A stretch of DNA of 64,000 nucleotides from Nitrospirota bacterium (GCA_963737155.1 CAVTRN010000002.1:800001-864000); one strand, 5' to 3'. Counted from the stretch's first letter, positions 1-64,000 are shown. Numbers and translations are program-made. Notes: generated from the sequence alone by a model not told the origin.

Positions 1-777
1 ACCACCTCCTCCCCCGCAGTAGTAGTAGGGGACGAGAGTCGGACAGGAAAAGAGAGTTGAGGGTGTCCGTCCTTCTTCAAAGTGATAAACGAGGGGAAGG
101 AGCGGAGTGGTTTCATATTACACGTTACGTCAGGAGAAGAATATTTCTACAGGCGAGAAACGAATGTTTCTCGCCGAATATTTTGTTCGCCGAATACTTA
201 CCTGTTTGGTCAAAACATTTAAACGCCTGGTTGCCCCTTATTTTTTTCGGCATAGTTCACGCTTTTGCTTTTATCTCAAAATCGTCAATGTTTAACAAAT
301 AATTTCCCTGCCAGCTTTTTTTACATCTTTTCGAATATTCCAGAAACCAATCGCTCCGCACTTAAATAAACATTATCATTGGCCGTCAAGATTGTTTGCA
401 ATTGGAGTGGGCATCAACGTGTCAAAAGGAGGGGGTTACGGGTTGAAATCTGTCACATGCGATAGATCTATTGTGCCCGTAATAAACTACCGCCTCTGTT
501 ATTGAGCACAATGGTTGTTGCCAGTTTGCTTATCCTGTATGCGCAGACAAGGCTAGAAGTGCTCATTGCGGTAACTATTGTGCCAGACTCTGATGTCGCC
601 GTAAAATATATTGCACTGCATGTGTCGCCTCTTTCTGCATCCGGTATACGAAGTAAACAGATTTTCGTTCGGTAAAAGTCCGATTCGTTTGCATGATTAA
701 CAATGCTATTAACCTATTTCTCATCTCTGCAAAAACTCGTGCCGTCATGTTTTCCGCAAATTCAACCAGTTATATTT

Positions 778-793
778 TGGCACGCGAACTGCA
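778..793 (+). promoter_or_regulatory. sigma54 (-24/-12) promoter
   Basis: TGGCACGCGAACTGCA with GG at 779-780 and GC at 791-792 (canonical spacing), 40 nt upstream of the ATG at 833. Confidence 0.75.
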
Positions 794-832
794 ATATACA
801 TGGCAAGACTGAACGAAAAGGGGGACAATAAA

Positions 833-1147
833 ATGAATACCACACTTTCAAGAAAAACAGCTTACATTGGGGTAGGAGCGGGTATGGTGCTCTTCGCAAT
901 CTTCGGTCTTCTTCCCGGCAGCCTCCTGGGAGGCGCCGCAGGAATAAAATTAGCAGGAATGGTATTCGGGCTTCCGCTGGACCCGGGAATCATATCACGC
1001 GCGATTGTGCTCGCATCCATGTTGGCGGGCGTTATGGTATCCGGAATCACGATCGTAACAGCCACGGCCACTACGGGATGGTTGGTCGGCAGAGTCCTTG
1101 AGGGCGGGCAGGCATCAGAAAAGACAGCAAGGATTGGCATCAAATAA
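833..1147 (+). CDS. small Gly-rich integral membrane protein of unknown function
   Basis: ORF 800..1147; RBS AAGGGGGA precedes the ATG at 833; 2-3 hydrophobic Gly/Ala-rich segments. Confidence 0.8.
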   Translation: MNTTLSRKTAYIGVGAGMVLFAIFGLLPGSLLGGAAGIKLAGMVFGLPLDPGIISRAIVLASMLAGVMVSGITIVTATATTGWLVGRVLEGGQASEKTARIGIK

Positions 1148-1200
1148 CGACAGGGCTCAAAAATTGTGATACAAAAAGTCAAATAAACGGAGAACTAATC

Positions 1201-1446
1201 ATGAAGAACGAATCGTTGGAGATGGGAATGAGGATAGGCGCAACGGTTGGCGGGTTATTATTACTGGTATTTGGGATGAAACCATTGATTCAGTCCGTAG
1301 CGCTCGTTTTTTTGGCGTTCAATACATTCTATATCTGCCGGAACATTCAGACTTCACAAAAGTATGGTGAGATCACGAAGTTTATTGATGATTTCTTGAC
1401 GATCGCAAGCAATAAAACGAGCAAGCACAAAGTTAACGAAGGATAG
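1201..1446 (+). CDS. small membrane protein, possibly a truncated or chimeric paralog of the upstream gene
   Basis: RBS GGAGA; N-terminus IGATVGGLLLLVFG resembles IGVGAGMVLFAIFG of 833..1147, then similarity stops. Confidence 0.45.
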   Translation: MKNESLEMGMRIGATVGGLLLLVFGMKPLIQSVALVFLAFNTFYICRNIQTSQKYGEITKFIDDFLTIASNKTSKHKVNEG

Positions 1447-1752
1447 TGTAATGGGTATGCTTCTATGCACTTTACTGCGTCCCTCTTGGAGCTGTCCTTT
1501 GCTTAATTCCATTTGCTGAAGATGGAGAGCTACACAATAGTTTTCGCGGATTGGCCGCCCTTCCCCATTAACTCACCAAAAGACGCAGACACCGCAAGAT
1601 GCTAACAGATAAGGCAAGGTCAAAGGCATCCGCGTTGTGAGAATAGAGGAGTACTACCAAGGCCAGCTTGCGGTGTGTGTAATGCAAGACGAAAGGCCGG
1701 CTTTGTGCTTAGCGGTCTCTTGTTTGTAAGCGGTAGGGGGCTGTAAACGCGG

Positions 1753-2766
1753 TTATCTATCGAGAAAGAACAACAGCTCCTTGTGAAATCGCTCCGTTGC
1801 TTCCAAGTGAGGAATATGTCCCACATTAGGCAGTTCAATGAGGGTAGACCCGGATATGAGCTTTGCCGTTCGCCTGCCCAACTCAGGGTATTGGCCGACG
1901 GTCGCAAGCAGATCTTTCTTCACCCTAGACTTCCCGGCTACGGTCCTGTCTGCCTGACCGATCACGAGGAGTGTCTTTGTATGTAAATTTGCAAACTCGT
2001 AGCAGACCGGCTGTTCGTAAATCATCTGATAGGTAAGAGCCGAGGACAATACAAGGCGCGGATACTCTCCGCTGGCCTTCCAACGAATAGCAACATTGGC
2101 ATACTCCTCGTACTCCGGTTTCCATTGCGCAAAGTAGGATTTATAATAGCTCCGTATGGCTTCCGCGGGTGCATTTAACTCAGCCTGATAGAGCTGTTCC
2201 AAAGAGGCATAAGGCACGATGGAGCGATAATCTTCCAAACCGACGGGATTTTCCAGGATCAGGTGCGATACCATCTCGGGGTACATGAGGGTGAAACGGG
2301 TAGCAAGCATGCCACCCATGGAATGGCCAACTACAGCCACTTCTTTTATTCCAAGGACGTCCAGAAGCTTTTTAGTGTTGACGGCCAAAAGGTGAAAGCT
2401 ATAGTGGATGTTGGGTTTCGATGATTTGCCGAAACCGAGCTGGTCGGGGACTATAACCCGGTAGCCGTGCTTGGCCAGGAAGCGGATGGTTTCCTTCCAG
2501 TATGCGCCGAAGAAATTCTTTCCGTGAAGAAGCAGGACGGCACGGCCTAGGTCCTTCCCTTCGGGCGGAACATTCATGTAAGCCATTCTCAGATCCTGTC
2601 CTTCGATGGTCAGAGACAAAAATTCAACCGGATAGGGATAGTTATAGTTTTCCATCGTTATAGACAGCGGTTCAAGCTCTTCAGACCTGGCAGCCCAAGG
2701 AGACAGAAGCAGCAGGACGGTATATATGATTATGTTTATTGTAGCGGTTGTGCGATGCTTCAACAT
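1753..2766 (-). CDS. secreted alpha/beta hydrolase
   Basis: signal peptide, LLLHGK, DQLGFGKS, nucleophile elbow GHSMGG, C-terminal GHIPHLE. Confidence 0.9.
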   Translation of the reverse strand: MLKHRTTATINIIIYTVLLLLSPWAARSEELEPLSITMENYNYPYPVEFLSLTIEGQDLRMAYMNVPPEGKDLGRAVLLLHGKNFFGAYWKETIRFLAKHGYRVIVPDQLGFGKSSKPNIHYSFHLLAVNTKKLLDVLGIKEVAVVGHSMGGMLATRFTLMYPEMVSHLILENPVGLEDYRSIVPYASLEQLYQAELNAPAEAIRSYYKSYFAQWKPEYEEYANVAIRWKASGEYPRLVLSSALTYQMIYEQPVCYEFANLHTKTLLVIGQADRTVAGKSRVKKDLLATVGQYPELGRRTAKLISGSTLIELPNVGHIPHLEATERFHKELLFFLDR

Positions 2767-3115
2767 GTTATTCTCCTATCGTTCCGCGGCAAAATGATTC
2801 GATTGCTAGTTTATGATTTTCTGAAAATATTGTCAATTGTTGATTCGATGAATGTCGAATAAATATTTTATCGGTTTAAGATCAACGAATACGGCTTGAT
2901 AATCTAAGTTGCAATGAACGGAAACTTCAACAGCTAAGGGATGATTCAGCCGATATTTTCCAACTCCGATACATCACGGTTTCTCTCGTGGACGCTTGCG
3001 AGTGTGAACCTTCCACCATTCGGGGCCGCTAACGATTGATTATATTATGCATCAAGCGAGCGGAATGAAGAGGGACAGCCAACTCTCAAGGCCGTCTGTC
3101 TTTATGGTCCTCGCA

Positions 3116-4156
3116 TTAATGATGCATGTGCTCATGCAGGGGCGCTCCGGTACGGTCACCGTGCATCATGGCATGGCGCGCAGGCGTCTCGTGCCGCAGA
3201 AGGGACGCGCAGAACAACAAACCGAGTAATAGGAACGCTTCGAGCCGCACGGCGCGTTTGAAAAATATGAGAACATCCACTCCCGTTTTATTTAACGATA
3301 AGCTTGAATAAAACTGTTTTACGAAACGAGCAAGGAAGCCAATGTTAGCCGAATCGAGACCCGCAATTTGTCCGAGGTTCGGTACGCTTATGTATCGGTT
3401 ATAGGCCGCGAGCAAAAGAAGCAGTAACAGCAAAGCAATCTTCACTGAAATGGTAAGACCATATGATGTGCGAACAAGGGCCGCGACGGAACCCACGTAG
3501 ACCAAGGCATTGTAAAGCGCGGTCAAAATGACGGAAAAGACCGCAATACCCGCAATGCCTGAAAACCGGGCGACCTGGCGCGCAAAGGTGTGGAATGCAT
3601 GGCTGTCCAAGTCCGACCCGCGGGGAAGAATCACGAAGGAGAGCACGAAAATCCCGCCTGCCCAAACCAGCGCTCCGAGAAGATGAATCCAATCCATGAT
3701 TTCAGCCACGCTGAAATCTCCTTTATCCGCGGCATGTCCGGAGGCGCTCTCTGTTAGGGCAATGATAGCGTCGAGGCAGATCAGGACGATGAGGGCTAGG
3801 CGAGTGTTGCGAATCATGCGGATCGATCCCGTAATCAGCATAAGAACAAAACATGCGATGCGGATGAGCCAGACATGGCCTGAGTGTGTTTTAAACATGA
3901 CGGCTGGTATCAAAGGAAAAGTAGAAAGAATCGTCTCTCCGCTCATTTCCGCGACACGCAAGAGGAAATCGATCACGCTTCCGGCTATTGCCACCGACAC
4001 GGAGATGGTAATGAAAAGCCACAAACGGTTTAGACGACTGGGATCGGGGTATTCTGCGGCAGAATAGACCCAGAGGAGAAAAATAAAAATTCCCGTGCAG
4101 AAAGCCACGGAGATGAGTTCAACCCAAAGAGGCATGCTTCGGATAAGGATGCCCAT
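3116..4156 (-). CDS. copD: CopD family copper resistance inner-membrane protein
   Basis: multi-TM; SGHAA and WIHLLGALVWAGG motifs, TSYG..KIALL; His-rich C-terminal tail; RBS AAGGGAG before the ATG at 4156, directly after copC. Confidence 0.88.
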   Translation of the reverse strand: MGILIRSMPLWVELISVAFCTGIFIFLLWVYSAAEYPDPSRLNRLWLFITISVSVAIAGSVIDFLLRVAEMSGETILSTFPLIPAVMFKTHSGHVWLIRIACFVLMLITGSIRMIRNTRLALIVLICLDAIIALTESASGHAADKGDFSVAEIMDWIHLLGALVWAGGIFVLSFVILPRGSDLDSHAFHTFARQVARFSGIAGIAVFSVILTALYNALVYVGSVAALVRTSYGLTISVKIALLLLLLLLAAYNRYISVPNLGQIAGLDSANIGFLARFVKQFYSSLSLNKTGVDVLIFFKRAVRLEAFLLLGLLFCASLLRHETPARHAMMHGDRTGAPLHEHMHH

Positions 4157-4175
4157 GAACAGCCAATCTCCCTTC

Positions 4176-4601
4176 TCACTTGATCGTGAATGTGTAGTTG
4201 CCAGAGGTCCGGTGTCCATCTCTTGCTACAACGCTCCAATAGACTTTGTAGTCACCAGGAGGCAAAGGGGGCACGGTGACCTCGAGGAGAGTGGGATCTG
4301 ACGAATCCACGTGCCCGTCTCCTTTGTCCACCATCGTGCCGTCTTTCGCGGCATGAACCATGATCGAGGAAAAGACAGGCTCCAGAGCGCTGTCAAACCA
4401 GATACGGACGCTGGTTGGCGCGACGGAAACCGTTGAGCCAGATTTGGGATCGGAATGATCAGGAGTCGCGTGGCCCTGGGCCGCAACGGGCATCAAGAAG
4501 AAAAGGAACAGGAAGAGGATCTGCGCCGCATTCCTGCTAAGAGTATGTAGCCGGCTTGCCACAGGAATATCGTCCTTTCTATGCTCTCGGGAAAACGTCA
4601 T
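4176..4601 (-). CDS. copC: CopC periplasmic copper-binding protein (start may be GTG 4562)
   Basis: signal peptide ending AQG|HA (mature N-terminal His), YKVYWSVVARDGHRTSG motif. Confidence 0.92.
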   Translation of the reverse strand: MTFSREHRKDDIPVASRLHTLSRNAAQILFLFLFFLMPVAAQGHATPDHSDPKSGSTVSVAPTSVRIWFDSALEPVFSSIMVHAAKDGTMVDKGDGHVDSSDPTLLEVTVPPLPPGDYKVYWSVVARDGHRTSGNYTFTIK

Positions 4602-4604
4602 CGA

Positions 4605-4975
4605 TTAAGGGGTGGATCAGGGCGAAGACGCCGGTGCCCGTTCCCGAGCGAGGGTTTATGGGAATTTCCACGGTAAGGCCAAGCTCCTTAAACTTGCCGA
4701 TCTACTCGATCCCCGGGTTCGTGGTCCCGGTCGTCTGATTTTACAATGCGCGGTCAGAAAGGTCTCCATGCGAAATTCGACGACAGCGGCCACGCGGTTG
4801 AAAGGTGAAGTGAAACCGATGTCCTTTACAACAGAGTAAAGATTTATCAGGCTGTGCGGTATGGAGAATGTCCACGTCAATGTCGTCGGGCTGTTTGTAA
4901 CCGCACCGGTATCATCAGACGTTGCTTTGGTTTTCGGAAGATTCAGGCAGGTGACGCCGGCAACGGTGTGGGGTT
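4605..4975 (-). pseudogene. relic of the C-terminal part of an outer-membrane-type protein gene typically found upstream of copCD
   Basis: broken frames read VKDIGFTSPFNRVAAVVEF / QTTGTTNPGIE*IGKFKELGLTVEIPINPRSGTGTGVFALIH, with a frameshift and TAG at 4702-4704. Confidence 0.5.
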
Positions 4976-5128
4976 TTAGAAAGCCCGATAAGGCATGTCA
5001 ATACTTCTCTTCTGCCCTGGACCAAGTCCATTAACGCCGTGGCCCTCAAAAAGTTTCACAAGCTTGGGGCGATGCCCATTAAAAGTACACTGGAAGCAGA
5101 AAAAATCCGATGAATACAGTCCGACACA

Positions 5129-5172
5129 CATCCCGGCCTTACTCCGAACGCATTGGAGATAAGGCCGGGATG
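5129..5172 (-). terminator. long hairpin downstream of the Met/His-rich gene, probable terminator or stability element
   Basis: CATCCCGGCCTTA...TAAGGCCGGGATG inverted repeat. Confidence 0.55.
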
Positions 5173-5212
5173 GTTGTTGTTAAATAAAACGTAACGAATT
5201 CACCAGTATCTA

Positions 5213-5965
5213 CTACATCTTCATCGGTTTCATCGATCCCTCGGGGGACATATGGTCGAGGAGGTCTATGACTTTCTCTACCGCAGCGCCAAGTTTGTGC
5301 GTGTCCGCCATCATTGCGTTGGTGCCGACTATGCCTTTCGCATGCATATCCATCATCGCCTTGCCTTCCATGACTTCTTTCAATAAAGAGCGGGCATCGG
5401 CCAGCATCATCTTTCCATGTTCCTCGGAATATTTGTCAATATTCGACATCCCCATATGTCCCAGCATCATCATATTGGACCCTTGGGCTGCCATCTCGAG
5501 GGCATGGTTTATCAAAATATGCATGTGGTGCATGGTCATCATGTCGTCCGTCATAGGGCCTTCCATGTTCATATTTTCGAGCAAGTCCGCAACGGTCATT
5601 TCCGCATTGCCCAATTCATGGGTGTATTTCATGAGCGGGTCTCCGCCATGACCGGCCTTGTGCAGACTCATCATCTCCGGTCCTTTCAGGACGTGCTCTA
5701 TGACCTCTTTGCCCGCCTTCATCATCTTACGCCCGTGTTCAAGGGTCATCGGATCGAGTGCGGGGGCCATCTTCATTTCGGCAAGCATGGCCAAGTTCGA
5801 GCCCTCGGCAACCATTTCTAGCCCGTGGTTCATTATAATGTGCATATGGTGCATGTCCATGGCTGCATCTCCGCCATGTTTGGCATAAGCCCGACCGAAG
5901 AATCCAACTGTCAGCATAAACGCCACAGCCATTACAGCCACTAAGAGCTTCTTCCTGCTATTCAT
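5213..5965 (-). CDS. periplasmic Met/His-rich protein with two internal repeats, putative Cu(I)/Ag(I)-binding protein
   Basis: RBS AAAGGAG; signal peptide ending AYA; about 40 Met, 19 His and no Cys in the 222-aa mature chain; repeated MHHMHIxxNHxLEMxAxGSN. Confidence 0.85.
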   Translation of the reverse strand: MNSRKKLLVAVMAVAFMLTVGFFGRAYAKHGGDAAMDMHHMHIIMNHGLEMVAEGSNLAMLAEMKMAPALDPMTLEHGRKMMKAGKEVIEHVLKGPEMMSLHKAGHGGDPLMKYTHELGNAEMTVADLLENMNMEGPMTDDMMTMHHMHILINHALEMAAQGSNMMMLGHMGMSNIDKYSEEHGKMMLADARSLLKEVMEGKAMMDMHAKGIVGTNAMMADTHKLGAAVEKVIDLLDHMSPEGSMKPMKM

Positions 5966-6712
5966 TTCATCTACTCCTTTCGCCCAATTAGGATTTAGCA
6001 ACGCCCTGCTTGATATCTATAAAACTGAATTTGTTAAATATAGCAATAATTGCCTTTCGCCGCATTTCCTCCTTCCCTTGGATTTGTACAAAATTGCTAA
6101 CAAAAGTATAGCACGCTTTATGCTTGAATATATCTGGTCTGATAATCTTTATTCTCTTGCGCCGCAAAACCTCCGTTATAATTGGTTGAGCATGAGGTCT
6201 TCAAGACTCCCCATAACAGAAACCTTCAGGGCGGGAATATAATGCACTGGTTGCGAAGAGACCAAAATCTTACCACTAGTGAGTGGATAAAATGATCCCG
6301 CAGTTTGCCAAGCGAGCCAAATCTGTAATGTTTTTCAAGCAAAGCGAAAATCTCATCGCGTGCATCGTGGACTCTTCGATTGCAACCAAAGCGACGCCAT
6401 AATAAATGCTGATATAAACGGAACAATCAACATCCTGATACAGTATCTTCAGGAGCAATCAAGTGTCTCTTGGAGTAGTGGCTGTTTGGCAGAGCAGCGG
6501 TCAACCGGTTTGCCTGGAGAAATACCAAGCCAGCCATAGCAGCCCATAAACGTGGCAAACATCTCTGCCGCATCTGCGAACAGAATCCGCAGTGGCTCAG
6601 CATTTGCGGAGCTCGATTCGGGAATTTTCGGATTTCAGGCCAGGGAGGATGTCATCATGGCACCTCAGTAGGGTCGGTGATGAAAATAAATACTACTTTT
6701 TAATAAAAAAAC

Positions 6713-6741
6713 TTGACACCCTTCACTTCGTCTGGTATAAG
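6713..6741 (+). promoter_or_regulatory. sigma70 promoter of the porin/Nramp operon
   Basis: TTGACA-17 nt-TATAAG preceded by an A-rich UP-like tract. Confidence 0.7.
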
Positions 6742-6795
6742 CAGATTCATGGGGTGTTGATGTTGAAATATTCCGTGGTAAGAACTCAAAAAGTC

Positions 6796-6929
6796 AGGAG
6801 GTGATGTCGATGGACGGTGGCCCAAGTAGCATGTATAGCATATTCGAGATAGCTATCTCGCAGCTTTCGGTAATAACGAAAGGAAGGGTCCGTTCATTGC
6901 TCGCCTCCATCACGCCCCTTTCCTCCTAG
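6796..6929 (+). promoter_or_regulatory. structured 5' leader containing a 39-aa uORF (6810..6929)
   Basis: AGGAGGTGA RBS; 6797-6823 is imperfectly complementary to 6886-6908; internal palindrome CGAGATAGCTATCTCG and hairpin CTTTCG-N7-CGAAAG. Confidence 0.5.
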
Positions 6930-7051
6930 CCTCTTTTCTCTTCCTTCCATTATTTCCGATAGCGCTTCCTGCACCATGTAGAACACGCACATACGCATGG
7001 TTCGTGGATGTTATTTGTCCACGGTACAATTAAGCAACGAAGGAACGGATA

Positions 7052-8431
7052 ATGGACTTCCTCAAAATCATTTCGTTTACTCGACAATTATTAAAAAAAA
7101 GTTCGCTTATTATTGTAACGCTGCTCATCTTTGAATGTGGCGCAGCATCCGCGGAAACTGCGCCGGAACCTGCCTGGTTGCCCCAACTACTGGGGATGCA
7201 AGCGACGATCATTTATCAAAACATGCCGGCGTTCCCAAGCCCTTACGAGGGACCGAACAGCCTGACGTCTGAACACGGCGAAGGACAGGGGCATACCGAA
7301 ACGTATGGCGTCTATCTCGGTTCCCAAATAGTTCCGTCTTTGCAGGCATACCTTGATATTGAACAGGCCCGCGGTAATGGGATCAGCCGTGCCGTCGGGC
7401 TAGGCGGCATCACGGATGGTGATGTAATCCGGGAAGGGTCGGTGGATTTGGGAACGGACCCCTACATCGCGAGACTCTACCTGCGATACTTTATCCCCTT
7501 GTCGCAGGAAAAAGATCCTCTGGCCACCCGCGGTATGGACCAACTACCCGGGAATGAGCCCGCAAGCAGGGTGGAGATGAAGCTTGGGAAGATGGCCGCT
7601 ACTGACGATTTCGATCTCAACCGCTATGCCAACAATACGCGGATGCAATTTATGAACTGGGGGCTCATCAACAACACAGCGTGGGATTTTGCCGCTGACA
7701 CCCGTGGCTATAGTTACGGCTTTGTTGCTGCTTTAGTCGAGCCATCCTGGAGATTGGCTTTCGGCAGCTATCAAGTGCCGACCATGGCTAACGGCAATGA
7801 GTTCGACGGTCATCTGGACAAGGCCCGCGGCGATAATTTGGAACTAACGCTCAAACCGAATCAACAGGGTACGGTGGTGCGCCTTCTGGCCTATCGTAAT
7901 GAGGCACGCATGGGTGATTACGCGGAGGCGATTGCGATTGGAACCGCAAGTTTATCAACGCCGAACATTACTGCGGATGAACGGCTTGGACGTTCAAAAT
8001 ATGGTTTTGGCATCAATGTAGAGCAACCTCTCGCAGATGACGGCGAAACCGGAGCTTTTGCAAGAATAGGCTGGAATGATGGTCATACTGAAGATTTTAT
8101 GTTTACAGAAGTAGACCAGTGCTTAAGCACTGGCGTACAAGTAAGTGGAATACATTGGGGCCGTACGGACGACCGCGTAGGAATCGCTTATGTGTGGCAC
8201 GGCCTGTCACCCGAGCATCGTGATTATCTGGCAGACGGCGGGATCGGGTTTCTCCTCGGCGACGGCAGGCTCAACTATGGGTTGGAGCAGATCCTTGAAA
8301 CCTATTATCGCGTTCAGCTCGGTCAGTATGCGCAATTGAGTCCGGATTTTCAGTATATTCAAAACCCCGGTTACAACCGTGATCGTGGGCCTGTTGAAGT
8401 ATACTCTCTGCGCTTACACCTTAGCTTTTAA
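7052..8431 (+). CDS. OprB-family porin (MnoP-like metal-ion channel)
   Basis: signal peptide, FMNWGL..AWDFAADTRGY, C-terminal SPDFQYIQNPGYNRDRGP, terminal Phe; directly upstream of an Nramp gene. Confidence 0.85.
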   Translation: MDFLKIISFTRQLLKKSSLIIVTLLIFECGAASAETAPEPAWLPQLLGMQATIIYQNMPAFPSPYEGPNSLTSEHGEGQGHTETYGVYLGSQIVPSLQAYLDIEQARGNGISRAVGLGGITDGDVIREGSVDLGTDPYIARLYLRYFIPLSQEKDPLATRGMDQLPGNEPASRVEMKLGKMAATDDFDLNRYANNTRMQFMNWGLINNTAWDFAADTRGYSYGFVAALVEPSWRLAFGSYQVPTMANGNEFDGHLDKARGDNLELTLKPNQQGTVVRLLAYRNEARMGDYAEAIAIGTASLSTPNITADERLGRSKYGFGINVEQPLADDGETGAFARIGWNDGHTEDFMFTEVDQCLSTGVQVSGIHWGRTDDRVGIAYVWHGLSPEHRDYLADGGIGFLLGDGRLNYGLEQILETYYRVQLGQYAQLSPDFQYIQNPGYNRDRGPVEVYSLRLHLSF

Positions 8432-8453
8432 TTATCGGGAAGGAAGACACCCA

Positions 8454-9725
8454 ATGAACATTTTTACACGGCTTTATTACCGATACCGCAGGATGACTAA
8501 GGCGATGCGGCTCTTTTTGCTTGCTGCGGGCCCCGGAATTATCGTGATGGTCGCCGACAATGACGCGGGAGGAATCACGACCTACACTGCAACTGGAGCC
8601 AAATACGGGATGCACCTTTTGTGGTTTCTGATTCTCCTGGGTCCGGTGGCCTATTATGTCCAAGAGATGACAGTGCGCCTAGGCGCGGTGACCAAACGAG
8701 GACATGCCGAGGCGATTTTTTCCGCCTTCGGTCGGTTCTGGGGCTGGTTCTCGTTGCTGGATCTGGTCATGACCGATTGGCTGACCATGATCACCGAGTT
8801 CATCGGCATGACTGCGGCCCTGAGCATATTCCACATTCCGACTATTGTAACGGTTGTAATCTGCTGGCTCATCATGGGGGCCATGATCTCAACCGGGCGA
8901 TACTGGACCTGGGAAAAGATCGCGCTTTTGTTCTGCGGGATCAATCTCATCTATATTCCGGCCGCGTTCATGGTGCACCCTTCGGTGAAGGACATCGTCT
9001 TTAACAGCGTGGTACCGCATTTCCCGCCGGGCGGATTCACGAACGAGCTGTTTTTTCTTTTGATGGCTAATATCGGGACGACGATTGCGCCCTGGATGCT
9101 GTTCTTCCAGCAGAGCTCGGTCGTAGACAAAGGTCTGCATGAGAAGGATATCAAGTTCGGGAAGATCGATACGGCTATCGGATCGGTTCTGACGGTTGTT
9201 GTAGCGATGGTTTTGATAATTGTCTGCGGTATATTGCTCTATGGCGTGCCGGTGGATGATGCCGCGGTAGCGGCCAGACAGATCATGCCCCAAAGCAGTA
9301 TCATTGGCACGTTGATAGCAATCGGTCTGTTTGATGCCGGACTGCTCGGGGCGATTTGCATCTCGCTGGCAAGCTCCTGGGCTTTTGGGGAGATCTTCGG
9401 CTGGGCCCACTCGCTAAACGACAAGGTCAGGGAAGCGCCATGGTTTTATGCCTATTATGTCTTTGACCTGCTGCTTGCCGGAACTGTCGTGCTCATTCCT
9501 GGCGCACCCCTCGTCCTGATTACGCTTTTCGTCCAGGTGATCGCGACAACCTTGCTGCCTGCCGCTTTGGTCTTTCTGATCCTGCTCCTGAATGACAAAA
9601 AAACCATGGGCGATTATGTCAACACGCGATGGCAGAATATCATTAATATCGGCATTGTCGTCATCATTATCGCGCTTTCCACGATGTACGGTGTCAGCAC
9701 CCTGTTCCCGAATATGTTTAAATAA
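8454..9725 (+). CDS. Nramp-related divalent metal transporter (NrmT/Mg2+-type)
   Basis: GPGIIVMVADNDAGG (DAGG rather than DPGN), QEMTVRLG, GTTIAPW (no MPH methionine). Confidence 0.88.
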   Translation: MNIFTRLYYRYRRMTKAMRLFLLAAGPGIIVMVADNDAGGITTYTATGAKYGMHLLWFLILLGPVAYYVQEMTVRLGAVTKRGHAEAIFSAFGRFWGWFSLLDLVMTDWLTMITEFIGMTAALSIFHIPTIVTVVICWLIMGAMISTGRYWTWEKIALLFCGINLIYIPAAFMVHPSVKDIVFNSVVPHFPPGGFTNELFFLLMANIGTTIAPWMLFFQQSSVVDKGLHEKDIKFGKIDTAIGSVLTVVVAMVLIIVCGILLYGVPVDDAAVAARQIMPQSSIIGTLIAIGLFDAGLLGAICISLASSWAFGEIFGWAHSLNDKVREAPWFYAYYVFDLLLAGTVVLIPGAPLVLITLFVQVIATTLLPAALVFLILLLNDKKTMGDYVNTRWQNIINIGIVVIIIALSTMYGVSTLFPNMFK

Positions 9726-9741
9726 ATGGAGGAGATAGGCC

Positions 9742-9918
9742 ATGATAAAGGAAATTTTTAATAACAGTTACGCGAAGGTCCGGGAAATTAATAAAAAATA
9801 TGAAACCCCCAGTATCGAGATGTCCAAATGGGTGAAATTGTCTTTGCTTCTATTAAGGCTTTATCTTTTAACCCTGATAGGCTTATCGATTTATAAATTT
9901 ATCACGCTGCTGAAATAA
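9742..9918 (+). CDS. 58-aa single-pass membrane protein not in the ORF track
   Basis: RBS GGAGGAG; MIKEIFNNSYAKVREINKKYETPSIEMSKWVKLSLLLLRLYLLTLIGLSIYKFITLLK fills the gap between the two operon genes. Confidence 0.8.
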   Translation: MIKEIFNNSYAKVREINKKYETPSIEMSKWVKLSLLLLRLYLLTLIGLSIYKFITLLK

Positions 9919-9930
9919 GGGAGGTGCATC

Positions 9931-11208
9931 ATGAACACCCTCATCGAAAAAAAGCAGGAAACCGTCGAAGCTGCGTATTTTCTGAGCAACCTTCTCGGCA
10001 CAAAAATTCTTAATGGCGACAAGAAGATCGGAAAACTCCAGGATATCGTCGTTATTGAACACGGAAAGCTTCCGGTTGTGACTCATTTCATGATTCACCG
10101 GTCTTTTGGCCGTAAACCACTCCTGGTTCCCTGGGAACGGGTGGTGGTGGTCAACGTGAAGCAGATCATCGTTGATTTGGAGGCCATAGAACAGTATGAA
10201 GCAGAACCTGCTGAATCACAGGTACTATTGAACGATTACATAATAGACAAAAAGGTCCTTGATATGGACGACAACGAGGTTGACGTAGTATATGACATCA
10301 AACTGACACTGCGCAACCGAGTGATGTACGTAACCGACGTTGACTTCAGCAAATATGCTCTGTTTAAAAGGCTGGGACTCAAACCGCTCATGAAACTGCT
10401 ATTTGGCGATTCCGACTTCATAAAGAAGGATACTCTCTCCTGGTCCTATGTCCAGCCATTGCCGAAACATATTGGCAGCTTTAATGGCGATGTGAAACTC
10501 ACCGTATTGAAAGAGAAGCTTCTCGAGATCTCTCCGGTCGATCTTGCGGACATTCTGGAGGAACTGAGCGGGGAACAGAGGCTTGCCATCTTCAATGAAC
10601 TGGAAACCGAGCACGCGTCGGATACTTTGGAAGAAATCGAACCACGCGTTCAGCGGGAGATCATCTCTTCCATCAAGAAGGAGCGGGCAGCGGAACTGAT
10701 TAATGCCATGACTCCTGCACAAGCAGCCGATATTCTCGCCATCCTGCCAGGGTCAGATGCCGATGAAATTCTCAAACTGATCGATAAAGAGAATGTCGGA
10801 AAGATACAGTATATGCTGGACAAACAGGATGAGAAGATTATTAACTTTTCCACGTCGCATTTCATCAAGCTTCCGCCCGATACGCCAGGGAGCCTCGTCC
10901 TCGAGCAGTTTCGCGAGATCGCGCGGGATATGGACGAGATCATGTATCTCTACATCGTAGATGAAAAGGACACTTTGCTGGGTGTGGCAGACATTAAAGA
11001 AGTGTTAAAAGCCAAAGGTGACGATAAGCTTGCGGATATCATGACGACGAATGTTATTCATTTAAGTCCAGAAAACACTCTGCTTGAGGCGGCTGAGATG
11101 TTTTCGAGATATAGCTTCAGGGCCATTCCTGTGACCGACGATAACAGTGTCATTCTCGGTGTCATCCCTTATCGCGACATAATGAAGCTAAAGCACAAGT
11201 TTATGTAA
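9931..11208 (+). CDS. soluble PRC-barrel/MgtE N-terminal/CBS-pair protein (no MgtE membrane domain)
   Basis: RBS GGAGGT; GKLQDIVV PRC-like start, PVDLADILEEL MgtE-N motif, two CBS domains, no TM helices. Confidence 0.88.
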   Translation: MNTLIEKKQETVEAAYFLSNLLGTKILNGDKKIGKLQDIVVIEHGKLPVVTHFMIHRSFGRKPLLVPWERVVVVNVKQIIVDLEAIEQYEAEPAESQVLLNDYIIDKKVLDMDDNEVDVVYDIKLTLRNRVMYVTDVDFSKYALFKRLGLKPLMKLLFGDSDFIKKDTLSWSYVQPLPKHIGSFNGDVKLTVLKEKLLEISPVDLADILEELSGEQRLAIFNELETEHASDTLEEIEPRVQREIISSIKKERAAELINAMTPAQAADILAILPGSDADEILKLIDKENVGKIQYMLDKQDEKIINFSTSHFIKLPPDTPGSLVLEQFREIARDMDEIMYLYIVDEKDTLLGVADIKEVLKAKGDDKLADIMTTNVIHLSPENTLLEAAEMFSRYSFRAIPVTDDNSVILGVIPYRDIMKLKHKFM

Positions 11209-11529
11209 TGTGCAGTTGTCGGGGCAGGCAATCATGACAAATGTAATTTCTATTATTGTTTCCGGGAAGCAATTTTCCCAGCCCCGCAAGCCGCGTTCCC
11301 AAAAAAGCAGAAACAAAGGGAACCGCCACGCGGTCTAAGTGGATGTTCAAACTATTTCGGCCAGGGAGTGGGCTGCATCAAGCGATTCTTTCTATAAATT
11401 TATCCACACCGCCTTCTCCCGATTTTTCCACGAAGTCTTTGCCAGTCTTCTTCGCTGTCATCTTGAGTCGTACCTCTTCTTTATCCGCCCGTCTTCGGGA
11501 AGCTTTTTGATCGCCTCTGAGCAATGCAA

Positions 11530-12162
11530 CTATTGGGCATTCTTTTGTTTTCTCTTTTTCCATAACAGATAAAACGCAAAAAGAACGATCGCTGCTAGAG
11601 AACCGATCCCAAGAATGTGATGGATGTTTTTCGTTTGTTTGGACCACTGTTCTTCAAAAAAGTAGCCGAGGAAAATAAAGGTACTTGACCAGATAAATGC
11701 GCCGCCGTATCCAAAAAAAGTAAACTCAGTAAAGGTCATCTTTGATGTCCCCGCGGCAAATACAGTCAAGTGCCGCACGCCGGGCAGAAAATAGCCGAAC
11801 AACAGCCCCCACCTGCCTGAATGTTCAAACCACTCATGCATCTTGTCCATCTTTTCCGGGGTCAGTCGAACAAATCTGCCGAATTTCTTGACGAGGTAGA
11901 GTCCGAGGGTTCTGCCCAGTGCGTAGTTAAATGTTGCACCGCATACGCTGCCGAGGACAGCAGCAGTAACCGTGGGGATAGGAAGGAGTTCGCCCTTGTA
12001 AATGAGATGGCCGAGATAGGCGAGTATCCATTCGTTGGGCAAAGGAAGACCGATAATGCCTACCGCAAAAAGTCCGGCTATGACACCGTAGCCATGTATT
12101 TTAATCCAGTGCGTTACCCAATGAATGATATGATAGTTTCTGGCATAAAACATTTTATCCAT
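11530..12162 (-). CDS. DedA family membrane protein
   Basis: GLPLPNE, FNYALGR.LG, FGYFLPGVR motifs. Confidence 0.9.
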   Translation of the reverse strand: MDKMFYARNYHIIHWVTHWIKIHGYGVIAGLFAVGIIGLPLPNEWILAYLGHLIYKGELLPIPTVTAAVLGSVCGATFNYALGRTLGLYLVKKFGRFVRLTPEKMDKMHEWFEHSGRWGLLFGYFLPGVRHLTVFAAGTSKMTFTEFTFFGYGGAFIWSSTFIFLGYFFEEQWSKQTKNIHHILGIGSLAAIVLFAFYLLWKKRKQKNAQ

Positions 12163-12386
12163 GAACGTTAGTGGATTCTATCCCAAGACTAAACGGCCCC
12201 TCCGAAGGTAAGACTAGCAACCTGTATGTTGTTGATGCATCGATTCTATCGTACGACATTATCACTTTAGCCTTATCGTTGTCTCCATTTCGTTAGGCTT
12301 GTGACGCTGCGGCAAGATTTACCAAAATATTATGATTATTGATATAGAATGGTTATGTCTATTTTTTTACCAGCCTCAGATTCGTC

Positions 12387-13790
12387 TCATATATTTACGT
12401 TTGGCCCCAAGTCAATAGAGTGTGGGTAAGTCAAAATGCTTGCAAGTCGATTTTTTTTGTAAGACGGCATTGCCATGAACGTAGCAACACTGCAATTTAA
12501 AATTTTTAACGAGTTACAAACATCGACCTTGTTGCGCTTCACTCGCAATGATTGCATAGAGAAGTCATAGAACGTATCAGTCCATAGTTCCGTGCCGAGA
12601 GCCATTTTATATGTGAATGCTCCCGCAACCGAAGATAAGACTATTGGTTGGGGCTTCCAACATAGAAGATTCCCGGAGGATTGTCTGTCTCTTGGAAGAA
12701 GCAGTGTCACTTGCTTCGCGATATTCGGACGAAGCAAAATGTAATTGCCAATTGTATCGGCAGCGTGCGAGTCTGCGTGTTCCTTGGCGCCGCAGCGCGG
12801 ACAGAAAAATGTTTCCCCGTTGCGCATACTGGCATCGACCAGGGAATGGACGGTACAGCAAGAGGATGTGTGGTAGCTTGGGATAACTATCTCCGGGATA
12901 CCATCCCATTGCAGTTTATCCGATGCTCTTCGTATATACTGTCCTTTTGAACCGTTATTGATCATCTTGTTGAAGGTTCGGCCCTTGTAGCCTGGATCGT
13001 TTTTCTCCCTGGCAAGGATAGAAAGATCTTCCCGTACGATTGCCGCATGGTATTTCCTTGCAAGAATTGTTTCCTGGTTGGACAGATACCCGAACCACGA
13101 TTTCTTAACCCCCGCGGTTTTCTTATAGAAGGACAAGCGTTTTTTCTTCATCTCGACGAGGTGATGAAGCAGCCGGAAAAACTTTTTATGGATATGCCGT
13201 ATATAGGGGTCACCAGGATCCTGTCCCTCGGCAAATTGCTCCCGTTCGTCCAGCCCCAGGTATCCACAAATGATGCTTTTAAGCTTGTTCAGATTATTGT
13301 AGCCGGTGTCTATCTGCGACTTCAGTTTTTCGATACGTTTGCAGGAATCATTGATGTTCCGGAGAAAACCGCGGCCGTTGAAGCGGATGCGTTCCACGAC
13401 GTTGTCATTGGGATGGCTGTAATTTTTCAGATAATCGAGAGCCTCTCCCCGGGTAAACTCGCTGATTTGCTTAAGTTTCTTCTCATCGATCTGATCATCT
13501 ATCCTTAGGGCGAGACGCGCTTTTTCCACATATGCTTTGTTGAAACCAATATCCATGTTTTTCTGGAGAGCGGTCAGAACAGCATGGACGTCCTCGCCGT
13601 TTCTTGTGCTTGCGAGAGGTTCGGGAAGGAACGCCGCATCCACAAACGAATTCGCAGCGGCAAGAAACTTCCTGCGAATAATCAAGAGATCGCCCATCTT
13701 GCCGGCCGTCAGCATGCCAGGGTCCAGCATGGTTTTCCCGCTGGGGATGGAGCGCCTGAACACATTTTTATCCCCTTTGCCGTAGGCCAT
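12387..13790 (-). CDS. tnpB: atypical TnpB-family protein, RuvC-I motif not recognisable, ORF reads through the element right end
   Basis: AIVREDL (RuvC-II), HTSSCCTVH..FFCPRCG zinc ribbon, HADSHAA (RuvC-III); start overlaps the tnpA stop. Confidence 0.75.
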   Translation of the reverse strand: MAYGKGDKNVFRRSIPSGKTMLDPGMLTAGKMGDLLIIRRKFLAAANSFVDAAFLPEPLASTRNGEDVHAVLTALQKNMDIGFNKAYVEKARLALRIDDQIDEKKLKQISEFTRGEALDYLKNYSHPNDNVVERIRFNGRGFLRNINDSCKRIEKLKSQIDTGYNNLNKLKSIICGYLGLDEREQFAEGQDPGDPYIRHIHKKFFRLLHHLVEMKKKRLSFYKKTAGVKKSWFGYLSNQETILARKYHAAIVREDLSILAREKNDPGYKGRTFNKMINNGSKGQYIRRASDKLQWDGIPEIVIPSYHTSSCCTVHSLVDASMRNGETFFCPRCGAKEHADSHAADTIGNYILLRPNIAKQVTLLLPRDRQSSGNLLCWKPQPIVLSSVAGAFTYKMALGTELWTDTFYDFSMQSLRVKRNKVDVCNSLKILNCSVATFMAMPSYKKNRLASILTYPHSIDLGPNVNI

Positions 13791-14294
13791 TAATTTCCTT
13801 GCCCTTCAAGGTATTTCTGTATGACTTCAAGCGGCGCTCCGCCAGCGGTAACAACAAAGTAGCTTGCCGCCCAAAACTTTTCCTTCCACAATTTTTCTTT
13901 AATGCCGGGAAATTCTTTTTTGAGCAAACGGGATGTAACGGTTTTCAGGGAATTGATAAGACGGCACAAATTGAATTCCGGCGGAGCGGACAACAGGATA
14001 TGTATATGGTCAGGTTCACCGTTTGCTTCCACGATTTTTGCCTTGAAATCCGTGGCGATATCTCCTGCTATTTCCAAACACCGGCGAAGTACGGGTTCCG
14101 TAAGCACCTTTCTGCGATATGCAACCACTAGAACCAAGTGGTAGTTCAGACTAAAAACACTATGATGTGAGTAAGTTAATTCCATTTAACCAAACATAGC
14201 ATCGTCTGTTGGAAATGTCAACTGCTTTTCAATCGACTTCCCAATTTACCCCGCAACCAATACGTAGTTTGAATGGGGTGTTCTTGGATAGATG
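12613..14294 (-). mobile_element. IS200/IS605-family element (tnpA + tnpB in tandem)
   Basis: left end follows TTTAT (14295-14299, minus strand) with a subterminal hairpin at about 14241-14287; right-end hairpin at 12621-12653 followed by TTCAC; both ends share CCCGCAACC. Confidence 0.78.
13790..14185 (-). CDS. tnpA: IS200/IS605 Y1 (HUH) transposase
   Basis: YHLVLVVAYRR, EPDHIHIL (HUH), FWAASYF, catalytic Tyr in KYLEGQ. Confidence 0.95.
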   Translation of the reverse strand: MELTYSHHSVFSLNYHLVLVVAYRRKVLTEPVLRRCLEIAGDIATDFKAKIVEANGEPDHIHILLSAPPEFNLCRLINSLKTVTSRLLKKEFPGIKEKLWKEKFWAASYFVVTAGGAPLEVIQKYLEGQGN

Positions 14295-14392
14295 ATAAAA
14301 TAAAAATAATCAAGCATTGTATTTGATTGGGTCTCCCGAGTTTAGTGTGGGGTATTTTAGACTTCTCGGATGAAAGATGTAAGTACTTTTAT

Positions 14393-14536
14393 AAAACAGT
14401 CCTGAAATACCCAGCAGCTTGCTGCTGGGATGAAAAGGACATCCTGGCGAAGCCAGGATAAGTCTTCAGCTTCTTTGTTGTGCTTTTTTAAGGTTTCAAG
14501 TTCCGATGCCCCGCAGCTTGCTGCGGGGTAATTCAC
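14393..14536 (+). mobile_element. non-autonomous miniature IS200/IS605 derivative (PATE-like)
   Basis: follows TTTAT (14388-14392); palindromes CCCAGCAGCTTGCTGCTGGG (14410-14429) and CCCCGCAGCTTGCTGCGGGG (14509-14528); ends in TTCAC; no ORF. Confidence 0.75.
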
Positions 14537-14625
14537 TAGCCGAAGGCATTGATATTAAGAGCACTTTTGTTCATTTAGACTGATAATTCTCAGCACTCTA
14601 AGCTACCAGGTTGATAATTGCTTCG

Positions 14626-15276
14626 TCATAGTTTAACCCGAATAGGACCGCACATTGGCTCGACATTGTCCTTGATGGCCTGGCTGGCAGCTGCCTTCCG
14701 CGCGATAGCGATCTCTTCCTTGTTCAATTGCCAGCCAAGAGTTTTGGATCGCATGAGATTATCCTCGGAGTCCTGTCGATGCGGAAGGCCCAGGGCATGG
14801 CCGAGTTCGTGTGCGGCTGTTCGGGCCGCAGAGTGCTGTACAGGCCTCGGCGCCGCTCTCAGGATCGGCGTATCACGCACATAGATAGAGTGACCGCCGC
14901 TGTAGATGCCATTTATGCTGTCGTTATCGTCTATCCGGGGCATGAACCAGATATCGAACCCTGGAGACTTCACGTCGGTCATCACAACCGTTATCTCGAA
15001 GCAAATGCCGGCCTGAGACCACCAGATGTGATTGATTTCCTCTAAAATATCAGTGAAAGCTGCAGCACTCCTGGCGCTCTCCTTCAGGTGAACGCTCAGC
15101 GGGATGTGGTAGACAGGCAAGGAGGGAGTGGACAGCTCCTGAGGGGTTATGGAAGTTTCAGGCTGCGACGAGAGAGCCAGCTCTTCGGCGTAAGCTGCCG
15201 TACGATAGCCAAAAACGGCTACTATAGCGAAGAGCATGACCAAGCTGAAGTGGAGAATTCTCTCAAACCTTTTCAT
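14626..15276 (-). CDS. secreted metzincin (matrixin-like) zinc metalloprotease
   Basis: signal peptide; HELGHALGLPH zinc motif followed by NLM Met-turn. Confidence 0.85.
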   Translation of the reverse strand: MKRFERILHFSLVMLFAIVAVFGYRTAAYAEELALSSQPETSITPQELSTPSLPVYHIPLSVHLKESARSAAAFTDILEEINHIWWSQAGICFEITVVMTDVKSPGFDIWFMPRIDDNDSINGIYSGGHSIYVRDTPILRAAPRPVQHSAARTAAHELGHALGLPHRQDSEDNLMRSKTLGWQLNKEEIAIARKAAASQAIKDNVEPMCGPIRVKL

Positions 15277-15422
15277 ATATAATAGGAAAGGTGTCTCGAA
15301 ACATATAGAACATCGAACTTGTATATCACATAGCGTGGCCGTGAAAGATTCATTATATTCTTTAAATATACTGTGCGCTAGTCACTATTTACGTTGATAG
15401 TTTGACTTAGAAGGAATTCCTG

Positions 15423-16292
15423 CTAGAAATTGATTGATACGCCGAACCTGATACCGTAAATATCGGTGTGGCTGTCCGGTTCTATTGCATAAAGTACCTG
15501 CCCCGTTGACGGGTCGTACACAGGGGATTCATTCCGTGTGAGCAGAACTGGATTCGAGGCGCCGATGTTCCACCGCTGGTAATACGGCCTCGCGAAAAGG
15601 GAGATGTCGCTGAGTATGCCTTTGTCGATCTCGTACGTCAGCGGCACTTCGATATGGTACCCTGGCTCAGGCTTCAAGTTGAAGGTGGCTTTGTCATATT
15701 GGCCATCCGTGCTGGTCTGCATCTGCGGGTCGATCAGAAACTGGATAGAGGCATCGAGCCCGATGAGGCATTTGCCATAACGGTAGGCGAAATTGGCTCC
15801 TAGTGCGCCATAGCCCCATGTGTACGTTTCCAAGTAGTTCGGCAGATCATTTTCTCCTCTGTCCCAATACCGATATCCAAGTGCAACGTACGGCGACAAC
15901 GTCGCATTCGAAAAATTCAAGGCCTTGTATCCGATAGACCCTTCCAATTGATAAAATAATTCGCTCGTTTTCAACGTGATCGCAGTCCCGTTCTGCAGTG
16001 CTCCCTTGTACGTAGATGAACCCGAGCCGTTGAAATCAATGGATCCGCGTGCGAACATCTCTTCAGTGTCATACCGGGCTTCGAAGAGCAGGCCGTTCAT
16101 CCAGCCGGTATCCCGGTCTAAAACGTTGCCATTCATGATTTCCTTGTACGAAAGATAGTTGCCGTCATACCCGAGCGATAGCGTAACTCCTTGTTGGCCG
16201 GCGCCAGCGCTTTCCCTTTGTCCAGCATCGGTCTCCCGCAGGGGAAATAGCATAAATATGCCAATAAAACAGACTACAAAAACTTTTTTCAT
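15423..16292 (-). CDS. outer-membrane beta-barrel protein
   Basis: RBS GGAGGT, signal peptide, amphipathic Tyr/Gly-rich strands, C-terminal GIRFGVSINF. Confidence 0.8.
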   Translation of the reverse strand: MKKVFVVCFIGIFMLFPLRETDAGQRESAGAGQQGVTLSLGYDGNYLSYKEIMNGNVLDRDTGWMNGLLFEARYDTEEMFARGSIDFNGSGSSTYKGALQNGTAITLKTSELFYQLEGSIGYKALNFSNATLSPYVALGYRYWDRGENDLPNYLETYTWGYGALGANFAYRYGKCLIGLDASIQFLIDPQMQTSTDGQYDKATFNLKPEPGYHIEVPLTYEIDKGILSDISLFARPYYQRWNIGASNPVLLTRNESPVYDPSTGQVLYAIEPDSHTDIYGIRFGVSINF

Positions 16293-17143
16293 ACACCTCC
16301 CATATGGCTATTAGATGAATATGAACTCTTTTCCCTTCGGTTTAATTTGAAATAGCTGTCATGTCATAAATTTTATTCAAGAGTTAAATTTATTGATAGA
16401 TAATTTAAGTAAATTTCCGAGATATTCTGAGAGTTTGTCATCGTTGGGTTTTGTATCGGGCAACTGATTGATTTAATAAGAAACATCACTCACGTTCAAG
16501 AAATCGTGAATGATTAGAAATCAATTTGTCATAAAGTCCTCTACAGGTTTCTGGGACTATTCATATCCTACATTTAATTTAAAGGTAGCATGGCCTCTTC
16601 GATTGTCAAGCCAAAAAGCCTCACAAATCAGGAATGGGCATATATAAGGTATCGCAGAAGGTGGCACTCTATCACAATGGATTTTCAACAAACGTTTGGT
16701 GGATGAGCTTCTACCATTGGGAAAATCTCCCGGGATAAAGAATTAAGGGACTAACGATCGATAACATGATCGGCTTTTTGACGAGGACATGGATCTCTCC
16801 TTTGAAACTGGAGTTCTCGGCGATGATAGTCCCCACAGCAAAAGAGTGGCAATGGTTGGGAGGCAGAAGTCTATACGCCACTTGCTGTCAGGTCCCGGCA
16901 AACCTCATGGAGGATGTCCAAGAATGTCTGCATGCGGGTGTTGCTCTGAGCTTTAAGAGAATTTAGTATGAAATCTGGATGAATATCACTATCAGGATTA
17001 TTCCCTCGTCGCAATATTTGCAACACACCAGTAATTGGCGATGAGATAGACTTAATTTTACAGGAGGTGTAAGATTATTATTAAAACATGTGGCGCAGTC
17101 TTTATCTTGAACTCGTTATTCTCATATGGAGGATGATTAACCC

Positions 17144-18142
17144 ATGACATATCTTCTCAAACCTTTAAAAGTGCGTTCAATGAACTTAGCCAACCGCCTG
17201 GTTATGCCACCGATGGCTACGGCAAAAGCCGAGCCTGACGGAAAAGTAAGTCAGGCACTTCTCGATTACTATGAGGAAAAATCCCGTGGCGGATTTATTT
17301 CATTGATCATCATCGAGCACAGCTACATAACCCCGGAGGGAAAGGCTAGCAATAATCAGCTTTCCGTTTCCGATGACGCGGTGATCTCTGGCCTGTGGAA
17401 ATTATCGGATATCATTCACCGGAGCGGATCAAAGGCTGCAATCCAGATCAACCACGCTGGAAGCGCAGCGCTAAAAGACGTCACGGGAACGACGCCCCTG
17501 GCTCCTTCAGCGACGGCGAACCCAAGGCGTGGCGACATGCCCCGCGAGATTACACAAAAGGAGATCGGCGACATTGTGAATGCCTTTAAAGATGCCAGCC
17601 GTAGGGTCAGAGAAGCAGGCTTTGACGCCGTGGAAATACATTCCGCCCATGGTTATCTTCTCAACCAGTTCTTATCTCCCCTGACAAACAAACGGACAGA
17701 CGAATACGGTGGAGATATTTCTGGCCGCATTCGCATTCACCTACAGGTTATCCAGGCGGTACGCGCGTCGGTTGGGCCGGATTTCCCTATTCAGGTACGA
17801 TTAGGGGCTTCGGATTATACAGATGGCGGAACGACCATTGAGGATAGCAAGATTGCCGCCCGGGCATTTGAAAAGGCAGGTGTGGATATCATTCACATCT
17901 CTGGCGGGTTCATCGGATATACTCCCCCCGATGTTGCCGGGCAAGGTTATTTTGCTCCCCTCAGCGAGGCCATCAAGAGCGCAGTTTCCATTCCCGTGAT
18001 ACTGACCGGCGGGATTACCGAAGTTGAGGCGGCAGAGAAATTCTTGAGGGAGAAGAAAGCAGACCTGATCGGCGTAGGAAGAGCCATCCTTCAAGACAGT
18101 ACATGGGCGGAACGTGCTATTGAACACGTTCGATCAAAGTAG
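17144..18142 (+). CDS. NADH:flavin oxidoreductase (old yellow enzyme family)
   Basis: NRLVMPPM, QINHAG, GFDAVEIHSAHGYLLNQFLSP, NKRTDEYGG. Confidence 0.93.
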   Translation: MTYLLKPLKVRSMNLANRLVMPPMATAKAEPDGKVSQALLDYYEEKSRGGFISLIIIEHSYITPEGKASNNQLSVSDDAVISGLWKLSDIIHRSGSKAAIQINHAGSAALKDVTGTTPLAPSATANPRRGDMPREITQKEIGDIVNAFKDASRRVREAGFDAVEIHSAHGYLLNQFLSPLTNKRTDEYGGDISGRIRIHLQVIQAVRASVGPDFPIQVRLGASDYTDGGTTIEDSKIAARAFEKAGVDIIHISGGFIGYTPPDVAGQGYFAPLSEAIKSAVSIPVILTGGITEVEAAEKFLREKKADLIGVGRAILQDSTWAERAIEHVRSK

Positions 18143-18289
18143 GATTTAATGATTCGAGTGTCTGCATTAATGTATCGCCTTGGGAGCCTGTATTTTTCTG
18201 AAGTAATAAACCCATCGAACCGGAGAAAAGTGTCCTCGCTGAGTCGGGAGCGCAACAAGTAACCAAACTTAAACCATTGATCCTGGACT

Positions 18290-18766
18290 CTATGTGCAGT
18301 ACAAGTTTTTCTCCATAATTATGACCGGACACGAGTGATACATTGTTTTCTCTTTCACAACCCATCCTAATTTTAAATAGAACAATGAAGGAAGAATGAT
18401 ATCAGTTGTGAACAGATACAGTTTGCATATATTTAATTCGGCGGCTATATTCTCTGCAGTTTTTACCAAATTTGAGCCAATCATCTTTCTCCTCCATGGC
18501 TTGACGACGTATAGGCTGGTAAGCCAGTGCGGCAGATCTTTTCTAGCTTCCATGTCAAATGTCCTAAGAGATACTGTCCCTACAGGTTCTCTTGCGTCGA
18601 AGGCCACCAGCGTAAGGGGGAGATTTTTTTTATTAATCCTCTTTCGTAACAAACTTTCTATATCTTGTAGCGTCATCTCGGGATACAGGTATGACCACTC
18701 GTCGTATATCCAACCAGCAAGAACCGGTATAATTTCTTGGTGATCTCCCAGATATTGAATATCCAC
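18290..18766 (-). CDS. GNAT family N-acetyltransferase
   Basis: LYVVKPWRRKMIGSNL acetyl-CoA motif A, FYLKLGW. Confidence 0.85.
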   Translation of the reverse strand: MDIQYLGDHQEIIPVLAGWIYDEWSYLYPEMTLQDIESLLRKRINKKNLPLTLVAFDAREPVGTVSLRTFDMEARKDLPHWLTSLYVVKPWRRKMIGSNLVKTAENIAAELNICKLYLFTTDIILPSLFYLKLGWVVKEKTMYHSCPVIIMEKNLYCT

Positions 18767-19233
18767 TTATACACCATTCTTTCATGGTAAATTAATCAAT
18801 TATACAGGGACCCTTAAAGGCCGGTATCTAATGGTCTGCTCTACGGATCGATCATTTAACTCTATCTTGCCTAAACGATTAAAGATTCCACGACAATTAT
18901 CAAAAAATATTTATTTTCCTTGTAGCATATATTTGCCCGGTGCCACTAATGCAATGTGAATCCCGCAGCTTTAAAAACCGAAACTGCGCGAACTTCAAAG
19001 GAAGCATGTATGCCAATTGGAGTACATGATCGTCACTCTATAAGTTTTGAATCGTCATCTGTTTGATTTTAATTCATAGGGCTGGCTCAGGACGGCTCAT
19101 TCCATAAATTGCCCCACGATATCATTCTCGAAAAATCACAAATTTGTGAAAAACTACGAGACCATATATGCTTGCATAAGTCCGCAACGTAAGCCCGTTC
19201 GGCGTTTTTGCCTTGTTTTACCCGTATGTAATT

Positions 19234-19566
19234 TCATAGTCCTTCAAGCAGCTTGTAATACTCTTTGATTGTATGAATGGATTCCATCGTGGTTTGGTAC
19301 AATATCCAACTGAGAACGAGGATTCCTATAGTGAGTCCGATTTTCCATGCCCGCGTCGTTTGCGGACGCCACCAAATTAGGGGTAGCGCCAGAGGCCCCA
19401 CAGAGCAGATTGCGACGATTATAAAGAATTTTCGGAAATACCATGGAAACTTTTGTTCTGCAAAGCGTTGCGGCGTGGAAGCGTACAAAAACTCGCCACA
19501 GTGTTTACATTTTATCGCGGCATCTTGAATATCTTCAGCACAGAAGGGGCACTTTTTCATTATCAT
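19234..19566 (-). CDS. zinc-ribbon domain membrane protein
   Basis: KKCPFCAEDIQDAAIKCKHCGE followed by two TM segments; start reassigned to ATG 19566 or 19560. Confidence 0.8.
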   Translation of the reverse strand: MIMKKCPFCAEDIQDAAIKCKHCGEFLYASTPQRFAEQKFPWYFRKFFIIVAICSVGPLALPLIWWRPQTTRAWKIGLTIGILVLSWILYQTTMESIHTIKEYYKLLEGL

Positions 19567-19654
19567 CTCTCTTGGCAGAACATTTATTGGGCAGGTACCT
19601 AAATTACATCGCAAATCCGATGCTATCTAGACATTATGGTTGACAGTTGAATAA

Positions 19655-19814
19655 GTGACCTGCCCTTGTCACCGTGGTTATACCCGGATGCAATAGGTGT
19701 TCAAATACAAAACCATAAATAAGGAGGCAGGTCATGAAGAATTCTATCACATTCGGTGGTCTCGATTCAGAAAAAAACTCAATAGCAGTAGCAACGGTCA
19801 AAATCGACACCTAA
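19655..19814 (+). pseudogene. 5' remnant of an IS110-family element
   Basis: AAGGAGG + MKNSITFGGLDSEKNSIAVA (19734..19814) resembles the GLDVHK DEDD start; TGACCTGCC/GGCAGGTCA inverted repeat covers the RBS. Confidence 0.6.
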
Positions 19815-19822
19815 CGCTTGTC

Positions 19823-20013
19823 CATCTTTGCGAGTACAGAACAAGATAGGAAGCGATTCAGGACTTTATGGAATACATCGAGTTTTTACTACAACCGGCA
19901 AAGCAGTCACGCAAGATTAGGATTTCTTTCCCCCCGAGGTCTGTGGACAAAAGTTCTTGCCGGACAGTCGGCAGCATGAACAGTTTGGCGTCCACTATTG
20001 ACATACGACCCTA
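19823..20013 (+). pseudogene. 3' remnant of an IS3-family element
   Basis: EAIQDFMEYIE / YYNRQSSHARLGFLSP (integrase-core C-terminus, frameshifted) followed by IR-like GTCCACTATTGACA. Confidence 0.65.
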
Positions 20014-20787
20014 AGATAGGGTATGGTTGCGCTAACGAGGCACTGTCGGACGAAAGGGACAGAAACAGATAGGCCCGGCCTGCAGCCACTATGCCAAGGC
20101 TTCACACTACTTCCGTCATCGTACCATAAAATGCCATTTAATGTCATTCACCAAATGACGATATTTTTTGCCAAGCTTCATTGATTTTAGGAATTAGGTC
20201 TTTCCCCCCCTGGATACATAATATATATGTTCAATCTTAATCAAGCTTGCTTAAACCTTTTATCATTATCGCTGTCTAAAGTTAAGTAGGGGATAATATA
20301 CTATTAGCGATAACGAATAAGGGCGGAATTGGATCCATGCCTGCGAGTCCGCAGGACATGATAAGATAAATTGTATCACTCCTGGAGTTAATGTTCCTTT
20401 TGGCATACGTGCACTGCTGATATGCAAGATCTCCCGACGCTGCACATCCCAGACATAAACCTGACACTAGTTGGCACCTGAGGACGCGCAGAAGAAAACC
20501 CTTTTGCGGCGCCAAGTGCCGAACCGATGCCGGCGCTACTTGAAGCGGCCACAAAGGCCGCTACGAGTTAATTATTACGGGCTGTTTAAAATCAGTTATG
20601 CCATGAAAAAGCATTTATCTTCGTAATTTGATACAAATATATGATATTTTGCATCAAAAAAATGGATAATTTATCGATTTCATAGAGCTACTTTTCAGCA
20701 TTGCCCACAATATTCTGTGCGTTTGTATTAGTATATTCGATTCAGGAGAACGAGCGGCTTGATGGAAGGCTGCAAAAGTATTAAAAC

Positions 20788-22185
20788 GTGAGGAGAATCA
20801 TGCCACGAAGAGTTGGAATCGTAATTCTGATAGCAGGGGTGCTCGCCGTGCTTGGCATCGGCGGTTGGTGGTTCGGGTCCAAAGGGAACAAGGTGACGAC
20901 ATTCCGAACCGAATCGGTTAAACGAGGAAACGTGGTGGCCACGATCAGCGCGACGGGGACGGTGGAGCCGGTTCAAGTAGTCGATGTGGGCGCTCAGGTT
21001 GGCGGAATTATTATGTCCTTCGGCACAGACAAGTCTGGGAAGACCATTGATTATGGTTCAGCCGTAGAGAAGGGCACAGTGCTTGCGAAAATTGATGATT
21101 CACTTTATGTCGCCGCTCTGGATACCGCGAAGGCTCAATTACAACAGGCCGAGGCCAACAAGATCAGCGCCGACGCCAACGTGCTTCAGATGAAAGCGAA
21201 GCTGTTGGAGGCTTCAAATGACTGGGCTCGGGCGCAGAAGCTTGGTCCATCCGACGCGTTAGCGCAGACTGTCTATGACCAGTATCAAGCCACTTACGAG
21301 ACCGCCAAGGCCAACTTGGCGGCGGCCATGGCTGCCGTGGAGCAACAGGTCGCTGCCGTTGCGCAGGCGCAGGCCAACCTCGACACCGCGAAATACAATC
21401 TCGATTACTGTACCATCAAATCGCCGGTTAAAGGTGTGATTGTTGATCGGCGAGTCAACATAGGCCAGACAGTCGTTTCCAGCCTCAGCGCGCCGAGCCT
21501 CTTCCTCATTGCAACAGACCTCAAGCGCATTCAGGTCTGGGTGTCTGTCAACGAAGTCGACATAGGCAGCATTGCTAAAGACCAGCCAGTGACGTTTACG
21601 GTGGATGCTTATCCCAACCAGATATTCGAAGGACGCGTGGGTAAAATTCGGCTAAACGCGGCGATGACGCAGAATGTTGTCACATACACCGTAGAGGTAA
21701 ACACCCCCAACGACGACGGCAAACTGTTGCCCTACCTGACAGCCAACGCGCAGTTCAAGATCGGACGCTCACAAGGCGTGTTGCTGGTACCCAATGCGGC
21801 GCTCCGTTGGTCGCCACGGCCCGACCAGATCGCCCTAGGACCCCAGCTAGCGTCTCATCACACTCAGGGGGGGGCCTTGAACCGCGAAAGCGGCGGTGGG
21901 TCCGGCACCGGTGGCGCGCCACAAACGCACGGAACCATCTGGGTCGACGAGGGCAAGTTCGTCCGGCCTGTCGACGTGAACGTCGGATTGTCGGACGGCA
22001 TGGTGACAGGGGTCGAAAGCAATGATTTGACCGAAGGCATGCGCGTGGTCGTCGGCGAACGCACGCGGGAAGCTGCAAAGGGCTCGACCGAGGAGGAACG
22101 GAGTCCCTTCACGCCTGAAAATCCGTTCCACCACGGGCAGCCTCAGGGCCAAGGAGGGCCGGGCGGTCCTGGCGGTGGACACTGA
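20788..22185 (+). CDS. MacA-like periplasmic adaptor (membrane fusion protein)
   Basis: N-terminal anchor, VDVGAQVGG, TIKSPVKGVIVDRRVNIGQTV, LLVPNAAL. Confidence 0.92.
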   Translation: MRRIMPRRVGIVILIAGVLAVLGIGGWWFGSKGNKVTTFRTESVKRGNVVATISATGTVEPVQVVDVGAQVGGIIMSFGTDKSGKTIDYGSAVEKGTVLAKIDDSLYVAALDTAKAQLQQAEANKISADANVLQMKAKLLEASNDWARAQKLGPSDALAQTVYDQYQATYETAKANLAAAMAAVEQQVAAVAQAQANLDTAKYNLDYCTIKSPVKGVIVDRRVNIGQTVVSSLSAPSLFLIATDLKRIQVWVSVNEVDIGSIAKDQPVTFTVDAYPNQIFEGRVGKIRLNAAMTQNVVTYTVEVNTPNDDGKLLPYLTANAQFKIGRSQGVLLVPNAALRWSPRPDQIALGPQLASHHTQGGALNRESGGGSGTGGAPQTHGTIWVDEGKFVRPVDVNVGLSDGMVTGVESNDLTEGMRVVVGERTREAAKGSTEEERSPFTPENPFHHGQPQGQGGPGGPGGGH

Positions 22186-22209
22186 CCTTGGCGGAGGAGT
22201 GATCTTCTT

Positions 22210-22920
22210 ATGGATTTGATCGAATTGCAAGACGTCCACAAGACCTACTTTCTCGGCGAGGTGGAGCTACCTGTTCTTCTGGGTGTTTCACTGAACATCG
22301 CCCGGGGTGAATTCGTATCATTGATGGGCGTTAGCGGTTCGGGCAAAAGCACGCTGATGAACATCCTCGGTTGCTTGGACTACCCGACTGCGGGCAAGTA
22401 CTGGCTTGACGGTAAGGAGATTTCCCGGCTTACCGCCAAGGCGCAGGCCCGGCTGCGAAATCGGATGATCGGTTTTGTGTTTCAATCTTTTAATCTGCTG
22501 CCTCGCACGACGGCGTTGGAGAACGTCCGAATGCCTCTCACTTACAGGCGAGACGACCTCAGCGAGCATCAAATGAACCAGCGTGCCACCGAGCTGCTCG
22601 AGAAATTTGGTTTGGCGGATCGCGCTGATCACCAGCCCTCTCAACTTTCCGGTGGTCAACAACAGCGCGTGGCAATCGCCCGGTCGCTGGTTAACAGCCC
22701 CCAAGTGCTTCTTGCGGATGAACCGACTGGCAACCTTGACTCGCGAACCAGCGCGGAACTCCTCCAGATGTTCCAGCAACTCAACCGGTCCGATGGCCTC
22801 ACCATCATACTCGTCACCCACGATCCCGGCGTAGCGCAACACGCCCAGCGGATCATTAATATCAAGGATGGACTCATCGAAAAAGAGTCCTTCCCACTCA
22901 AAACCGGAGGCGCCGCATGA
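22210..22920 (+). CDS. MacB/LolD-type ABC ATPase
   Basis: GVSGSGKST, LSGGQQQRV, LADEPTGNLD. Confidence 0.95.
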   Translation: MDLIELQDVHKTYFLGEVELPVLLGVSLNIARGEFVSLMGVSGSGKSTLMNILGCLDYPTAGKYWLDGKEISRLTAKAQARLRNRMIGFVFQSFNLLPRTTALENVRMPLTYRRDDLSEHQMNQRATELLEKFGLADRADHQPSQLSGGQQQRVAIARSLVNSPQVLLADEPTGNLDSRTSAELLQMFQQLNRSDGLTIILVTHDPGVAQHAQRIINIKDGLIEKESFPLKTGGAA

Positions 22921-24290
22921 GATCGTACATTACCCTGAAAACGGCCCTAGGCGCGCTCCGACGTAACGTTATGCGCACCGTGCTTACCACACTGGGCATT
23001 ATCATCGGTGTTGCATCGGTGATCACAATGATGGACATTGGACACGGTTCATCCATCGCGATCCAGAAAACCATGATCAGCATCGGCGCCAACACCCTTA
23101 TCATTCTGCCTGGTGCCCTTTCAAATGCCGGCATCAACTACGGGGCCGGCAGCATAATGACATTGACGCCCCAGGATGCGGATGCGATCGTCAAGGAGGT
23201 CTCCCCTGTCATCGGTGTAGCGCCGATCGTGCGCGCCCGCACGCAAGTTGTGTATGGCAACCGTAACTGGGTGCCAACGTACGTCTATGGCACCACCCCA
23301 TCGTTTCTTGTGGTGCGCGATTGGGCTGATCTCGACGAGGGGGAAGCCTTTACCGATCACGATGTCCTCAACGCCAGCAAAGTGTGCCTCGTTGGCCATA
23401 CAATCGTAAACGAATTATTCGGTGGCGAGTCTCCCGTCGGCAAGGTGGTCCGCATCCGGAGCGTGGATTTTAAAGTCATCGGTGTGTTGAAGAAAAAGGG
23501 CGCGAACCTGATGGGTCTGGACCAGGACGATATCCTACTGGCGCCGTGGACGACGATTAAATATCGCGTGGTCGCTGCCGCGCTTGGTAATTCGAACCAG
23601 AGCACAACGAACACGGCAAACACTAGCGAAGTCAATACCCTCAGCAATATCTACCCGGAAATCCAGCAGAATCTCTATCCGGTTCCTTCGACCAGCGAGA
23701 CGGCTGATGCACCATTACCGATTAGATTTACCACTGTGGACACGATCATGACCGCCGCACGATCAAGCGGCCTGATTCCCGCTGCCATTCAGCAGATCAC
23801 CATGGTGCTTCGAGAACGTCACCACCTTCGCAACAGTGATCCAAATGATTTCAACATTCGCGATATGACCGAGATTACAAAGGCGATGAGTTCAACGACA
23901 GATTTGATAACTAAATTGCTGTTGTATGTGGCCATGATTTCGCTGGTTGTCGGCGGAATCGGCATCATGAACATTATGCTGGTATCTGTAACCGAACGGA
24001 CGCGTGAGATAGGCCTGCGTATGGCAGTGGGCGCCGATCCCGGCGATATCCTGCGGCAGTTTTTGACCGAGGCCGTCATACTGTGCCTGCTGGGCGGTGC
24101 GACGGGCATCTTGTTGGGCCGCAGTTGTTCGTATATTGTATCGGCGGTATTGCACTGGCCAACGGCAGCTTCGCTAGGTGCAATCGTGGCAGCTGTCGTT
24201 GTGTCGGCCACTGTAGGCGTTATTTTCGGCTTCTATCCGGCTTGGAAAGCATCGCGGCTCAATCCAATCGAAGCACTTCGGTACGAGTGA
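22917..24290 (+). CDS. MacB-type ABC permease
   Basis: LTTLGIIIGV, VGGIGIMNIMLVSVTERTREIG, FGFYPAWKASRLNPIEALRYE. Confidence 0.95.
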   Translation: MRSYITLKTALGALRRNVMRTVLTTLGIIIGVASVITMMDIGHGSSIAIQKTMISIGANTLIILPGALSNAGINYGAGSIMTLTPQDADAIVKEVSPVIGVAPIVRARTQVVYGNRNWVPTYVYGTTPSFLVVRDWADLDEGEAFTDHDVLNASKVCLVGHTIVNELFGGESPVGKVVRIRSVDFKVIGVLKKKGANLMGLDQDDILLAPWTTIKYRVVAAALGNSNQSTTNTANTSEVNTLSNIYPEIQQNLYPVPSTSETADAPLPIRFTTVDTIMTAARSSGLIPAAIQQITMVLRERHHLRNSDPNDFNIRDMTEITKAMSSTTDLITKLLLYVAMISLVVGGIGIMNIMLVSVTERTREIGLRMAVGADPGDILRQFLTEAVILCLLGGATGILLGRSCSYIVSAVLHWPTAASLGAIVAAVVVSATVGVIFGFYPAWKASRLNPIEALRYE

Positions 24291-24300
24291 GGTAGAATGA

Positions 24301-25794
24301 ATGGATGCGAACGTGAAGTGGCGCTCCTTTTCGGTCGCGCTTGTGGCTCTTGGTATATGCGTAACGATACTTGGCGGATGTATGGTTGGTCCGAATTTCC
24401 ATCCGCCGCAGCCGACCAAAGTCCCCAATGCTTGGGTCGGCGTGGAGAATACGCCGACTACACCATCCGTTGCCACCGCCGGTCAACAGGCACTTACGCA
24501 GTGGTGGAGACAGTTTGACGACCCGACATTGATTGCGCTGGTCGATGAAGCGCTAAAAGCAAACTTAAGCCTGAAAATCGCTGAGACGAACTTGCGCGCA
24601 GCCCGAGCCACACGGGGTGTGGTTGCTGGAGGTCTGTGGCCAGCAGTTACCGCCTCTGGCAGTTACCAGAAATACCACACGGCGGGAGTCACACCGGGCA
24701 ATCAAGTACACAATCTTTATCAGGCTGGTTTTGATGCCGCATGGGAACTTGATCTGTTCGGTGGCCAGCGCCGCAACGTCGAATCGGCCGACGCCAACAT
24801 CCAGGCTGCAATCGAAAACATCCGTGACGCGCAGGTCAGCCTCATTGCAGAAGTGGCACTCAATTACATCCAACTCCGCGGTTACCAGCAGGAGATCGTG
24901 ATTGCACAAAGCAATCTGAAATCACAGGAGCACACCGCCGATATTGTTCATAGAAGTTTCAAAGTAGGTTTCTCCAGCGGACTTGACGCTGCTAATGCTG
25001 ACTCTGATGTTGCGACGACCGAGTCTCAAATTCCAGTTTTTGAAATTGAAGCGAGGCAAGCTATTTACGCGTTAAGTGTGCTGTTGGCCCGGCCGCCGGG
25101 CGATTTGCTGGAGCAGTTATCTCCGACGGCTAACCTGCCCAAGGTGCCGATGCAAGTTCCCGCTGGCTTGCCATCGGACTTGTTGCGCCGTCGGGCCGAC
25201 ATTCGCGAGGCTGAGGCACAATTGCATGCCGCCACCGCCCAAATCGGCGTCGCTACTGCCGACTTCTTTCCGACGTTTTCACTTACGGGTACGCTAGACT
25301 GGAGTAGTAACCTGCTGCGCAAGTTGTGGAACAACGCCAATCGATCGTTCGCAGCAGGCCCATCGGTGACGTGGCCGCTTTTTCAGGGCGGCGCGATTGT
25401 GTCTAACGTACGTTTACAGGAGGCGCTGCGGGACGAGTCATTCATCACGTACCAACAAACAGTCCTTGCAGCGTTTGAGGATGTCGAGAATGCGTTGATT
25501 GCTTTTTCCAGGGAACAACAGCACCATAAATTTCTGAGCGACGCCGTTAGTAACGACCGCAAGGCCGTGGATTTGTCATCGCAGCTTTACATAGCGGGCC
25601 TGACCGATTTTCTCAACGTAGAAATTGCCCAACGAACGCTTTACTCCGACGAGAACACCTTGGTGCAGAGCGAGACGAGCATCGTCACCGATCTCATAGC
25701 ACTCTACAAAGCCTTGGGCGGCGGTTGGGAATCCGTACCTCCGACCACTACCATGGGAAATGCTGTTGCGGAGTCAACTCGCAATGGCAAGTAA
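24301..25794 (+). CDS. NodT/OprM-family outer-membrane efflux lipoprotein
   Basis: lipobox LGGC, WELDLFG, PSDLLRRRADI, LYKALGGGW. Confidence 0.93.
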   Translation: MDANVKWRSFSVALVALGICVTILGGCMVGPNFHPPQPTKVPNAWVGVENTPTTPSVATAGQQALTQWWRQFDDPTLIALVDEALKANLSLKIAETNLRAARATRGVVAGGLWPAVTASGSYQKYHTAGVTPGNQVHNLYQAGFDAAWELDLFGGQRRNVESADANIQAAIENIRDAQVSLIAEVALNYIQLRGYQQEIVIAQSNLKSQEHTADIVHRSFKVGFSSGLDAANADSDVATTESQIPVFEIEARQAIYALSVLLARPPGDLLEQLSPTANLPKVPMQVPAGLPSDLLRRRADIREAEAQLHAATAQIGVATADFFPTFSLTGTLDWSSNLLRKLWNNANRSFAAGPSVTWPLFQGGAIVSNVRLQEALRDESFITYQQTVLAAFEDVENALIAFSREQQHHKFLSDAVSNDRKAVDLSSQLYIAGLTDFLNVEIAQRTLYSDENTLVQSETSIVTDLIALYKALGGGWESVPPTTTMGNAVAESTRNGK

Positions 25795-26059
25795 TGCTGA
25801 ACAAATCCCGTTGCAATACATGCCTAGCTCAGCTATAGATGCCGATCGCAATCGCGTCGCTGTAATGCGTTAGTGCTTTCATGCTCCCTCCCGCTGGTAC
25901 AATCATATACATAGAATTCCATGGACTGCTTCAAATTGGATTACACTGAAGATGTCAGCTCCGCTTCAGTGCAATTAGACGGAGGAGAGAAATGGTTGTT
26001 GGGAAGATAGGAGGGCAGACATCGGGAATAAGTAACTTGTTTGGTTCAAAAAAACCTGC

Positions 26060-26470
26060 TCATGCTGCCATGTCGACCAGATGACGCTCACCTGTAGCAT
26101 AGCGCTCCAGATATTTTAATCTCAAGCGGGAGTGCCATGCAAACCTGACCAGCATTCCGCGTGGCAACTGCATCCTGTGGCCAGCTATCGGCATGACCTT
26201 GCCGCGCACCTCGGCAAGCAGCTTGGCCTCGGGGGGAATATAGAAATGCATTGTGATTGATGTGCCTGCGGGAAGTGGAGATTCCGTCCGGATAAATATC
26301 AATGATTTCTTAAGGTTTAGGACAAAATCGGCGCACATCTCACCCACCTCGGTTCCATTCTTAACGGCAAGACAGACCGGAAAAGGGACAAGCTCGGGCA
26401 CCTTTCCTGAATCCCCAATCTTCAGATGCCCATTTGCATCATATAGGAAGATGTTCCCCATCGTTACCAC
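26060..26470 (-). CDS. degenerate PilZ-fold protein
   Basis: IFIRTESPLPAGT..RGKV..GMLVRF PilZ-barrel pattern; RxxxR and D/NxSxxG motifs absent. Confidence 0.65.
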   Translation of the reverse strand: MVTMGNIFLYDANGHLKIGDSGKVPELVPFPVCLAVKNGTEVGEMCADFVLNLKKSLIFIRTESPLPAGTSITMHFYIPPEAKLLAEVRGKVMPIAGHRMQLPRGMLVRFAWHSRLRLKYLERYATGERHLVDMAA

Positions 26471-27362
26471 GTCCTTGTTAATAATATTATATCATAAGAG
26501 TTGAGTGGGAAAAGGGGAAGCAACGGAATAGACATGAAGCGCGAGAAAATTTACCAGTTCTCTCTGACGCGCATTAATTGGCAATTTTATAATGTATTTT
26601 CATATTGCATAATGTTCCTATTAAACTTAGCGTGCCATTCTACAGCACCACGTTTACGAATTCATGAAACTACCTCGCAAATGGAGAGACGTCTCCTCCC
26701 CGCGACATCATTGGCGCTATAACAAGGAGTATGCAAAGGTGATTTGTTTACGAACTATTTTAACAAACGTAATGGGTGATGAAATAAAATAAAAAGTGCC
26801 ATTAAACCAAAGATAGGCCAAGGTGTCAAATTAAATACTGCGTTCATTTAATGATACATATCAACAAATGCACATAGAAGCATAAAATGATAGTAGCGGG
26901 TTAATTTTTTTTCAAAAGCGAAACAGATGGTTGCTGGCGTTAGCCCAGGGATGAATGAGCCCTTGATATTCCTTACTTTAATCCCATGATATGAAATTTT
27001 AGAGCAATATAATCCTAACTATAAAAACACTTTGGCTGTGCCAATATCCCGCGAAATAGGGATTCGAAGACCGTAAGCCCGGAGCCATCCTGCAATCGCA
27101 TTTGCTACTCACCATATCTAACAGGAACCTTTCGGGAGGATATGGTGGACGGCTTCGTGTTTTGTAAACGTCGATGACCTTGACAGAGCAACGACGCCGC
27201 AAGCACAATCGCAGACTGAAACAATAACACCCCGGCCACATTGGCTTCATCGACAGTAACCGCTTAAAGCCAATTTGAAAGCCCATGGCATCCTATCTAT
27301 TGCCCAAGAAGGATGTTAATCCGCAGAATTATTAGATTTGCTCATTATTCGGAGGTTGCGCC

Positions 27363-27566
27363 ATGAACATATTTACTCCAGAGTGCATCATGCTTGCGCT
27401 TGTTTTATTGTACTTCATTTATTCGTTGTGGAGTGAGAATGGAATTCATGAGGGGAAAAGACAAGACACTACGAACATGAATAACGGGAGGAAGGAATAC
27501 GATCGCGTCGATCTATTGAAACATTTGATCAAAAGGTTCTTTTGCACAAGTTCTAAAAATTGTTAA
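27363..27566 (+). CDS. small protein with one N-terminal TM helix
   Basis: RBS GGAGGT; hydrophobic residues 9-23; no family recognised. Confidence 0.4.
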   Translation: MNIFTPECIMLALVLLYFIYSLWSENGIHEGKRQDTTNMNNGRKEYDRVDLLKHLIKRFFCTSSKNC

Positions 27567-27998
27567 AAGCCGGCGTTTCTTTTGTGCGTGGTTTGGGGAC
27601 CTACCTTGATACGGCAAAATGGATAAGGTTAACAACGGAGTAGGGAATAGGCTTAAAAAGATGTTGTCGTCTTTAATCGGGGAACCATGAGCGTCAAGCA
27701 GAAGGCCGTTGCATTCTCCGAAGAAGGTCAAGGTCAGTATAAGTCAATCTTGCCCAAAAATAGATAGTTAATTGTTTTGTCGATCTGGGTGCCAGGGTGT
27801 TCAGATTTGTAACGTCAAAAAAAATCGCAAATTTCTGTTCTTGATACCAGCGTGAACGGTATCATTTGCAATTTCAACGAGATGAAGCGAAGCTGGTATC
27901 AGTGGAAAAGATGAAAAAAGACAGGAAACAAAAAACCGAAAAAACTGCTTAAATCCTATCCTCTCTACTGTAAAGATGCAACACTGTATCACTTTATT

Positions 27999-28033
27999 GG
28001 GCTGGAAACCTTATGGTTTCGGCCCTTTTTTTT
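27999..28033 (+). terminator. intrinsic terminator without an obvious upstream gene
   Basis: GGGCTGGAAACC-ttat-GGTTTCGGCCC followed by a T-tract. Confidence 0.7.
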
Positions 28034-28508
28034 AAACAGATTGAAAACCAGTATAAAAAGTCTGTTCGGATAGGTAGAGGCGTATATATTGGGGCAGAGC
28101 GAAGAAATGGGTTACGAGCCATTTCTATTCGCTAAATTTACCAAGGGGTGGCTTTAGAGAGCGAATCCTTTTTCATGTATGGTGCAATCTAGTGAACGGG
28201 GTCTTATGCTCACATTCAGCAAAGGGAAGAGAGTGAGGGAGGACGATACCAGTTGAAAAAGACCTTTCGATATCTCCCTTGATGATCGAGAGAGCAAGAA
28301 GATGGTCAAAGATCAACCTAGGAAGACTCCGCACCTTCTCAGAACCTTTAATAAATCGATCATCGATTTGACAAGCAATAAATTAGTGATAGACTGATTT
28401 TATAATGTAAAGCCATATGAACATTACCTATCATAGCAATTTTAGCCGGGGATATTTCTAGTAAATAAACCATGTAAAAAATATGCAATCTAAAAAGGAG
28501 GTGAAAAA

Positions 28509-28853
28509 ATGAAAAGATATTTAGGTGTGCTTGTGGCAGTCTTCATTGTTAGTCTTGGATACGGATGCGCGACCAAAGATTTTGTTAACTCGCGTGTCGA
28601 TCCGCTTGAGAGCAGGATCAACGACCTCGAGAGCAGGCTAAGCAAAGTTGAGAAGGCAAGCATGGCATCTTCCGAAGCGGAACAGAAGCAGTTGCAAGAT
28701 GCGACTGCCCGCGCAGAAGAAGCAGAGAAAAAAGCAGAGGAAACCATGCAGAAGTGCGAAGCTGCTCAGGAAGGGGCTGCCGCTGCGGAGCAACAGGCCC
28801 AGGCCAATGCGGAGAAATGCCAGAAGGAATTCGAGCTGATGCAGAAAAAATGA
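28509..28853 (+). CDS. Lpp/OprI-like alanine-zipper lipoprotein
   Basis: RBS AGGAGGTG; lipobox GYGC; coiled coil; C-terminal Lys (FELMQKK). Confidence 0.85.
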   Translation: MKRYLGVLVAVFIVSLGYGCATKDFVNSRVDPLESRINDLESRLSKVEKASMASSEAEQKQLQDATARAEEAEKKAEETMQKCEAAQEGAAAAEQQAQANAEKCQKEFELMQKK

Positions 28854-29055
28854 TGTAAAGAGGGAAAACATGGGGGTTTGATTATCGTCAAGCCCCTTAC
28901 GTTATCTCGCGTGGAACTGTTCCATGATTTTGATGGGTTAGCGGAAATAGATAAAGCTTGCGAGAATGAACCAATGTTCATAAGTCTCCGCAGGATAGCA
29001 GGATGCAAATTTAGTATTTAATGACATAATGGAGACAGAGGAAAGGCAGACAAAC

Positions 29056-29292
29056 ATGAAGAAGTATGGCGTTCTGATGGCATCAGTTGTTCTGTTATGC
29101 GCGAGTTTTGGATGCGCCAGCAAAGATTCCGTTAAATCGCTCGAGGATAGAGTCAGCAGGCTTGAGCAGCAGGCAGACATTAACGCAAAAAGGGCGGAAG
29201 ATGCAGCTGCCCGGTCGGAGGCAGCGGCGAATAGATCCGAGTTCGCTGCACAGAAATCCACGAAGGAATTCGAGCTGATGCAGCATAAATAA
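29056..29292 (+). CDS. second Lpp/OprI-like alanine-zipper lipoprotein
   Basis: lipobox SFGC; AEDAAARSEAAANR zipper; C-terminal FELMQHK. Confidence 0.85.
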   Translation: MKKYGVLMASVVLLCASFGCASKDSVKSLEDRVSRLEQQADINAKRAEDAAARSEAAANRSEFAAQKSTKEFELMQHK

Positions 29293-29379
29293 TGCGTCGT
29301 CTCACCAGAGGCCAACGCATATTAGGCCCTGAAGTTCCTGCCACATCGAAAAGTCCACCGAATAGCCTACTCGGATTAA

Positions 29380-29600
29380 CGTCTTGATGCGTCCTTTTTT
29401 TTGCCCCTTCTTCCGATGCCCCGTAATACATCGGTTACGTGGATCAGCACTGTGCCTAGAGAATTACACATCGCATAATTGACATGGGATTATTCGGTCC
29501 CGGTGGCACCACCATGGCCGTTTCGGTTTTTTTATTTCTAATTGATACGGGAACATGCCTGTCAGGAATCACGGTCTTTTCCATCACTTTAAATATATCG
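29380..29600 (-). pseudogene. decayed L,D-transpeptidase (ErfK/YcfS-type)
   Basis: FKVMEK..HVPVSIR..VVPPGPNNPM then, after a frameshift, VLIHVTDVLRGIGRR; collinear with the intact gene at 53970..54908. Confidence 0.7.
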
Positions 29601-29709
29601 CGGTATCGCTGCAACCTGCTTGTCTTACAAGCAGGTTGTTGCTCTCTCAACGAAACGCCGCGAAGAATGTTCACTGTATATTGCAATAGGTTGGATCAAG
29701 TAAATACTT

Positions 29710-30234
29710 CTATCGTATAATAACCTTTTTTACGCCTTGGTTCTTCACCCATTGCGCCACCGCTAGAATGTCTTCATCCGTACCGACAGCGATACATCCG
29801 TGTGTCCAGTCGACCTCGGCAGAATATTTTCCGAGCCAGAGACTGTTGCGGTATGGCCCGTGTATGCCTATATTTCCGCCGGAATAGCCTTTGGCTGATT
29901 GCATCGTGTTCGGATATCCGATGGGGATGAAGAACCGGAACTTGTCAGAGTGTCTCGGCAAACCAAGATCGTACTCTCCCAGAGGGGTTTTTTTGTCTCC
30001 CTTGTTTCGTTTTTTGACACCGCACTGACCGAGTGCTACACGGAATTTAGCGATCGCATCACTCTTCTGACACATCCACATTGTATGGGTGGAGGTGTAA
30101 ATGATAAGAGCGGTATCCTGTCCCTTGCATGGGCTGTCTTCCGATGCCAGTCCCGGCAAAGAATTCAGCACGATCAGGAAAAGAACGATGATGAGAACGA
30201 TGTGCTTCATACCCTTCAATATAATATTTCGCAA
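29710..30234 (-). CDS. YkuD-domain protein, YafK/DpaA-like subgroup
   Basis: GDKKTPLGEY, IGYPN, GGNIGIHG, WTHGCIAV catalytic His/Cys; signal peptide. Confidence 0.85.
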   Translation of the reverse strand: MRNIILKGMKHIVLIIVLFLIVLNSLPGLASEDSPCKGQDTALIIYTSTHTMWMCQKSDAIAKFRVALGQCGVKKRNKGDKKTPLGEYDLGLPRHSDKFRFFIPIGYPNTMQSAKGYSGGNIGIHGPYRNSLWLGKYSAEVDWTHGCIAVGTDEDILAVAQWVKNQGVKKVIIR

Positions 30235-30286
30235 TAATTATTGAGAACCAGCAGATTCTTTATAACGTCTGCAATGGCATAGATAC

Positions 30287-30315
30287 AATATACGAAAAAT
30301 GAGCGGTAACGTCAA
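30287..30315 (-). promoter_or_regulatory. sigma70 promoter for the YkuD-domain gene
   Basis: TTGACG-17 nt-TATATT on the minus strand. Confidence 0.55.
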
Positions 30316-30681
30316 GAATGAGCATAGCTGCCCGGCCACTCTGCAATACCATTTAGGACGGCATAAAACAGGGTGTAGACAGGCTTTTTGATTACTTTTT
30401 ATCTCTGGTTTCCCACAAGCCCGGAGGTGGTCAGTTGGTCTTGAAGTGATTGATATATAATCGACACCTCTTTTTTTATATGTTAAAATATTAAAGATGG
30501 ACAGCCTAGAAAAGCCAGGCCTGTCTTCGACGCTTCGGTATCGGCCTTGGTAAAAGAGGAGTTTTTTGGTGAGGAACGGATCGAACACATCAATACGAAG
30601 AAGTATAAAAAGACAGACGACATCAAACGGAGCGCTTGACTTATTTTGGCACACTCATAAACAAAGGCCGGGAACATTCGT

Positions 30682-31935
30682 ATGAGGAATATATCAGGTT
30701 TTTCAAAAAATTGGTTTTTGCCGTTGATACTGGGGGTCATGATTGGTTCGTTATACCATCACATTATTCATTTTGATCCGGTGCCGTCCGCAGAGATACC
30801 CAGTGCAGCAGCTCCGGAATTCCGGTTGATGGCCGAGGCATGGAACGCTATCGAGCAGCATTACGTCGATCGGTCTGCAGTTCAGCCTAAGAAGATGGCC
30901 TACGGCGCGGCCAGCGGTATGGTGGACTCCCTTGGTGATACAGGCCACAGCATATTTCTGACTCCGGATATGGTCCAGGAAGAACAAAGTGTGGAGCGTG
31001 GAGAGTTTGCCGGTATAGGTGCAGAGCTTCAGGTGAAAAATAAACAATTGGTCATTGTTGCGCCCATGGATGGCTCACCTGCGCAAAAAGCAGGACTTCG
31101 TCCCGGCGACGTAATCAAAAAAGTTGATGACCTCAGCGTGGAAGGGCTACCGCTACCACAGGCTATCAGCGATATTAGAGGGCCCGTCGGCACGCGAGTG
31201 TCGTTAACAATTGTGGACCCGATAACGGGGAAGGAACGGACACTCGAGATCGTTCGCGCTAAAATACAGCTTCACAGTGTTACTTGGCAGATGCTCCCGG
31301 GAACCGATCTGGCGCATGTGCGGATTGCGTTTTTCAGCAAAGGAACAGCAAAGGCCCTGGAAAAATCGCTCGCCGAGACCGAAGGCGCTGGAGCAAAAGG
31401 ATTGATTCTCGATCTCCGGAACGATCCAGGGGGCCTTCTGAACATGGCAGTGGGTGTGGAAAGTCAATTGATAAATGAAGGGGACGCGTTGCAGGAAAAG
31501 GATGCCCACGGCGTTGTGCGGCCTGTGCACCTTGAAAGTGGCTTCAAAAAATATAATCTTCCTCTTGTTGTTCTCATAAACGAAGGGACGGCGAGCGCGG
31601 CAGAGATTGTTGCCGGAGCTCTCCAGGATGCCATGCGCGCAAAACTTGTGGGTGAGACGACCTTTGGAACCGGCACAGTCCTAAAAATCGTTCCTCTTTC
31701 CGATGGTTCGGCCTTACAGCTCGCCTTCCTGGAATGGCTTACGCCGAAAGGCCGCACGATTTGGCATAAAGGCATCACACCTGATATCATAGTTTCTCTT
31801 CCCGACGGCGTGTTGCCCTCGATCCCGGAAACGGAACGGCATATCACGCTCGAAACTTTGCACGCAAGCAAGGACCTGCAGTTGATTCGTGCGATCGAAC
31901 TCATGCATGATAATTTCTCCACTCGGAGAGATTGA
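30682..31935 (+). CDS. S41 carboxyl-terminal processing protease (CtpA-like) with PDZ domain
   Basis: FAGIG PDZ loop, ILDLRNDPGG, TASAAEIVAGALQD; GETTFGTG has Thr where Lys is usual. Confidence 0.92.
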   Translation: MRNISGFSKNWFLPLILGVMIGSLYHHIIHFDPVPSAEIPSAAAPEFRLMAEAWNAIEQHYVDRSAVQPKKMAYGAASGMVDSLGDTGHSIFLTPDMVQEEQSVERGEFAGIGAELQVKNKQLVIVAPMDGSPAQKAGLRPGDVIKKVDDLSVEGLPLPQAISDIRGPVGTRVSLTIVDPITGKERTLEIVRAKIQLHSVTWQMLPGTDLAHVRIAFFSKGTAKALEKSLAETEGAGAKGLILDLRNDPGGLLNMAVGVESQLINEGDALQEKDAHGVVRPVHLESGFKKYNLPLVVLINEGTASAAEIVAGALQDAMRAKLVGETTFGTGTVLKIVPLSDGSALQLAFLEWLTPKGRTIWHKGITPDIIVSLPDGVLPSIPETERHITLETLHASKDLQLIRAIELMHDNFSTRRD

Positions 31936-32806
31936 ACAATCATCGTGTCTGGACGCCTCGTTCCTGAGTACACCAGGATGCAGAAAAAAATTGCTATCCT
32001 TCCCGACTTTGCGGGCATAACCTGAAGTCCCGCCTGAGTCCAAAAGAATGTTTAGAGCTGTCCTCGTACTGGTCGTTACAATCCGGCCTATTTTCGGTGA
32101 GTACATAAATATTCTCCAGAATCGGTTTTTCTCCTGAACATCCCAAAACACTCAGTACGGGGAATCTCCCTCCTTACGGCTGCTGCAGTACGCTATTATG
32201 CAGCTTAAGTTTTGTTTCCGGTCATCCAGTAATTTTAGAAAACAGTCTTGCGAAAGGATAGGCTTTGAAGAGAAGAGAACGCATCGTGATACCAACCTTG
32301 GTGTTTGTATGGTGTATCTGCATGCGAATAATCTCTCCGCAGCACGAGGATCCTCTTCACGATCTACTGGCACGAAACAAAAATATCAGAAGGAGCTATT
32401 CTTTTCGTTGGCCAGTGGAAGGGCCTAAGATTGTCGTCTCAAATTACAAAAACGGGCATACTGCCAATCCTGGAAACGCAGAAGTGCAGGTAGGTGTGTT
32501 CAATTTGTATCGCAAATTTGATACGTCAATAGTGGCTAAGCAATGGATGCTATTTCCAAAAAGAGCGATTTTGATAAAAACTACGATTTCAAGGATGTTT
32601 CCTCGATGCTCAGTGCCCCATAACAGGTATGCCAGTATGCTGTAGCCGGGTTGACTGGGGGAAACTGTGGTATGCTTGTAAAAAAGAAATATTGCGGACT
32701 GGGTGAACAGTCCGCAACGGCATGTTACAGGCGGATGAAATGCGTGTGTGCTTCATCGTTTTGCGAAGATAAATCTTGGCATCTCAGAGTAAGGAGGCAT
32801 GCAGTC

Positions 32807-33700
32807 ATGGCGAAATTCAGCATGATAATATTATTTTCCGTGATCTTTTCAGTGTTTGGGTGCGTTTCGACGGCAAAATACAAGGAGAGGCTCACTGACA
32901 TAGACAACCTTCAAAAGGATGTTTCGTCTCTAGAGGGAAAACTCAAACAGACAGAAGACGAATTGGCAAAGCTGAACAACGAATACGCAGACCTGAAAAA
33001 ACTGAACCAAGCCCTTTCGAAGGACAACAAGGGCATCAATGAAACCCTCAAGGCCAAAACGGATGAGTTGAATAAAAAAATCGTCGAGCTCACGGCAAAG
33101 CTTGCCAACAGGGACGTAGATGTCCACAGTCTGCAGGAGAGCATAGACAAGCTTGTCCGGGAGAATACAGCGGCAGTTTCGGAAAAGGAAAAATCCATCT
33201 CGGAATTCAGGAAGACCTACGACAGCCTCGTAGGACAAATGCAAGAGGAAATAAAAAAAGGTGATGTCACCATTACCCAGCTCAAGGACAAGCTGACGCT
33301 CAGTATGGTGGAACAGGTCCTCTTTAATTCCGGAAGTGCGAGGATAAAGAAAAACGGCAAAGAGGTACTGGACCGCGTCGCTGGAATACTGAAAAAGGTG
33401 GCCGACAAACAGATCAGGATAGAAGGTTATACTGACAACGTTCCCATAGGATCGGGGCTCGAATCAAAATTTCCGACGAACTGGGAACTTTCGACAGCGC
33501 GGGCGACCACGGTGGTAAGGTATCTGCAAGATGACGGCCTAAACCCCGAGCTTCTCTCCGCATGCGGATACTCCGAGTACCGCCCGATCGCGTCGAACGA
33601 CATGGAGGCAGGGAGGACGAAAAACCGAAGGATTGAGATCGTCCTCATACCCAAGGACTTTGTAAAGGTTCCAGCAGGGATGCCGAAGGCCGAGCAGTAA
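32807..33700 (+). CDS. coiled-coil lipoprotein with MotB/OmpA peptidoglycan-binding domain
   Basis: RBS AAGGAGG; lipobox VFGC; IEGYTDNVPI, NWELSTARA, NRRIEI. Confidence 0.88.
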   Translation: MAKFSMIILFSVIFSVFGCVSTAKYKERLTDIDNLQKDVSSLEGKLKQTEDELAKLNNEYADLKKLNQALSKDNKGINETLKAKTDELNKKIVELTAKLANRDVDVHSLQESIDKLVRENTAAVSEKEKSISEFRKTYDSLVGQMQEEIKKGDVTITQLKDKLTLSMVEQVLFNSGSARIKKNGKEVLDRVAGILKKVADKQIRIEGYTDNVPIGSGLESKFPTNWELSTARATTVVRYLQDDGLNPELLSACGYSEYRPIASNDMEAGRTKNRRIEIVLIPKDFVKVPAGMPKAEQ

Positions 33701-34564
33701 CGCGAGCAGAAGTTCGGGAACTGCAGGAGATCGCAGAAATGTTTAGAGAAATAAGGAAACAGCCGCTCAGCACTTTCAGCAACGAGGGCGTGGCCGTAAA
33801 TTCGGAAATCTGTCCTCGAAAAATATTAAGCAGAACGCACTGTCAAGCTGCAATTCCCGCGTGCTGTCTTATCCGGAAGTTAATGGATATTTTCTCTTTC
33901 GAGAGGGATTTTAGCAATCAGTTCCTTGACCGCCAAGACTGGGTGTTTGTCCTCACAGTATAGTTAGCCCTCCCCCCTAAAAGTCCAATTACCCACCTGC
34001 TACTGTAATAGGGGTTGGCTCCAGATTATTTTTTAATTCCAAAATATAGATTAATATGATATATAATGTCCATGAAATTAAGCGTCCGGACAAAATAACA
34101 TGCGATATGGATCGTTACAGTATAGCGCTGTACTAAGCGCGGAACTTTCAATTGCGCGGCGTATCCAAGGATTTATCGAGAGATCTGATTCAGCCAGGAT
34201 TGTCAACCCCCCCCTGCCTGTAAGGAACCGGGGGAAGCATCACTGGAATTTTGGGAGAAAGGTACGCGTAAGCAGATTTTATAAGTACCATCACGATATC
34301 TAGAAGACGATCTCACTGGATCCCCCGGGCCGCGCTGAATTGCAAAAGAAGTTATCATCTATGTCAACAGCTCAATCTTCACGGCCACCGACCGCAACAC
34401 CGACAAGACGCCGGGAGAGATTCTCATTACCCAAATATCTTCAAAACGGGCTTTTGGCGAATCAGGGAATAAATCCCAGATGTTAATCGGCAGCAGCACT
34501 GTTCAGCTACCGTCGTCGCTGGTGGCATTAAAATGCCCATGTTTTATAGAACGGCAGCTCCAAT

Positions 34565-35491
34565 ATGGATAGAAAAACAAAAATTATCGTCTACTTTATT
34601 CTCGGCTTTATTTCTGTGGGTCTTTTGACCCTTATTTTGAATAATTTGCAAAAGTCCTCTGTGCGATCAAATAAACTTCAAGTGGCGGCAAGTTTTTATC
34701 CACTTTATTATTTTTCTGAGCAAATTGGAGGTGAAAAAGCAAAGGTAATAAATATTACGCCTGCTGGAGCTGAACCGCATGATTATGAGCCAACAGCGCA
34801 AGATATTGCCCGAATAGAAAACTGCAAATTGCTTATATTAAATGGTGGGGGATTAGAAGCGTGGGGTGATAGTATAAAACAAAATCTCACTCCCCAAAAA
34901 ACCGTTGTTGTCACTGTCGCAGAAGGATTAACAAATCAGCAAATGACGGGAAAAGGGGAACATGCAACTGATCCTCATCTTTGGCTGAGTCCTCCTTTAG
35001 CCGAAGAAATTGTAAAGAAAATTACACAGGGTTTTATACAAGTTGATCCGGTAAATAAAGAATATTACGAGTCCAACGCAGATACGCTTGAAGCTGAATT
35101 GGCTAAGCTGGACAAAGAATACCAACATGGCTTAAGTAACTGTTTGGGAAAGAATATTATTACGTCTCATGCTGCATTTGGATATTTGGTTAATGCCTAT
35201 GGGCTTCATCAAGTTTCTATTGCTGGTTTATCGCCCGATGCAGAACCGTCTCCGATGCAATTAGCTGATATCGTAAAATTTGTCAAAGCCAATAATGTTA
35301 AATACATATTTTTTGAGAGTTTAGTAAGTCCAAAATTATCGGATATCATAGCCAACGAGGTTGGAGCAAAAACTCTCGTGCTGAACCCAATAGAGGGTTT
35401 GAGCAACGAGGAAATGTCTCAAGGGAAAAACTATTTTACAGAAATGCGAACTAATTTAGCTCATCTAAAAATGGCATTGCAATGCGAGTAG
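34565..35491 (+). CDS. znuA: zinc ABC transporter substrate-binding protein
   Basis: EPHDYEP, DPHLWLSP, TSHAAFGY, LNPIEG. Confidence 0.9.
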   Translation: MDRKTKIIVYFILGFISVGLLTLILNNLQKSSVRSNKLQVAASFYPLYYFSEQIGGEKAKVINITPAGAEPHDYEPTAQDIARIENCKLLILNGGGLEAWGDSIKQNLTPQKTVVVTVAEGLTNQQMTGKGEHATDPHLWLSPPLAEEIVKKITQGFIQVDPVNKEYYESNADTLEAELAKLDKEYQHGLSNCLGKNIITSHAAFGYLVNAYGLHQVSIAGLSPDAEPSPMQLADIVKFVKANNVKYIFFESLVSPKLSDIIANEVGAKTLVLNPIEGLSNEEMSQGKNYFTEMRTNLAHLKMALQCE

Positions 35492-36243
35492 ACCATACAA
35501 AAAATATCATAGAAGTCGAAAACGTTACCTTTGCTTATGAAGGTGAAGATGTTTTGAAAAACATCACGCTCAGTATTCACCAAGGTGACTATATAGGGAT
35601 TATCGGACCCAACGGGGCTGGAAAAACCACGTTGTTTAAAATAATGCTTGGCTTGCTTCGTCCCAAAACGGGGACGATTAAATTATTTGGACATACTATA
35701 AATAATTTCAGGGATTGGCATAAAATCGGCTATGTCCCGCAAAAAGTCACTAATTTCGACTCCAATTTTCCTGTGACCGTCTCAGAAGTCGTTTCAATGG
35801 GATTAAATACAAAAATAAGATTGTTTAACAAGACGGCAACCGAGGACAAGAGGGCTGTGCAGAATGCGCTTGAGCAGGTGGACATGTGGGACTACAGAGA
35901 CCGGCTTATTGGAGATCTGTCCGGTGGCCAGCAACAGCGCGTATTCATTGCCCGCGCATTGGTCAAGCAGCCTGAAGTAATTTTTTTGGATGAGCCAACG
36001 ACCGGTGTCGATAGGCAGACTCAAGACGGTTTTTATGCAATGCTCCAGAAGCTCAATAAAAAACTGGGAATAACCCTTGTGCTTGTATCTCACGACATCG
36101 GGCGGCTAACGAAGGAAGTGATGCATATCGCTTGCGTGGACCGCAGTTTGACCTGCCACACTTCTCTGGAAGAGTATCTCAGGGCAAACCAGTCCGCTAA
36201 TATTATTGGCCAAAAGGTTAAAATAATTACTCACCATCACTAA
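35482..36243 (+). CDS. znuC: zinc ABC transporter ATPase
   Basis: GPNGAGKTT, IGYVPQK, LSGGQQQR, C-terminal THHH. Confidence 0.9.
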   Translation: MRVDHTKNIIEVENVTFAYEGEDVLKNITLSIHQGDYIGIIGPNGAGKTTLFKIMLGLLRPKTGTIKLFGHTINNFRDWHKIGYVPQKVTNFDSNFPVTVSEVVSMGLNTKIRLFNKTATEDKRAVQNALEQVDMWDYRDRLIGDLSGGQQQRVFIARALVKQPEVIFLDEPTTGVDRQTQDGFYAMLQKLNKKLGITLVLVSHDIGRLTKEVMHIACVDRSLTCHTSLEEYLRANQSANIIGQKVKIITHHH

Positions 36244-37047
36244 ATGCTGACAGATATCTTCCATTATAGTTTTATCATAAGAGGGTTGGAGGCCGGCGTC
36301 ATTGTTGCGTTGATTGCTCCCGCCATCGGTATTTTTCTTGTTCTTAGAAGATATTCCCTTATAGCCGATACGCTTGCCCATGTATCTCTGGCCGGGATAG
36401 CGATCGGCTTGTTTTTTGGCATAAATCCGGTTCTAACTGCGCTTGGTACCGCAACCGTCGCTTCTCTCGGCATTGAACGGTTGAGGAGTTCAAAAAAGGT
36501 ATATGGGGAGTCGGCGTTGGCCCTTTTCCTTTCAGGCAGCTTGGCACTCGCAGTCGTGATTTTAAGTTTAGCGCATGGTTTTAACGCTAATTTATTTAAT
36601 TATCTCTTTGGCAGCATTGTCACGGTTACTACAAATGAGGTTTATATCATTTCTCTTCTGGCGGTTGTCATTGTCTCTATTTTGGCGTTTTATTACAAAG
36701 AGCTTGTTTACATCACTTTTGATGAAGAAGCCGCCAAGGTCAGCGGTGTGCCTACGGGCTTGATCAATTCCATTCTTATTGTCCTTGCTGCCGTGACCGT
36801 ATCTTTGGCCATACCTATCGTCGGAGTGCTCCTGATTGCCGCCCTGATCGTCATCCCGGTCGTAACTGCGCTTCAGTTTCGCAAGAGTTTTTTTAAAACA
36901 ATCATCTACGCCCAGATCATTTCTTTAGTTTCTGTTGTTTCGGGGATTTTCACTTCTTTTTTTCTCAATCTTTCTACGGGAGGTACGATCGTCTTGATCA
37001 TGCTCGCCATTTTTATCATCATCTTATCAGTTAAACAAAAGAGTTGA
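36244..37047 (+). CDS. znuB: zinc ABC transporter permease
   Basis: DTLAHVSLAG, YLFGSI, FDEEAAKVSG. Confidence 0.9.
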   Translation: MLTDIFHYSFIIRGLEAGVIVALIAPAIGIFLVLRRYSLIADTLAHVSLAGIAIGLFFGINPVLTALGTATVASLGIERLRSSKKVYGESALALFLSGSLALAVVILSLAHGFNANLFNYLFGSIVTVTTNEVYIISLLAVVIVSILAFYYKELVYITFDEEAAKVSGVPTGLINSILIVLAAVTVSLAIPIVGVLLIAALIVIPVVTALQFRKSFFKTIIYAQIISLVSVVSGIFTSFFLNLSTGGTIVLIMLAIFIIILSVKQKS

Positions 37048-37408
37048 CAGCTTAATTTAAAATGCGGTGGATGTCCCCTATTAGTTGAGAATGTAAATTT
37101 CAGCGGTCTATCCTTCAGAATATATAACACATCTCCTGTCTCTATGAAAACCGGTCTTTTACGCTTAGACAAGCGGCCTCATCTGAAAAAAATCTGCAAC
37201 CGATCACGGCATGAAGAAATAAAAAAATGAAAGGGACTCAAAATCCTTTTGGAGGAATGGCAGGTGACCTATTGTAATTTCGGAAAGCGCCGGTCCATCC
37301 ACTTCTGTATTGAAGGGAGTAGTGGAACACGCCATTTGTACGAGAGAAGGCGAAAAAGACGATGCACTTGAGCCTGTGCGCGGATTGCAATCTTCCTCAA
37401 AAGGAAAC

Positions 37409-38233
37409 CTATTGAATCAATGTGGGATAGAGCTTCGATGCGACAATGACCAAAACTGCGTAAATCAATCCCAGAACGGCAAAGTCAAATATGAACCCGT
37501 ACATGCTGTGGCCGCCCTGAATCATGAGTCCCCTTAAGATATCCACCAAATAGGTCAGAGGGTTAATCCTCGCAAAGGCCAGTAACCAGCCTGGCATGAG
37601 TTCGAGCGGGTAGATGGCGTTGCTAGCGAAAAAAAGCGGCATGGTGAGTACTTGACCAATTCCCATAAAGCGTTCCCGGGTCTTCACGATACAGGCGATA
37701 ATCAAGGAAAAAGTCGAAAAAATAGCTGATCCGAGCACTACAGCAAGGAGCACACCTGCGATCATTCCCGGGTTCAGCCTGATCTGGATTCGCATGAAAA
37801 AAGCAAGAAGGTAGATAATAAGCGCCTGTACCAAACCTCTAAATCCGGCGGAAATCGCTTTCCCAAATACCAAGGCACCTCGATAGGACGGGCTCACCAA
37901 GAGTTTATGAATGATCCCCAGGTCACGCTCCCAAATGACCGCGATCCCGTAGAAAATCGCGCTGAACAGTACGCTTTGCGCCAATATCCCGGGGCACATA
38001 AAGGCCAGGTAACTAATGTTGCCGGTGGGAATACCTCGGACTCGACTGAAAACCTGTCCGAAAACCACCAACCAGAGGACCGGCTGAACTGCGCGAGAAA
38101 AAAGTTCGGTGGGATCGCGAAGAAGTTTCTTCAGCTCAGATTCTCCAACTGCAATGCTCTGTCCTATGAAATCTGCGGGTGAAAAAGAATCAGCCGAGCC
38201 GGGTGACCGTACTCCGTGTTCTCCGGATATCAC
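37409..38233 (-). CDS. ABC-2 (DrrB-like) exporter permease
   Basis: PGILAQSVLF, WERDLG, NPLTYLVD; probable GTG start at 38233. Confidence 0.9.
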   Translation of the reverse strand: MISGEHGVRSPGSADSFSPADFIGQSIAVGESELKKLLRDPTELFSRAVQPVLWLVVFGQVFSRVRGIPTGNISYLAFMCPGILAQSVLFSAIFYGIAVIWERDLGIIHKLLVSPSYRGALVFGKAISAGFRGLVQALIIYLLAFFMRIQIRLNPGMIAGVLLAVVLGSAIFSTFSLIIACIVKTRERFMGIGQVLTMPLFFASNAIYPLELMPGWLLAFARINPLTYLVDILRGLMIQGGHSMYGFIFDFAVLGLIYAVLVIVASKLYPTLIQ

Positions 38234-39026
38234 GATAATTCCCCCCTTCTGTAATCTGAACCCCACAGCAATGAACAAAAACATCATCCAGTGTGGCCGT
38301 AGGGCTGATTGCAGTTTTCAGGTCGTTAGGTTGGCCAACGATAGCGACTTTTCCTTCATGCAAAATAGCCAGCTCATCGCAGAGCTGATCAGCTTCCTCC
38401 ATGTCGTGAGTTGTGATGAGAACTGTCATGTTGTAATCCCGTCTCAAATCCAGCAAACGGTCCCACACAATTCGTTTCGCCATCGGGTCAAGCCCGATAG
38501 TCGGCTCATCAAGAAAGAGGACGGTGGGATGGTGGAGCATCGCTTGGGCAAGCTCCAGCCTTCTTATCATTCCGCCCGAGTAAGTTTTGACGAGGTTTTT
38601 TGCATAGTTTTCTAGTCCCATAAAGACCAAAGCTTCGTCGATACGGGTAGCTCTCTCTGCTCTGGGCATACGATAGAGTTTGGCGGAGAGCACTAAATTC
38701 TCACGTCCTGTTAATGCGCCATCTGCCGAAAGCATTTGAGGGACATATCCGATACGTCTTCGGACTTGAGCAGATTCGGCGACAACATCAAAGCCGGCAA
38801 TGATTGCCGCCCCGGAAGTCGGACCAAGAATAGTCGTAAGCATTTTGATTGTGGTGCTTTTCCCTGCGCCGTTAGGACCGAGGAGACCAAAGATTTGACC
38901 ATACCTGATCTTAAGATTGAGTCTGTCAACGGCCGTTTGTTGACCAAACTTTCGCAGAAGGTCCACTGTTTGAATAGCTGAACTTTCGGTTAAGTCAGAT
39001 TTAACGTCTTGATGCGGATTTATCAC
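38190..39026 (-). CDS. ABC-2 (DrrA-like) exporter ATPase
   Basis: GPNGAGKST, YSGGMIRR, LDEPTIGLDP, TTHDMEEA. Confidence 0.93.
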   Translation of the reverse strand: MINPHQDVKSDLTESSAIQTVDLLRKFGQQTAVDRLNLKIRYGQIFGLLGPNGAGKSTTIKMLTTILGPTSGAAIIAGFDVVAESAQVRRRIGYVPQMLSADGALTGRENLVLSAKLYRMPRAERATRIDEALVFMGLENYAKNLVKTYSGGMIRRLELAQAMLHHPTVLFLDEPTIGLDPMAKRIVWDRLLDLRRDYNMTVLITTHDMEEADQLCDELAILHEGKVAIVGQPNDLKTAISPTATLDDVFVHCCGVQITEGGNYRDIRRTRSTVTRLG

Positions 39027-39054
39027 TGTGCCTTTTCTCTGTCCCCCTGAAGTT

Positions 39055-39987
39055 TTATCTTCCGGAATGAACAGTAATCACCGGGATAGACGAGTTTAAT
39101 ATGGTTTCACGGGCTACGCTGCCTAGATAGGCTTCCAATAGCATATTTCTGCCATGCGTTCCCATTATTATAAACGAATAGCCAAAGTCAGCCTCCTGAT
39201 AAACCGCGCAGGATGCCACGACAACCTTTTCATTAATTCTGTAGTCACAAGCAACTCCACGACTCTGAAAGAACCGGACCTTTTGTTCCAGGGATTTAAC
39301 GGAATCGTCCCGAATCTGTGATAGAACTTGATCAAGATTGAGCGGCACCCATCCGGAGACCGTACCGCTGTCACGAATAATAGCCCTGTAGCTGTCCCCT
39401 AAACAATGAAACATAAAGACTCTTGCGCCTATGCGCTTTGCAAGGGAAAGCGCATAGAGTTCCGCTGTGCGGCTGTTTTTGCCGAGATCGGTCGCAACGA
39501 GAATATCTATTTGTTTCTGTTTGCCGAAATCTTGAACCTTTTTCTGAGCGACAGGGCCAATTACCATCACAGGCCGCCGGGAGTTACGGATCACTTCTTC
39601 GGCGACGCTTCCTATAAGCATACGCCCCATTCCTGTCAGTCCCTGGGTGCCCATAACGACAAGCTCCGGAGCAGTCTTCGCTTGCAAGGTCTTTAGAATC
39701 TGCTCCGGAGGAGAACCTTTTTCTAAGAAAGTATGGACAGGTACGGTAAATTGACCGCCGATCTTCTCGAGTTTGTTTTGATGATGAGAGCTCCACGATG
39801 GGAGGCGGGAGACATCAAATCTGTCGCGAAAATAAGTTTTTATATCTTCCACGTACAGGAGGTCGATGCTGGCTTTGAGTTGCTGCGCCAGAGAAGAGGC
39901 AACAATGCGTATCGCCTTTGAACGATTTTTGCCTCCAGCGTCCTGACTTTCGATATCGTCAGCTACTAGGATTGAGCGTTGCGGCAT
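39055..39987 (-). CDS. tandem-domain universal stress protein
   Basis: two USP ATP motifs (VMGTQG..GSVAE; IMGTHG..GSVAR); start reassigned using RBS AAAGGA. Confidence 0.9.
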   Translation of the reverse strand: MPQRSILVADDIESQDAGGKNRSKAIRIVASSLAQQLKASIDLLYVEDIKTYFRDRFDVSRLPSWSSHHQNKLEKIGGQFTVPVHTFLEKGSPPEQILKTLQAKTAPELVVMGTQGLTGMGRMLIGSVAEEVIRNSRRPVMVIGPVAQKKVQDFGKQKQIDILVATDLGKNSRTAELYALSLAKRIGARVFMFHCLGDSYRAIIRDSGTVSGWVPLNLDQVLSQIRDDSVKSLEQKVRFFQSRGVACDYRINEKVVVASCAVYQEADFGYSFIIMGTHGRNMLLEAYLGSVARETILNSSIPVITVHSGR

Positions 39988-40216
39988 CGTCATTCCTTTT
40001 TTGTGGTGTATCACCGGCGCAGTACAGCAAGTCGCAATGTTAATATTAAAATAAACGTCCGACTCCAATGACCGATAACCACCAACACATTACTTCTTAT
40101 CAGCTTTCTAAAGAATAACACATGAGCTGTGACTTATCAAGCTGGTGGGTATCAAGCTGATCTGCTGACGTGAACTTCGATTGAATATTCATGGAGGATG
40201 CTAACGAATCTGCCTG

Positions 40217-40304
40217 CAACTTTATCATCCGCGCCGTAAAACTTCGACTCTTGTGGCAGGAATATAATGCACTGAGTCTTGCAGCAGCCAGATAAGCAAC
40301 GTTT
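40217..40304 (+). repeat. dispersed ~90-bp repeat, copy 1 (inverted copy at 53855..53941)
   Basis: shared blocks TTTATCATCCGCGC.GTAAAAC and GATAAGCAACGTTT at nearly the same spacing. Confidence 0.7.
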
Positions 40305-40557
40305 CGTTTTAGCATTGGGTTGCAAATGCCCGCTTGAATGATTTGTTCAACGAAGTTTGACTGAGCCTGCTAAAGAGTCTGATTTGCAAACCATGACTGC
40401 CGTCAGCAAAGCATTAGTAGCTGACGACAGCGCGCACAGCGCGTCCCCAAGATCTAATTTCAACTGTTCACAAAATTAGCTGCAGCAAGCCTGGTAGACT
40501 ACAAATTTCATCCTGTAGTACGCCATGTATGTCCAACGCAAATATTTTTGAGTTTAC

Positions 40558-40581
40558 AAAAAAAACCCCCGGAAGCGGGGG
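40558..40581 (-). terminator. intrinsic terminator of sodC
   Basis: CCCCCG-cttc-CGGGGG followed by a T-tract on the minus strand, about 40 nt after the sodC stop. Confidence 0.75.
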
Positions 40582-40618
40582 ATAATGTTTTATTGCAATA
40601 TTTGCGTATATCTTTGTT

Positions 40619-41149
40619 CTACTCGATAACACCACAGGCCATCCTGGCGCCGCCTCCTCCCAGTGGTGCAGGCGAATCGGAATAGTTATCTCCTCCTGCA
40701 TGGATCATGAGCGCGTGACCTTTAAGATCGGCGGTCTTGAGGCGTGGAGCTAGCACCGGCAGTGTTGCCTTGCCATCAGCCCCGACGTATAACGCAGGCA
40801 GATCACCAAGATGCCCCTGACCATAGGGTCCCTCATGCTTGCCAGTTCCCGCTGGGTCATAATGGCCGCCAGCCGACATTCCAGCCACAGATTTGTTGTC
40901 CTTCATGCCTGCCGCGCAGTCGGCATTCTGATGTACGTGAAAACCATGCAGCCCCGGTGTCAGATCGGTGAGTTGTGGGACCAGTAAAAGACCATATTGA
41001 GTATCTTTGATAGTTACTGTACCTATGTTCTTGCCTACTCCCTGGTCACTCAGCAAGTTCACCTGAACGACCATGTCTTGCGCATATACGGACCCTCTTG
41101 ACAGCAATAGCAACATTCCGATTACACCTGCAACGAATAACTTTTTCAT
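40619..41149 (-). CDS. sodC: periplasmic Cu/Zn superoxide dismutase
   Basis: [41 protein letters not shown]; signal peptide. Confidence 0.96.
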
Positions 41150-41361
41150 TACATGCTCCTCCTTTCATTCAAGTGGTACATTCGCGAAACGTTCTGCATC
41201 GCTATTATTAAAAAACATGTCGTGCGGTTATTCGCTCCGACACTTTTCCACGTTGAGTCAGGTGGTAAGTTTGAATCAGGGCAGACTCTCTTTTAAGCTG
41301 GCGGCCCTCTCCCTCTGGTCGCAAATGATTTGAACCATCAATCACCAGCCACACTTTACGC

Positions 41362-41622
41362 TCACTGGCTTACAGGCCCAGCAACTCTGCGCTTGCTACG
41401 AGAAGAACGGGTATTCATGTCACCTTGTCTTGTTAATAAACTTATCGGTTGCGCCCCTTTCCGAAGCTTCTCAAAAATATCCAGAGCACTTGCATGGGTC
41501 GTATCTTTAGATAAAAGATCAATTGCCTCAAGCCTCGGCGAGGGCAACTTATATACTATTTTTATTGAGAGTCTGTATCGGCCTTCTTTTGATTTCCTCT
41601 GGCGCAAAAAAAAACGTTTCAT
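41362..41622 (-). pseudogene. truncated Fur/PerR-family regulator
   Basis: KLPSPRLEAIDLLSKDTTHASALDIFEKLRK..IS resembles the Fur N-terminal winged helix; metal-binding C-terminal half absent. Confidence 0.6.
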
Positions 41623-41623
41623 G

Positions 41624-41677
41624 TTCGGAATGATTCCTAATTGTGTAAAGTTTAGAACCGCTCATACTGTTTGTCAA
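41624..41677 (-). promoter_or_regulatory. sigma70 promoter with adjacent Fur/PerR-type operator
   Basis: TTGACA-17 nt-TAAACT (41677..41649) followed by the 8-1-8 inverted repeat TTAGGAAT-C-ATTCCGAA (41640..41624). Confidence 0.65.
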
Positions 41678-41902
41678 GAGCCTTTGGGTTTATTACGGAA
41701 TCTCAGATAATCCTCACGGTTTGCGTTCAGAAGGGCGCTTCGGTAAGAGGAGCAGCGGTTGCATGGATAACTGGGGAAAGCCAGCCATTCCATGGAGAGA
41801 AGAGTCGGGGGAAACCTCTAGATACTTGCCGGGAACTTTATCTCCCCGGGATCATCCTGGAGTTCGTCAGTCGCAATATGAAGGAACGCCTGCGATCAAA
41901 AC

Positions 41903-42610
41903 TCATGATTCTTTTTCTTTCAGACGTATCTCAACACGCCTATTTTGCGCCCTATTCTCTGAGGTGTCGTTGATGGCAAGCGGCTTCTGATCGGCGTATC
42001 CTTTGATTGAAAGCCGTGAAGGATCTATGCCGTGGTGATTGATAAAATATTTTAAGACGCTTGTCGCCCTTGCAACGGATAATTCCCAATTTGAAGGATA
42101 GAGGCGTGTCTTAATAGGGACATTGTCAGTATGGCCTTCGATATCGACAAGGAATGTGGGATATCGTTTTATAATCTGAGCGATGCCGTCAAGCATCGGC
42201 TCCGAGCTTTCCAGCGTATCGGCTTCGCCAGGCCTAAACGTGACTCTTTCTCTCAGTGTAATAATAATTTCTTTATTGACAGCCGTTACAGAAACATCAT
42301 TTCCCAAGTTGTGTTTTTTTATTTCAGAACTCATTTCGCCCACCATCTCATCACGAGTGGAAAAGTTGCCCGTCGGCGTGTTCGCGGCAACATAGTTATG
42401 GTTTTTTTCTGCAATGGGCTTTGCGCCGGTTTTCGAGACAACCGCGAACATCACGAAGAATATGAGCAGTAGCGAAAGCACATCGCTCAGCGTAATAAGC
42501 CAATTGCTGTCCATATCGATGGCGGACCTGGATTTTTCGATGAGTGACCTGCCGGGAAAAGGTCGTGACATCCTCGGTTGCAATTTTTCTTCTTCCGAAA
42601 CTTCTTTCAT
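41903..42610 (-). CDS. motB: flagellar stator protein MotB
   Basis: WLITLSDVLSLLLIFFV TM with the conserved Asp; OmpA-like domain (GHTDN, NWELS..RA, NRRVEI). Confidence 0.88.
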   Translation of the reverse strand: MKEVSEEEKLQPRMSRPFPGRSLIEKSRSAIDMDSNWLITLSDVLSLLLIFFVMFAVVSKTGAKPIAEKNHNYVAANTPTGNFSTRDEMVGEMSSEIKKHNLGNDVSVTAVNKEIIITLRERVTFRPGEADTLESSEPMLDGIAQIIKRYPTFLVDIEGHTDNVPIKTRLYPSNWELSVARATSVLKYFINHHGIDPSRLSIKGYADQKPLAINDTSENRAQNRRVEIRLKEKES

Positions 42611-42645
42611 GCGACTCTCCTTTGAAAAAAATCGCTGGTAACCGG

Positions 42646-43446
42646 CTACTGGATATTGCCGCCGCTGGTTATCGCCAATTCACCCATGGTCCCGGACAGG
42701 CCGCTGTCTTTCTCATCGCGATAGCCGTTTATCTTTTCTGCAATTGACAGCGGGTGCTCCCCGTCATTTATGGACAGAATACCTTCGATGGCACCATGCA
42801 TGAGCGCCTCGGTCTGGATGGAGCGTTCTTCTAGTTTTGCGCAGAGTGGCAGCATAAAAAGATTTGAAATGATTACCCCGTAAAACGTGGACATCATGGC
42901 CATGGCCATGAGAGGAGCCATCGAATCGATTGACTGCATATTTTTAAACATGTTTATCAGGCTGATTACGGTTCCCGCAAGACCGAGGGAAGGGGTAAGC
43001 CGTGCAATTGTCTTCAGAACATTCTGACTGAAATTAAAGTCCATAATTATCACCGCCATCTCCCTTTCCATAATGGCTCTGATTTCTTCGCGCGATTTAG
43101 TGGTTAACAAAAGATTAACGCCCAGCTTTAATAAATCGTCCTCGATAAACTTTGCATGTTTTTCCAGTCCCCGGATATCGGCTCTTCGGCTGGCTCTCGC
43201 AATCTCCAAAATATCTTTGGACAAAGCCAGCCTGTCTCTTTGGGGCCGGAATGCATCAATGATGCAGGCGAAAGTTTTTTTGAGCCTTGTGACGGGAAAA
43301 CCAAGAAAAACAGCAACAATCGTTCCGCCGAGAACGATTGCCAGCGCGTCAGGATTGAAAACCATTGACATCCCGATATTTCGGAAAACTGTAGTGGAAA
43401 ATAACGCGAGAGCAATAACAAAAATACCGGCAACAATACTGTTCAT
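42646..43446 (-). CDS. motA: flagellar stator protein MotA
   Basis: IVLGGT, SRRADIRGLE, PSLGLAGTVISL, TFYGV..PL. Confidence 0.85.
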   Translation of the reverse strand: MNSIVAGIFVIALALFSTTVFRNIGMSMVFNPDALAIVLGGTIVAVFLGFPVTRLKKTFACIIDAFRPQRDRLALSKDILEIARASRRADIRGLEKHAKFIEDDLLKLGVNLLLTTKSREEIRAIMEREMAVIIMDFNFSQNVLKTIARLTPSLGLAGTVISLINMFKNMQSIDSMAPLMAMAMMSTFYGVIISNLFMLPLCAKLEERSIQTEALMHGAIEGILSINDGEHPLSIAEKINGYRDEKDSGLSGTMGELAITSGGNIQ

Positions 43447-43493
43447 ACTATCCTCCAGCGGTTTGTGCTCTATTGAATCCCTTCCAATGAATT

Positions 43494-43510
43494 AGCAACT
43501 ATGATGCCAA
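43494..43510 (-). promoter_or_regulatory. sigma54 promoter of motAB
   Basis: TTGGCATCATAGTTGCT with canonical GG-N10-GC, about 50 nt upstream of the motA start. Confidence 0.8.
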
Positions 43511-43869
43511 GAGAAGCATTTCTCTGAAATCTTGATTTCTTGCTGGATGTGGTACTATTATATTAAGTCTATGAAGTATTAACGTGACGTTTTTCAGACT
43601 TTTCATGAGGAATTATTTTCCGAAGAGGAAATGTTTTCCCGGTGAGGCTGGAAAATTGTAGCGGGAGAAGAAGGTTAAATGAGCAGACATTTTATATTGA
43701 TTAATATTTTGCATAATATGGCTTTATAGGGTTTATCATGAAGCTGAACCGCCTTTGAAGGAATATAATGCTGCGAGTTAATATGTATAACGTCGCCGAT
43801 GTCAGTAAGTAGATTAATTTTAAATATTTTCAACAGTATACGTTTTATTGTTGTTTGCAGGGTGCTGCT

Positions 43870-43974
43870 CTACTTGGCTGCATTAACGCCGACGATAAAA
43901 TAATTTTTTGACCAGCGAAGCTCTTTCTTCAGTTGATGTATCTGTTCAAGTCTGATATCATCAGTGTAGTTCAA
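43870..43974 (-). pseudogene. 5' remnant of a second IS110-family transposase
   Basis: AGGAGG + (L)NYTDDIRLEQIHQLKKELRWSKNYFIVGVNAAK*, resembling the LIVGIDVAK start of IS110 DEDD domains. Confidence 0.5.
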
Positions 43975-44105
43975 AGAGCCTCCTGTAATTTAGTCCCCCC
44001 ATAAATTGCTTTTTTATCAGGAGATTTCTGTTTTGGATAGTTGGGAAGCAAAACATCACGCTGCGGTTTTTTGCGAATAATGGTTAAACTGCGACGAAGG
44101 ATTGT

Positions 44106-44225
44106 ATGAAACGAAGATCAGGTGCGGATCGACGAAAACTCAATAATCCAAATTACAGAGGGCCAGACCGGAGATGTGGAAAAGACAGAAGGTCTGGCAA
44201 AGATCGTCGAAAATCGAATTTCTAA
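44106..44225 (+). CDS. 39-aa Arg-rich micropeptide A, putative c-di-GMP-binding protein
   Basis: RBS GAAGGA; MKRRSGADRRKLNNPNYRGPDRRCGKDRRSGKDRRKSNF; paralog at 46320. Confidence 0.75.
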   Translation: MKRRSGADRRKLNNPNYRGPDRRCGKDRRSGKDRRKSNF

Positions 44226-44309
44226 GAGATGTGCAAGGTGATGTGAGCGGTTACATACTGGTAATATAACTTTCCATCATAAATATGGTAATCAATGCGT
44301 GGAGGGGAT

Positions 44310-44712
44310 ATGTAGACGGTATTACTGGTCGACGAAGATCGACCTATTGAGTTATCTCTAATTTATCCTGTGCTCTGGAGGAAACAATATATTTTCAGAA
44401 GCCGATGCGCGATTGGCCTTACAAGCTCGCCAGAAAGGAATCAAAATAGAGCGGGGGAAGCGGATTCCTGAAGGATGCCCTGCTGATAGCGGAGTTGGGC
44501 TTCCGGAAAATCTTCGTTCTGTCCCGATTGACGCGGAGCTGACGAGGTAGGTTTTTCCCAATCTGGCAACTACTGCAAAAGAATCGATGACCGACGAAGG
44601 CGCCTTAAGCATCGCAGGAGAAAATATTCATCATATCGCCGATGATGGGTTATCGCTGCCCGACGGGGATTACATCAATTTGATCTTGCGGGATTCAGGA
44701 TCGGGATTGAAA
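44310..44712 (+). pseudogene. decayed receiver/histidine-kinase gene
   Basis: GGAGGGG + M*TVLLVDED; then LPENLRSVPIDAELTR*VFPNLATTAKESMTDEGALSIAGEN..GDYINLILRDSGSG (HATPase_c N and G1 boxes); stops at 44313 and 44548. Confidence 0.65.
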
Positions 44713-45020
44713 CCATGATGGGGAAAAGACTTTCTTCCTAAGCGACAAGAAAAACGTATACGCCTTCTTGGACAGCCATCGCCAATCAGTTAGAGCGATT
44801 TGTAAGCGAGAAGATTCATTTTCGGCTACCCCAGGTGAAGCACTGAAGGGGAATACAGGTGCTTGCCATGCTGAGTACATTCCGAATAATATTACCTTAC
44901 CAGGAACTCCAAGAAAAACCGCGCATTATTTGCGAAGAAATATTTCAATTCATTAGCACTTTTTCAAGGACTAAGGTGAATCTTAACCCGGCTCTAGAAT
45001 CCCCGGCAGCGGTAATAAAG

Positions 45021-46190
45021 ATGAAAAATAACAAAACCTTGCCGTATCTGTTTAACACATGGCATTTTATCTGGATTGCTATTTTATTCGCTGAATTGTT
45101 TACAACAGTCGCGAATGCTATCCAGAGTGTTCTTTGGTATGGGAAAATCTCATCGAGCCTGATGATTATAGGTGCAATCGACGCCTTGGTTGTATCCTCC
45201 ATCGTTGCGCCCATTACGTTCTATTTGATTCGGCATACGACCGAACTCAAAAAAATTAACGAGCAACTTCATCAGGAAATTGCTGAGCGTAAACGAGCGG
45301 AAACAGCCATGAAAAAGAGCGAAAATAAATATCGTACTATTTTCGAAAATGTCCAGGATATTTTTTATCAGACGGATATGCACGGCAACATAACTGATAT
45401 AAGCCCATCCATAACGAAGTATACAGGTTATTCACGTGAAGAGCTGATTGGCAAACCCGTGGCGAGTGTATATTTTAATCTAGAAGACAGAGATAAGATA
45501 CTGGAAATGACGCGGGAAACGGGAGAAGTCATTGATTATGAAATCGTGATCAAAGCCAAAAATGATCGTCAGGTGCAGATGTCGCTTCATGCGCATTTTC
45601 TGCATGATGTCGAAGGAAACCCTGCAGGTGTTGAGGGTGTAATGCGGGACATCACCGAACGAAAGCAGGTGGCAGCTCAACTGAAACAGCTGAATGAAAG
45701 ACTGTCCCGCCAAGCGACGACTGACCCCCTGACGCGGGTAGCCAACCGATTAAAGTTTAATGATGTGCTAAACACCGAGATTCGTCGAGCAACGCGGTTC
45801 AATACATCGCTTTCACTAGTGATGTTCGATGTTGATGATTTTAAGAAAATCAATGACAGCTATGGCCACCATGTGGGCGACAATGTCTTGCGTGAGTTGG
45901 CCGCTCTCGTTGCGCAAAATGTCAGAATCAACGATCTTTTCGCACGATGGGGTGGTGAAGAATTTATGATCATGGTGACAAATACGCCTATTGACCATGT
46001 GCGACATTATGCAGAGAAACTTCGCCTTATAATTGAAAAACATGATTTCCCCTGCGATCATCATGTGACATGCAGTTTTGGTGTGGCCCATCTCGGGATA
46101 GATGAGAATAACGACCGATTCATTCAGAAGGCGGACATTGCTCTCTATCGGGCAAAGGGACAGGGACGGAATAGAGTCGAAATAGCCTGA
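45021..46190 (+). CDS. membrane-anchored PAS-GGDEF diguanylate cyclase
   Basis: 2 TM helices, coiled coil, PAS/PAC ending DITERK, DPLT..NR, DVDDFKKINDSYGH, I-site RIND five residues before GGEEF. Confidence 0.93.
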   Translation: MKNNKTLPYLFNTWHFIWIAILFAELFTTVANAIQSVLWYGKISSSLMIIGAIDALVVSSIVAPITFYLIRHTTELKKINEQLHQEIAERKRAETAMKKSENKYRTIFENVQDIFYQTDMHGNITDISPSITKYTGYSREELIGKPVASVYFNLEDRDKILEMTRETGEVIDYEIVIKAKNDRQVQMSLHAHFLHDVEGNPAGVEGVMRDITERKQVAAQLKQLNERLSRQATTDPLTRVANRLKFNDVLNTEIRRATRFNTSLSLVMFDVDDFKKINDSYGHHVGDNVLRELAALVAQNVRINDLFARWGGEEFMIMVTNTPIDHVRHYAEKLRLIIEKHDFPCDHHVTCSFGVAHLGIDENNDRFIQKADIALYRAKGQGRNRVEIA

Positions 46191-46319
46191 TTGATATATT
46201 TAGCGGCAATAGGGCTAAAACTGATAAACTGAATTATGGAAAACTGAGTTGAGCTTACTTTTAAACTGGTGGATCTGTCCGTGCATTGGACTTGGGAAAT
46301 AAGCTGTAGCGAGGTGTGT

Positions 46320-46445
46320 ATGCAGATGAGTCGGAGATCAGGTGAAGATCGAAGGAAACTGAGCGGCCCAAATTATCGAGGGCCGGAGCGAAGAAACGGT
46401 AAAGAGAGAAGAGCGGGCAACGATCGCCGAAAATATAAATTATGA
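46320..46445 (+). CDS. 41-aa Arg-rich micropeptide B, putative c-di-GMP-binding protein
   Basis: RBS GAGGTG; MQMSRRSGEDRRKLSGPNYRGPERRNGKERRAGNDRRKYKL; paralog at 44106. Confidence 0.75.
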   Translation: MQMSRRSGEDRRKLSGPNYRGPERRNGKERRAGNDRRKYKL

Positions 46446-46499
46446 TCGTAGAAGCGTCATCTATACAAGACTAGAGAAAATAGCAATTGGAGAAACAGG

Positions 46500-47216
46500 A
46501 TGCGAGATTTGAGGAGATACCAGAGGTTCAAGGTGGACTTAACCGACCTGAGCAGCAAGATGAGCTCAATTGGCAAAGTAGAAATTATTGATATTAGCCT
46601 GGGTGGAGTAGCACTCAAGGCAGACAGGAAGCTTAATATAGGGAAAGAGTGCTTGATGACGCTCGGATACGAGGGGATGCATATTAATGTTCGGGGGATA
46701 GTAGTTCGTTCCGAATTAAGCGGGATTGAAGAACGATCTCATGGGGGGAAAGTCACTATTTACTCGGCTGGTATAGTATTTAAAGATGAATCAGCAGATA
46801 AAGTTAAGGATTTGCTCGATTCAATTGAAAATAACAAGAAAACACCGGTGCCAGAGCGGCCTGAATGGTTCTATAGCGACATTCAGTTTTCCATCACAAC
46901 GCCCAACGAAGAAGTTCTGAAGCTGCCCACACAGTTCGGCGTAAAAGATATTAGCCAGAGTGGTGTAATTATCCAAACTGATCATCAATTGAAGATAGAC
47001 AGCATGGTTCTCATGGAGTTGTCAGTTAACTCTTGTAATTCTGTAAGTTTTATGGGGAAAATTGTTGCGTGTCGCATGACTCAGGATGCGGAGCATGCAT
47101 ATTATGACATAGGGGTGGAATTCTCAGAATTAACGGATCGGGACAGGTCACTGCTTATGAGCTTTAGAGAATGTGTTAAAGAAAATGAAAATAACGGCAA
47201 AAAGCACGGAAAATAA
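46500..47216 (+). CDS. tandem PilZ-domain protein
   Basis: first domain RRYQR + DISLGG; second domain DISQSG..IGVEF without a clear RxxxR. Confidence 0.88.
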   Translation: MRDLRRYQRFKVDLTDLSSKMSSIGKVEIIDISLGGVALKADRKLNIGKECLMTLGYEGMHINVRGIVVRSELSGIEERSHGGKVTIYSAGIVFKDESADKVKDLLDSIENNKKTPVPERPEWFYSDIQFSITTPNEEVLKLPTQFGVKDISQSGVIIQTDHQLKIDSMVLMELSVNSCNSVSFMGKIVACRMTQDAEHAYYDIGVEFSELTDRDRSLLMSFRECVKENENNGKKHGK

Positions 47217-47542
47217 GGAATGACAATTTTAACCTGCCTCGGTTAACTTTCTTGACCAGCACATGAAGATCTTCATCACATGGAGATACTCATTTGGAAT
47301 GCTAACCATCTTACAATCCGGAAATGGATTCCTCCTCCCCCTGCTTGCTCTCACCCGTGATCACGTTGCTCGCTGGATATGATATGTACCTGGCCCATCT
47401 CTGAATGCCCCATGGCGGAATTGACTACCAGGGGACATGCGCACTTTTGGAGGTTGGCTTATGCACCGAAGAAGAACCATATTTATTGTGGTGCGTAGCG
47501 ACCTTGTTCCAGGGACAATGAAGGCTGTATCCCGCGCGGTGT

Positions 47543-48298
47543 CTATTGCCCGGTCTTGCCTGGAGAAAGCTTGTTCAGGGAGTTGTGCAGATCTTGCAAA
47601 TCAGCGATGATCGTGTCGAGATCGAATTTGTGCCAATCGAGCATGGCGGAGTGCAGGTGTAAACGGGCATCGCGCAAGGTTCTGGCTTTTTCGGATCCCT
47701 CGACAGGATGGTAAAGCTTCGTGTCTGCATCGACAAGGGTACTGCTCTGCCTCAGCAAGAGCAATACCGCCTTCGCTTTTTCGGGCACATAGGGGAAGAT
47801 GCCCATTCGCGTATTATGGCACCGCTCGCACACGGCCGTAATGGTGTCGGGTGTTAAAATATCTGTTACCATCGAGCCATGGCATGTTACACATTCGGGG
47901 CCTTTTCCCTCCGATTCAAGCATCTTGTAATGAAGGCTCTGGGTGAATTTATAGAATTCAGCTCCGTGACACTTGCCGCAGGTTGACGGGATGTTTTTGA
48001 AGTACACTGTGCTTCGGGCATCGGCCGAACCATACATGTCCGCATGGGCATCCTTCTGCCCGGGAGCGCGGGGATCGCCTCCATGGCATTTGTCGCAGGT
48101 CACTCCATGCTTTTGGTGTACCGATCCGTTCCAACTATGAGACTTTACGCCCACAAAACTGCTGCCCGGAAGCTGCGAATGGCAAGCGATGCAGGAATTC
48201 CCCGTTTCATTTTTGTCAGCACCGTATGTGGCCGCTGCAAACAGGAATGCGCCGCACGCCAAAAGGGCGCATACGAGAACCTGGTCACGTTTTGACAT
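47543..48298 (-). CDS. periplasmic pentaheme cytochrome c
   Basis: signal peptide; CIACH, CDKCH, CGKCH, CVTCH, CERCH. Confidence 0.92.
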   Translation of the reverse strand: MSKRDQVLVCALLACGAFLFAAATYGADKNETGNSCIACHSQLPGSSFVGVKSHSWNGSVHQKHGVTCDKCHGGDPRAPGQKDAHADMYGSADARSTVYFKNIPSTCGKCHGAEFYKFTQSLHYKMLESEGKGPECVTCHGSMVTDILTPDTITAVCERCHNTRMGIFPYVPEKAKAVLLLLRQSSTLVDADTKLYHPVEGSEKARTLRDARLHLHSAMLDWHKFDLDTIIADLQDLHNSLNKLSPGKTGQ

Positions 48299-49538
48299 TA
48301 CCGCCTCCCTTTCTGTTGTGCCAGCGCAAAACAGTGTAGCTAATACTCCACGCCGCTGCGGTTGCGAGTATAGCGAAGAGCGTCATCGCCTTCGGCGTGA
48401 TATGAAGCACGTCGATGTAGCCGGCCACGACCATCATGCAGAGGAAAATGATACCCCCGATACCCATAGAGGTCATGAAGGGCCTGTGGAGCGGATTTTC
48501 CATATAGTACTGCGGCACCTTTGCCCGGTCGAAGAAGGGGATTAATGCATACACAACGAATGTGAACGCCGGGAAAAAGACGCCGCCGATAGTCTCGGGC
48601 GTAATCTTCCCTCCCCAAATAGAGAATGACAGGTCGCCAGGCACCAGTTTCAGGAATCCATACACGACGAGGAAATACCAGTCAGGCCTCATCACGGGGG
48701 TTCCCGGCGACGGCGGTCCGTACGTTTCTATCGGATTCAACGGAATATACGTCGCCATCATCACGACTACAAACAGCAAAAACAGGAAAAATGACAGGCT
48801 GATGACGGCCTGTTCGGGCCAGATCGGGATGCCGATGAGCCTCCTCCCGCCCTGCGCCTCTTTGCGATCCCTGTTAGACCGGGGCTCCGTGTGTTTTTGC
48901 TTGACTAAAATGAGCAGGTGCAGGCCAATGAGGCCGACCAGTATTGTTGGAATCAGCATGACATGCATGAAGAAGAAACGGGGGACGGTCCCGTCTGAAG
49001 GGAAGTCACCTGCAAAGAGGAGCCTGGACATCCATTCCCCGACCCAGGGCACCGACTTTGCCATATAATAGGCAATGGATGTAGCGGTAACCGAGAACTG
49101 ACTGTAGGGGAGCAAGTAACCGGTAAATGCCGCAATCATGGAAGTGCCCCATAAACCGAGCCCCACGAGCCAGTTAATTTCCCGGGGCTTCCTATATGAC
49201 GCAGTGAAGTATATCCGCAGGAGATGGGCAAGGATGGCGGCGATCATGATCATTGCTGACCAATGATGAATGCGTCTTATAATCAGGCCCATGGGGAGCA
49301 GGTCAATTCTTACCACACTCGCATAAGCTGCTGGAACCATCGCACCGAAGAGGGATACCATCGCAGTCGAAGGCTCATAGAGAAATCCGAGGAAGATGCC
49401 AGTTGTGACAAGTGTAATGAAGGAGAACAACGCCGTTTCTCCGAGGAGGAAGATGGGGTGGGTCGGGAATGTCTTGCTCAGGAACTTCTCCTTGAACTTT
49501 CTGAGCTCCAATCTTTCATCGAGCCATTTGAAGACCAT
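48285..49538 (-). CDS. cytochrome b of a Rieske/cytochrome b complex (unsplit)
   Basis: RRIHHWSA..AHLLR, YRKPREINW, FTGYLLP, HVML..LH heme ligands, Qo motif PDWY. Confidence 0.95.
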   Translation of the reverse strand: MVFKWLDERLELRKFKEKFLSKTFPTHPIFLLGETALFSFITLVTTGIFLGFLYEPSTAMVSLFGAMVPAAYASVVRIDLLPMGLIIRRIHHWSAMIMIAAILAHLLRIYFTASYRKPREINWLVGLGLWGTSMIAAFTGYLLPYSQFSVTATSIAYYMAKSVPWVGEWMSRLLFAGDFPSDGTVPRFFFMHVMLIPTILVGLIGLHLLILVKQKHTEPRSNRDRKEAQGGRRLIGIPIWPEQAVISLSFFLFLLFVVVMMATYIPLNPIETYGPPSPGTPVMRPDWYFLVVYGFLKLVPGDLSFSIWGGKITPETIGGVFFPAFTFVVYALIPFFDRAKVPQYYMENPLHRPFMTSMGIGGIIFLCMMVVAGYIDVLHITPKAMTLFAILATAAAWSISYTVLRWHNRKGGGNVKT

Positions 49539-49556
49539 AGCCGTGTCCTCGCTTCC

Positions 49557-50171
49557 CTATACCTGCGGCCCGATCGGACCGTTGAAATCACTCGTAAAGG
49601 CAAGCGTTCCACCCTGCATTAACTTCACTCCGATTTGTGCGAGAGGGACCGGCGCCGGCCCGCCCATGACTTTTGCCCCCTGCGCAGGATTGAATATGCT
49701 GCCATGACAGGGGCATTCCGTGTATGATGCAAGGGGTGATTCCTTGTTTGCCATCCAGGAGACGGTACAGCCGAGATGAGTGCAGATAGCGCTATAGGCT
49801 ACGAACCCCTGGTCTGTCAGCGCAATGTCGGTGGGCGGCTTGAATTCCTTCGCTTCCAGTTTGATCAACTGGACAAGGTTTGCGGGGTTCGATGACTTGC
49901 CCGTGGGATAGGCGAGGACGGCATCGCCTGTCTGCATCGATGAAGCCATGATAGTTGTCCCGGCATTGTCTCCCTGTGCATACACGAGTTCGTCACCGGG
50001 CTTTATGGTCGCTGTATAGCCGCCTCCCGTCTTTTCGGGAGCAAGCTCTTTGAGCAAGGCAACAAGAGACACAAAGGCGCCAGCGACGGACACAATGAGC
50101 ATCCCAAGGGTGAACCTTCGCCGGGTGATGCCTTCCTTATTGACCTCGCTATCCGCGTTCCCGTCTACCAT
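49557..50171 (-). CDS. Rieske iron-sulfur protein
   Basis: Tat-like TRRRF anchor, CTHLGC, CPCHGSIF, GGPAP. Confidence 0.95.
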   Translation of the reverse strand: MVDGNADSEVNKEGITRRRFTLGMLIVSVAGAFVSLVALLKELAPEKTGGGYTATIKPGDELVYAQGDNAGTTIMASSMQTGDAVLAYPTGKSSNPANLVQLIKLEAKEFKPPTDIALTDQGFVAYSAICTHLGCTVSWMANKESPLASYTECPCHGSIFNPAQGAKVMGGPAPVPLAQIGVKLMQGGTLAFTSDFNGPIGPQV

Positions 50172-50428
50172 AGCAGCTCCTCCTCGCGGTCCTCCGACAC
50201 CTCCCTGAAGGGAACGAAATAGCGTGCAAAAAGAATTATCTCAATGCCAGCGATCAGCAGCTCGAAGGCCAGCAGTGAGCCCCAAAGATAGTCATTTCCC
50301 TGGCCGGATACGAGGAGATAGGCGAATGCGGCGCCCGCACCGAGAAGCAAGATTGACAGGACCAGGACCACGATCATGGCGGCAACTGGATAGGCAGGCC
50401 TCTTCTCCCGTAAGATCTCAAATCTCAT
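50165..50428 (-). CDS. small two-TM protein, probable complex subunit
   Basis: abuts or overlaps both neighbours; two hydrophobic helices. Confidence 0.8.
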   Translation of the reverse strand: MRFEILREKRPAYPVAAMIVVLVLSILLLGAGAAFAYLLVSGQGNDYLWGSLLAFELLIAGIEIILFARYFVPFREVSEDREEELLW

Positions 50429-50429
50429 G

Positions 50430-51161
50430 TCATCCCCTCCGTTCCAATACGACGTAAACGATATAGCCCATCACAAACAGGACCAGCACCGCGCCAAATG
50501 CGATGAATCCTATCTGGAAGGCATCGAGCTCCTCAGGAAACTCGGGTATGAACGGTGGTTTTTTACCGACAGTTTTCGCCTGAGCGATCTTGATCCGTAT
50601 GCCTGACAGCGCCTTCACCGTTGATGCAGTCACATCCATCGGGTCGATCTGATCGAACCCCGCCGTATCCTTGTGGCAGCTTTCACAGACCTTTGGTACC
50701 TCTGGCATGGCATTGCGGTGTGCATGGTGGCAAGTAACGCAGGAGGGCCCGCCTTTATTTTCAAGAAAGGCTGTGCCCATGATGCTCTTAGAGTACCGGT
50801 CGACGGACGCATTATGGCATCGGCTGCACAGGTCAAACAGTTTCCTGCCCGTCGGCTTGCCGATAAAGCCATGCGGTATCGACATTGCCTGTGACATTTT
50901 ATCCGCAAATGCCTGTCCGGCAATATTTTTGATGTTCTGCACATCGACATTCGGATCTCCCCCGTGACAGAGATCACAGGTTATGCCATTCTGCTGATGG
51001 ATCGAGCCTTTCCATTCCTTTACGGGTTTGCCAAGCTCAGCGTCCATAAACTCGTGGCACAGCACGCACGCCGATGGCTTCAGCTCAGCGCGTACGCTCG
51101 TTCCGAACAGTACGAGAGCCACTGCCCAGCACAGCGCAAATGCTCGTCTTGTTATCTCCAT
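50430..51161 (-). CDS. membrane-anchored pentaheme cytochrome c
   Basis: signal peptide; CVLCH, CDLCH, CSRCH, CVTCH, CESCH; C-terminal TM helix. Confidence 0.92.
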   Translation of the reverse strand: MEITRRAFALCWAVALVLFGTSVRAELKPSACVLCHEFMDAELGKPVKEWKGSIHQQNGITCDLCHGGDPNVDVQNIKNIAGQAFADKMSQAMSIPHGFIGKPTGRKLFDLCSRCHNASVDRYSKSIMGTAFLENKGGPSCVTCHHAHRNAMPEVPKVCESCHKDTAGFDQIDPMDVTASTVKALSGIRIKIAQAKTVGKKPPFIPEFPEELDAFQIGFIAFGAVLVLFVMGYIVYVVLERRG

Positions 51162-51655
51162 ACGATCGGTCCCCGAATTTGCGCTATATCTTATTTTAGT
51201 TAAAAATCCACCTCTCCATGCAGTGGTATTTAGTTAAAGAGGTGGGTAGGTCGCGCAAGCGAGATTATTAAATCTCAGCCGTGGAAACAGAATTCGAAAA
51301 AAGGTTCTTGTACCAGATTAACACAAGAAATCACAAAGTCAACCTCCTCCATCATGTCTTGCCTTCATTGATGTCCCCATGAGCCGCAGGATAAAACATA
51401 CAAAAGTGCTACAATCAAAAAAGTAGAGAAAATTGGAACCTGATTTGTTTTTTTTGGCCGTGGAGCGAGGATTCGTATCGCGTTCAGGACTATTGTTACG
51501 GGTTCTTTATTTTTAGGAATTTGGTCGTATTGATCAGAGTTGATATTTTAGTCGGATTGACATTGAATACGAGAGCGCTACCATAATAATAGAAAGAAGA
51601 AAAAGGAAGAGAGAATACAGCACTTTTTTTTCGGCCTTTTTCTAAGGAGGAGGTA

Positions 51656-52057
51656 TTGATCATGACCAGAAAGTCAATAAGGAGGACAGGATTGTTTAAG
51701 ACAGTAAATATCCTGGCCGGGTTCTTTGTTCTGCTCATTACCGTGCTTTTCAGTACGTCGATTACTAACAATGTATTTGCTGCCGGAAATCATCAGGCAG
51801 GAAAGAATGACGTGCTGAGTGGGGAGGTTGTCGTTGTTGACAATCTTCACCATATGGGCATGCTGACTCTGCTATCGAGTGAAATTGGCCAGTTCCCGAA
51901 CGACCAACTGAACATCTTTACGAATAAGGATACATCAGTGAAAATCTGCAATGAACGCGCATTTGAGAGAGATCTCAAAGTCAGCCGCAATGCAACAGTA
52001 ACGTATCACGAAGTTCAAGGACTGCCTCTTGCCACCTCTATTTCGGAAAAGTGCTGA
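51656..52057 (+). CDS. exported hypothetical protein (small beta-rich domain)
   Basis: RBS AAGGAGGAGG, signal peptide ending VFA, followed by a terminator. Confidence 0.75.
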   Translation: MIMTRKSIRRTGLFKTVNILAGFFVLLITVLFSTSITNNVFAAGNHQAGKNDVLSGEVVVVDNLHHMGMLTLLSSEIGQFPNDQLNIFTNKDTSVKICNERAFERDLKVSRNATVTYHEVQGLPLATSISEKC

Positions 52058-52080
52058 CGGCTTGTCAGTCCTCTCAAAGG

Positions 52081-52110
52081 AAGGCCCCGGACTTTTTTGG
52101 GGCCTTTCTT
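52081..52110 (+). terminator. intrinsic terminator
   Basis: AAGGCCCC...GGGGCCTT stem followed by T-rich bases. Confidence 0.65.
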
Positions 52111-52425
52111 GTGTGTGAGAAAGTCTGACTCGATTATCCCTCATCATCAGTATTTCGCCAATTCCCGGTGTAATGGCTCTATCGTCGCAAAGGCAGCGAG
52201 CGTCTCGGGCAATTATCGAACCAGGGACTGCAAAAAGCCACCTGTACTCCAGCGTATGGCAAAGTTTCCCGAGATCAGCGAACTTTTAAAAAGGTGTTTA
52301 GCGGCAATAATAAACAGTGGCGCAGCGGCCAGTTGCATGGTAATATCACGGCGCACTCCGAGCAGAAAGGCGTTGATTGGGAAAGGGATTGACCGGCATC
52401 CGCGAGTCAACACATTGCTAAAATC

Positions 52426-53661
52426 ATGCAAAATAGCGTTGATAAAATTGTAAGCAGCGCTTCTGAAGATGCTCAACGCACCGTCTTTAGGGTGCTCGGC
52501 GCCATCAGCTTTTCCCATTTCCTGAACGATATGATCCAGTCACTTATCCTTGCGATCTATCCGCTGCTCAAGGGTACGTTTCAGCTTAATTTTGCGCAGA
52601 TCGGGCTGATCACGCTGACTTACCAGAGCACTGCTTCGCTGCTTCAACCCATGGTCGGGCTTTACACTGATCGTCATCCCAAGCCGTACTCCCTGGCCTT
52701 CGGCATGGGATGCACACTCGTCGGCCTCCTGATCCTGGCTGAGGCGCAAAACTACGGGATGCTGCTCGTCGCCGCCGCGATCGTGGGCACCGGTTCTTCA
52801 ATCTTCCACCCCGAGTCGTCGCGCGTGGCCCGTATGGCCTCGGGTGGGCAACATGGGCTGGCCCAGTCGGTATTCCAGGTCGGTGGGAATATGGGCAGCG
52901 CGATGGGTCCACTGCTTGCTGCGTGGATCATCATCCCCCGAGGACAGCGGAGCGTCGCGTGGTTCTCGCTTGCGGCTCTCCTGGCCATCGCGGTATTGTT
53001 ACAGGTTGGCCACTGGTACCGGCGGAGGCAGAAGCTTGCTGTACACGGAATGAGGCAGCATCAACGCTCGCACCCGGCATTGCCGAAGCGCACGATCATT
53101 CTGTCGATGCTGATTCTGCTGGTGCTGATCTTTTCCAAGTTCATTTATCTGTCGAGTCTCAGCAGCTATTATATTTTCTATCTGATGCACCGCTTCCACC
53201 TATCCGTGCAATCCGCGCAGATGCACCTTTTTGCATTTTTGTTTGCAGTGGCAATCGGTACGGTCATGGGTGGGCCCATTGGCGACAGAATCGGCAGAAA
53301 GCGCGTGATATGGTTCTCGATCCTGGGCGCCGCGCCCTTCGCGCTTGCCATGCCCTATGCGAATCTTGCATGGACGGGTGCCCTCTCCGTCATTATCGGG
53401 CTCATCCTGTCTTCCGCTTTCTCGGCCATTCTCGTTTTTGCGCAGGAACTCATTCCGGGAAAAGTGGGGACCGTATCCGGCCTCTTCTTCGGCCTCGCCT
53501 TCGGCATGGCCGGAATAGGCGCTGCTGTCCTCGGCAAGATTGCGGACCATTACGGCATAGAATTTGTTTATCATCTGTGCTCCTATCTCCCCCTGCTCGG
53601 AGTGTGGACTGCCTTTTTGCCCGACCTCAGACGCAGGACCGACTCATCATCTGTAGTTTAG
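52426..53661 (+). CDS. fsr: MFS transporter, Fsr (fosmidomycin resistance) family
   Basis: SHFLNDMIQS, SSIFHPE, GLAQSVFQVGGN, GGPIGDRIGRK. Confidence 0.9.
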   Translation: MQNSVDKIVSSASEDAQRTVFRVLGAISFSHFLNDMIQSLILAIYPLLKGTFQLNFAQIGLITLTYQSTASLLQPMVGLYTDRHPKPYSLAFGMGCTLVGLLILAEAQNYGMLLVAAAIVGTGSSIFHPESSRVARMASGGQHGLAQSVFQVGGNMGSAMGPLLAAWIIIPRGQRSVAWFSLAALLAIAVLLQVGHWYRRRQKLAVHGMRQHQRSHPALPKRTIILSMLILLVLIFSKFIYLSSLSSYYIFYLMHRFHLSVQSAQMHLFAFLFAVAIGTVMGGPIGDRIGRKRVIWFSILGAAPFALAMPYANLAWTGALSVIIGLILSSAFSAILVFAQELIPGKVGTVSGLFFGLAFGMAGIGAAVLGKIADHYGIEFVYHLCSYLPLLGVWTAFLPDLRRRTDSSSVV

Positions 53662-53854
53662 CAGTAATCCGGTTCCAGCACTCTTCTGAACACTTTCCCT
53701 GTCTAAAGCCGTAGGGTTCTAACGGCGGTATCGGCCATCTCCTTGGCAATGAAGGTGCGTTTGCCAATCTTGATTATTGTTGATCCGTCCTTAACGGGCA
53801 AGCAGCTTTATTTAAACATGTCATGCAGATGAGGAAATTGTCAACCTAATGCCA

Positions 53855-53941
53855 AAACGTTGCTTATCAGGTTGCTTTAAAATAGCGTCCTATATCTCTC
53901 AGAAGAGACAACGGGGTTTTACTGCGCGGATGATAAAATTG
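53855..53941 (-). repeat. dispersed ~90-bp repeat, copy 2
   Basis: reverse complement matches the conserved blocks of 40217..40304. Confidence 0.7.
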
Positions 53942-53969
53942 TCAAAAGATGGTATAAGTATCAATAACC

Positions 53970-54908
53970 ATGAAGATCATTTCTCTTATTGCAATAGTCA
54001 CTCTATGGGTCATTCCCAGCAATGCATGGTGCGCCAAAGAATACAAGTATGGCAAGCAGAATGAAGTTTTGGGAAGTTTAGGGCAGTATACCGTTAATGA
54101 TCAGGAATCCTTATACGAAATAGCAAGGTCATTTAAAACGGGGTACAACGGGATTACTGCAGCAAATCCCGGCGTTGACCCCTATGTTCCCGGAAAAGGA
54201 ACGCAACTCATTCTCCCTACCTCATGGATACTTCCCGATGCGCCGCGAGGCAAGGGCTTAGTTATAAACATCTCAGAAATGCGACTTTATTATTTTTTCC
54301 GTCGGCATGGCATGCGGAGGGTAAGAACATATCCCATAGGAATTGGCGATGAGGGGGCAGACACGCCTCTCGGGACATTTCGGGTGATCGAGAAGATTAA
54401 GCATCCTGCTTGGTATGTGCCTGCTTCCATCAGAAAGGAAAAACCAGAGCTTCCCGAAGTGGTGCCTCCAGGTCCGAATAATCCCATGGGTGCCTATGCG
54501 CTGCGGCTTTCGCTCAAAACCATTCTTATCCATGGTACGGATATACCATGGGGAATTGGGCGGAGGGTAAGCCATGGATGCCTCCGGCTGTATCCCGAGG
54601 ACATTAAAGAACTCTTTCATATTGTCCCTATCAACACGAAGGTGACCATCGTAGACCAACCGGTGAAGTTTGGTTTTAAGCGAGGTAAAATCTATGTAGA
54701 AGTGCATGAAGATCCGGAGCGGAAAAATTACGATTATCTAGGTGAGACCATGAGTCTGTTAAAACAAAAAAGATTACTTGACCGCGTTGATATAAATAAG
54801 CTTCGTGCTGCGGTGAGTGAAATGCGGGGATTCCCGGTGGATGTTTCCACGGAAATAAAGCGGGGCCCGACAGCAACCAGCATCCACCAAGATATCAAAA
54901 CTGATTGA
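53970..54908 (+). CDS. LysM-containing L,D-transpeptidase (ErfK/YbiS/YcfS/YnhG family)
   Basis: ANPGVDP LysM-like segment, INISEMRLYY, PPGPNNPMG, IHGT..GRRVSHGCLRL. Confidence 0.93.
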   Translation: MKIISLIAIVTLWVIPSNAWCAKEYKYGKQNEVLGSLGQYTVNDQESLYEIARSFKTGYNGITAANPGVDPYVPGKGTQLILPTSWILPDAPRGKGLVINISEMRLYYFFRRHGMRRVRTYPIGIGDEGADTPLGTFRVIEKIKHPAWYVPASIRKEKPELPEVVPPGPNNPMGAYALRLSLKTILIHGTDIPWGIGRRVSHGCLRLYPEDIKELFHIVPINTKVTIVDQPVKFGFKRGKIYVEVHEDPERKNYDYLGETMSLLKQKRLLDRVDINKLRAAVSEMRGFPVDVSTEIKRGPTATSIHQDIKTD

Positions 54909-55048
54909 ACAAAAAGAGTCGCTGATCCGACAAAAGATAACGTTGCATATTCATTGAAAACTTTTAAGAGAGAGCGGAAAGCAAGTAAGTAGGCTATGCA
55001 TACACGATGATACGATTCACGGCCAATAGTGCTTGACTCCGTCGGCGA

Positions 55049-57973
55049 GTGATCATGACAGCAGACAAAGAACTCAATCTTGAAGAAAAAATACACGAGA
55101 CGGGCCTTGAGCTTTTTTCCGCGATAAGGGAAGCCCCACCGGTGTTTGACGTCAAGAGGTGGACCGGCAGTATCATGGATTGGTCCATGAAGCACGAGGA
55201 TTTCAAGATCAGGCTCTTTCGGTTCATCGATGTGCTGCCGTCGCTCAGGACCGACGAGCAGGTTGTCCGCATGCTGCAGGAGTATTTCTCCGACGAGAGC
55301 GATGTGCCGAGGTTCATCAGTGCCGGCATCGGCATGCTCGTCGGGAAAGCGCTTGTTCCCGCCATTGCCGGCCCGGTGATCAGAAAAAGCATTGAGTCCA
55401 TGGCTCTGCAGTTCATCGCAGGAAAGGACGCCAAGGGCATCAAGAATGCTATCAACACGCTGAGGAAAGAGGGCAGCCGTTTCAGTATTGATCTTTTGGG
55501 CGAGGCGGTTGTGAGCGACAAGGAGGCTGCGGAGTACGCGCACCGCTATCTGGCGCTTTTGGATTTCATCCATGAGAGCTTCGCGGATGAAGCTGGTCCG
55601 GATGTGTCGATCAAGGTCTCTTCGCTGGATTCCCGGCTTGACCCCCTTGACAGGGAAGGTTCCATCGTCAGAAGCGGTGAGCATCTTCGGCCGATTCTCC
55701 GAAAAGCAAAAGCGCTCGGCATATCGGTTACTTTTGATATGGAGCAGTATTATGATAAAGACCTCGCCATTGCAATTTTTAAAAGCATTCTTGGGGAAGA
55801 GGAATTCAGAGAGCTTCCGACGGCAGGTATAGCGCTCCAGGCATATCTTAAGGACACGGAACAGGATATTTTGGCCTTGACAAAATGGGCGCGGGGACAA
55901 TCGAGGAAGATCATAATCCGCCTCGTAAAAGGCGCCTACTGGGACTATGAAGTTGTCGTGAACCGGCAGAAGGGTTGGCCCGTGCCGGTCTTCTTGAACA
56001 AGCAGGAAACCGACCTTAACTTTGAACGACTCACGCGGCTGCTCTTCGAAAACCTCGACGCAGTCCGTCCCGCAATTGCCACGCATAATTTAAGAAGCAT
56101 CAGCCACGCAATTGCTCTAGTCGACGTGCTGAACATTCCCAAGCAGGACTTCGAATTTCAGATACTCTACGGCATGGCTGATGCCGTCCGCTTAGCGCTG
56201 CATGAACGCGGGCTTAACGTGCGGACGTATACTCCTGTCGGGGAATTGATCCCGGGCATGGCTTACCTGGTCCGACGGCTTCTGGAAAACACGTCTAACG
56301 AGTCTTTCCTCAGAAAATCCTTTAGCGAGAAGATTGCCTTTGACGAACTGATCGCGGCCCCCCAAGCACCTCGAAGGGCCTCCGAAGAGAAGGCACCGGA
56401 CAACGCCTTTCGGAACGAACCTCTTATTGACTTCTCCATTTACGTGAATAGAGGAAAGATGACTGAGGCGCTCCGGGCCGCCAAAGAGAACCGGAATCGC
56501 GAGTATCCGCTCCTTATCGGCGACCGTGAGGTCACGACGGAGCGGAAAATCCTGTCATATAATCCGGCAAGTTCCCGGGACATCGTGAGAACGGTATTCT
56601 CGGCAGGGATACCGGAGGCCGATACAGCGATTGCCGAAGCCCACAAAGCAGCCGTATCGTGGCGAAGGGTTGAGCCTGAAAAGAGGGCAGCATATCTTTT
56701 CAAGGCAGCCGAAACCATGCGAAAACAGCGTTTTGAGCTTGCGGCTCTGGAGGTCCTCGAGGTCGGGAAAACATGGATTGACGCGGACGGCGACGTGTGC
56801 GAAGCGATCGATTATCTCGAATATTATGGCCGGGAGATTAAGCGGTTCGCCGGCAAGAAAGTCCTCCAGGAGTATCCGGGCGAGAGCAATGAATACTTAT
56901 ACCAGCCAAAAGGGGTTGGTGTCGTCATAGCCCCCTGGAATTTTCCCCTGGCGATTGCGATGGGAATGGTCTCTGCGGCCATAGTGACCGGGAACTGCGT
57001 ACTTTTCAAACCTTCAGGCCTTTCGCCGGTCCTTGGATACAAACTTGCCGAGACGTTGATGTCCGTGGGCCTCCCTGCGGGCGTGCTTCAATTTCTTCCG
57101 GGACCGGGGAGCGAAGTAGGAGACTATCTTGTTTCACATCCTGCCATCGATTTCATCTCTTTTACCGGGTCTAAAGATGTCGGCCTCAGGATTGTACAAC
57201 AGGCAGGGGAGACGAAGCCCAGTCAACGCAATGTGAAAAAGGTAATTGCTGAAATGGGAGGAAAAAATGCGATCATTGTGGATGAGACTGCCGATCTTGA
57301 CGAGGCGGTGAAAGGCATCATTGAATCGGCCTTCGGATACCAGGGGCAGAAATGTTCAGCTTGTTCTCGCGTGATTGTCGTTGGAGAAATATTCGACATC
57401 CTTTGCAATCGCCTCGTAGATGCGGCTGATAGCCTTCGGATCGGCCCGCCTGAAGACCCGGCCAATATTCTCGGGCCTATCATTGATGATGCTGCGCTTA
57501 AAAAGGTCCAGGCATACATAGAGCTCGGAAAAAGGGAAGGAAAAGCGGTCCTTGAAAAAAAAGCATCTTCCTCTGGATATTTCGTGGGCCCCGCCATCTT
57601 CATTAACGCGCCTCCACGGTCCCGCATTGCGACTGAGGAGATTTTTGGGCCCGTGCTTACGATCATGAGGGCAAAAAATCTCGATGAGGCGATCGGAATG
57701 GCCACTGAAAGCGTCTATGCACTTACCGGAGGCCTCTTTTCGCGTAGCCCTGCTGCAATACAGAAGGCGAAAGAGGAATTCAATGTTGGCAACCTTTATA
57801 TCAACAGGAAGATTACAGGAGCGCTTGTGGGAAGACAGCCGTTCGGGGGATTCGGCATGTCTGGAGTGGGATCAAAAACCGGTGGACCGGATTACCTTCT
57901 CCAGTTCATGAATCCCGTAAGTATAAGTGAAAATACGCTCAGAAGGGGATTCGCGCCTTTTCGAAGAGATTAA
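55049..57973 (+). CDS. putA: bifunctional proline dehydrogenase / P5C dehydrogenase
   Basis: LFRFIDVLP, DLLGE, RLVKGAYWD, ATHN, YLVRRLLENTSN; ALDH motifs PWNFP, FTGS, EMGGKN, GQKCSAC. Confidence 0.96.
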   Translation: MIMTADKELNLEEKIHETGLELFSAIREAPPVFDVKRWTGSIMDWSMKHEDFKIRLFRFIDVLPSLRTDEQVVRMLQEYFSDESDVPRFISAGIGMLVGKALVPAIAGPVIRKSIESMALQFIAGKDAKGIKNAINTLRKEGSRFSIDLLGEAVVSDKEAAEYAHRYLALLDFIHESFADEAGPDVSIKVSSLDSRLDPLDREGSIVRSGEHLRPILRKAKALGISVTFDMEQYYDKDLAIAIFKSILGEEEFRELPTAGIALQAYLKDTEQDILALTKWARGQSRKIIIRLVKGAYWDYEVVVNRQKGWPVPVFLNKQETDLNFERLTRLLFENLDAVRPAIATHNLRSISHAIALVDVLNIPKQDFEFQILYGMADAVRLALHERGLNVRTYTPVGELIPGMAYLVRRLLENTSNESFLRKSFSEKIAFDELIAAPQAPRRASEEKAPDNAFRNEPLIDFSIYVNRGKMTEALRAAKENRNREYPLLIGDREVTTERKILSYNPASSRDIVRTVFSAGIPEADTAIAEAHKAAVSWRRVEPEKRAAYLFKAAETMRKQRFELAALEVLEVGKTWIDADGDVCEAIDYLEYYGREIKRFAGKKVLQEYPGESNEYLYQPKGVGVVIAPWNFPLAIAMGMVSAAIVTGNCVLFKPSGLSPVLGYKLAETLMSVGLPAGVLQFLPGPGSEVGDYLVSHPAIDFISFTGSKDVGLRIVQQAGETKPSQRNVKKVIAEMGGKNAIIVDETADLDEAVKGIIESAFGYQGQKCSACSRVIVVGEIFDILCNRLVDAADSLRIGPPEDPANILGPIIDDAALKKVQAYIELGKREGKAVLEKKASSSGYFVGPAIFINAPPRSRIATEEIFGPVLTIMRAKNLDEAIGMATESVYALTGGLFSRSPAAIQKAKEEFNVGNLYINRKITGALVGRQPFGGFGMSGVGSKTGGPDYLLQFMNPVSISENTLRRGFAPFRRD

Positions 57974-57979
57974 GTGCAG

Positions 57980-58205
57980 ACTAGAAACGCCTCCGTCACT
58001 TTGCGAGCGGTCTCTCCGATGATTTCGATATTGCGTTCGACTGCGTCACGTAGCACCTCGTTTTCAACGAACTCCTCCTGTTTTATTCCTTAACAAAACG
58101 GCGTACTTTCTCTGCTGCTTGAAACATGTCCAGAAGATATGCGGCATCCCGTTCATTAGGCCGCATACAGGACCTCCTTCGTCGTGAGGGTCGAGTGTTT
58201 ACGGA
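57980..58205 (-). pseudogene. remnant of an MNT-HepT (DUF86) toxin-antitoxin pair
   Basis: ..TTKEVLYAA* overlaps MRPNERDAAYLLDMFQAAEKV (ATG 58166); frameshift to LRDAVERNIEIIGETARKV; truncated before the RxxxxH motif. Confidence 0.75.
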
Positions 58206-58832
58206 AAGCAATGGGAATCCACACTACGTTACAAATACCCCAAAAAATGAAGTTCCCAGTGGGTATTTATAGTTTTGTTGAAGACAAGGATAAGAGCCAA
58301 AGATATTTCTACATCGTTTGTAAGTCAAACTAGTCCTTTAAAAACAATATATTATAGCAAGTAACGGCGATTACAGATCGGTATAAATTCAAGCCTAATG
58401 AGCCGGTGAAAAATTGAAGCATCTTATTGATTTTGAATGAAACCATCATGTTAACCGCCGTTTTTAGGCTTAAGGAATCTAACAACCCATTCCCCAAGAC
58501 GCTTGCCTGTAGAATAACGGCACACCTTAAGAGTGATATTATTATAGTGACGGTGGAATGAGACAACAGAGACTTATTCAGGCGTTCCCCTCATGAGAAC
58601 GCGTTATAAAAAAATACCTATATGTGCTCACTACCTGTCAAAGTCGGATTCCGCGAAAAGATTTTCCTTGAAGTCATCAGTCTTGATGACATCGAAACAA
58701 GGGATATCGTAAGTCTCCCAGGGAGGGGAGCTTCGTATTGTTAAGTGGCTTCCCTTTAGTTAGCGCGGATGCGGCCAGGAAGCTACCTGCAGGGGAGCGA
58801 AGTGTGAGGTAAAGAGCTATTTCCGATGCTTA

Positions 58833-59947
58833 TTAACCGTCTCATAATAGTATTGACATAATCTTGCATCTGTGGTATAGTTATTTTCATGAAGAAAAAA
58901 GCAGATGCGAGAAATCTTGACCATAAAACTCTGACTGAGCTCAGAAAGCGTGCGGTAAATAGTGTCCAGGAAGGACAAAGCCCCGAACTGGTGGCCAAAG
59001 CCCTGGGTATAAATCGCGTCACCATCTATGGCTGGTTGGCACGATATCGAAACGGGGGCTGGGGTGCTCTTGATGCCAACAAACGAGGCGGTCGCCCGCC
59101 AAAAATGGATGCTAAGGCTATAGAATGGGTTTATCGTACTGTGACCACGAAAAATCCGCTTCAGTTGAAGTTTACCTATGCCCTGTGGACAGCGAAGATC
59201 ATTGGGCAGGTAATATATAAGCGATTTGGTATGAGATTGAGCAAAGCATCCGTTTGTCGTTTGCTGGGACAGTTGGGATTGACTCCACAGCGTCCTGTTT
59301 GGCGTGCCTATCAGCAAAAGCCGGCAGCGGTTCAGGAGTGGCTGGAGAAGGAGTATCCTCGGATACGAAGCATGGCGCGTCGCATGAAGGCTCAAATCTT
59401 CTTTGGAGATGAAGCTGGCGTTCGCTCTGATCATCATGCGGGCACCACTTGGGCCATGAAGGGTGAGACCCCGATTGTGAGCAGCACAGGAGCGCGCTTC
59501 GGATTGAATATGATTTCGGCTGTTAGTGCACAAGGCGAATTTAGGTTCATGGTAGTCAAAGGTCGCGTAGCGTCGCAGCAATTTATTGAATTCATAAAGC
59601 GGCTTATTCAAGGCAGCAAACGGATGATATTTCTCATCGTTGATGGTCATCCGTCACACAAGTCTCGCAAGGTTTCTAACTATATTGAAACCATTAAGGA
59701 AAAGTTTCGTCTGTTCTTTTTACCGCCGTATTCTCCAGAGCTGAATCCCGATGAGAGAGTCTGGAATGACCTGAAGAACAATGCAGTTGGTCGTCAGGCA
59801 ATTAGTTCACCGGAACAATTACATGGTGCAGTAGTCAGTCATTTGAGGTTTATCCAAAAGTCTCCTGATCGTGTGCGCGCTTACTTTAATAACGAAACAA
59901 CAAAGTATGCGGCATAATTAGTGTTAATACTATTATGAGACGATTAA
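58833..59947 (+). mobile_element. intact IS630-family insertion sequence
   Basis: 26-bp terminal IRs (TTAACCGTCTCATAATAGTATTGACA, 2 mismatches), TA duplication at 58831-58832 and 59948-59949, internal TTGACA-17-TATAGT promoter. Confidence 0.93.
58889..59917 (+). CDS. IS630 family DDE transposase
   Basis: N-terminal HTH, FGDEAG, IVDGHPSH, LPPYSPELNPDE. Confidence 0.96.
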   Translation: MKKKADARNLDHKTLTELRKRAVNSVQEGQSPELVAKALGINRVTIYGWLARYRNGGWGALDANKRGGRPPKMDAKAIEWVYRTVTTKNPLQLKFTYALWTAKIIGQVIYKRFGMRLSKASVCRLLGQLGLTPQRPVWRAYQQKPAAVQEWLEKEYPRIRSMARRMKAQIFFGDEAGVRSDHHAGTTWAMKGETPIVSSTGARFGLNMISAVSAQGEFRFMVVKGRVASQQFIEFIKRLIQGSKRMIFLIVDGHPSHKSRKVSNYIETIKEKFRLFFLPPYSPELNPDERVWNDLKNNAVGRQAISSPEQLHGAVVSHLRFIQKSPDRVRAYFNNETTKYAA

Positions 59948-59986
59948 TAGTGGTTGCGATTGCAGCCTTTCAGAAGGGATGGTCGG

Positions 59987-60208
59987 ATGAAAATGGAAAA
60001 GCGATCGTTTAAAGTAGAGGAACGATTTTGCGAAGAATGCGCCATGGCGTTGAGAAGGTTCATCGGCCATATGGATGGAATCGAGTCGATTGACGTTGAA
60101 AACAAAATGATCGCGGTTGTTTTTAATCCGTCAAAGATGCCCGAAGAAAAGCTTGACAGGATTACAAAAGACAGCTTGGAAAAGCTCGGCCATACGTTGA
60201 TAAAGTAA
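59987..60208 (+). CDS. heavy-metal-associated (HMA/CopZ-like) small protein
   Basis: CEEC in a ferredoxin-like pattern ending LEKLGH. Confidence 0.75.
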   Translation: MKMEKRSFKVEERFCEECAMALRRFIGHMDGIESIDVENKMIAVVFNPSKMPEEKLDRITKDSLEKLGHTLIK

Positions 60209-60331
60209 TGGCCTTTGAGCGGGCAGATATGTAGCCAGGATCCTGTGCACCGCTCGGCTAAAAAGGAGGTAGCGTGTACCGCGCTGATGCTATGAGCAGT
60301 CTTTTCGGTGTGAGCACGCTGTACTAAGAGT

Positions 60332-60844
60332 ATGAGCTTTAAGCTCTATATTATGGAAAAGAAATTCGCGGTAATAAGGGCATGGTATGATGCAGCGCTC
60401 GTGGTTCCTGCAGGAGTCAAAACCGATTTCAGAGAAAAGCAAAGAGCCCTGGTAGTTGAGGCCATGGGCTACAACCTGGAAGAGGGGATGGGCGGTCTTT
60501 TCGATGCGTTGCTTCAAGGCGTTATTCCAGACAACGTATCACGGTTTTTGGACAGCATGATAAGGACAAGGGCGGCAAGTGATTTTACGGCTTCTCAGGC
60601 CGTGGCGTTCATTCTTGAAATAAAGAAGATCGTCCGAAAGGAGCTTGGAAGTGAGATCCTGGCCGATCTGGATATGGGCGGGGAGCTTTCAGCCTGGGAT
60701 TCCGTCGTCGATGACTTAATCCTGCATGCCTTCAATATTTATGCGCAATGCCGCGAGATTGTTCTTGCTGCCAAGGCAGATGACGAAAAGCAAGAGACGC
60801 TCCGGCTTCTAAAAAAGGCCAAGCTTATCCCTGATGATGATTGA
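60332..60844 (+). CDS. DsrT-like (RsbRD N-terminal domain) protein
   Basis: GLFDALL, FLDSMIRTRAASDFTASQAVAFI..KKIVR, DDLILHAFNIYAQCRE pattern. Confidence 0.75.
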   Translation: MSFKLYIMEKKFAVIRAWYDAALVVPAGVKTDFREKQRALVVEAMGYNLEEGMGGLFDALLQGVIPDNVSRFLDSMIRTRAASDFTASQAVAFILEIKKIVRKELGSEILADLDMGGELSAWDSVVDDLILHAFNIYAQCREIVLAAKADDEKQETLRLLKKAKLIPDDD

Positions 60845-61020
60845 CGAGGGATGGGAACATGCTTGAATAACCTATGATACTTGGCGAGGATTGACACCGC
60901 GTGGGGGGCTAATAAATGGATGGATTTTGTTCCGGCTCACGAAGTACTAGAGAACCAAAATAGTTGATGATCGCTCTATGTCATTCATTTGTCCATTGAA
61001 GTGAGGGGGAGGTGCGCGCC

Positions 61021-61392
61021 ATGATAAAGATCAAGAGAGTTTATGAACAGCCGTCAAAGGATGACGGAAAACGCATTCTGATCGATCGGCTATGGCCGAG
61101 AGGGCTTAAAAAAGACGATGCACGGATTGATGAGTGGATAAAAGAGGTTGCCCCGAGCAATGAACTCAGGAAATGGTTCAATCATGACCCGAATAGGTGG
61201 GATGAATTCAAAAACCGGTTCTTTGCGGAACTGCAAGGGCAGGAAATGGTGGAGGGAATCATCAACGTAGCTCGGAAAGGCACCGTAATATTGCTTTTCG
61301 GATCAAAGGAAGAACGCTTCAACAATGCCGTGGCGTTGAACGAATATATCGACGCCAAAATGAAGGCACTGAAACGGGGAAAAGCGGCGTAG
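61021..61392 (+). CDS. DUF488 / YeaO family protein
   Basis: IKIKRVYE..DDGKRILIDRLWPRG, APSNELRKWF, NNAVAL. Confidence 0.92.
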   Translation: MIKIKRVYEQPSKDDGKRILIDRLWPRGLKKDDARIDEWIKEVAPSNELRKWFNHDPNRWDEFKNRFFAELQGQEMVEGIINVARKGTVILLFGSKEERFNNAVALNEYIDAKMKALKRGKAA

Positions 61393-61506
61393 CAACGAAA
61401 GGACCTCGTAAATATCCATAATCAAGAATCCGTGGCAGCAGCTAAATTGTAGTTATTTTTTGCTTGCTGCCGGGCGTCCCGCGCTTGCATTTTCGAGAAA
61501 AAACCC

Positions 61507-61535
61507 TTGACAATAACGGCTTTATCTTATATATT
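61507..61535 (+). promoter_or_regulatory. sigma70 promoter of the ffh operon
   Basis: TTGACA-17 nt-TATATT, 30 nt upstream of the ffh ATG. Confidence 0.7.
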
Positions 61536-61564
61536 CTATATTCTTTGCCGATTGGGTGACTTTC

Positions 61565-62899
61565 ATGCTTGATTCCTTAAGTGGTAAATTAGAGTCTGTT
61601 TTCAAGAAGCTACGCGGCCGGGGAGTCCTTAAGGAAGACGACATTAGAGAGGCGCTGCGAGAGGTGCGCCTTGCGCTCCTTGAAGCTGATGTCAATTTCA
61701 AGGTCGTCAAGGACTTTATAGAGCGTATCCAGGAGCGGGCCGTTGGCAAGGAGATTCTCGACAGCCTGACTCCGGGCCAGCAGGTGATCAAGATCGTCCA
61801 CGAGGAACTCGTGGCGCTTCTCGGTGGAACACAGGCAAAGCTCTATCTTTCTCCGAACCCACCGACGGTCATCATGATGGTCGGCTTGCAGGGCTCAGGC
61901 AAAACGACCACAGCAGGCAAACTGGCCAGGAATTTCAAGAAGGACGGACGAAGAGTCCTCCTGGTGCCCGCCGACACGCGGAGGCCGGCCGCCATCCAGC
62001 AGTTGGTGACCCTGGCCAGACAGATCGGCGTTGATGCCTTTGAATCAACGGACACGGATCCCGTCGTCATCTGCCGTGAAGCGGTAAAACGGGCGGCTTC
62101 GTCGCTTTATGAAGTAGTGATCATTGATACGGCCGGCCGCCTCCAGATCGACGAACCTCTCATGGAAGAACTTCGGCGAATCAAGGCTGGGGTAAAGCCC
62201 CATGAAGTCCTGTTCGTAGCTGATGCCATGACGGGTCAGGAAGCCGTAAACATCGCGACTAAGTTTAATGCTGATCTCGGGTTCGACGGAGTGGTCCTGA
62301 CTAAACTCGATGGTGACGCCCGGGGTGGGGCGGCGCTTTCGGTCCGGTCCGTAACCGGCAAACCGCTGAAGTTTGTAGGCGTAGGTGAAAAGCTCGATGC
62401 CCTCGAGGCGTTCCATCCTGACCGGATGGCATCGCGCATTCTCGGCATGGGCGATGTGATGTCGCTCATCGAAAAGGCCCAGGAGACGGTCTCCCGGGAA
62501 GAAGCCCAGAAGCTCGCTACGAAGCTCAAGAAGAACTCCTTTGATCTCGATGATTTTCGCAACCAGCTGAAGCAAGTAAAGAAGCTTGGCGGGCTTGAGT
62601 CGATCATGGGCATGATCCCGGGCATGGGCAAGATGAAACTCCCGGACGCCGAGCTGAACGAGAAGGAACTGACGAAGGTTGATGCAATCATCAGTTCCAT
62701 GACCGCGAAAGAACGAGCCGATTATATGGTCATTAACGGCAGCCGCCGGGCACGCATTGCGAAGGGCAGCGGAACCCAGGTCCAGGATATAAATCGCCTG
62801 CTTAAGCAGTTCGCGGAAATGCGCAAGATGATGAAATCGATGACGAGTGGCAAGATGGGGAAGATGGCCAAGATGTTCGGCGGCCGGAGGCCGTTTTAG
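61565..62899 (+). CDS. ffh: signal recognition particle protein
   Basis: LLEADV, GLQGSGKTT, DTAGR, TKLDGDARGG, Met-rich M domain. Confidence 0.98.
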   Translation: MLDSLSGKLESVFKKLRGRGVLKEDDIREALREVRLALLEADVNFKVVKDFIERIQERAVGKEILDSLTPGQQVIKIVHEELVALLGGTQAKLYLSPNPPTVIMMVGLQGSGKTTTAGKLARNFKKDGRRVLLVPADTRRPAAIQQLVTLARQIGVDAFESTDTDPVVICREAVKRAASSLYEVVIIDTAGRLQIDEPLMEELRRIKAGVKPHEVLFVADAMTGQEAVNIATKFNADLGFDGVVLTKLDGDARGGAALSVRSVTGKPLKFVGVGEKLDALEAFHPDRMASRILGMGDVMSLIEKAQETVSREEAQKLATKLKKNSFDLDDFRNQLKQVKKLGGLESIMGMIPGMGKMKLPDAELNEKELTKVDAIISSMTAKERADYMVINGSRRARIAKGSGTQVQDINRLLKQFAEMRKMMKSMTSGKMGKMAKMFGGRRPF

Positions 62900-63076
62900 A
62901 TAAATCGGGAATCACGGGTCTCGCAAATAGGCGGAATAGACGGATGAATGCGGGTACGTAAATCCCCGGAGAATTTTTCACTCAGTGTCCGCTTGGCGGG
63001 CGGTGGTTAGCGACTTTTGAATTTCGTATCGAGATTACCAAATTGTGATTTATTAATTAGCGAAAGAGGTGAAACA

Positions 63077-63367
63077 ATGTCAGTAAAAATCAGACTTAAA
63101 AGGATGGGGACCCACAAGAAACCCTACTACCGGCTGGTAGTGGCGGATTCCCGGTCGCCGAGAGATGGCCGTTTTATCGAGATGGTAGGGACTTATGATC
63201 CGCTCAAGAAGCCTGCGGAGATCAAGGTAGACCAGGCAAAGGCCCTCGATTGGCTCAAGAAAGGCGCTGTCCCGTCTGATACGGTAAAGACCCTGCTCTC
63301 CAAGGTCGGGGTCATGAAACAGTACGCTGAGGCAAAGCAACAATCAATTTCAGACACGCAGGCGTAA
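63077..63367 (+). CDS. rpsP: 30S ribosomal protein S16
   Basis: RBS GAGGTG; [31 protein letters not shown]. Confidence 0.98.
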
Positions 63368-63392
63368 GCTACTCGCACTCGCCTAAAGGGCC

Positions 63393-63896
63393 ATGCTCGT
63401 AACCATCGGCAAAGCGATCAAGACCTTCGGCGTCAAGGGCGAGATGAAGATCGAGCCCCTGACCGATTTCCCCGAGCGGTTCAGGGACCTGCACCGCGTA
63501 TATATGGTTTCGCCGAAGGGAAATGAAATCATCTGCGACATCCAGTCGGTGCGGCATGCGGGAGGCGCAATATACCTGCTTTTTGCCGGTTATGATACTC
63601 CCGAGAAAGCCAGGGTCCTCAACGGCTGGTTTCTCAAGATCCCCGAGGCGGATACGGTCCCTCTCCCTGATGGTTCGTACTACTGGTTCGAGCTCATGGG
63701 AATGGAAGTTGTATCCGAGAGCGGGGAAAAACTCGGCGCGATTGCCGACATTTTACAAACCGGCAGCAACGATATCTATGTATTGAAGAATGGCAGGAAG
63801 GAAATCTATATTCCCGCCACGAAGGAAGTAATCAGGCAGGTTGACAAAAAAGCAAGACGGATGACTATCCGAGTGCTGGAAGGTCTGCTGGATTAG
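63393..63896 (+). CDS. rimM: ribosome maturation factor RimM
   Basis: FGVKGE, YYWFELMG, TGSNDIY, IPA; conserved gene order. Confidence 0.96.
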   Translation: MLVTIGKAIKTFGVKGEMKIEPLTDFPERFRDLHRVYMVSPKGNEIICDIQSVRHAGGAIYLLFAGYDTPEKARVLNGWFLKIPEADTVPLPDGSYYWFELMGMEVVSESGEKLGAIADILQTGSNDIYVLKNGRKEIYIPATKEVIRQVDKKARRMTIRVLEGLLD

Positions 63897-63916
63897 GATA
63901 CGCGGTCCCTTCTCCT

Positions 63917-64000
63917 ATGCGAAGACTGAATTTTGAGGTACTTACGCTCTTCCCCGGGATCATCGCGGGTCCGCTGAACGAGAGCATTCTCAAACGGGGC
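63917..64000 (+). CDS. trmD: tRNA (guanine-N1)-methyltransferase, 5' partial
   Basis: MRRLNFEVLTLFPG..ESILKRG directly after rimM; runs off the window. Confidence 0.9.
   Translation, partial: MRRLNFEVLTLFPGIIAGPLNESILKRG

Follow-up and report, generated by a model that had tools for sequence, protein, structure and literature searches.

Arginine-rich micro-proteins of a Nitrospirota bacterium as candidate free-standing c-di-GMP-binding peptides of the Cle type

Two small genes of a Nitrospirota bacterium, one on either side of a diguanylate cyclase gene, encode arginine-rich micro-proteins (A and B) that we read as free-standing arginine-rich regions (ARRs) of the Cle type and as probable c-di-GMP-binding peptides. 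We give this reading, and c-di-GMP binding by the two peptides, a probability of about 0.6. Receptors for c-di-GMP are usually folded domains, and to our knowledge the sole known linear peptide motif that binds it is the alphaproteobacterial CheY-like tail, later engineered into sequestering peptides. In the literature, PMC12943098 included, we found no report of natural stand-alone ARR or CSP peptides; a supplementary list of 302 ARR proteins, which lay outside that search, may include small domain-less members.

The small genes A and B and their locus

The window is the whole stretch of 64,000 nucleotides that was analysed (GCA_963737155.1, CAVTRN010000002.1:800001-864000). The features discussed below are, in order:

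44096..44101, + strand: Shine-Dalgarno-like GAAGGA, 4 nt 5' of the ATG of A, read from the sequence
44106..44225, + strand: micro-protein A, a stand-alone ARR-like ORF of the A type encoding 39 aa with net charge +12
44310..44451, + strand: remnant of a REC (CheY-like receiver) gene, truncated and frameshifted, located by tblastn with the REC of relative locus L024
45021..46190, + strand: PAS-GGDEF diguanylate cyclase (Pfam GGDEF, PF00990, E 3.2e-42; PAS E 1.7e-14)
46311..46314, + strand: Shine-Dalgarno-like GAGG, 5 nt 5' of 46320 and 11 nt 5' of 46326
46320..46445, + strand: micro-protein B, 41 aa from the ATG at 46320, net charge +10
46500..47216, + strand: tandem-PilZ protein, 238 aa (Pfam PilZ, PF07238, E 3.9e-19, two stretches)

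Both small ORFs lie where the preliminary description had placed them, each behind its Shine-Dalgarno-like site. A second in-frame ATG of B, at 46326, gives a 39-aa product and is the start common to all relatives. Aligned without gaps from this common ATG, A and B share 27 of 39 residues, the 39 codons comprising 17 identical, 10 synonymous and 12 non-synonymous pairs, so that ten identical residues are written with differing codons; a recount of the 34-residue stretch gave the 26 identities, 10 of them with different codons, that had been reported. All five RR pairs are retained in both peptides, their Arg codons alternating freely between CGN and AGR, and two acidic positions swap Asp for Glu. 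At a third position A has Ala where B has Glu, a small departure from the earlier statement that acidic positions swap only D for E; the statement that all Arg pairs are kept stands. The alignment indicates that A and B are true paralogues. Their core pattern, found in A as DRR-x6-Y-x-G-P-x-RR, exceeds chance expectation: composition-preserving shuffles of A never yielded it in 200,000 trials and those of B did so 7 times in 200,000, and the pattern [DEN]RR-x6-[YF]xGPx[RK]R has five matches across the six-frame translation of the genome (9.67 million residues), all of them the five members of the family.

These five copies are A, B, a third stand-alone copy (C) and two C-terminal tails of proteins of ~390 aa. 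Copy C precedes a paralogous PilZ gene elsewhere in the genome, and the B and C modules share 88% identity over a stretch that opens 3 nt 5' of the ATG at 46326 and closes shortly after the PilZ stop. Indels are confined to the spacer and the PilZ start, and the peptide ORF has none; in copy C this ORF extends into, and overlaps, the PilZ start. One of the tail-bearing proteins, of 389 aa, has no Pfam or NCBIfam family, is modelled by AlphaFold as a long-helix bundle (pLDDT 79) and retrieves nothing from the PDB with Foldseek at E <= 0.001. The sequencing runs listed for the organism are five DNA runs with small shares of it and no RNA run.

Matches to the peptides occur in 19 of 41 related genomes, and in 13 of 14 within the genus. 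The ATG lies exactly 16 codons 5' of the invariant Tyr in 16 of 16 type-1 copies, with a GAGG-like site upstream; nearly all stand-alone relatives have such a site 5-10 nt 5' of the start, and ATG and stop are retained. Pooled over 16 sequences dN/dS is 0.14, and over 9 sequences 0.18, both far below 1, bearing out the selection on the peptide that had been proposed, and differences at third positions (0.46) exceed those at positions 1 and 2 (0.17). Pairwise dN/dS between A and its orthologues at L024 and L025 is 0.19 and 0.13, respectively, and homology of A with L024 begins 22 nt upstream of the ATG. These substitution patterns point to conserved genes under purifying selection, and A and B are probably translated members of the family.

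Between the two genes, the REC remnant matches the 124-aa REC of L024 through residues 1-13 and 12-48 only, in two frames (tblastn E = 0.043 and 6e-9); the REC gene that follows the peptide at L024 and L025 is intact, a separate 124-aa gene. The cyclase probably starts at ATG 45021 (389 aa), where DNA homology to the 389-aa L024 orthologue begins, although the longest ORF runs from GTG 44859. Its translation has a GGEEF active site with an RxxD I-site (R-I-N-D) five residues upstream, and so, by Pfam and translation alike, the intact PAS-GGDEF enzyme described between the small ORFs is indeed there. A and B bracket this gene, as had been said, but A does not adjoin it: the truncated REC pseudogene and ~570 nt of unrelated sequence intervene. 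B, in turn, does lie just upstream of the tandem-PilZ gene, at a distance of 54 nt, as first cistron of a peptide-PilZ pair. The first PilZ domain has both RxxxR and DxSxxG, the second DxSxxG without RxxxR, and the protein has 349 homologues at E <= 1e-10. A histidine-kinase-like remnant suspected at 44550..44900 was dropped after Pfam found nothing in six ORF fragments. Rfam gave no match across the whole window. In 43400..47500, promoter-like sites (13, against 8.3 +/- 2.9 in shuffles) and terminator-like sites (2, against 3.1) show no excess, and the scan is uninformative because the counts are not above those of shuffles.

Likeness to the Cle arginine-rich region

Conservation was assessed on an alignment of 34 copies, the family-pattern locus scan having been done with a 5-row alignment. 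In the 34 copies, columns R9, R10, Y17, G19, R22 and R23 are invariant or at least 90% conserved, and they align to R155, R156, Y163, G165, R168 and R169 of CleD. Alanine substitution of the CleD peptide at those six positions is described as costing between 8-fold and the whole of its binding, and DRR-x11-(R/K)R as the c-di-GMP-binding spacing motif (Hee et al. 2020, PMC7382256); A, B and C all have the spacing DRR-x11-RR. At least six of the eight key positions are in register in 137 of the best 150 cluster representatives, in whose 137 windows the consensus residues number Y 126, G 126, P 111, E 131, R 121 and R 136. This family consensus, Y-x-G-P-[DE]-R-R, is the same as the motif that Nesper et al. 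2017 give for the ARR, [Y/F]xGP[D/E][R/K]R (PMC5677366), and it is complete in A and B. When the family profile (A2) was compared with 177,635 PDB sequences, the sole significant match was the CleD peptide (6sft_A, E 0.0055; next E 1.7). The register and the match to PDB 6SFT thus support the earlier assignment of the motif to the Cle ARR. The family-pattern scan also retrieved alphaproteobacterial REC+ARR proteins, which carry DRR at the same spacing though DRR was absent from the search pattern.

The family resembles the Cle ARR and CSP1-CSP4, Arg-rich and predicted disordered stretches of ~20-36 residues (PMC5677366, PMC7382256; PDB 6SFT), in an identical register of D-R-R, six residues and Y-x-G-P-[DE]-R-R, and its conserved residues are those with which CleD binds an intercalated c-di-GMP dimer. 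There are also clear differences. A and B are free gene products, each an ORF with a start and a stop of its own, whereas in Cle the ARR extends a receiver domain at its C-terminus. Their first half-motif reads S-G-x-D-R-R and has neither the Tyr nor the Pro found in the tandem of two Y-x-G-P motifs in Cle; the 19-mer CSP4, likewise without the first Y-x-G-P, binds with a Kd of 177 nM (PMC7382256). The preliminary description was therefore right that the Cle tandem is absent, but credited each peptide with a single YxGPxRR, where the whole minimal DRR-x11-RR core of CSP4 is present. At the column of CleD D172 the family has K, L, I or R, and the acid stands one residue later; the D172A change in CSP4 is reported to raise the Kd ~10-fold (PMC7382256). 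The family further adds one or two G-x-[DE]-R-R repeats with invariant Arg pairs, and it comes mainly from anaerobe MAGs, unlike the ARR proteins reported in 2017, of which 294 of 302 were alphaproteobacterial (PMC5677366).

Two other groups of small proteins invite comparison. Like the PilZ adaptor MapZ/PA4608, a small single-domain protein named in PMC7382256, A and B would be small proteins that pass a signal to a partner. Like the DUF1127 type, described as RNA-binding (PMC11380419), they are very small, basic and Arg-rich, but their conserved motif is another and Pfam assigns A and B to no family, DUF1127 included, so this is analogy and not membership. AlphaFold assigns the module pLDDT values under 55 in each of two contexts, a natural ARR-PilZ fusion and the 389-aa tail protein, which fits disorder of the ligand-free state and proves nothing. 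A predicted complex of tandem PilZ, two c-di-GMP and peptide scored 0.00 in two runs made without controls.

The wider family, its neighbours and its fusions

The family profile search found at least 643 protein clusters (50% identity), mainly from Nitrospirota, WOR-3, Atribacterota, Desulfobacterota-like and other anaerobe MAGs. Among the best 150 cluster representatives 109 are of 100 aa or less, so the homologues are mostly stand-alone and not, as the preliminary description had allowed might be found, only tails of longer proteins. The micro-proteins are ~40-55 aa long, Arg-rich and predicted disordered. NCBIfam has no family for A, B, C and 10 other small members (13 tested); the absence of any Pfam match for A and B agrees with their description as domain-free, and all but one of the 109 short representatives (100 aa or less) are likewise without one, the exception (P0135) matching B12-binding_2. 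This is a large family unannotated in Pfam and NCBIfam. A word-index search with peptide B for proteins of similar length gave no candidate and was replaced by the exhaustive profile search. The nearest Protein Atlas clusters are 46-52-aa 'hypothetical protein' entries (score 0.89), a lead only.

A tandem-PilZ gene lies directly downstream of the peptide in eight loci, and REC and/or GGDEF in six. In the Nitrospirota relatives, copies of subtype T2 stand by dCTP deaminase and those of T3 by polysaccharide-export genes. Outside the Nitrospirota family a c-di-GMP-related neighbour was found at 1 of 35 stand-alone loci; the expected c-di-GMP neighbourhood is thus borne out by PilZ or REC-GGDEF operons within that lineage, but not beyond it. 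Many copies stand without a gene downstream on the same strand. The peptide-PilZ pairing is not obligatory, because half of the close PilZ homologues are without an intact peptide upstream (5 of 12 have none within 500 nt, and one more has a decayed remnant only). The order A-cyclase-B is peculiar to the source genome, and in a relative with both modules these lie on different contigs. Since the related genomes are kin, the repeated synteny amounts to few independent events. GGDEF genes are present in each of five carriers examined in other phyla, a weak test given how common such genes are. The suggested link to an adjacent MotAB stator is not conserved: none of the eight A-type loci has MotA within 3 kb, and on that ground MotAB was rejected as a component of the module.

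PilZ is the commonest fused Pfam domain, in 4 of 12 annotated proteins among the best 150 representatives and in 9 of 29 among the best 120 longer matches; chemotaxis and receiver proteins come next. The PilZ fusions occur in both orders, with the module at the N- or the C-terminus. Other partners are REC, MCP, CheA and CpaB, and also domains not specific to c-di-GMP: double zinc ribbons (6), HNH nucleases (3) and one RRM (L113). One seeming peptide-PilZ fusion of 296 aa (P0160) was discarded, since its gene call is an extended one that reads through the peptide gene in a different frame.

Proposed role and alternative readings

By analogy with the CleD peptide, each micro-protein would wrap an intercalated c-di-GMP dimer and fold upon binding this ligand. 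It would touch the dimer with the Asp/Glu-Arg-Arg triplet and, 11 residues beyond it, the Arg-Arg pair, and between them with the invariant Tyr and the turn at Gly. In the Nitrospirota family B-type genes are first cistrons before a tandem-PilZ effector. A-type genes are first cistrons before a PAS-GGDEF cyclase and a CheY-like receiver, of which the latter has decayed here. Since the module is elsewhere fused to PilZ, REC, chemoreceptors and CheA, we read A and B as possible split, trans-acting c-di-GMP-binding modules for a protein encoded next door and not as partner-less buffers, a suggestion we make tentatively. Taken over the whole family, it is conceivable, if still doubtful, that these are widespread, unannotated second-messenger receptors of 40-55 residues that bind c-di-GMP alone and then act as detachable arms in trans for a PilZ protein, receiver or cyclase, or as natural sponges. 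No natural receptor of c-di-GMP would then be smaller, and the engineered CSP peptides would have their counterparts in nature.

That the ORFs are chance ORFs or a conserved non-coding element is already close to refuted. They are too short for gene callers, the word-index search at similar length came back empty and no RNA run is listed, yet the low dN/dS and third-position excess, the conserved start and stop, the profile matches to 643 protein clusters, the lack of an Rfam match and the rarity of the motif in shuffles all speak for genes. It is very improbable that they act as regulatory uORFs with a functionless product, translation of the leader (for example through stalling at Arg codons) controlling the downstream PilZ or REC-cyclase genes. 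The place of B as first cistron 54 nt before PilZ, the share of Arg codons (11 of 39) and the overlap of the paralogous ORF with the PilZ start would suit such a leader; Tyr, Gly, Pro, Asn and Asp, however, are conserved as strongly as Arg, the Arg codons vary between CGN and AGR, many copies lack a same-strand gene behind them, and the same sequence recurs as an N- or C-terminal module of mature proteins.

The readings that accept a peptide product differ in its ligand and its partner. A and B could be general polyanion binders, basic disordered peptides for RNA, DNA, ribosomes or another nucleotide, their likeness to the Cle ARR being that of a generic Arg/Tyr nucleotide clamp without specificity for c-di-GMP. 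We hold this to be rather unlikely, as the conserved residues are exactly the c-di-GMP contacts of CleD, Tyr and Gly turn included, the CleD peptide is the only significant PDB match, PilZ leads the fusion partners ahead of chemotaxis and receiver proteins, and no Pfam family, DUF1127 among them, claims the peptides. The missing c-di-GMP neighbourhood outside the Nitrospirota family (1 of 35 loci) nevertheless keeps it alive, together with the net charge of +10 to +12, the RRM, HNH and zinc-ribbon fusions and the RNA binding described for small Arg-rich DUF1127 proteins (PMC11380419). Alternatively, partner-less peptides might bind c-di-GMP purely as a sponge, buffering the free pool made by the neighbouring cyclase and setting the threshold of all effectors. 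A CleD-derived peptide overexpressed in P. aeruginosa is reported to lower free c-di-GMP and biofilm (PMC7382256), most members stand alone, many adjoin no signalling gene and here the cyclase is flanked by both peptides. Buffering, however, would require a high copy number, the flanking order is confined to the source genome, and the in-frame fusions that recur with PilZ (in both orders), REC, MCP and CheA point to action in protein complexes. The ARR-PilZ fusions in particular favour a partner-specific role over a buffer, and we consider the pure sponge unlikely.

If A, B and their relatives do bind c-di-GMP, free peptides of the CSP kind are already used in nature, and would be common in poorly studied anaerobic phyla, as a receptor class missed by gene callers and family databases alike. 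The split and fused PilZ forms would then offer a route to studying a ligand-binding arm shared between proteins. The micro-proteins resemble the N-terminal RxxxR loop of PilZ, a flexible segment rich in Arg that closes on a dimer of c-di-GMP, but are without its beta-barrel and DxSxxG and would bind alone or in trans. In natural ARR-PilZ fusions module and loop are contiguous, the last RR of the module continuing into the PilZ RxxxR loop.

Two arginine-rich genes around a diguanylate cyclase

By inspecting the window around its PAS-GGDEF cyclase gene we recovered both short reading frames of the preliminary description at the positions it had assigned to them:

44106..44225, sORF A, 39 aa
46320..46445, sORF B, 41 aa, with a second in-frame ATG at 46326

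Purine-rich Shine-Dalgarno-like sites lie 5' of both, in agreement with the ribosome-binding sites ascribed to them. From the shared ATG, A and B have 17 identical, 10 synonymous and 12 non-synonymous codons and agree at 27 of 39 residues; as had been noted, ten shared residues thus use different codons, and all five Arg-Arg pairs are common to both. The core pattern [DEN]RR-x6-[YF]xGPx[RK]R is matched five times in the six frames of the 4.84-Mb genome, never outside the micro-protein family, and arose in shuffled sequences in 0 of 200,000 trials for A and 7 of 200,000 for B.

The cyclase carries the described GGEEF motif and RxxD site, and the tandem-PilZ gene starts 54 nt past B. The longest cyclase ORF is 44859..46190 (443 aa, GTG start at 44859); the ATG at 45021 is the likelier start, because homology with a 389-aa orthologue begins there. 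Genes for MotA and MotB lie upstream of A on the opposite strand. A CheY-like receiver gene remnant (44310..44451), truncated to residues 1-48 and in two frames, is separated from the cyclase by about 570 nt (44452..45020) that have no match in orthologous loci, and Pfam recognised nothing in ORF fragments of this stretch. At a related locus, L024, an A-type gene is followed by a 124-aa receiver and then a 389-aa PAS-GGDEF gene, and at another, L025, by a receiver. By this order and the remnant before the cyclase in the window, A stands at the head of a decayed peptide-receiver-cyclase operon. The minus strand downstream of the PilZ gene (47543..51161), as judged solely by inspection of its translations, carries a series of ORFs resembling multihaem cytochromes c, together with one cytochrome b-like ORF (417 aa) and one Rieske-like ORF (204 aa).

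Resemblance to the arginine-rich region of Cle proteins

The motif and its ligand are already known. Hee et al. (PMC7382256) report that residues 154-172 of Caulobacter CleD are enough for c-di-GMP binding (Kd 177 nM), and define the motif DRR-x11-(R/K)RxxD. Nesper et al. (PMC5677366) give the consensus of the arginine-rich region (ARR) as [Y/F]xGP[D/E][R/K]R in tandem and count 302 ARR proteins, 294 of them alphaproteobacterial, with 91% CheY-like and 5% without a known domain; the latter may overlap with the micro-protein family.

A and B carry D-R-R, six residues and Y-x-G-P-[DE]-R-R in the exact register of CleD. The columns invariant or at least 90% conserved among 34 aligned copies (R9, R10, Y17, G19, R22 and R23) correspond to CleD R155, R156, Y163, G165, R168 and R169, where alanine substitution causes from 8-fold to total loss of binding (PMC7382256). 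This correspondence recurs in 137 of 150 cluster representatives. Using the family profile against all PDB sequences, we obtained the CleD peptide (6sft_A) as the sole significant match (E 0.0055), a test independent of the choice of motif. A pattern scan of genomes also returned five alphaproteobacterial receiver-ARR proteins, and these have DRR at the same upstream distance although it was absent from the search pattern. The micro-proteins differ from the Cle ARR in three respects: their first half-motif lacks the Tyr and Pro, which bears out the earlier remark that each has one full motif rather than a tandem; the D172 position is non-acidic, with an acid one residue later; and they add G-x-[DE]-R-R repeats, in which the Arg pairs are invariant.

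Copies, selection and fusions of the module

The same genome (G000, contigs C1 and C2) holds further copies, the first found by a six-frame scan:

G000:C2:2868992..2869225, minus strand, copy C, third stand-alone
G000:C2:975489..976658 (L002:3489-4655), all-helical paralogue with ARR-like C-terminus
G000:C1:1602637..1603845 (L003:3637-4842), all-helical paralogue with ARR-like C-terminus

Copy C lies directly 5' of a paralogous 238-aa tandem-PilZ gene (87% identical). An alignment of B-PilZ with C-PilZ covers 927 columns at 88% identity; the homology runs from 3 nt before the ATG at 46326 to just past the PilZ stop, and gaps occur only in the spacer and where PilZ begins. C has lost the stop codon, and its ORF extends to 64 aa, overlapping the PilZ start. 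An IS630-like DDE transposase gene directly upstream (G000:C2:2869414..2870442; L001:5417-6442) fits a recent duplication or transposition of this module. The two all-helical paralogues (389 and 402 aa) carry the same ARR-like module, about 35 residues long, as their C-terminal tail; neither belongs to a Pfam or NCBIfam family, and a PDB fold search gave no match at E <= 0.001. One copy lies just downstream of cytochrome bd oxidase-like genes.

Of 41 related genomes, 19 gave a match to a profile built from the five copies, among them 13 of the 14 in the genus. Across a broader set of 201 genomes from the phylum, 31 reached E <= 1e-6; by family, the matches were 29 of 44 in the family to which the window belongs and 1 of 156 in all others. 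Both forms recur in related genomes, as open frames of 42-90 aa and as tails of 385-440-aa frames. All 16 type-1 copies have their ATG placed 16 codons ahead of the invariant Tyr, and nearly all show a GAGG-like site 5-10 nt upstream. Pooled dN/dS, proposed earlier as a check, is 0.14 for 16 type-1 genes (36 codons) and 0.18 for nine type-2 genes, from non-independent pairs with dS near saturation; mean pairwise differences at codon positions 1, 2 and 3 are 0.175, 0.166 and 0.456. Two copies are clearly decayed: one (L027, genome G011) lies among REC-HD_5 genes, lacks an ATG and is interrupted by an in-frame TGA; the other (L128, G014), which an intact PilZ orthologue follows 130 nt downstream, has stops in place of the Tyr region. 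A, B and their relatives are genes.

At E <= 0.001 a profile search run exhaustively over 1.84 billion representatives retrieved 643 clusters, 47 of which reached E <= 1e-10. The homologues are not confined to tails of longer proteins: 109 of the 150 best representatives are at most 100 aa, and the tail-bearing family of about 385 aa supplies 8 of the 150, and about 45 of the 120 best longer matches. No Pfam or NCBIfam model covers the micro-proteins, whose sole source name is 'hypothetical protein'. Scanning 185,579 species genomes confirmed 90 relatives, of which 80 were kept (56 short frames, 24 long). By record title the short frames come from Nitrospirota, WOR-3, Atribacterota, Deltaproteobacteria/Syntrophaceae, Acidobacteriota, Cloacimonadota, Ignavibacteria, Bacteroidia, Sphingopyxis/Stakelama and one 'archaeon' MAG. 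In the last (L078, 1.3 Mb) the stand-alone gene adjoins an HD_5 gene and there are two GGDEF matches; such content being unusual for an archaeon, the label or binning may be wrong.

Twelve of the 150 best representatives have a Pfam family, and PilZ, fused in 4 of these, is the only domain that recurs; of the 120 best longer matches 29 have a family, and PilZ again leads with 9, followed by double zinc ribbon (6), HNH (3) and mitofilin-like (3) domains. The module is found on either side of PilZ, and where it is N-terminal its last Arg pair continues into the PilZ RxxxR loop. Other carriers are receivers, five chemoreceptors, a CheA, a CpaB/RcpC pilus protein, two MMPL membrane proteins and one RRM protein. 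These fusions lend independent support to the c-di-GMP link.

Gene neighbourhoods and possible roles

A B-type gene is immediately followed by a 226-240-aa tandem-PilZ gene at eight loci (the window, copy C, L005, L006, L011, L016, L043 and L045; in L005 a frameshift divides the PilZ gene). Not every such PilZ gene has a peptide partner: among 12 close homologues of the PilZ protein in the window, six are preceded by an intact peptide gene, one by a remnant and five by none within 500 nt. With 13 PilZ-domain matches in 11 frames and 19 GGDEF matches in the genome, adjacency by chance is unlikely, although repeated synteny among kin counts as few independent events. Neighbours were scanned at another 49 stand-alone loci, covering 147 of the 156 adjacent ORFs; six of these loci have a PilZ, GGDEF or HD_5 neighbour, 5 of 14 in Nitrospirota and 1 of 35 in other phyla. 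GGDEF genes were present in 5 of 5 tested carriers from other phyla, a weak test, though one whose outcome might have spoken against the idea. A helix-plus-ARR subtype lies 5' of a DUF4118-GGDEF gene at L012 and, in Nitrospirota records, L087 and L094; in these ORFs an amphipathic helix plus the ARR module occurs once or twice, and a spermidine-synthase-like gene (~920 aa) flanks them on the other side. One 1047-aa 'spermidine synthase' (P0337) has the module fused.

Most likely, with a probability of about 0.6, both micro-proteins are stand-alone ARR modules binding c-di-GMP in the manner of the CleD peptide. Their partner in this lineage would be the product of the adjoining gene: B and the tandem PilZ would correspond to an ARR-PilZ fusion taken apart, A and the receiver to a Cle protein taken apart and reordered. 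It is conceivable, as speculation, that the peptide supplies arginines in trans to the second PilZ domain, because that domain lacks RxxxR. The partner-less c-di-GMP sponge originally proposed is a subset of the c-di-GMP-binding case and seems rather unlikely.

Two subtypes show no c-di-GMP link: T2 precedes dCTP deaminase at four loci, and T3 lies between DedA-like and polysaccharide-export genes at four. Generic binding of polyanions or RNA, weighed against the CleD register, is a doubtful but slightly stronger candidate than the sponge. Set beside the fusions, a role as leader peptides is improbable, and that there is no gene at all, beside the codon statistics, is hardly credible. What is new is that the micro-protein stands free, that it extends well beyond alphaproteobacteria, that it pairs in operons with PilZ and REC-GGDEF genes and that the module is fused to PilZ; a literature search (the 2017 supplement lying outside it) found none of this described.

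The subtype adjoining dCTP deaminase (L019, L035, L036, L040) has 46 aa, ends in RRSS and was not found in the window's genome. At two of these loci it is also downstream of a cNMP-binding and rhodanese protein, whose C-terminus at L035 weakly matches the module. The Y-Q-G-P-E-R-R subtype (L017, L018, L032, L038) has DedA/VTT-like genes nearby at L017 and L018 and polysaccharide export genes (Poly_export, Wzz) at L017, L018 and L032; polysaccharide export is an output often under c-di-GMP control.
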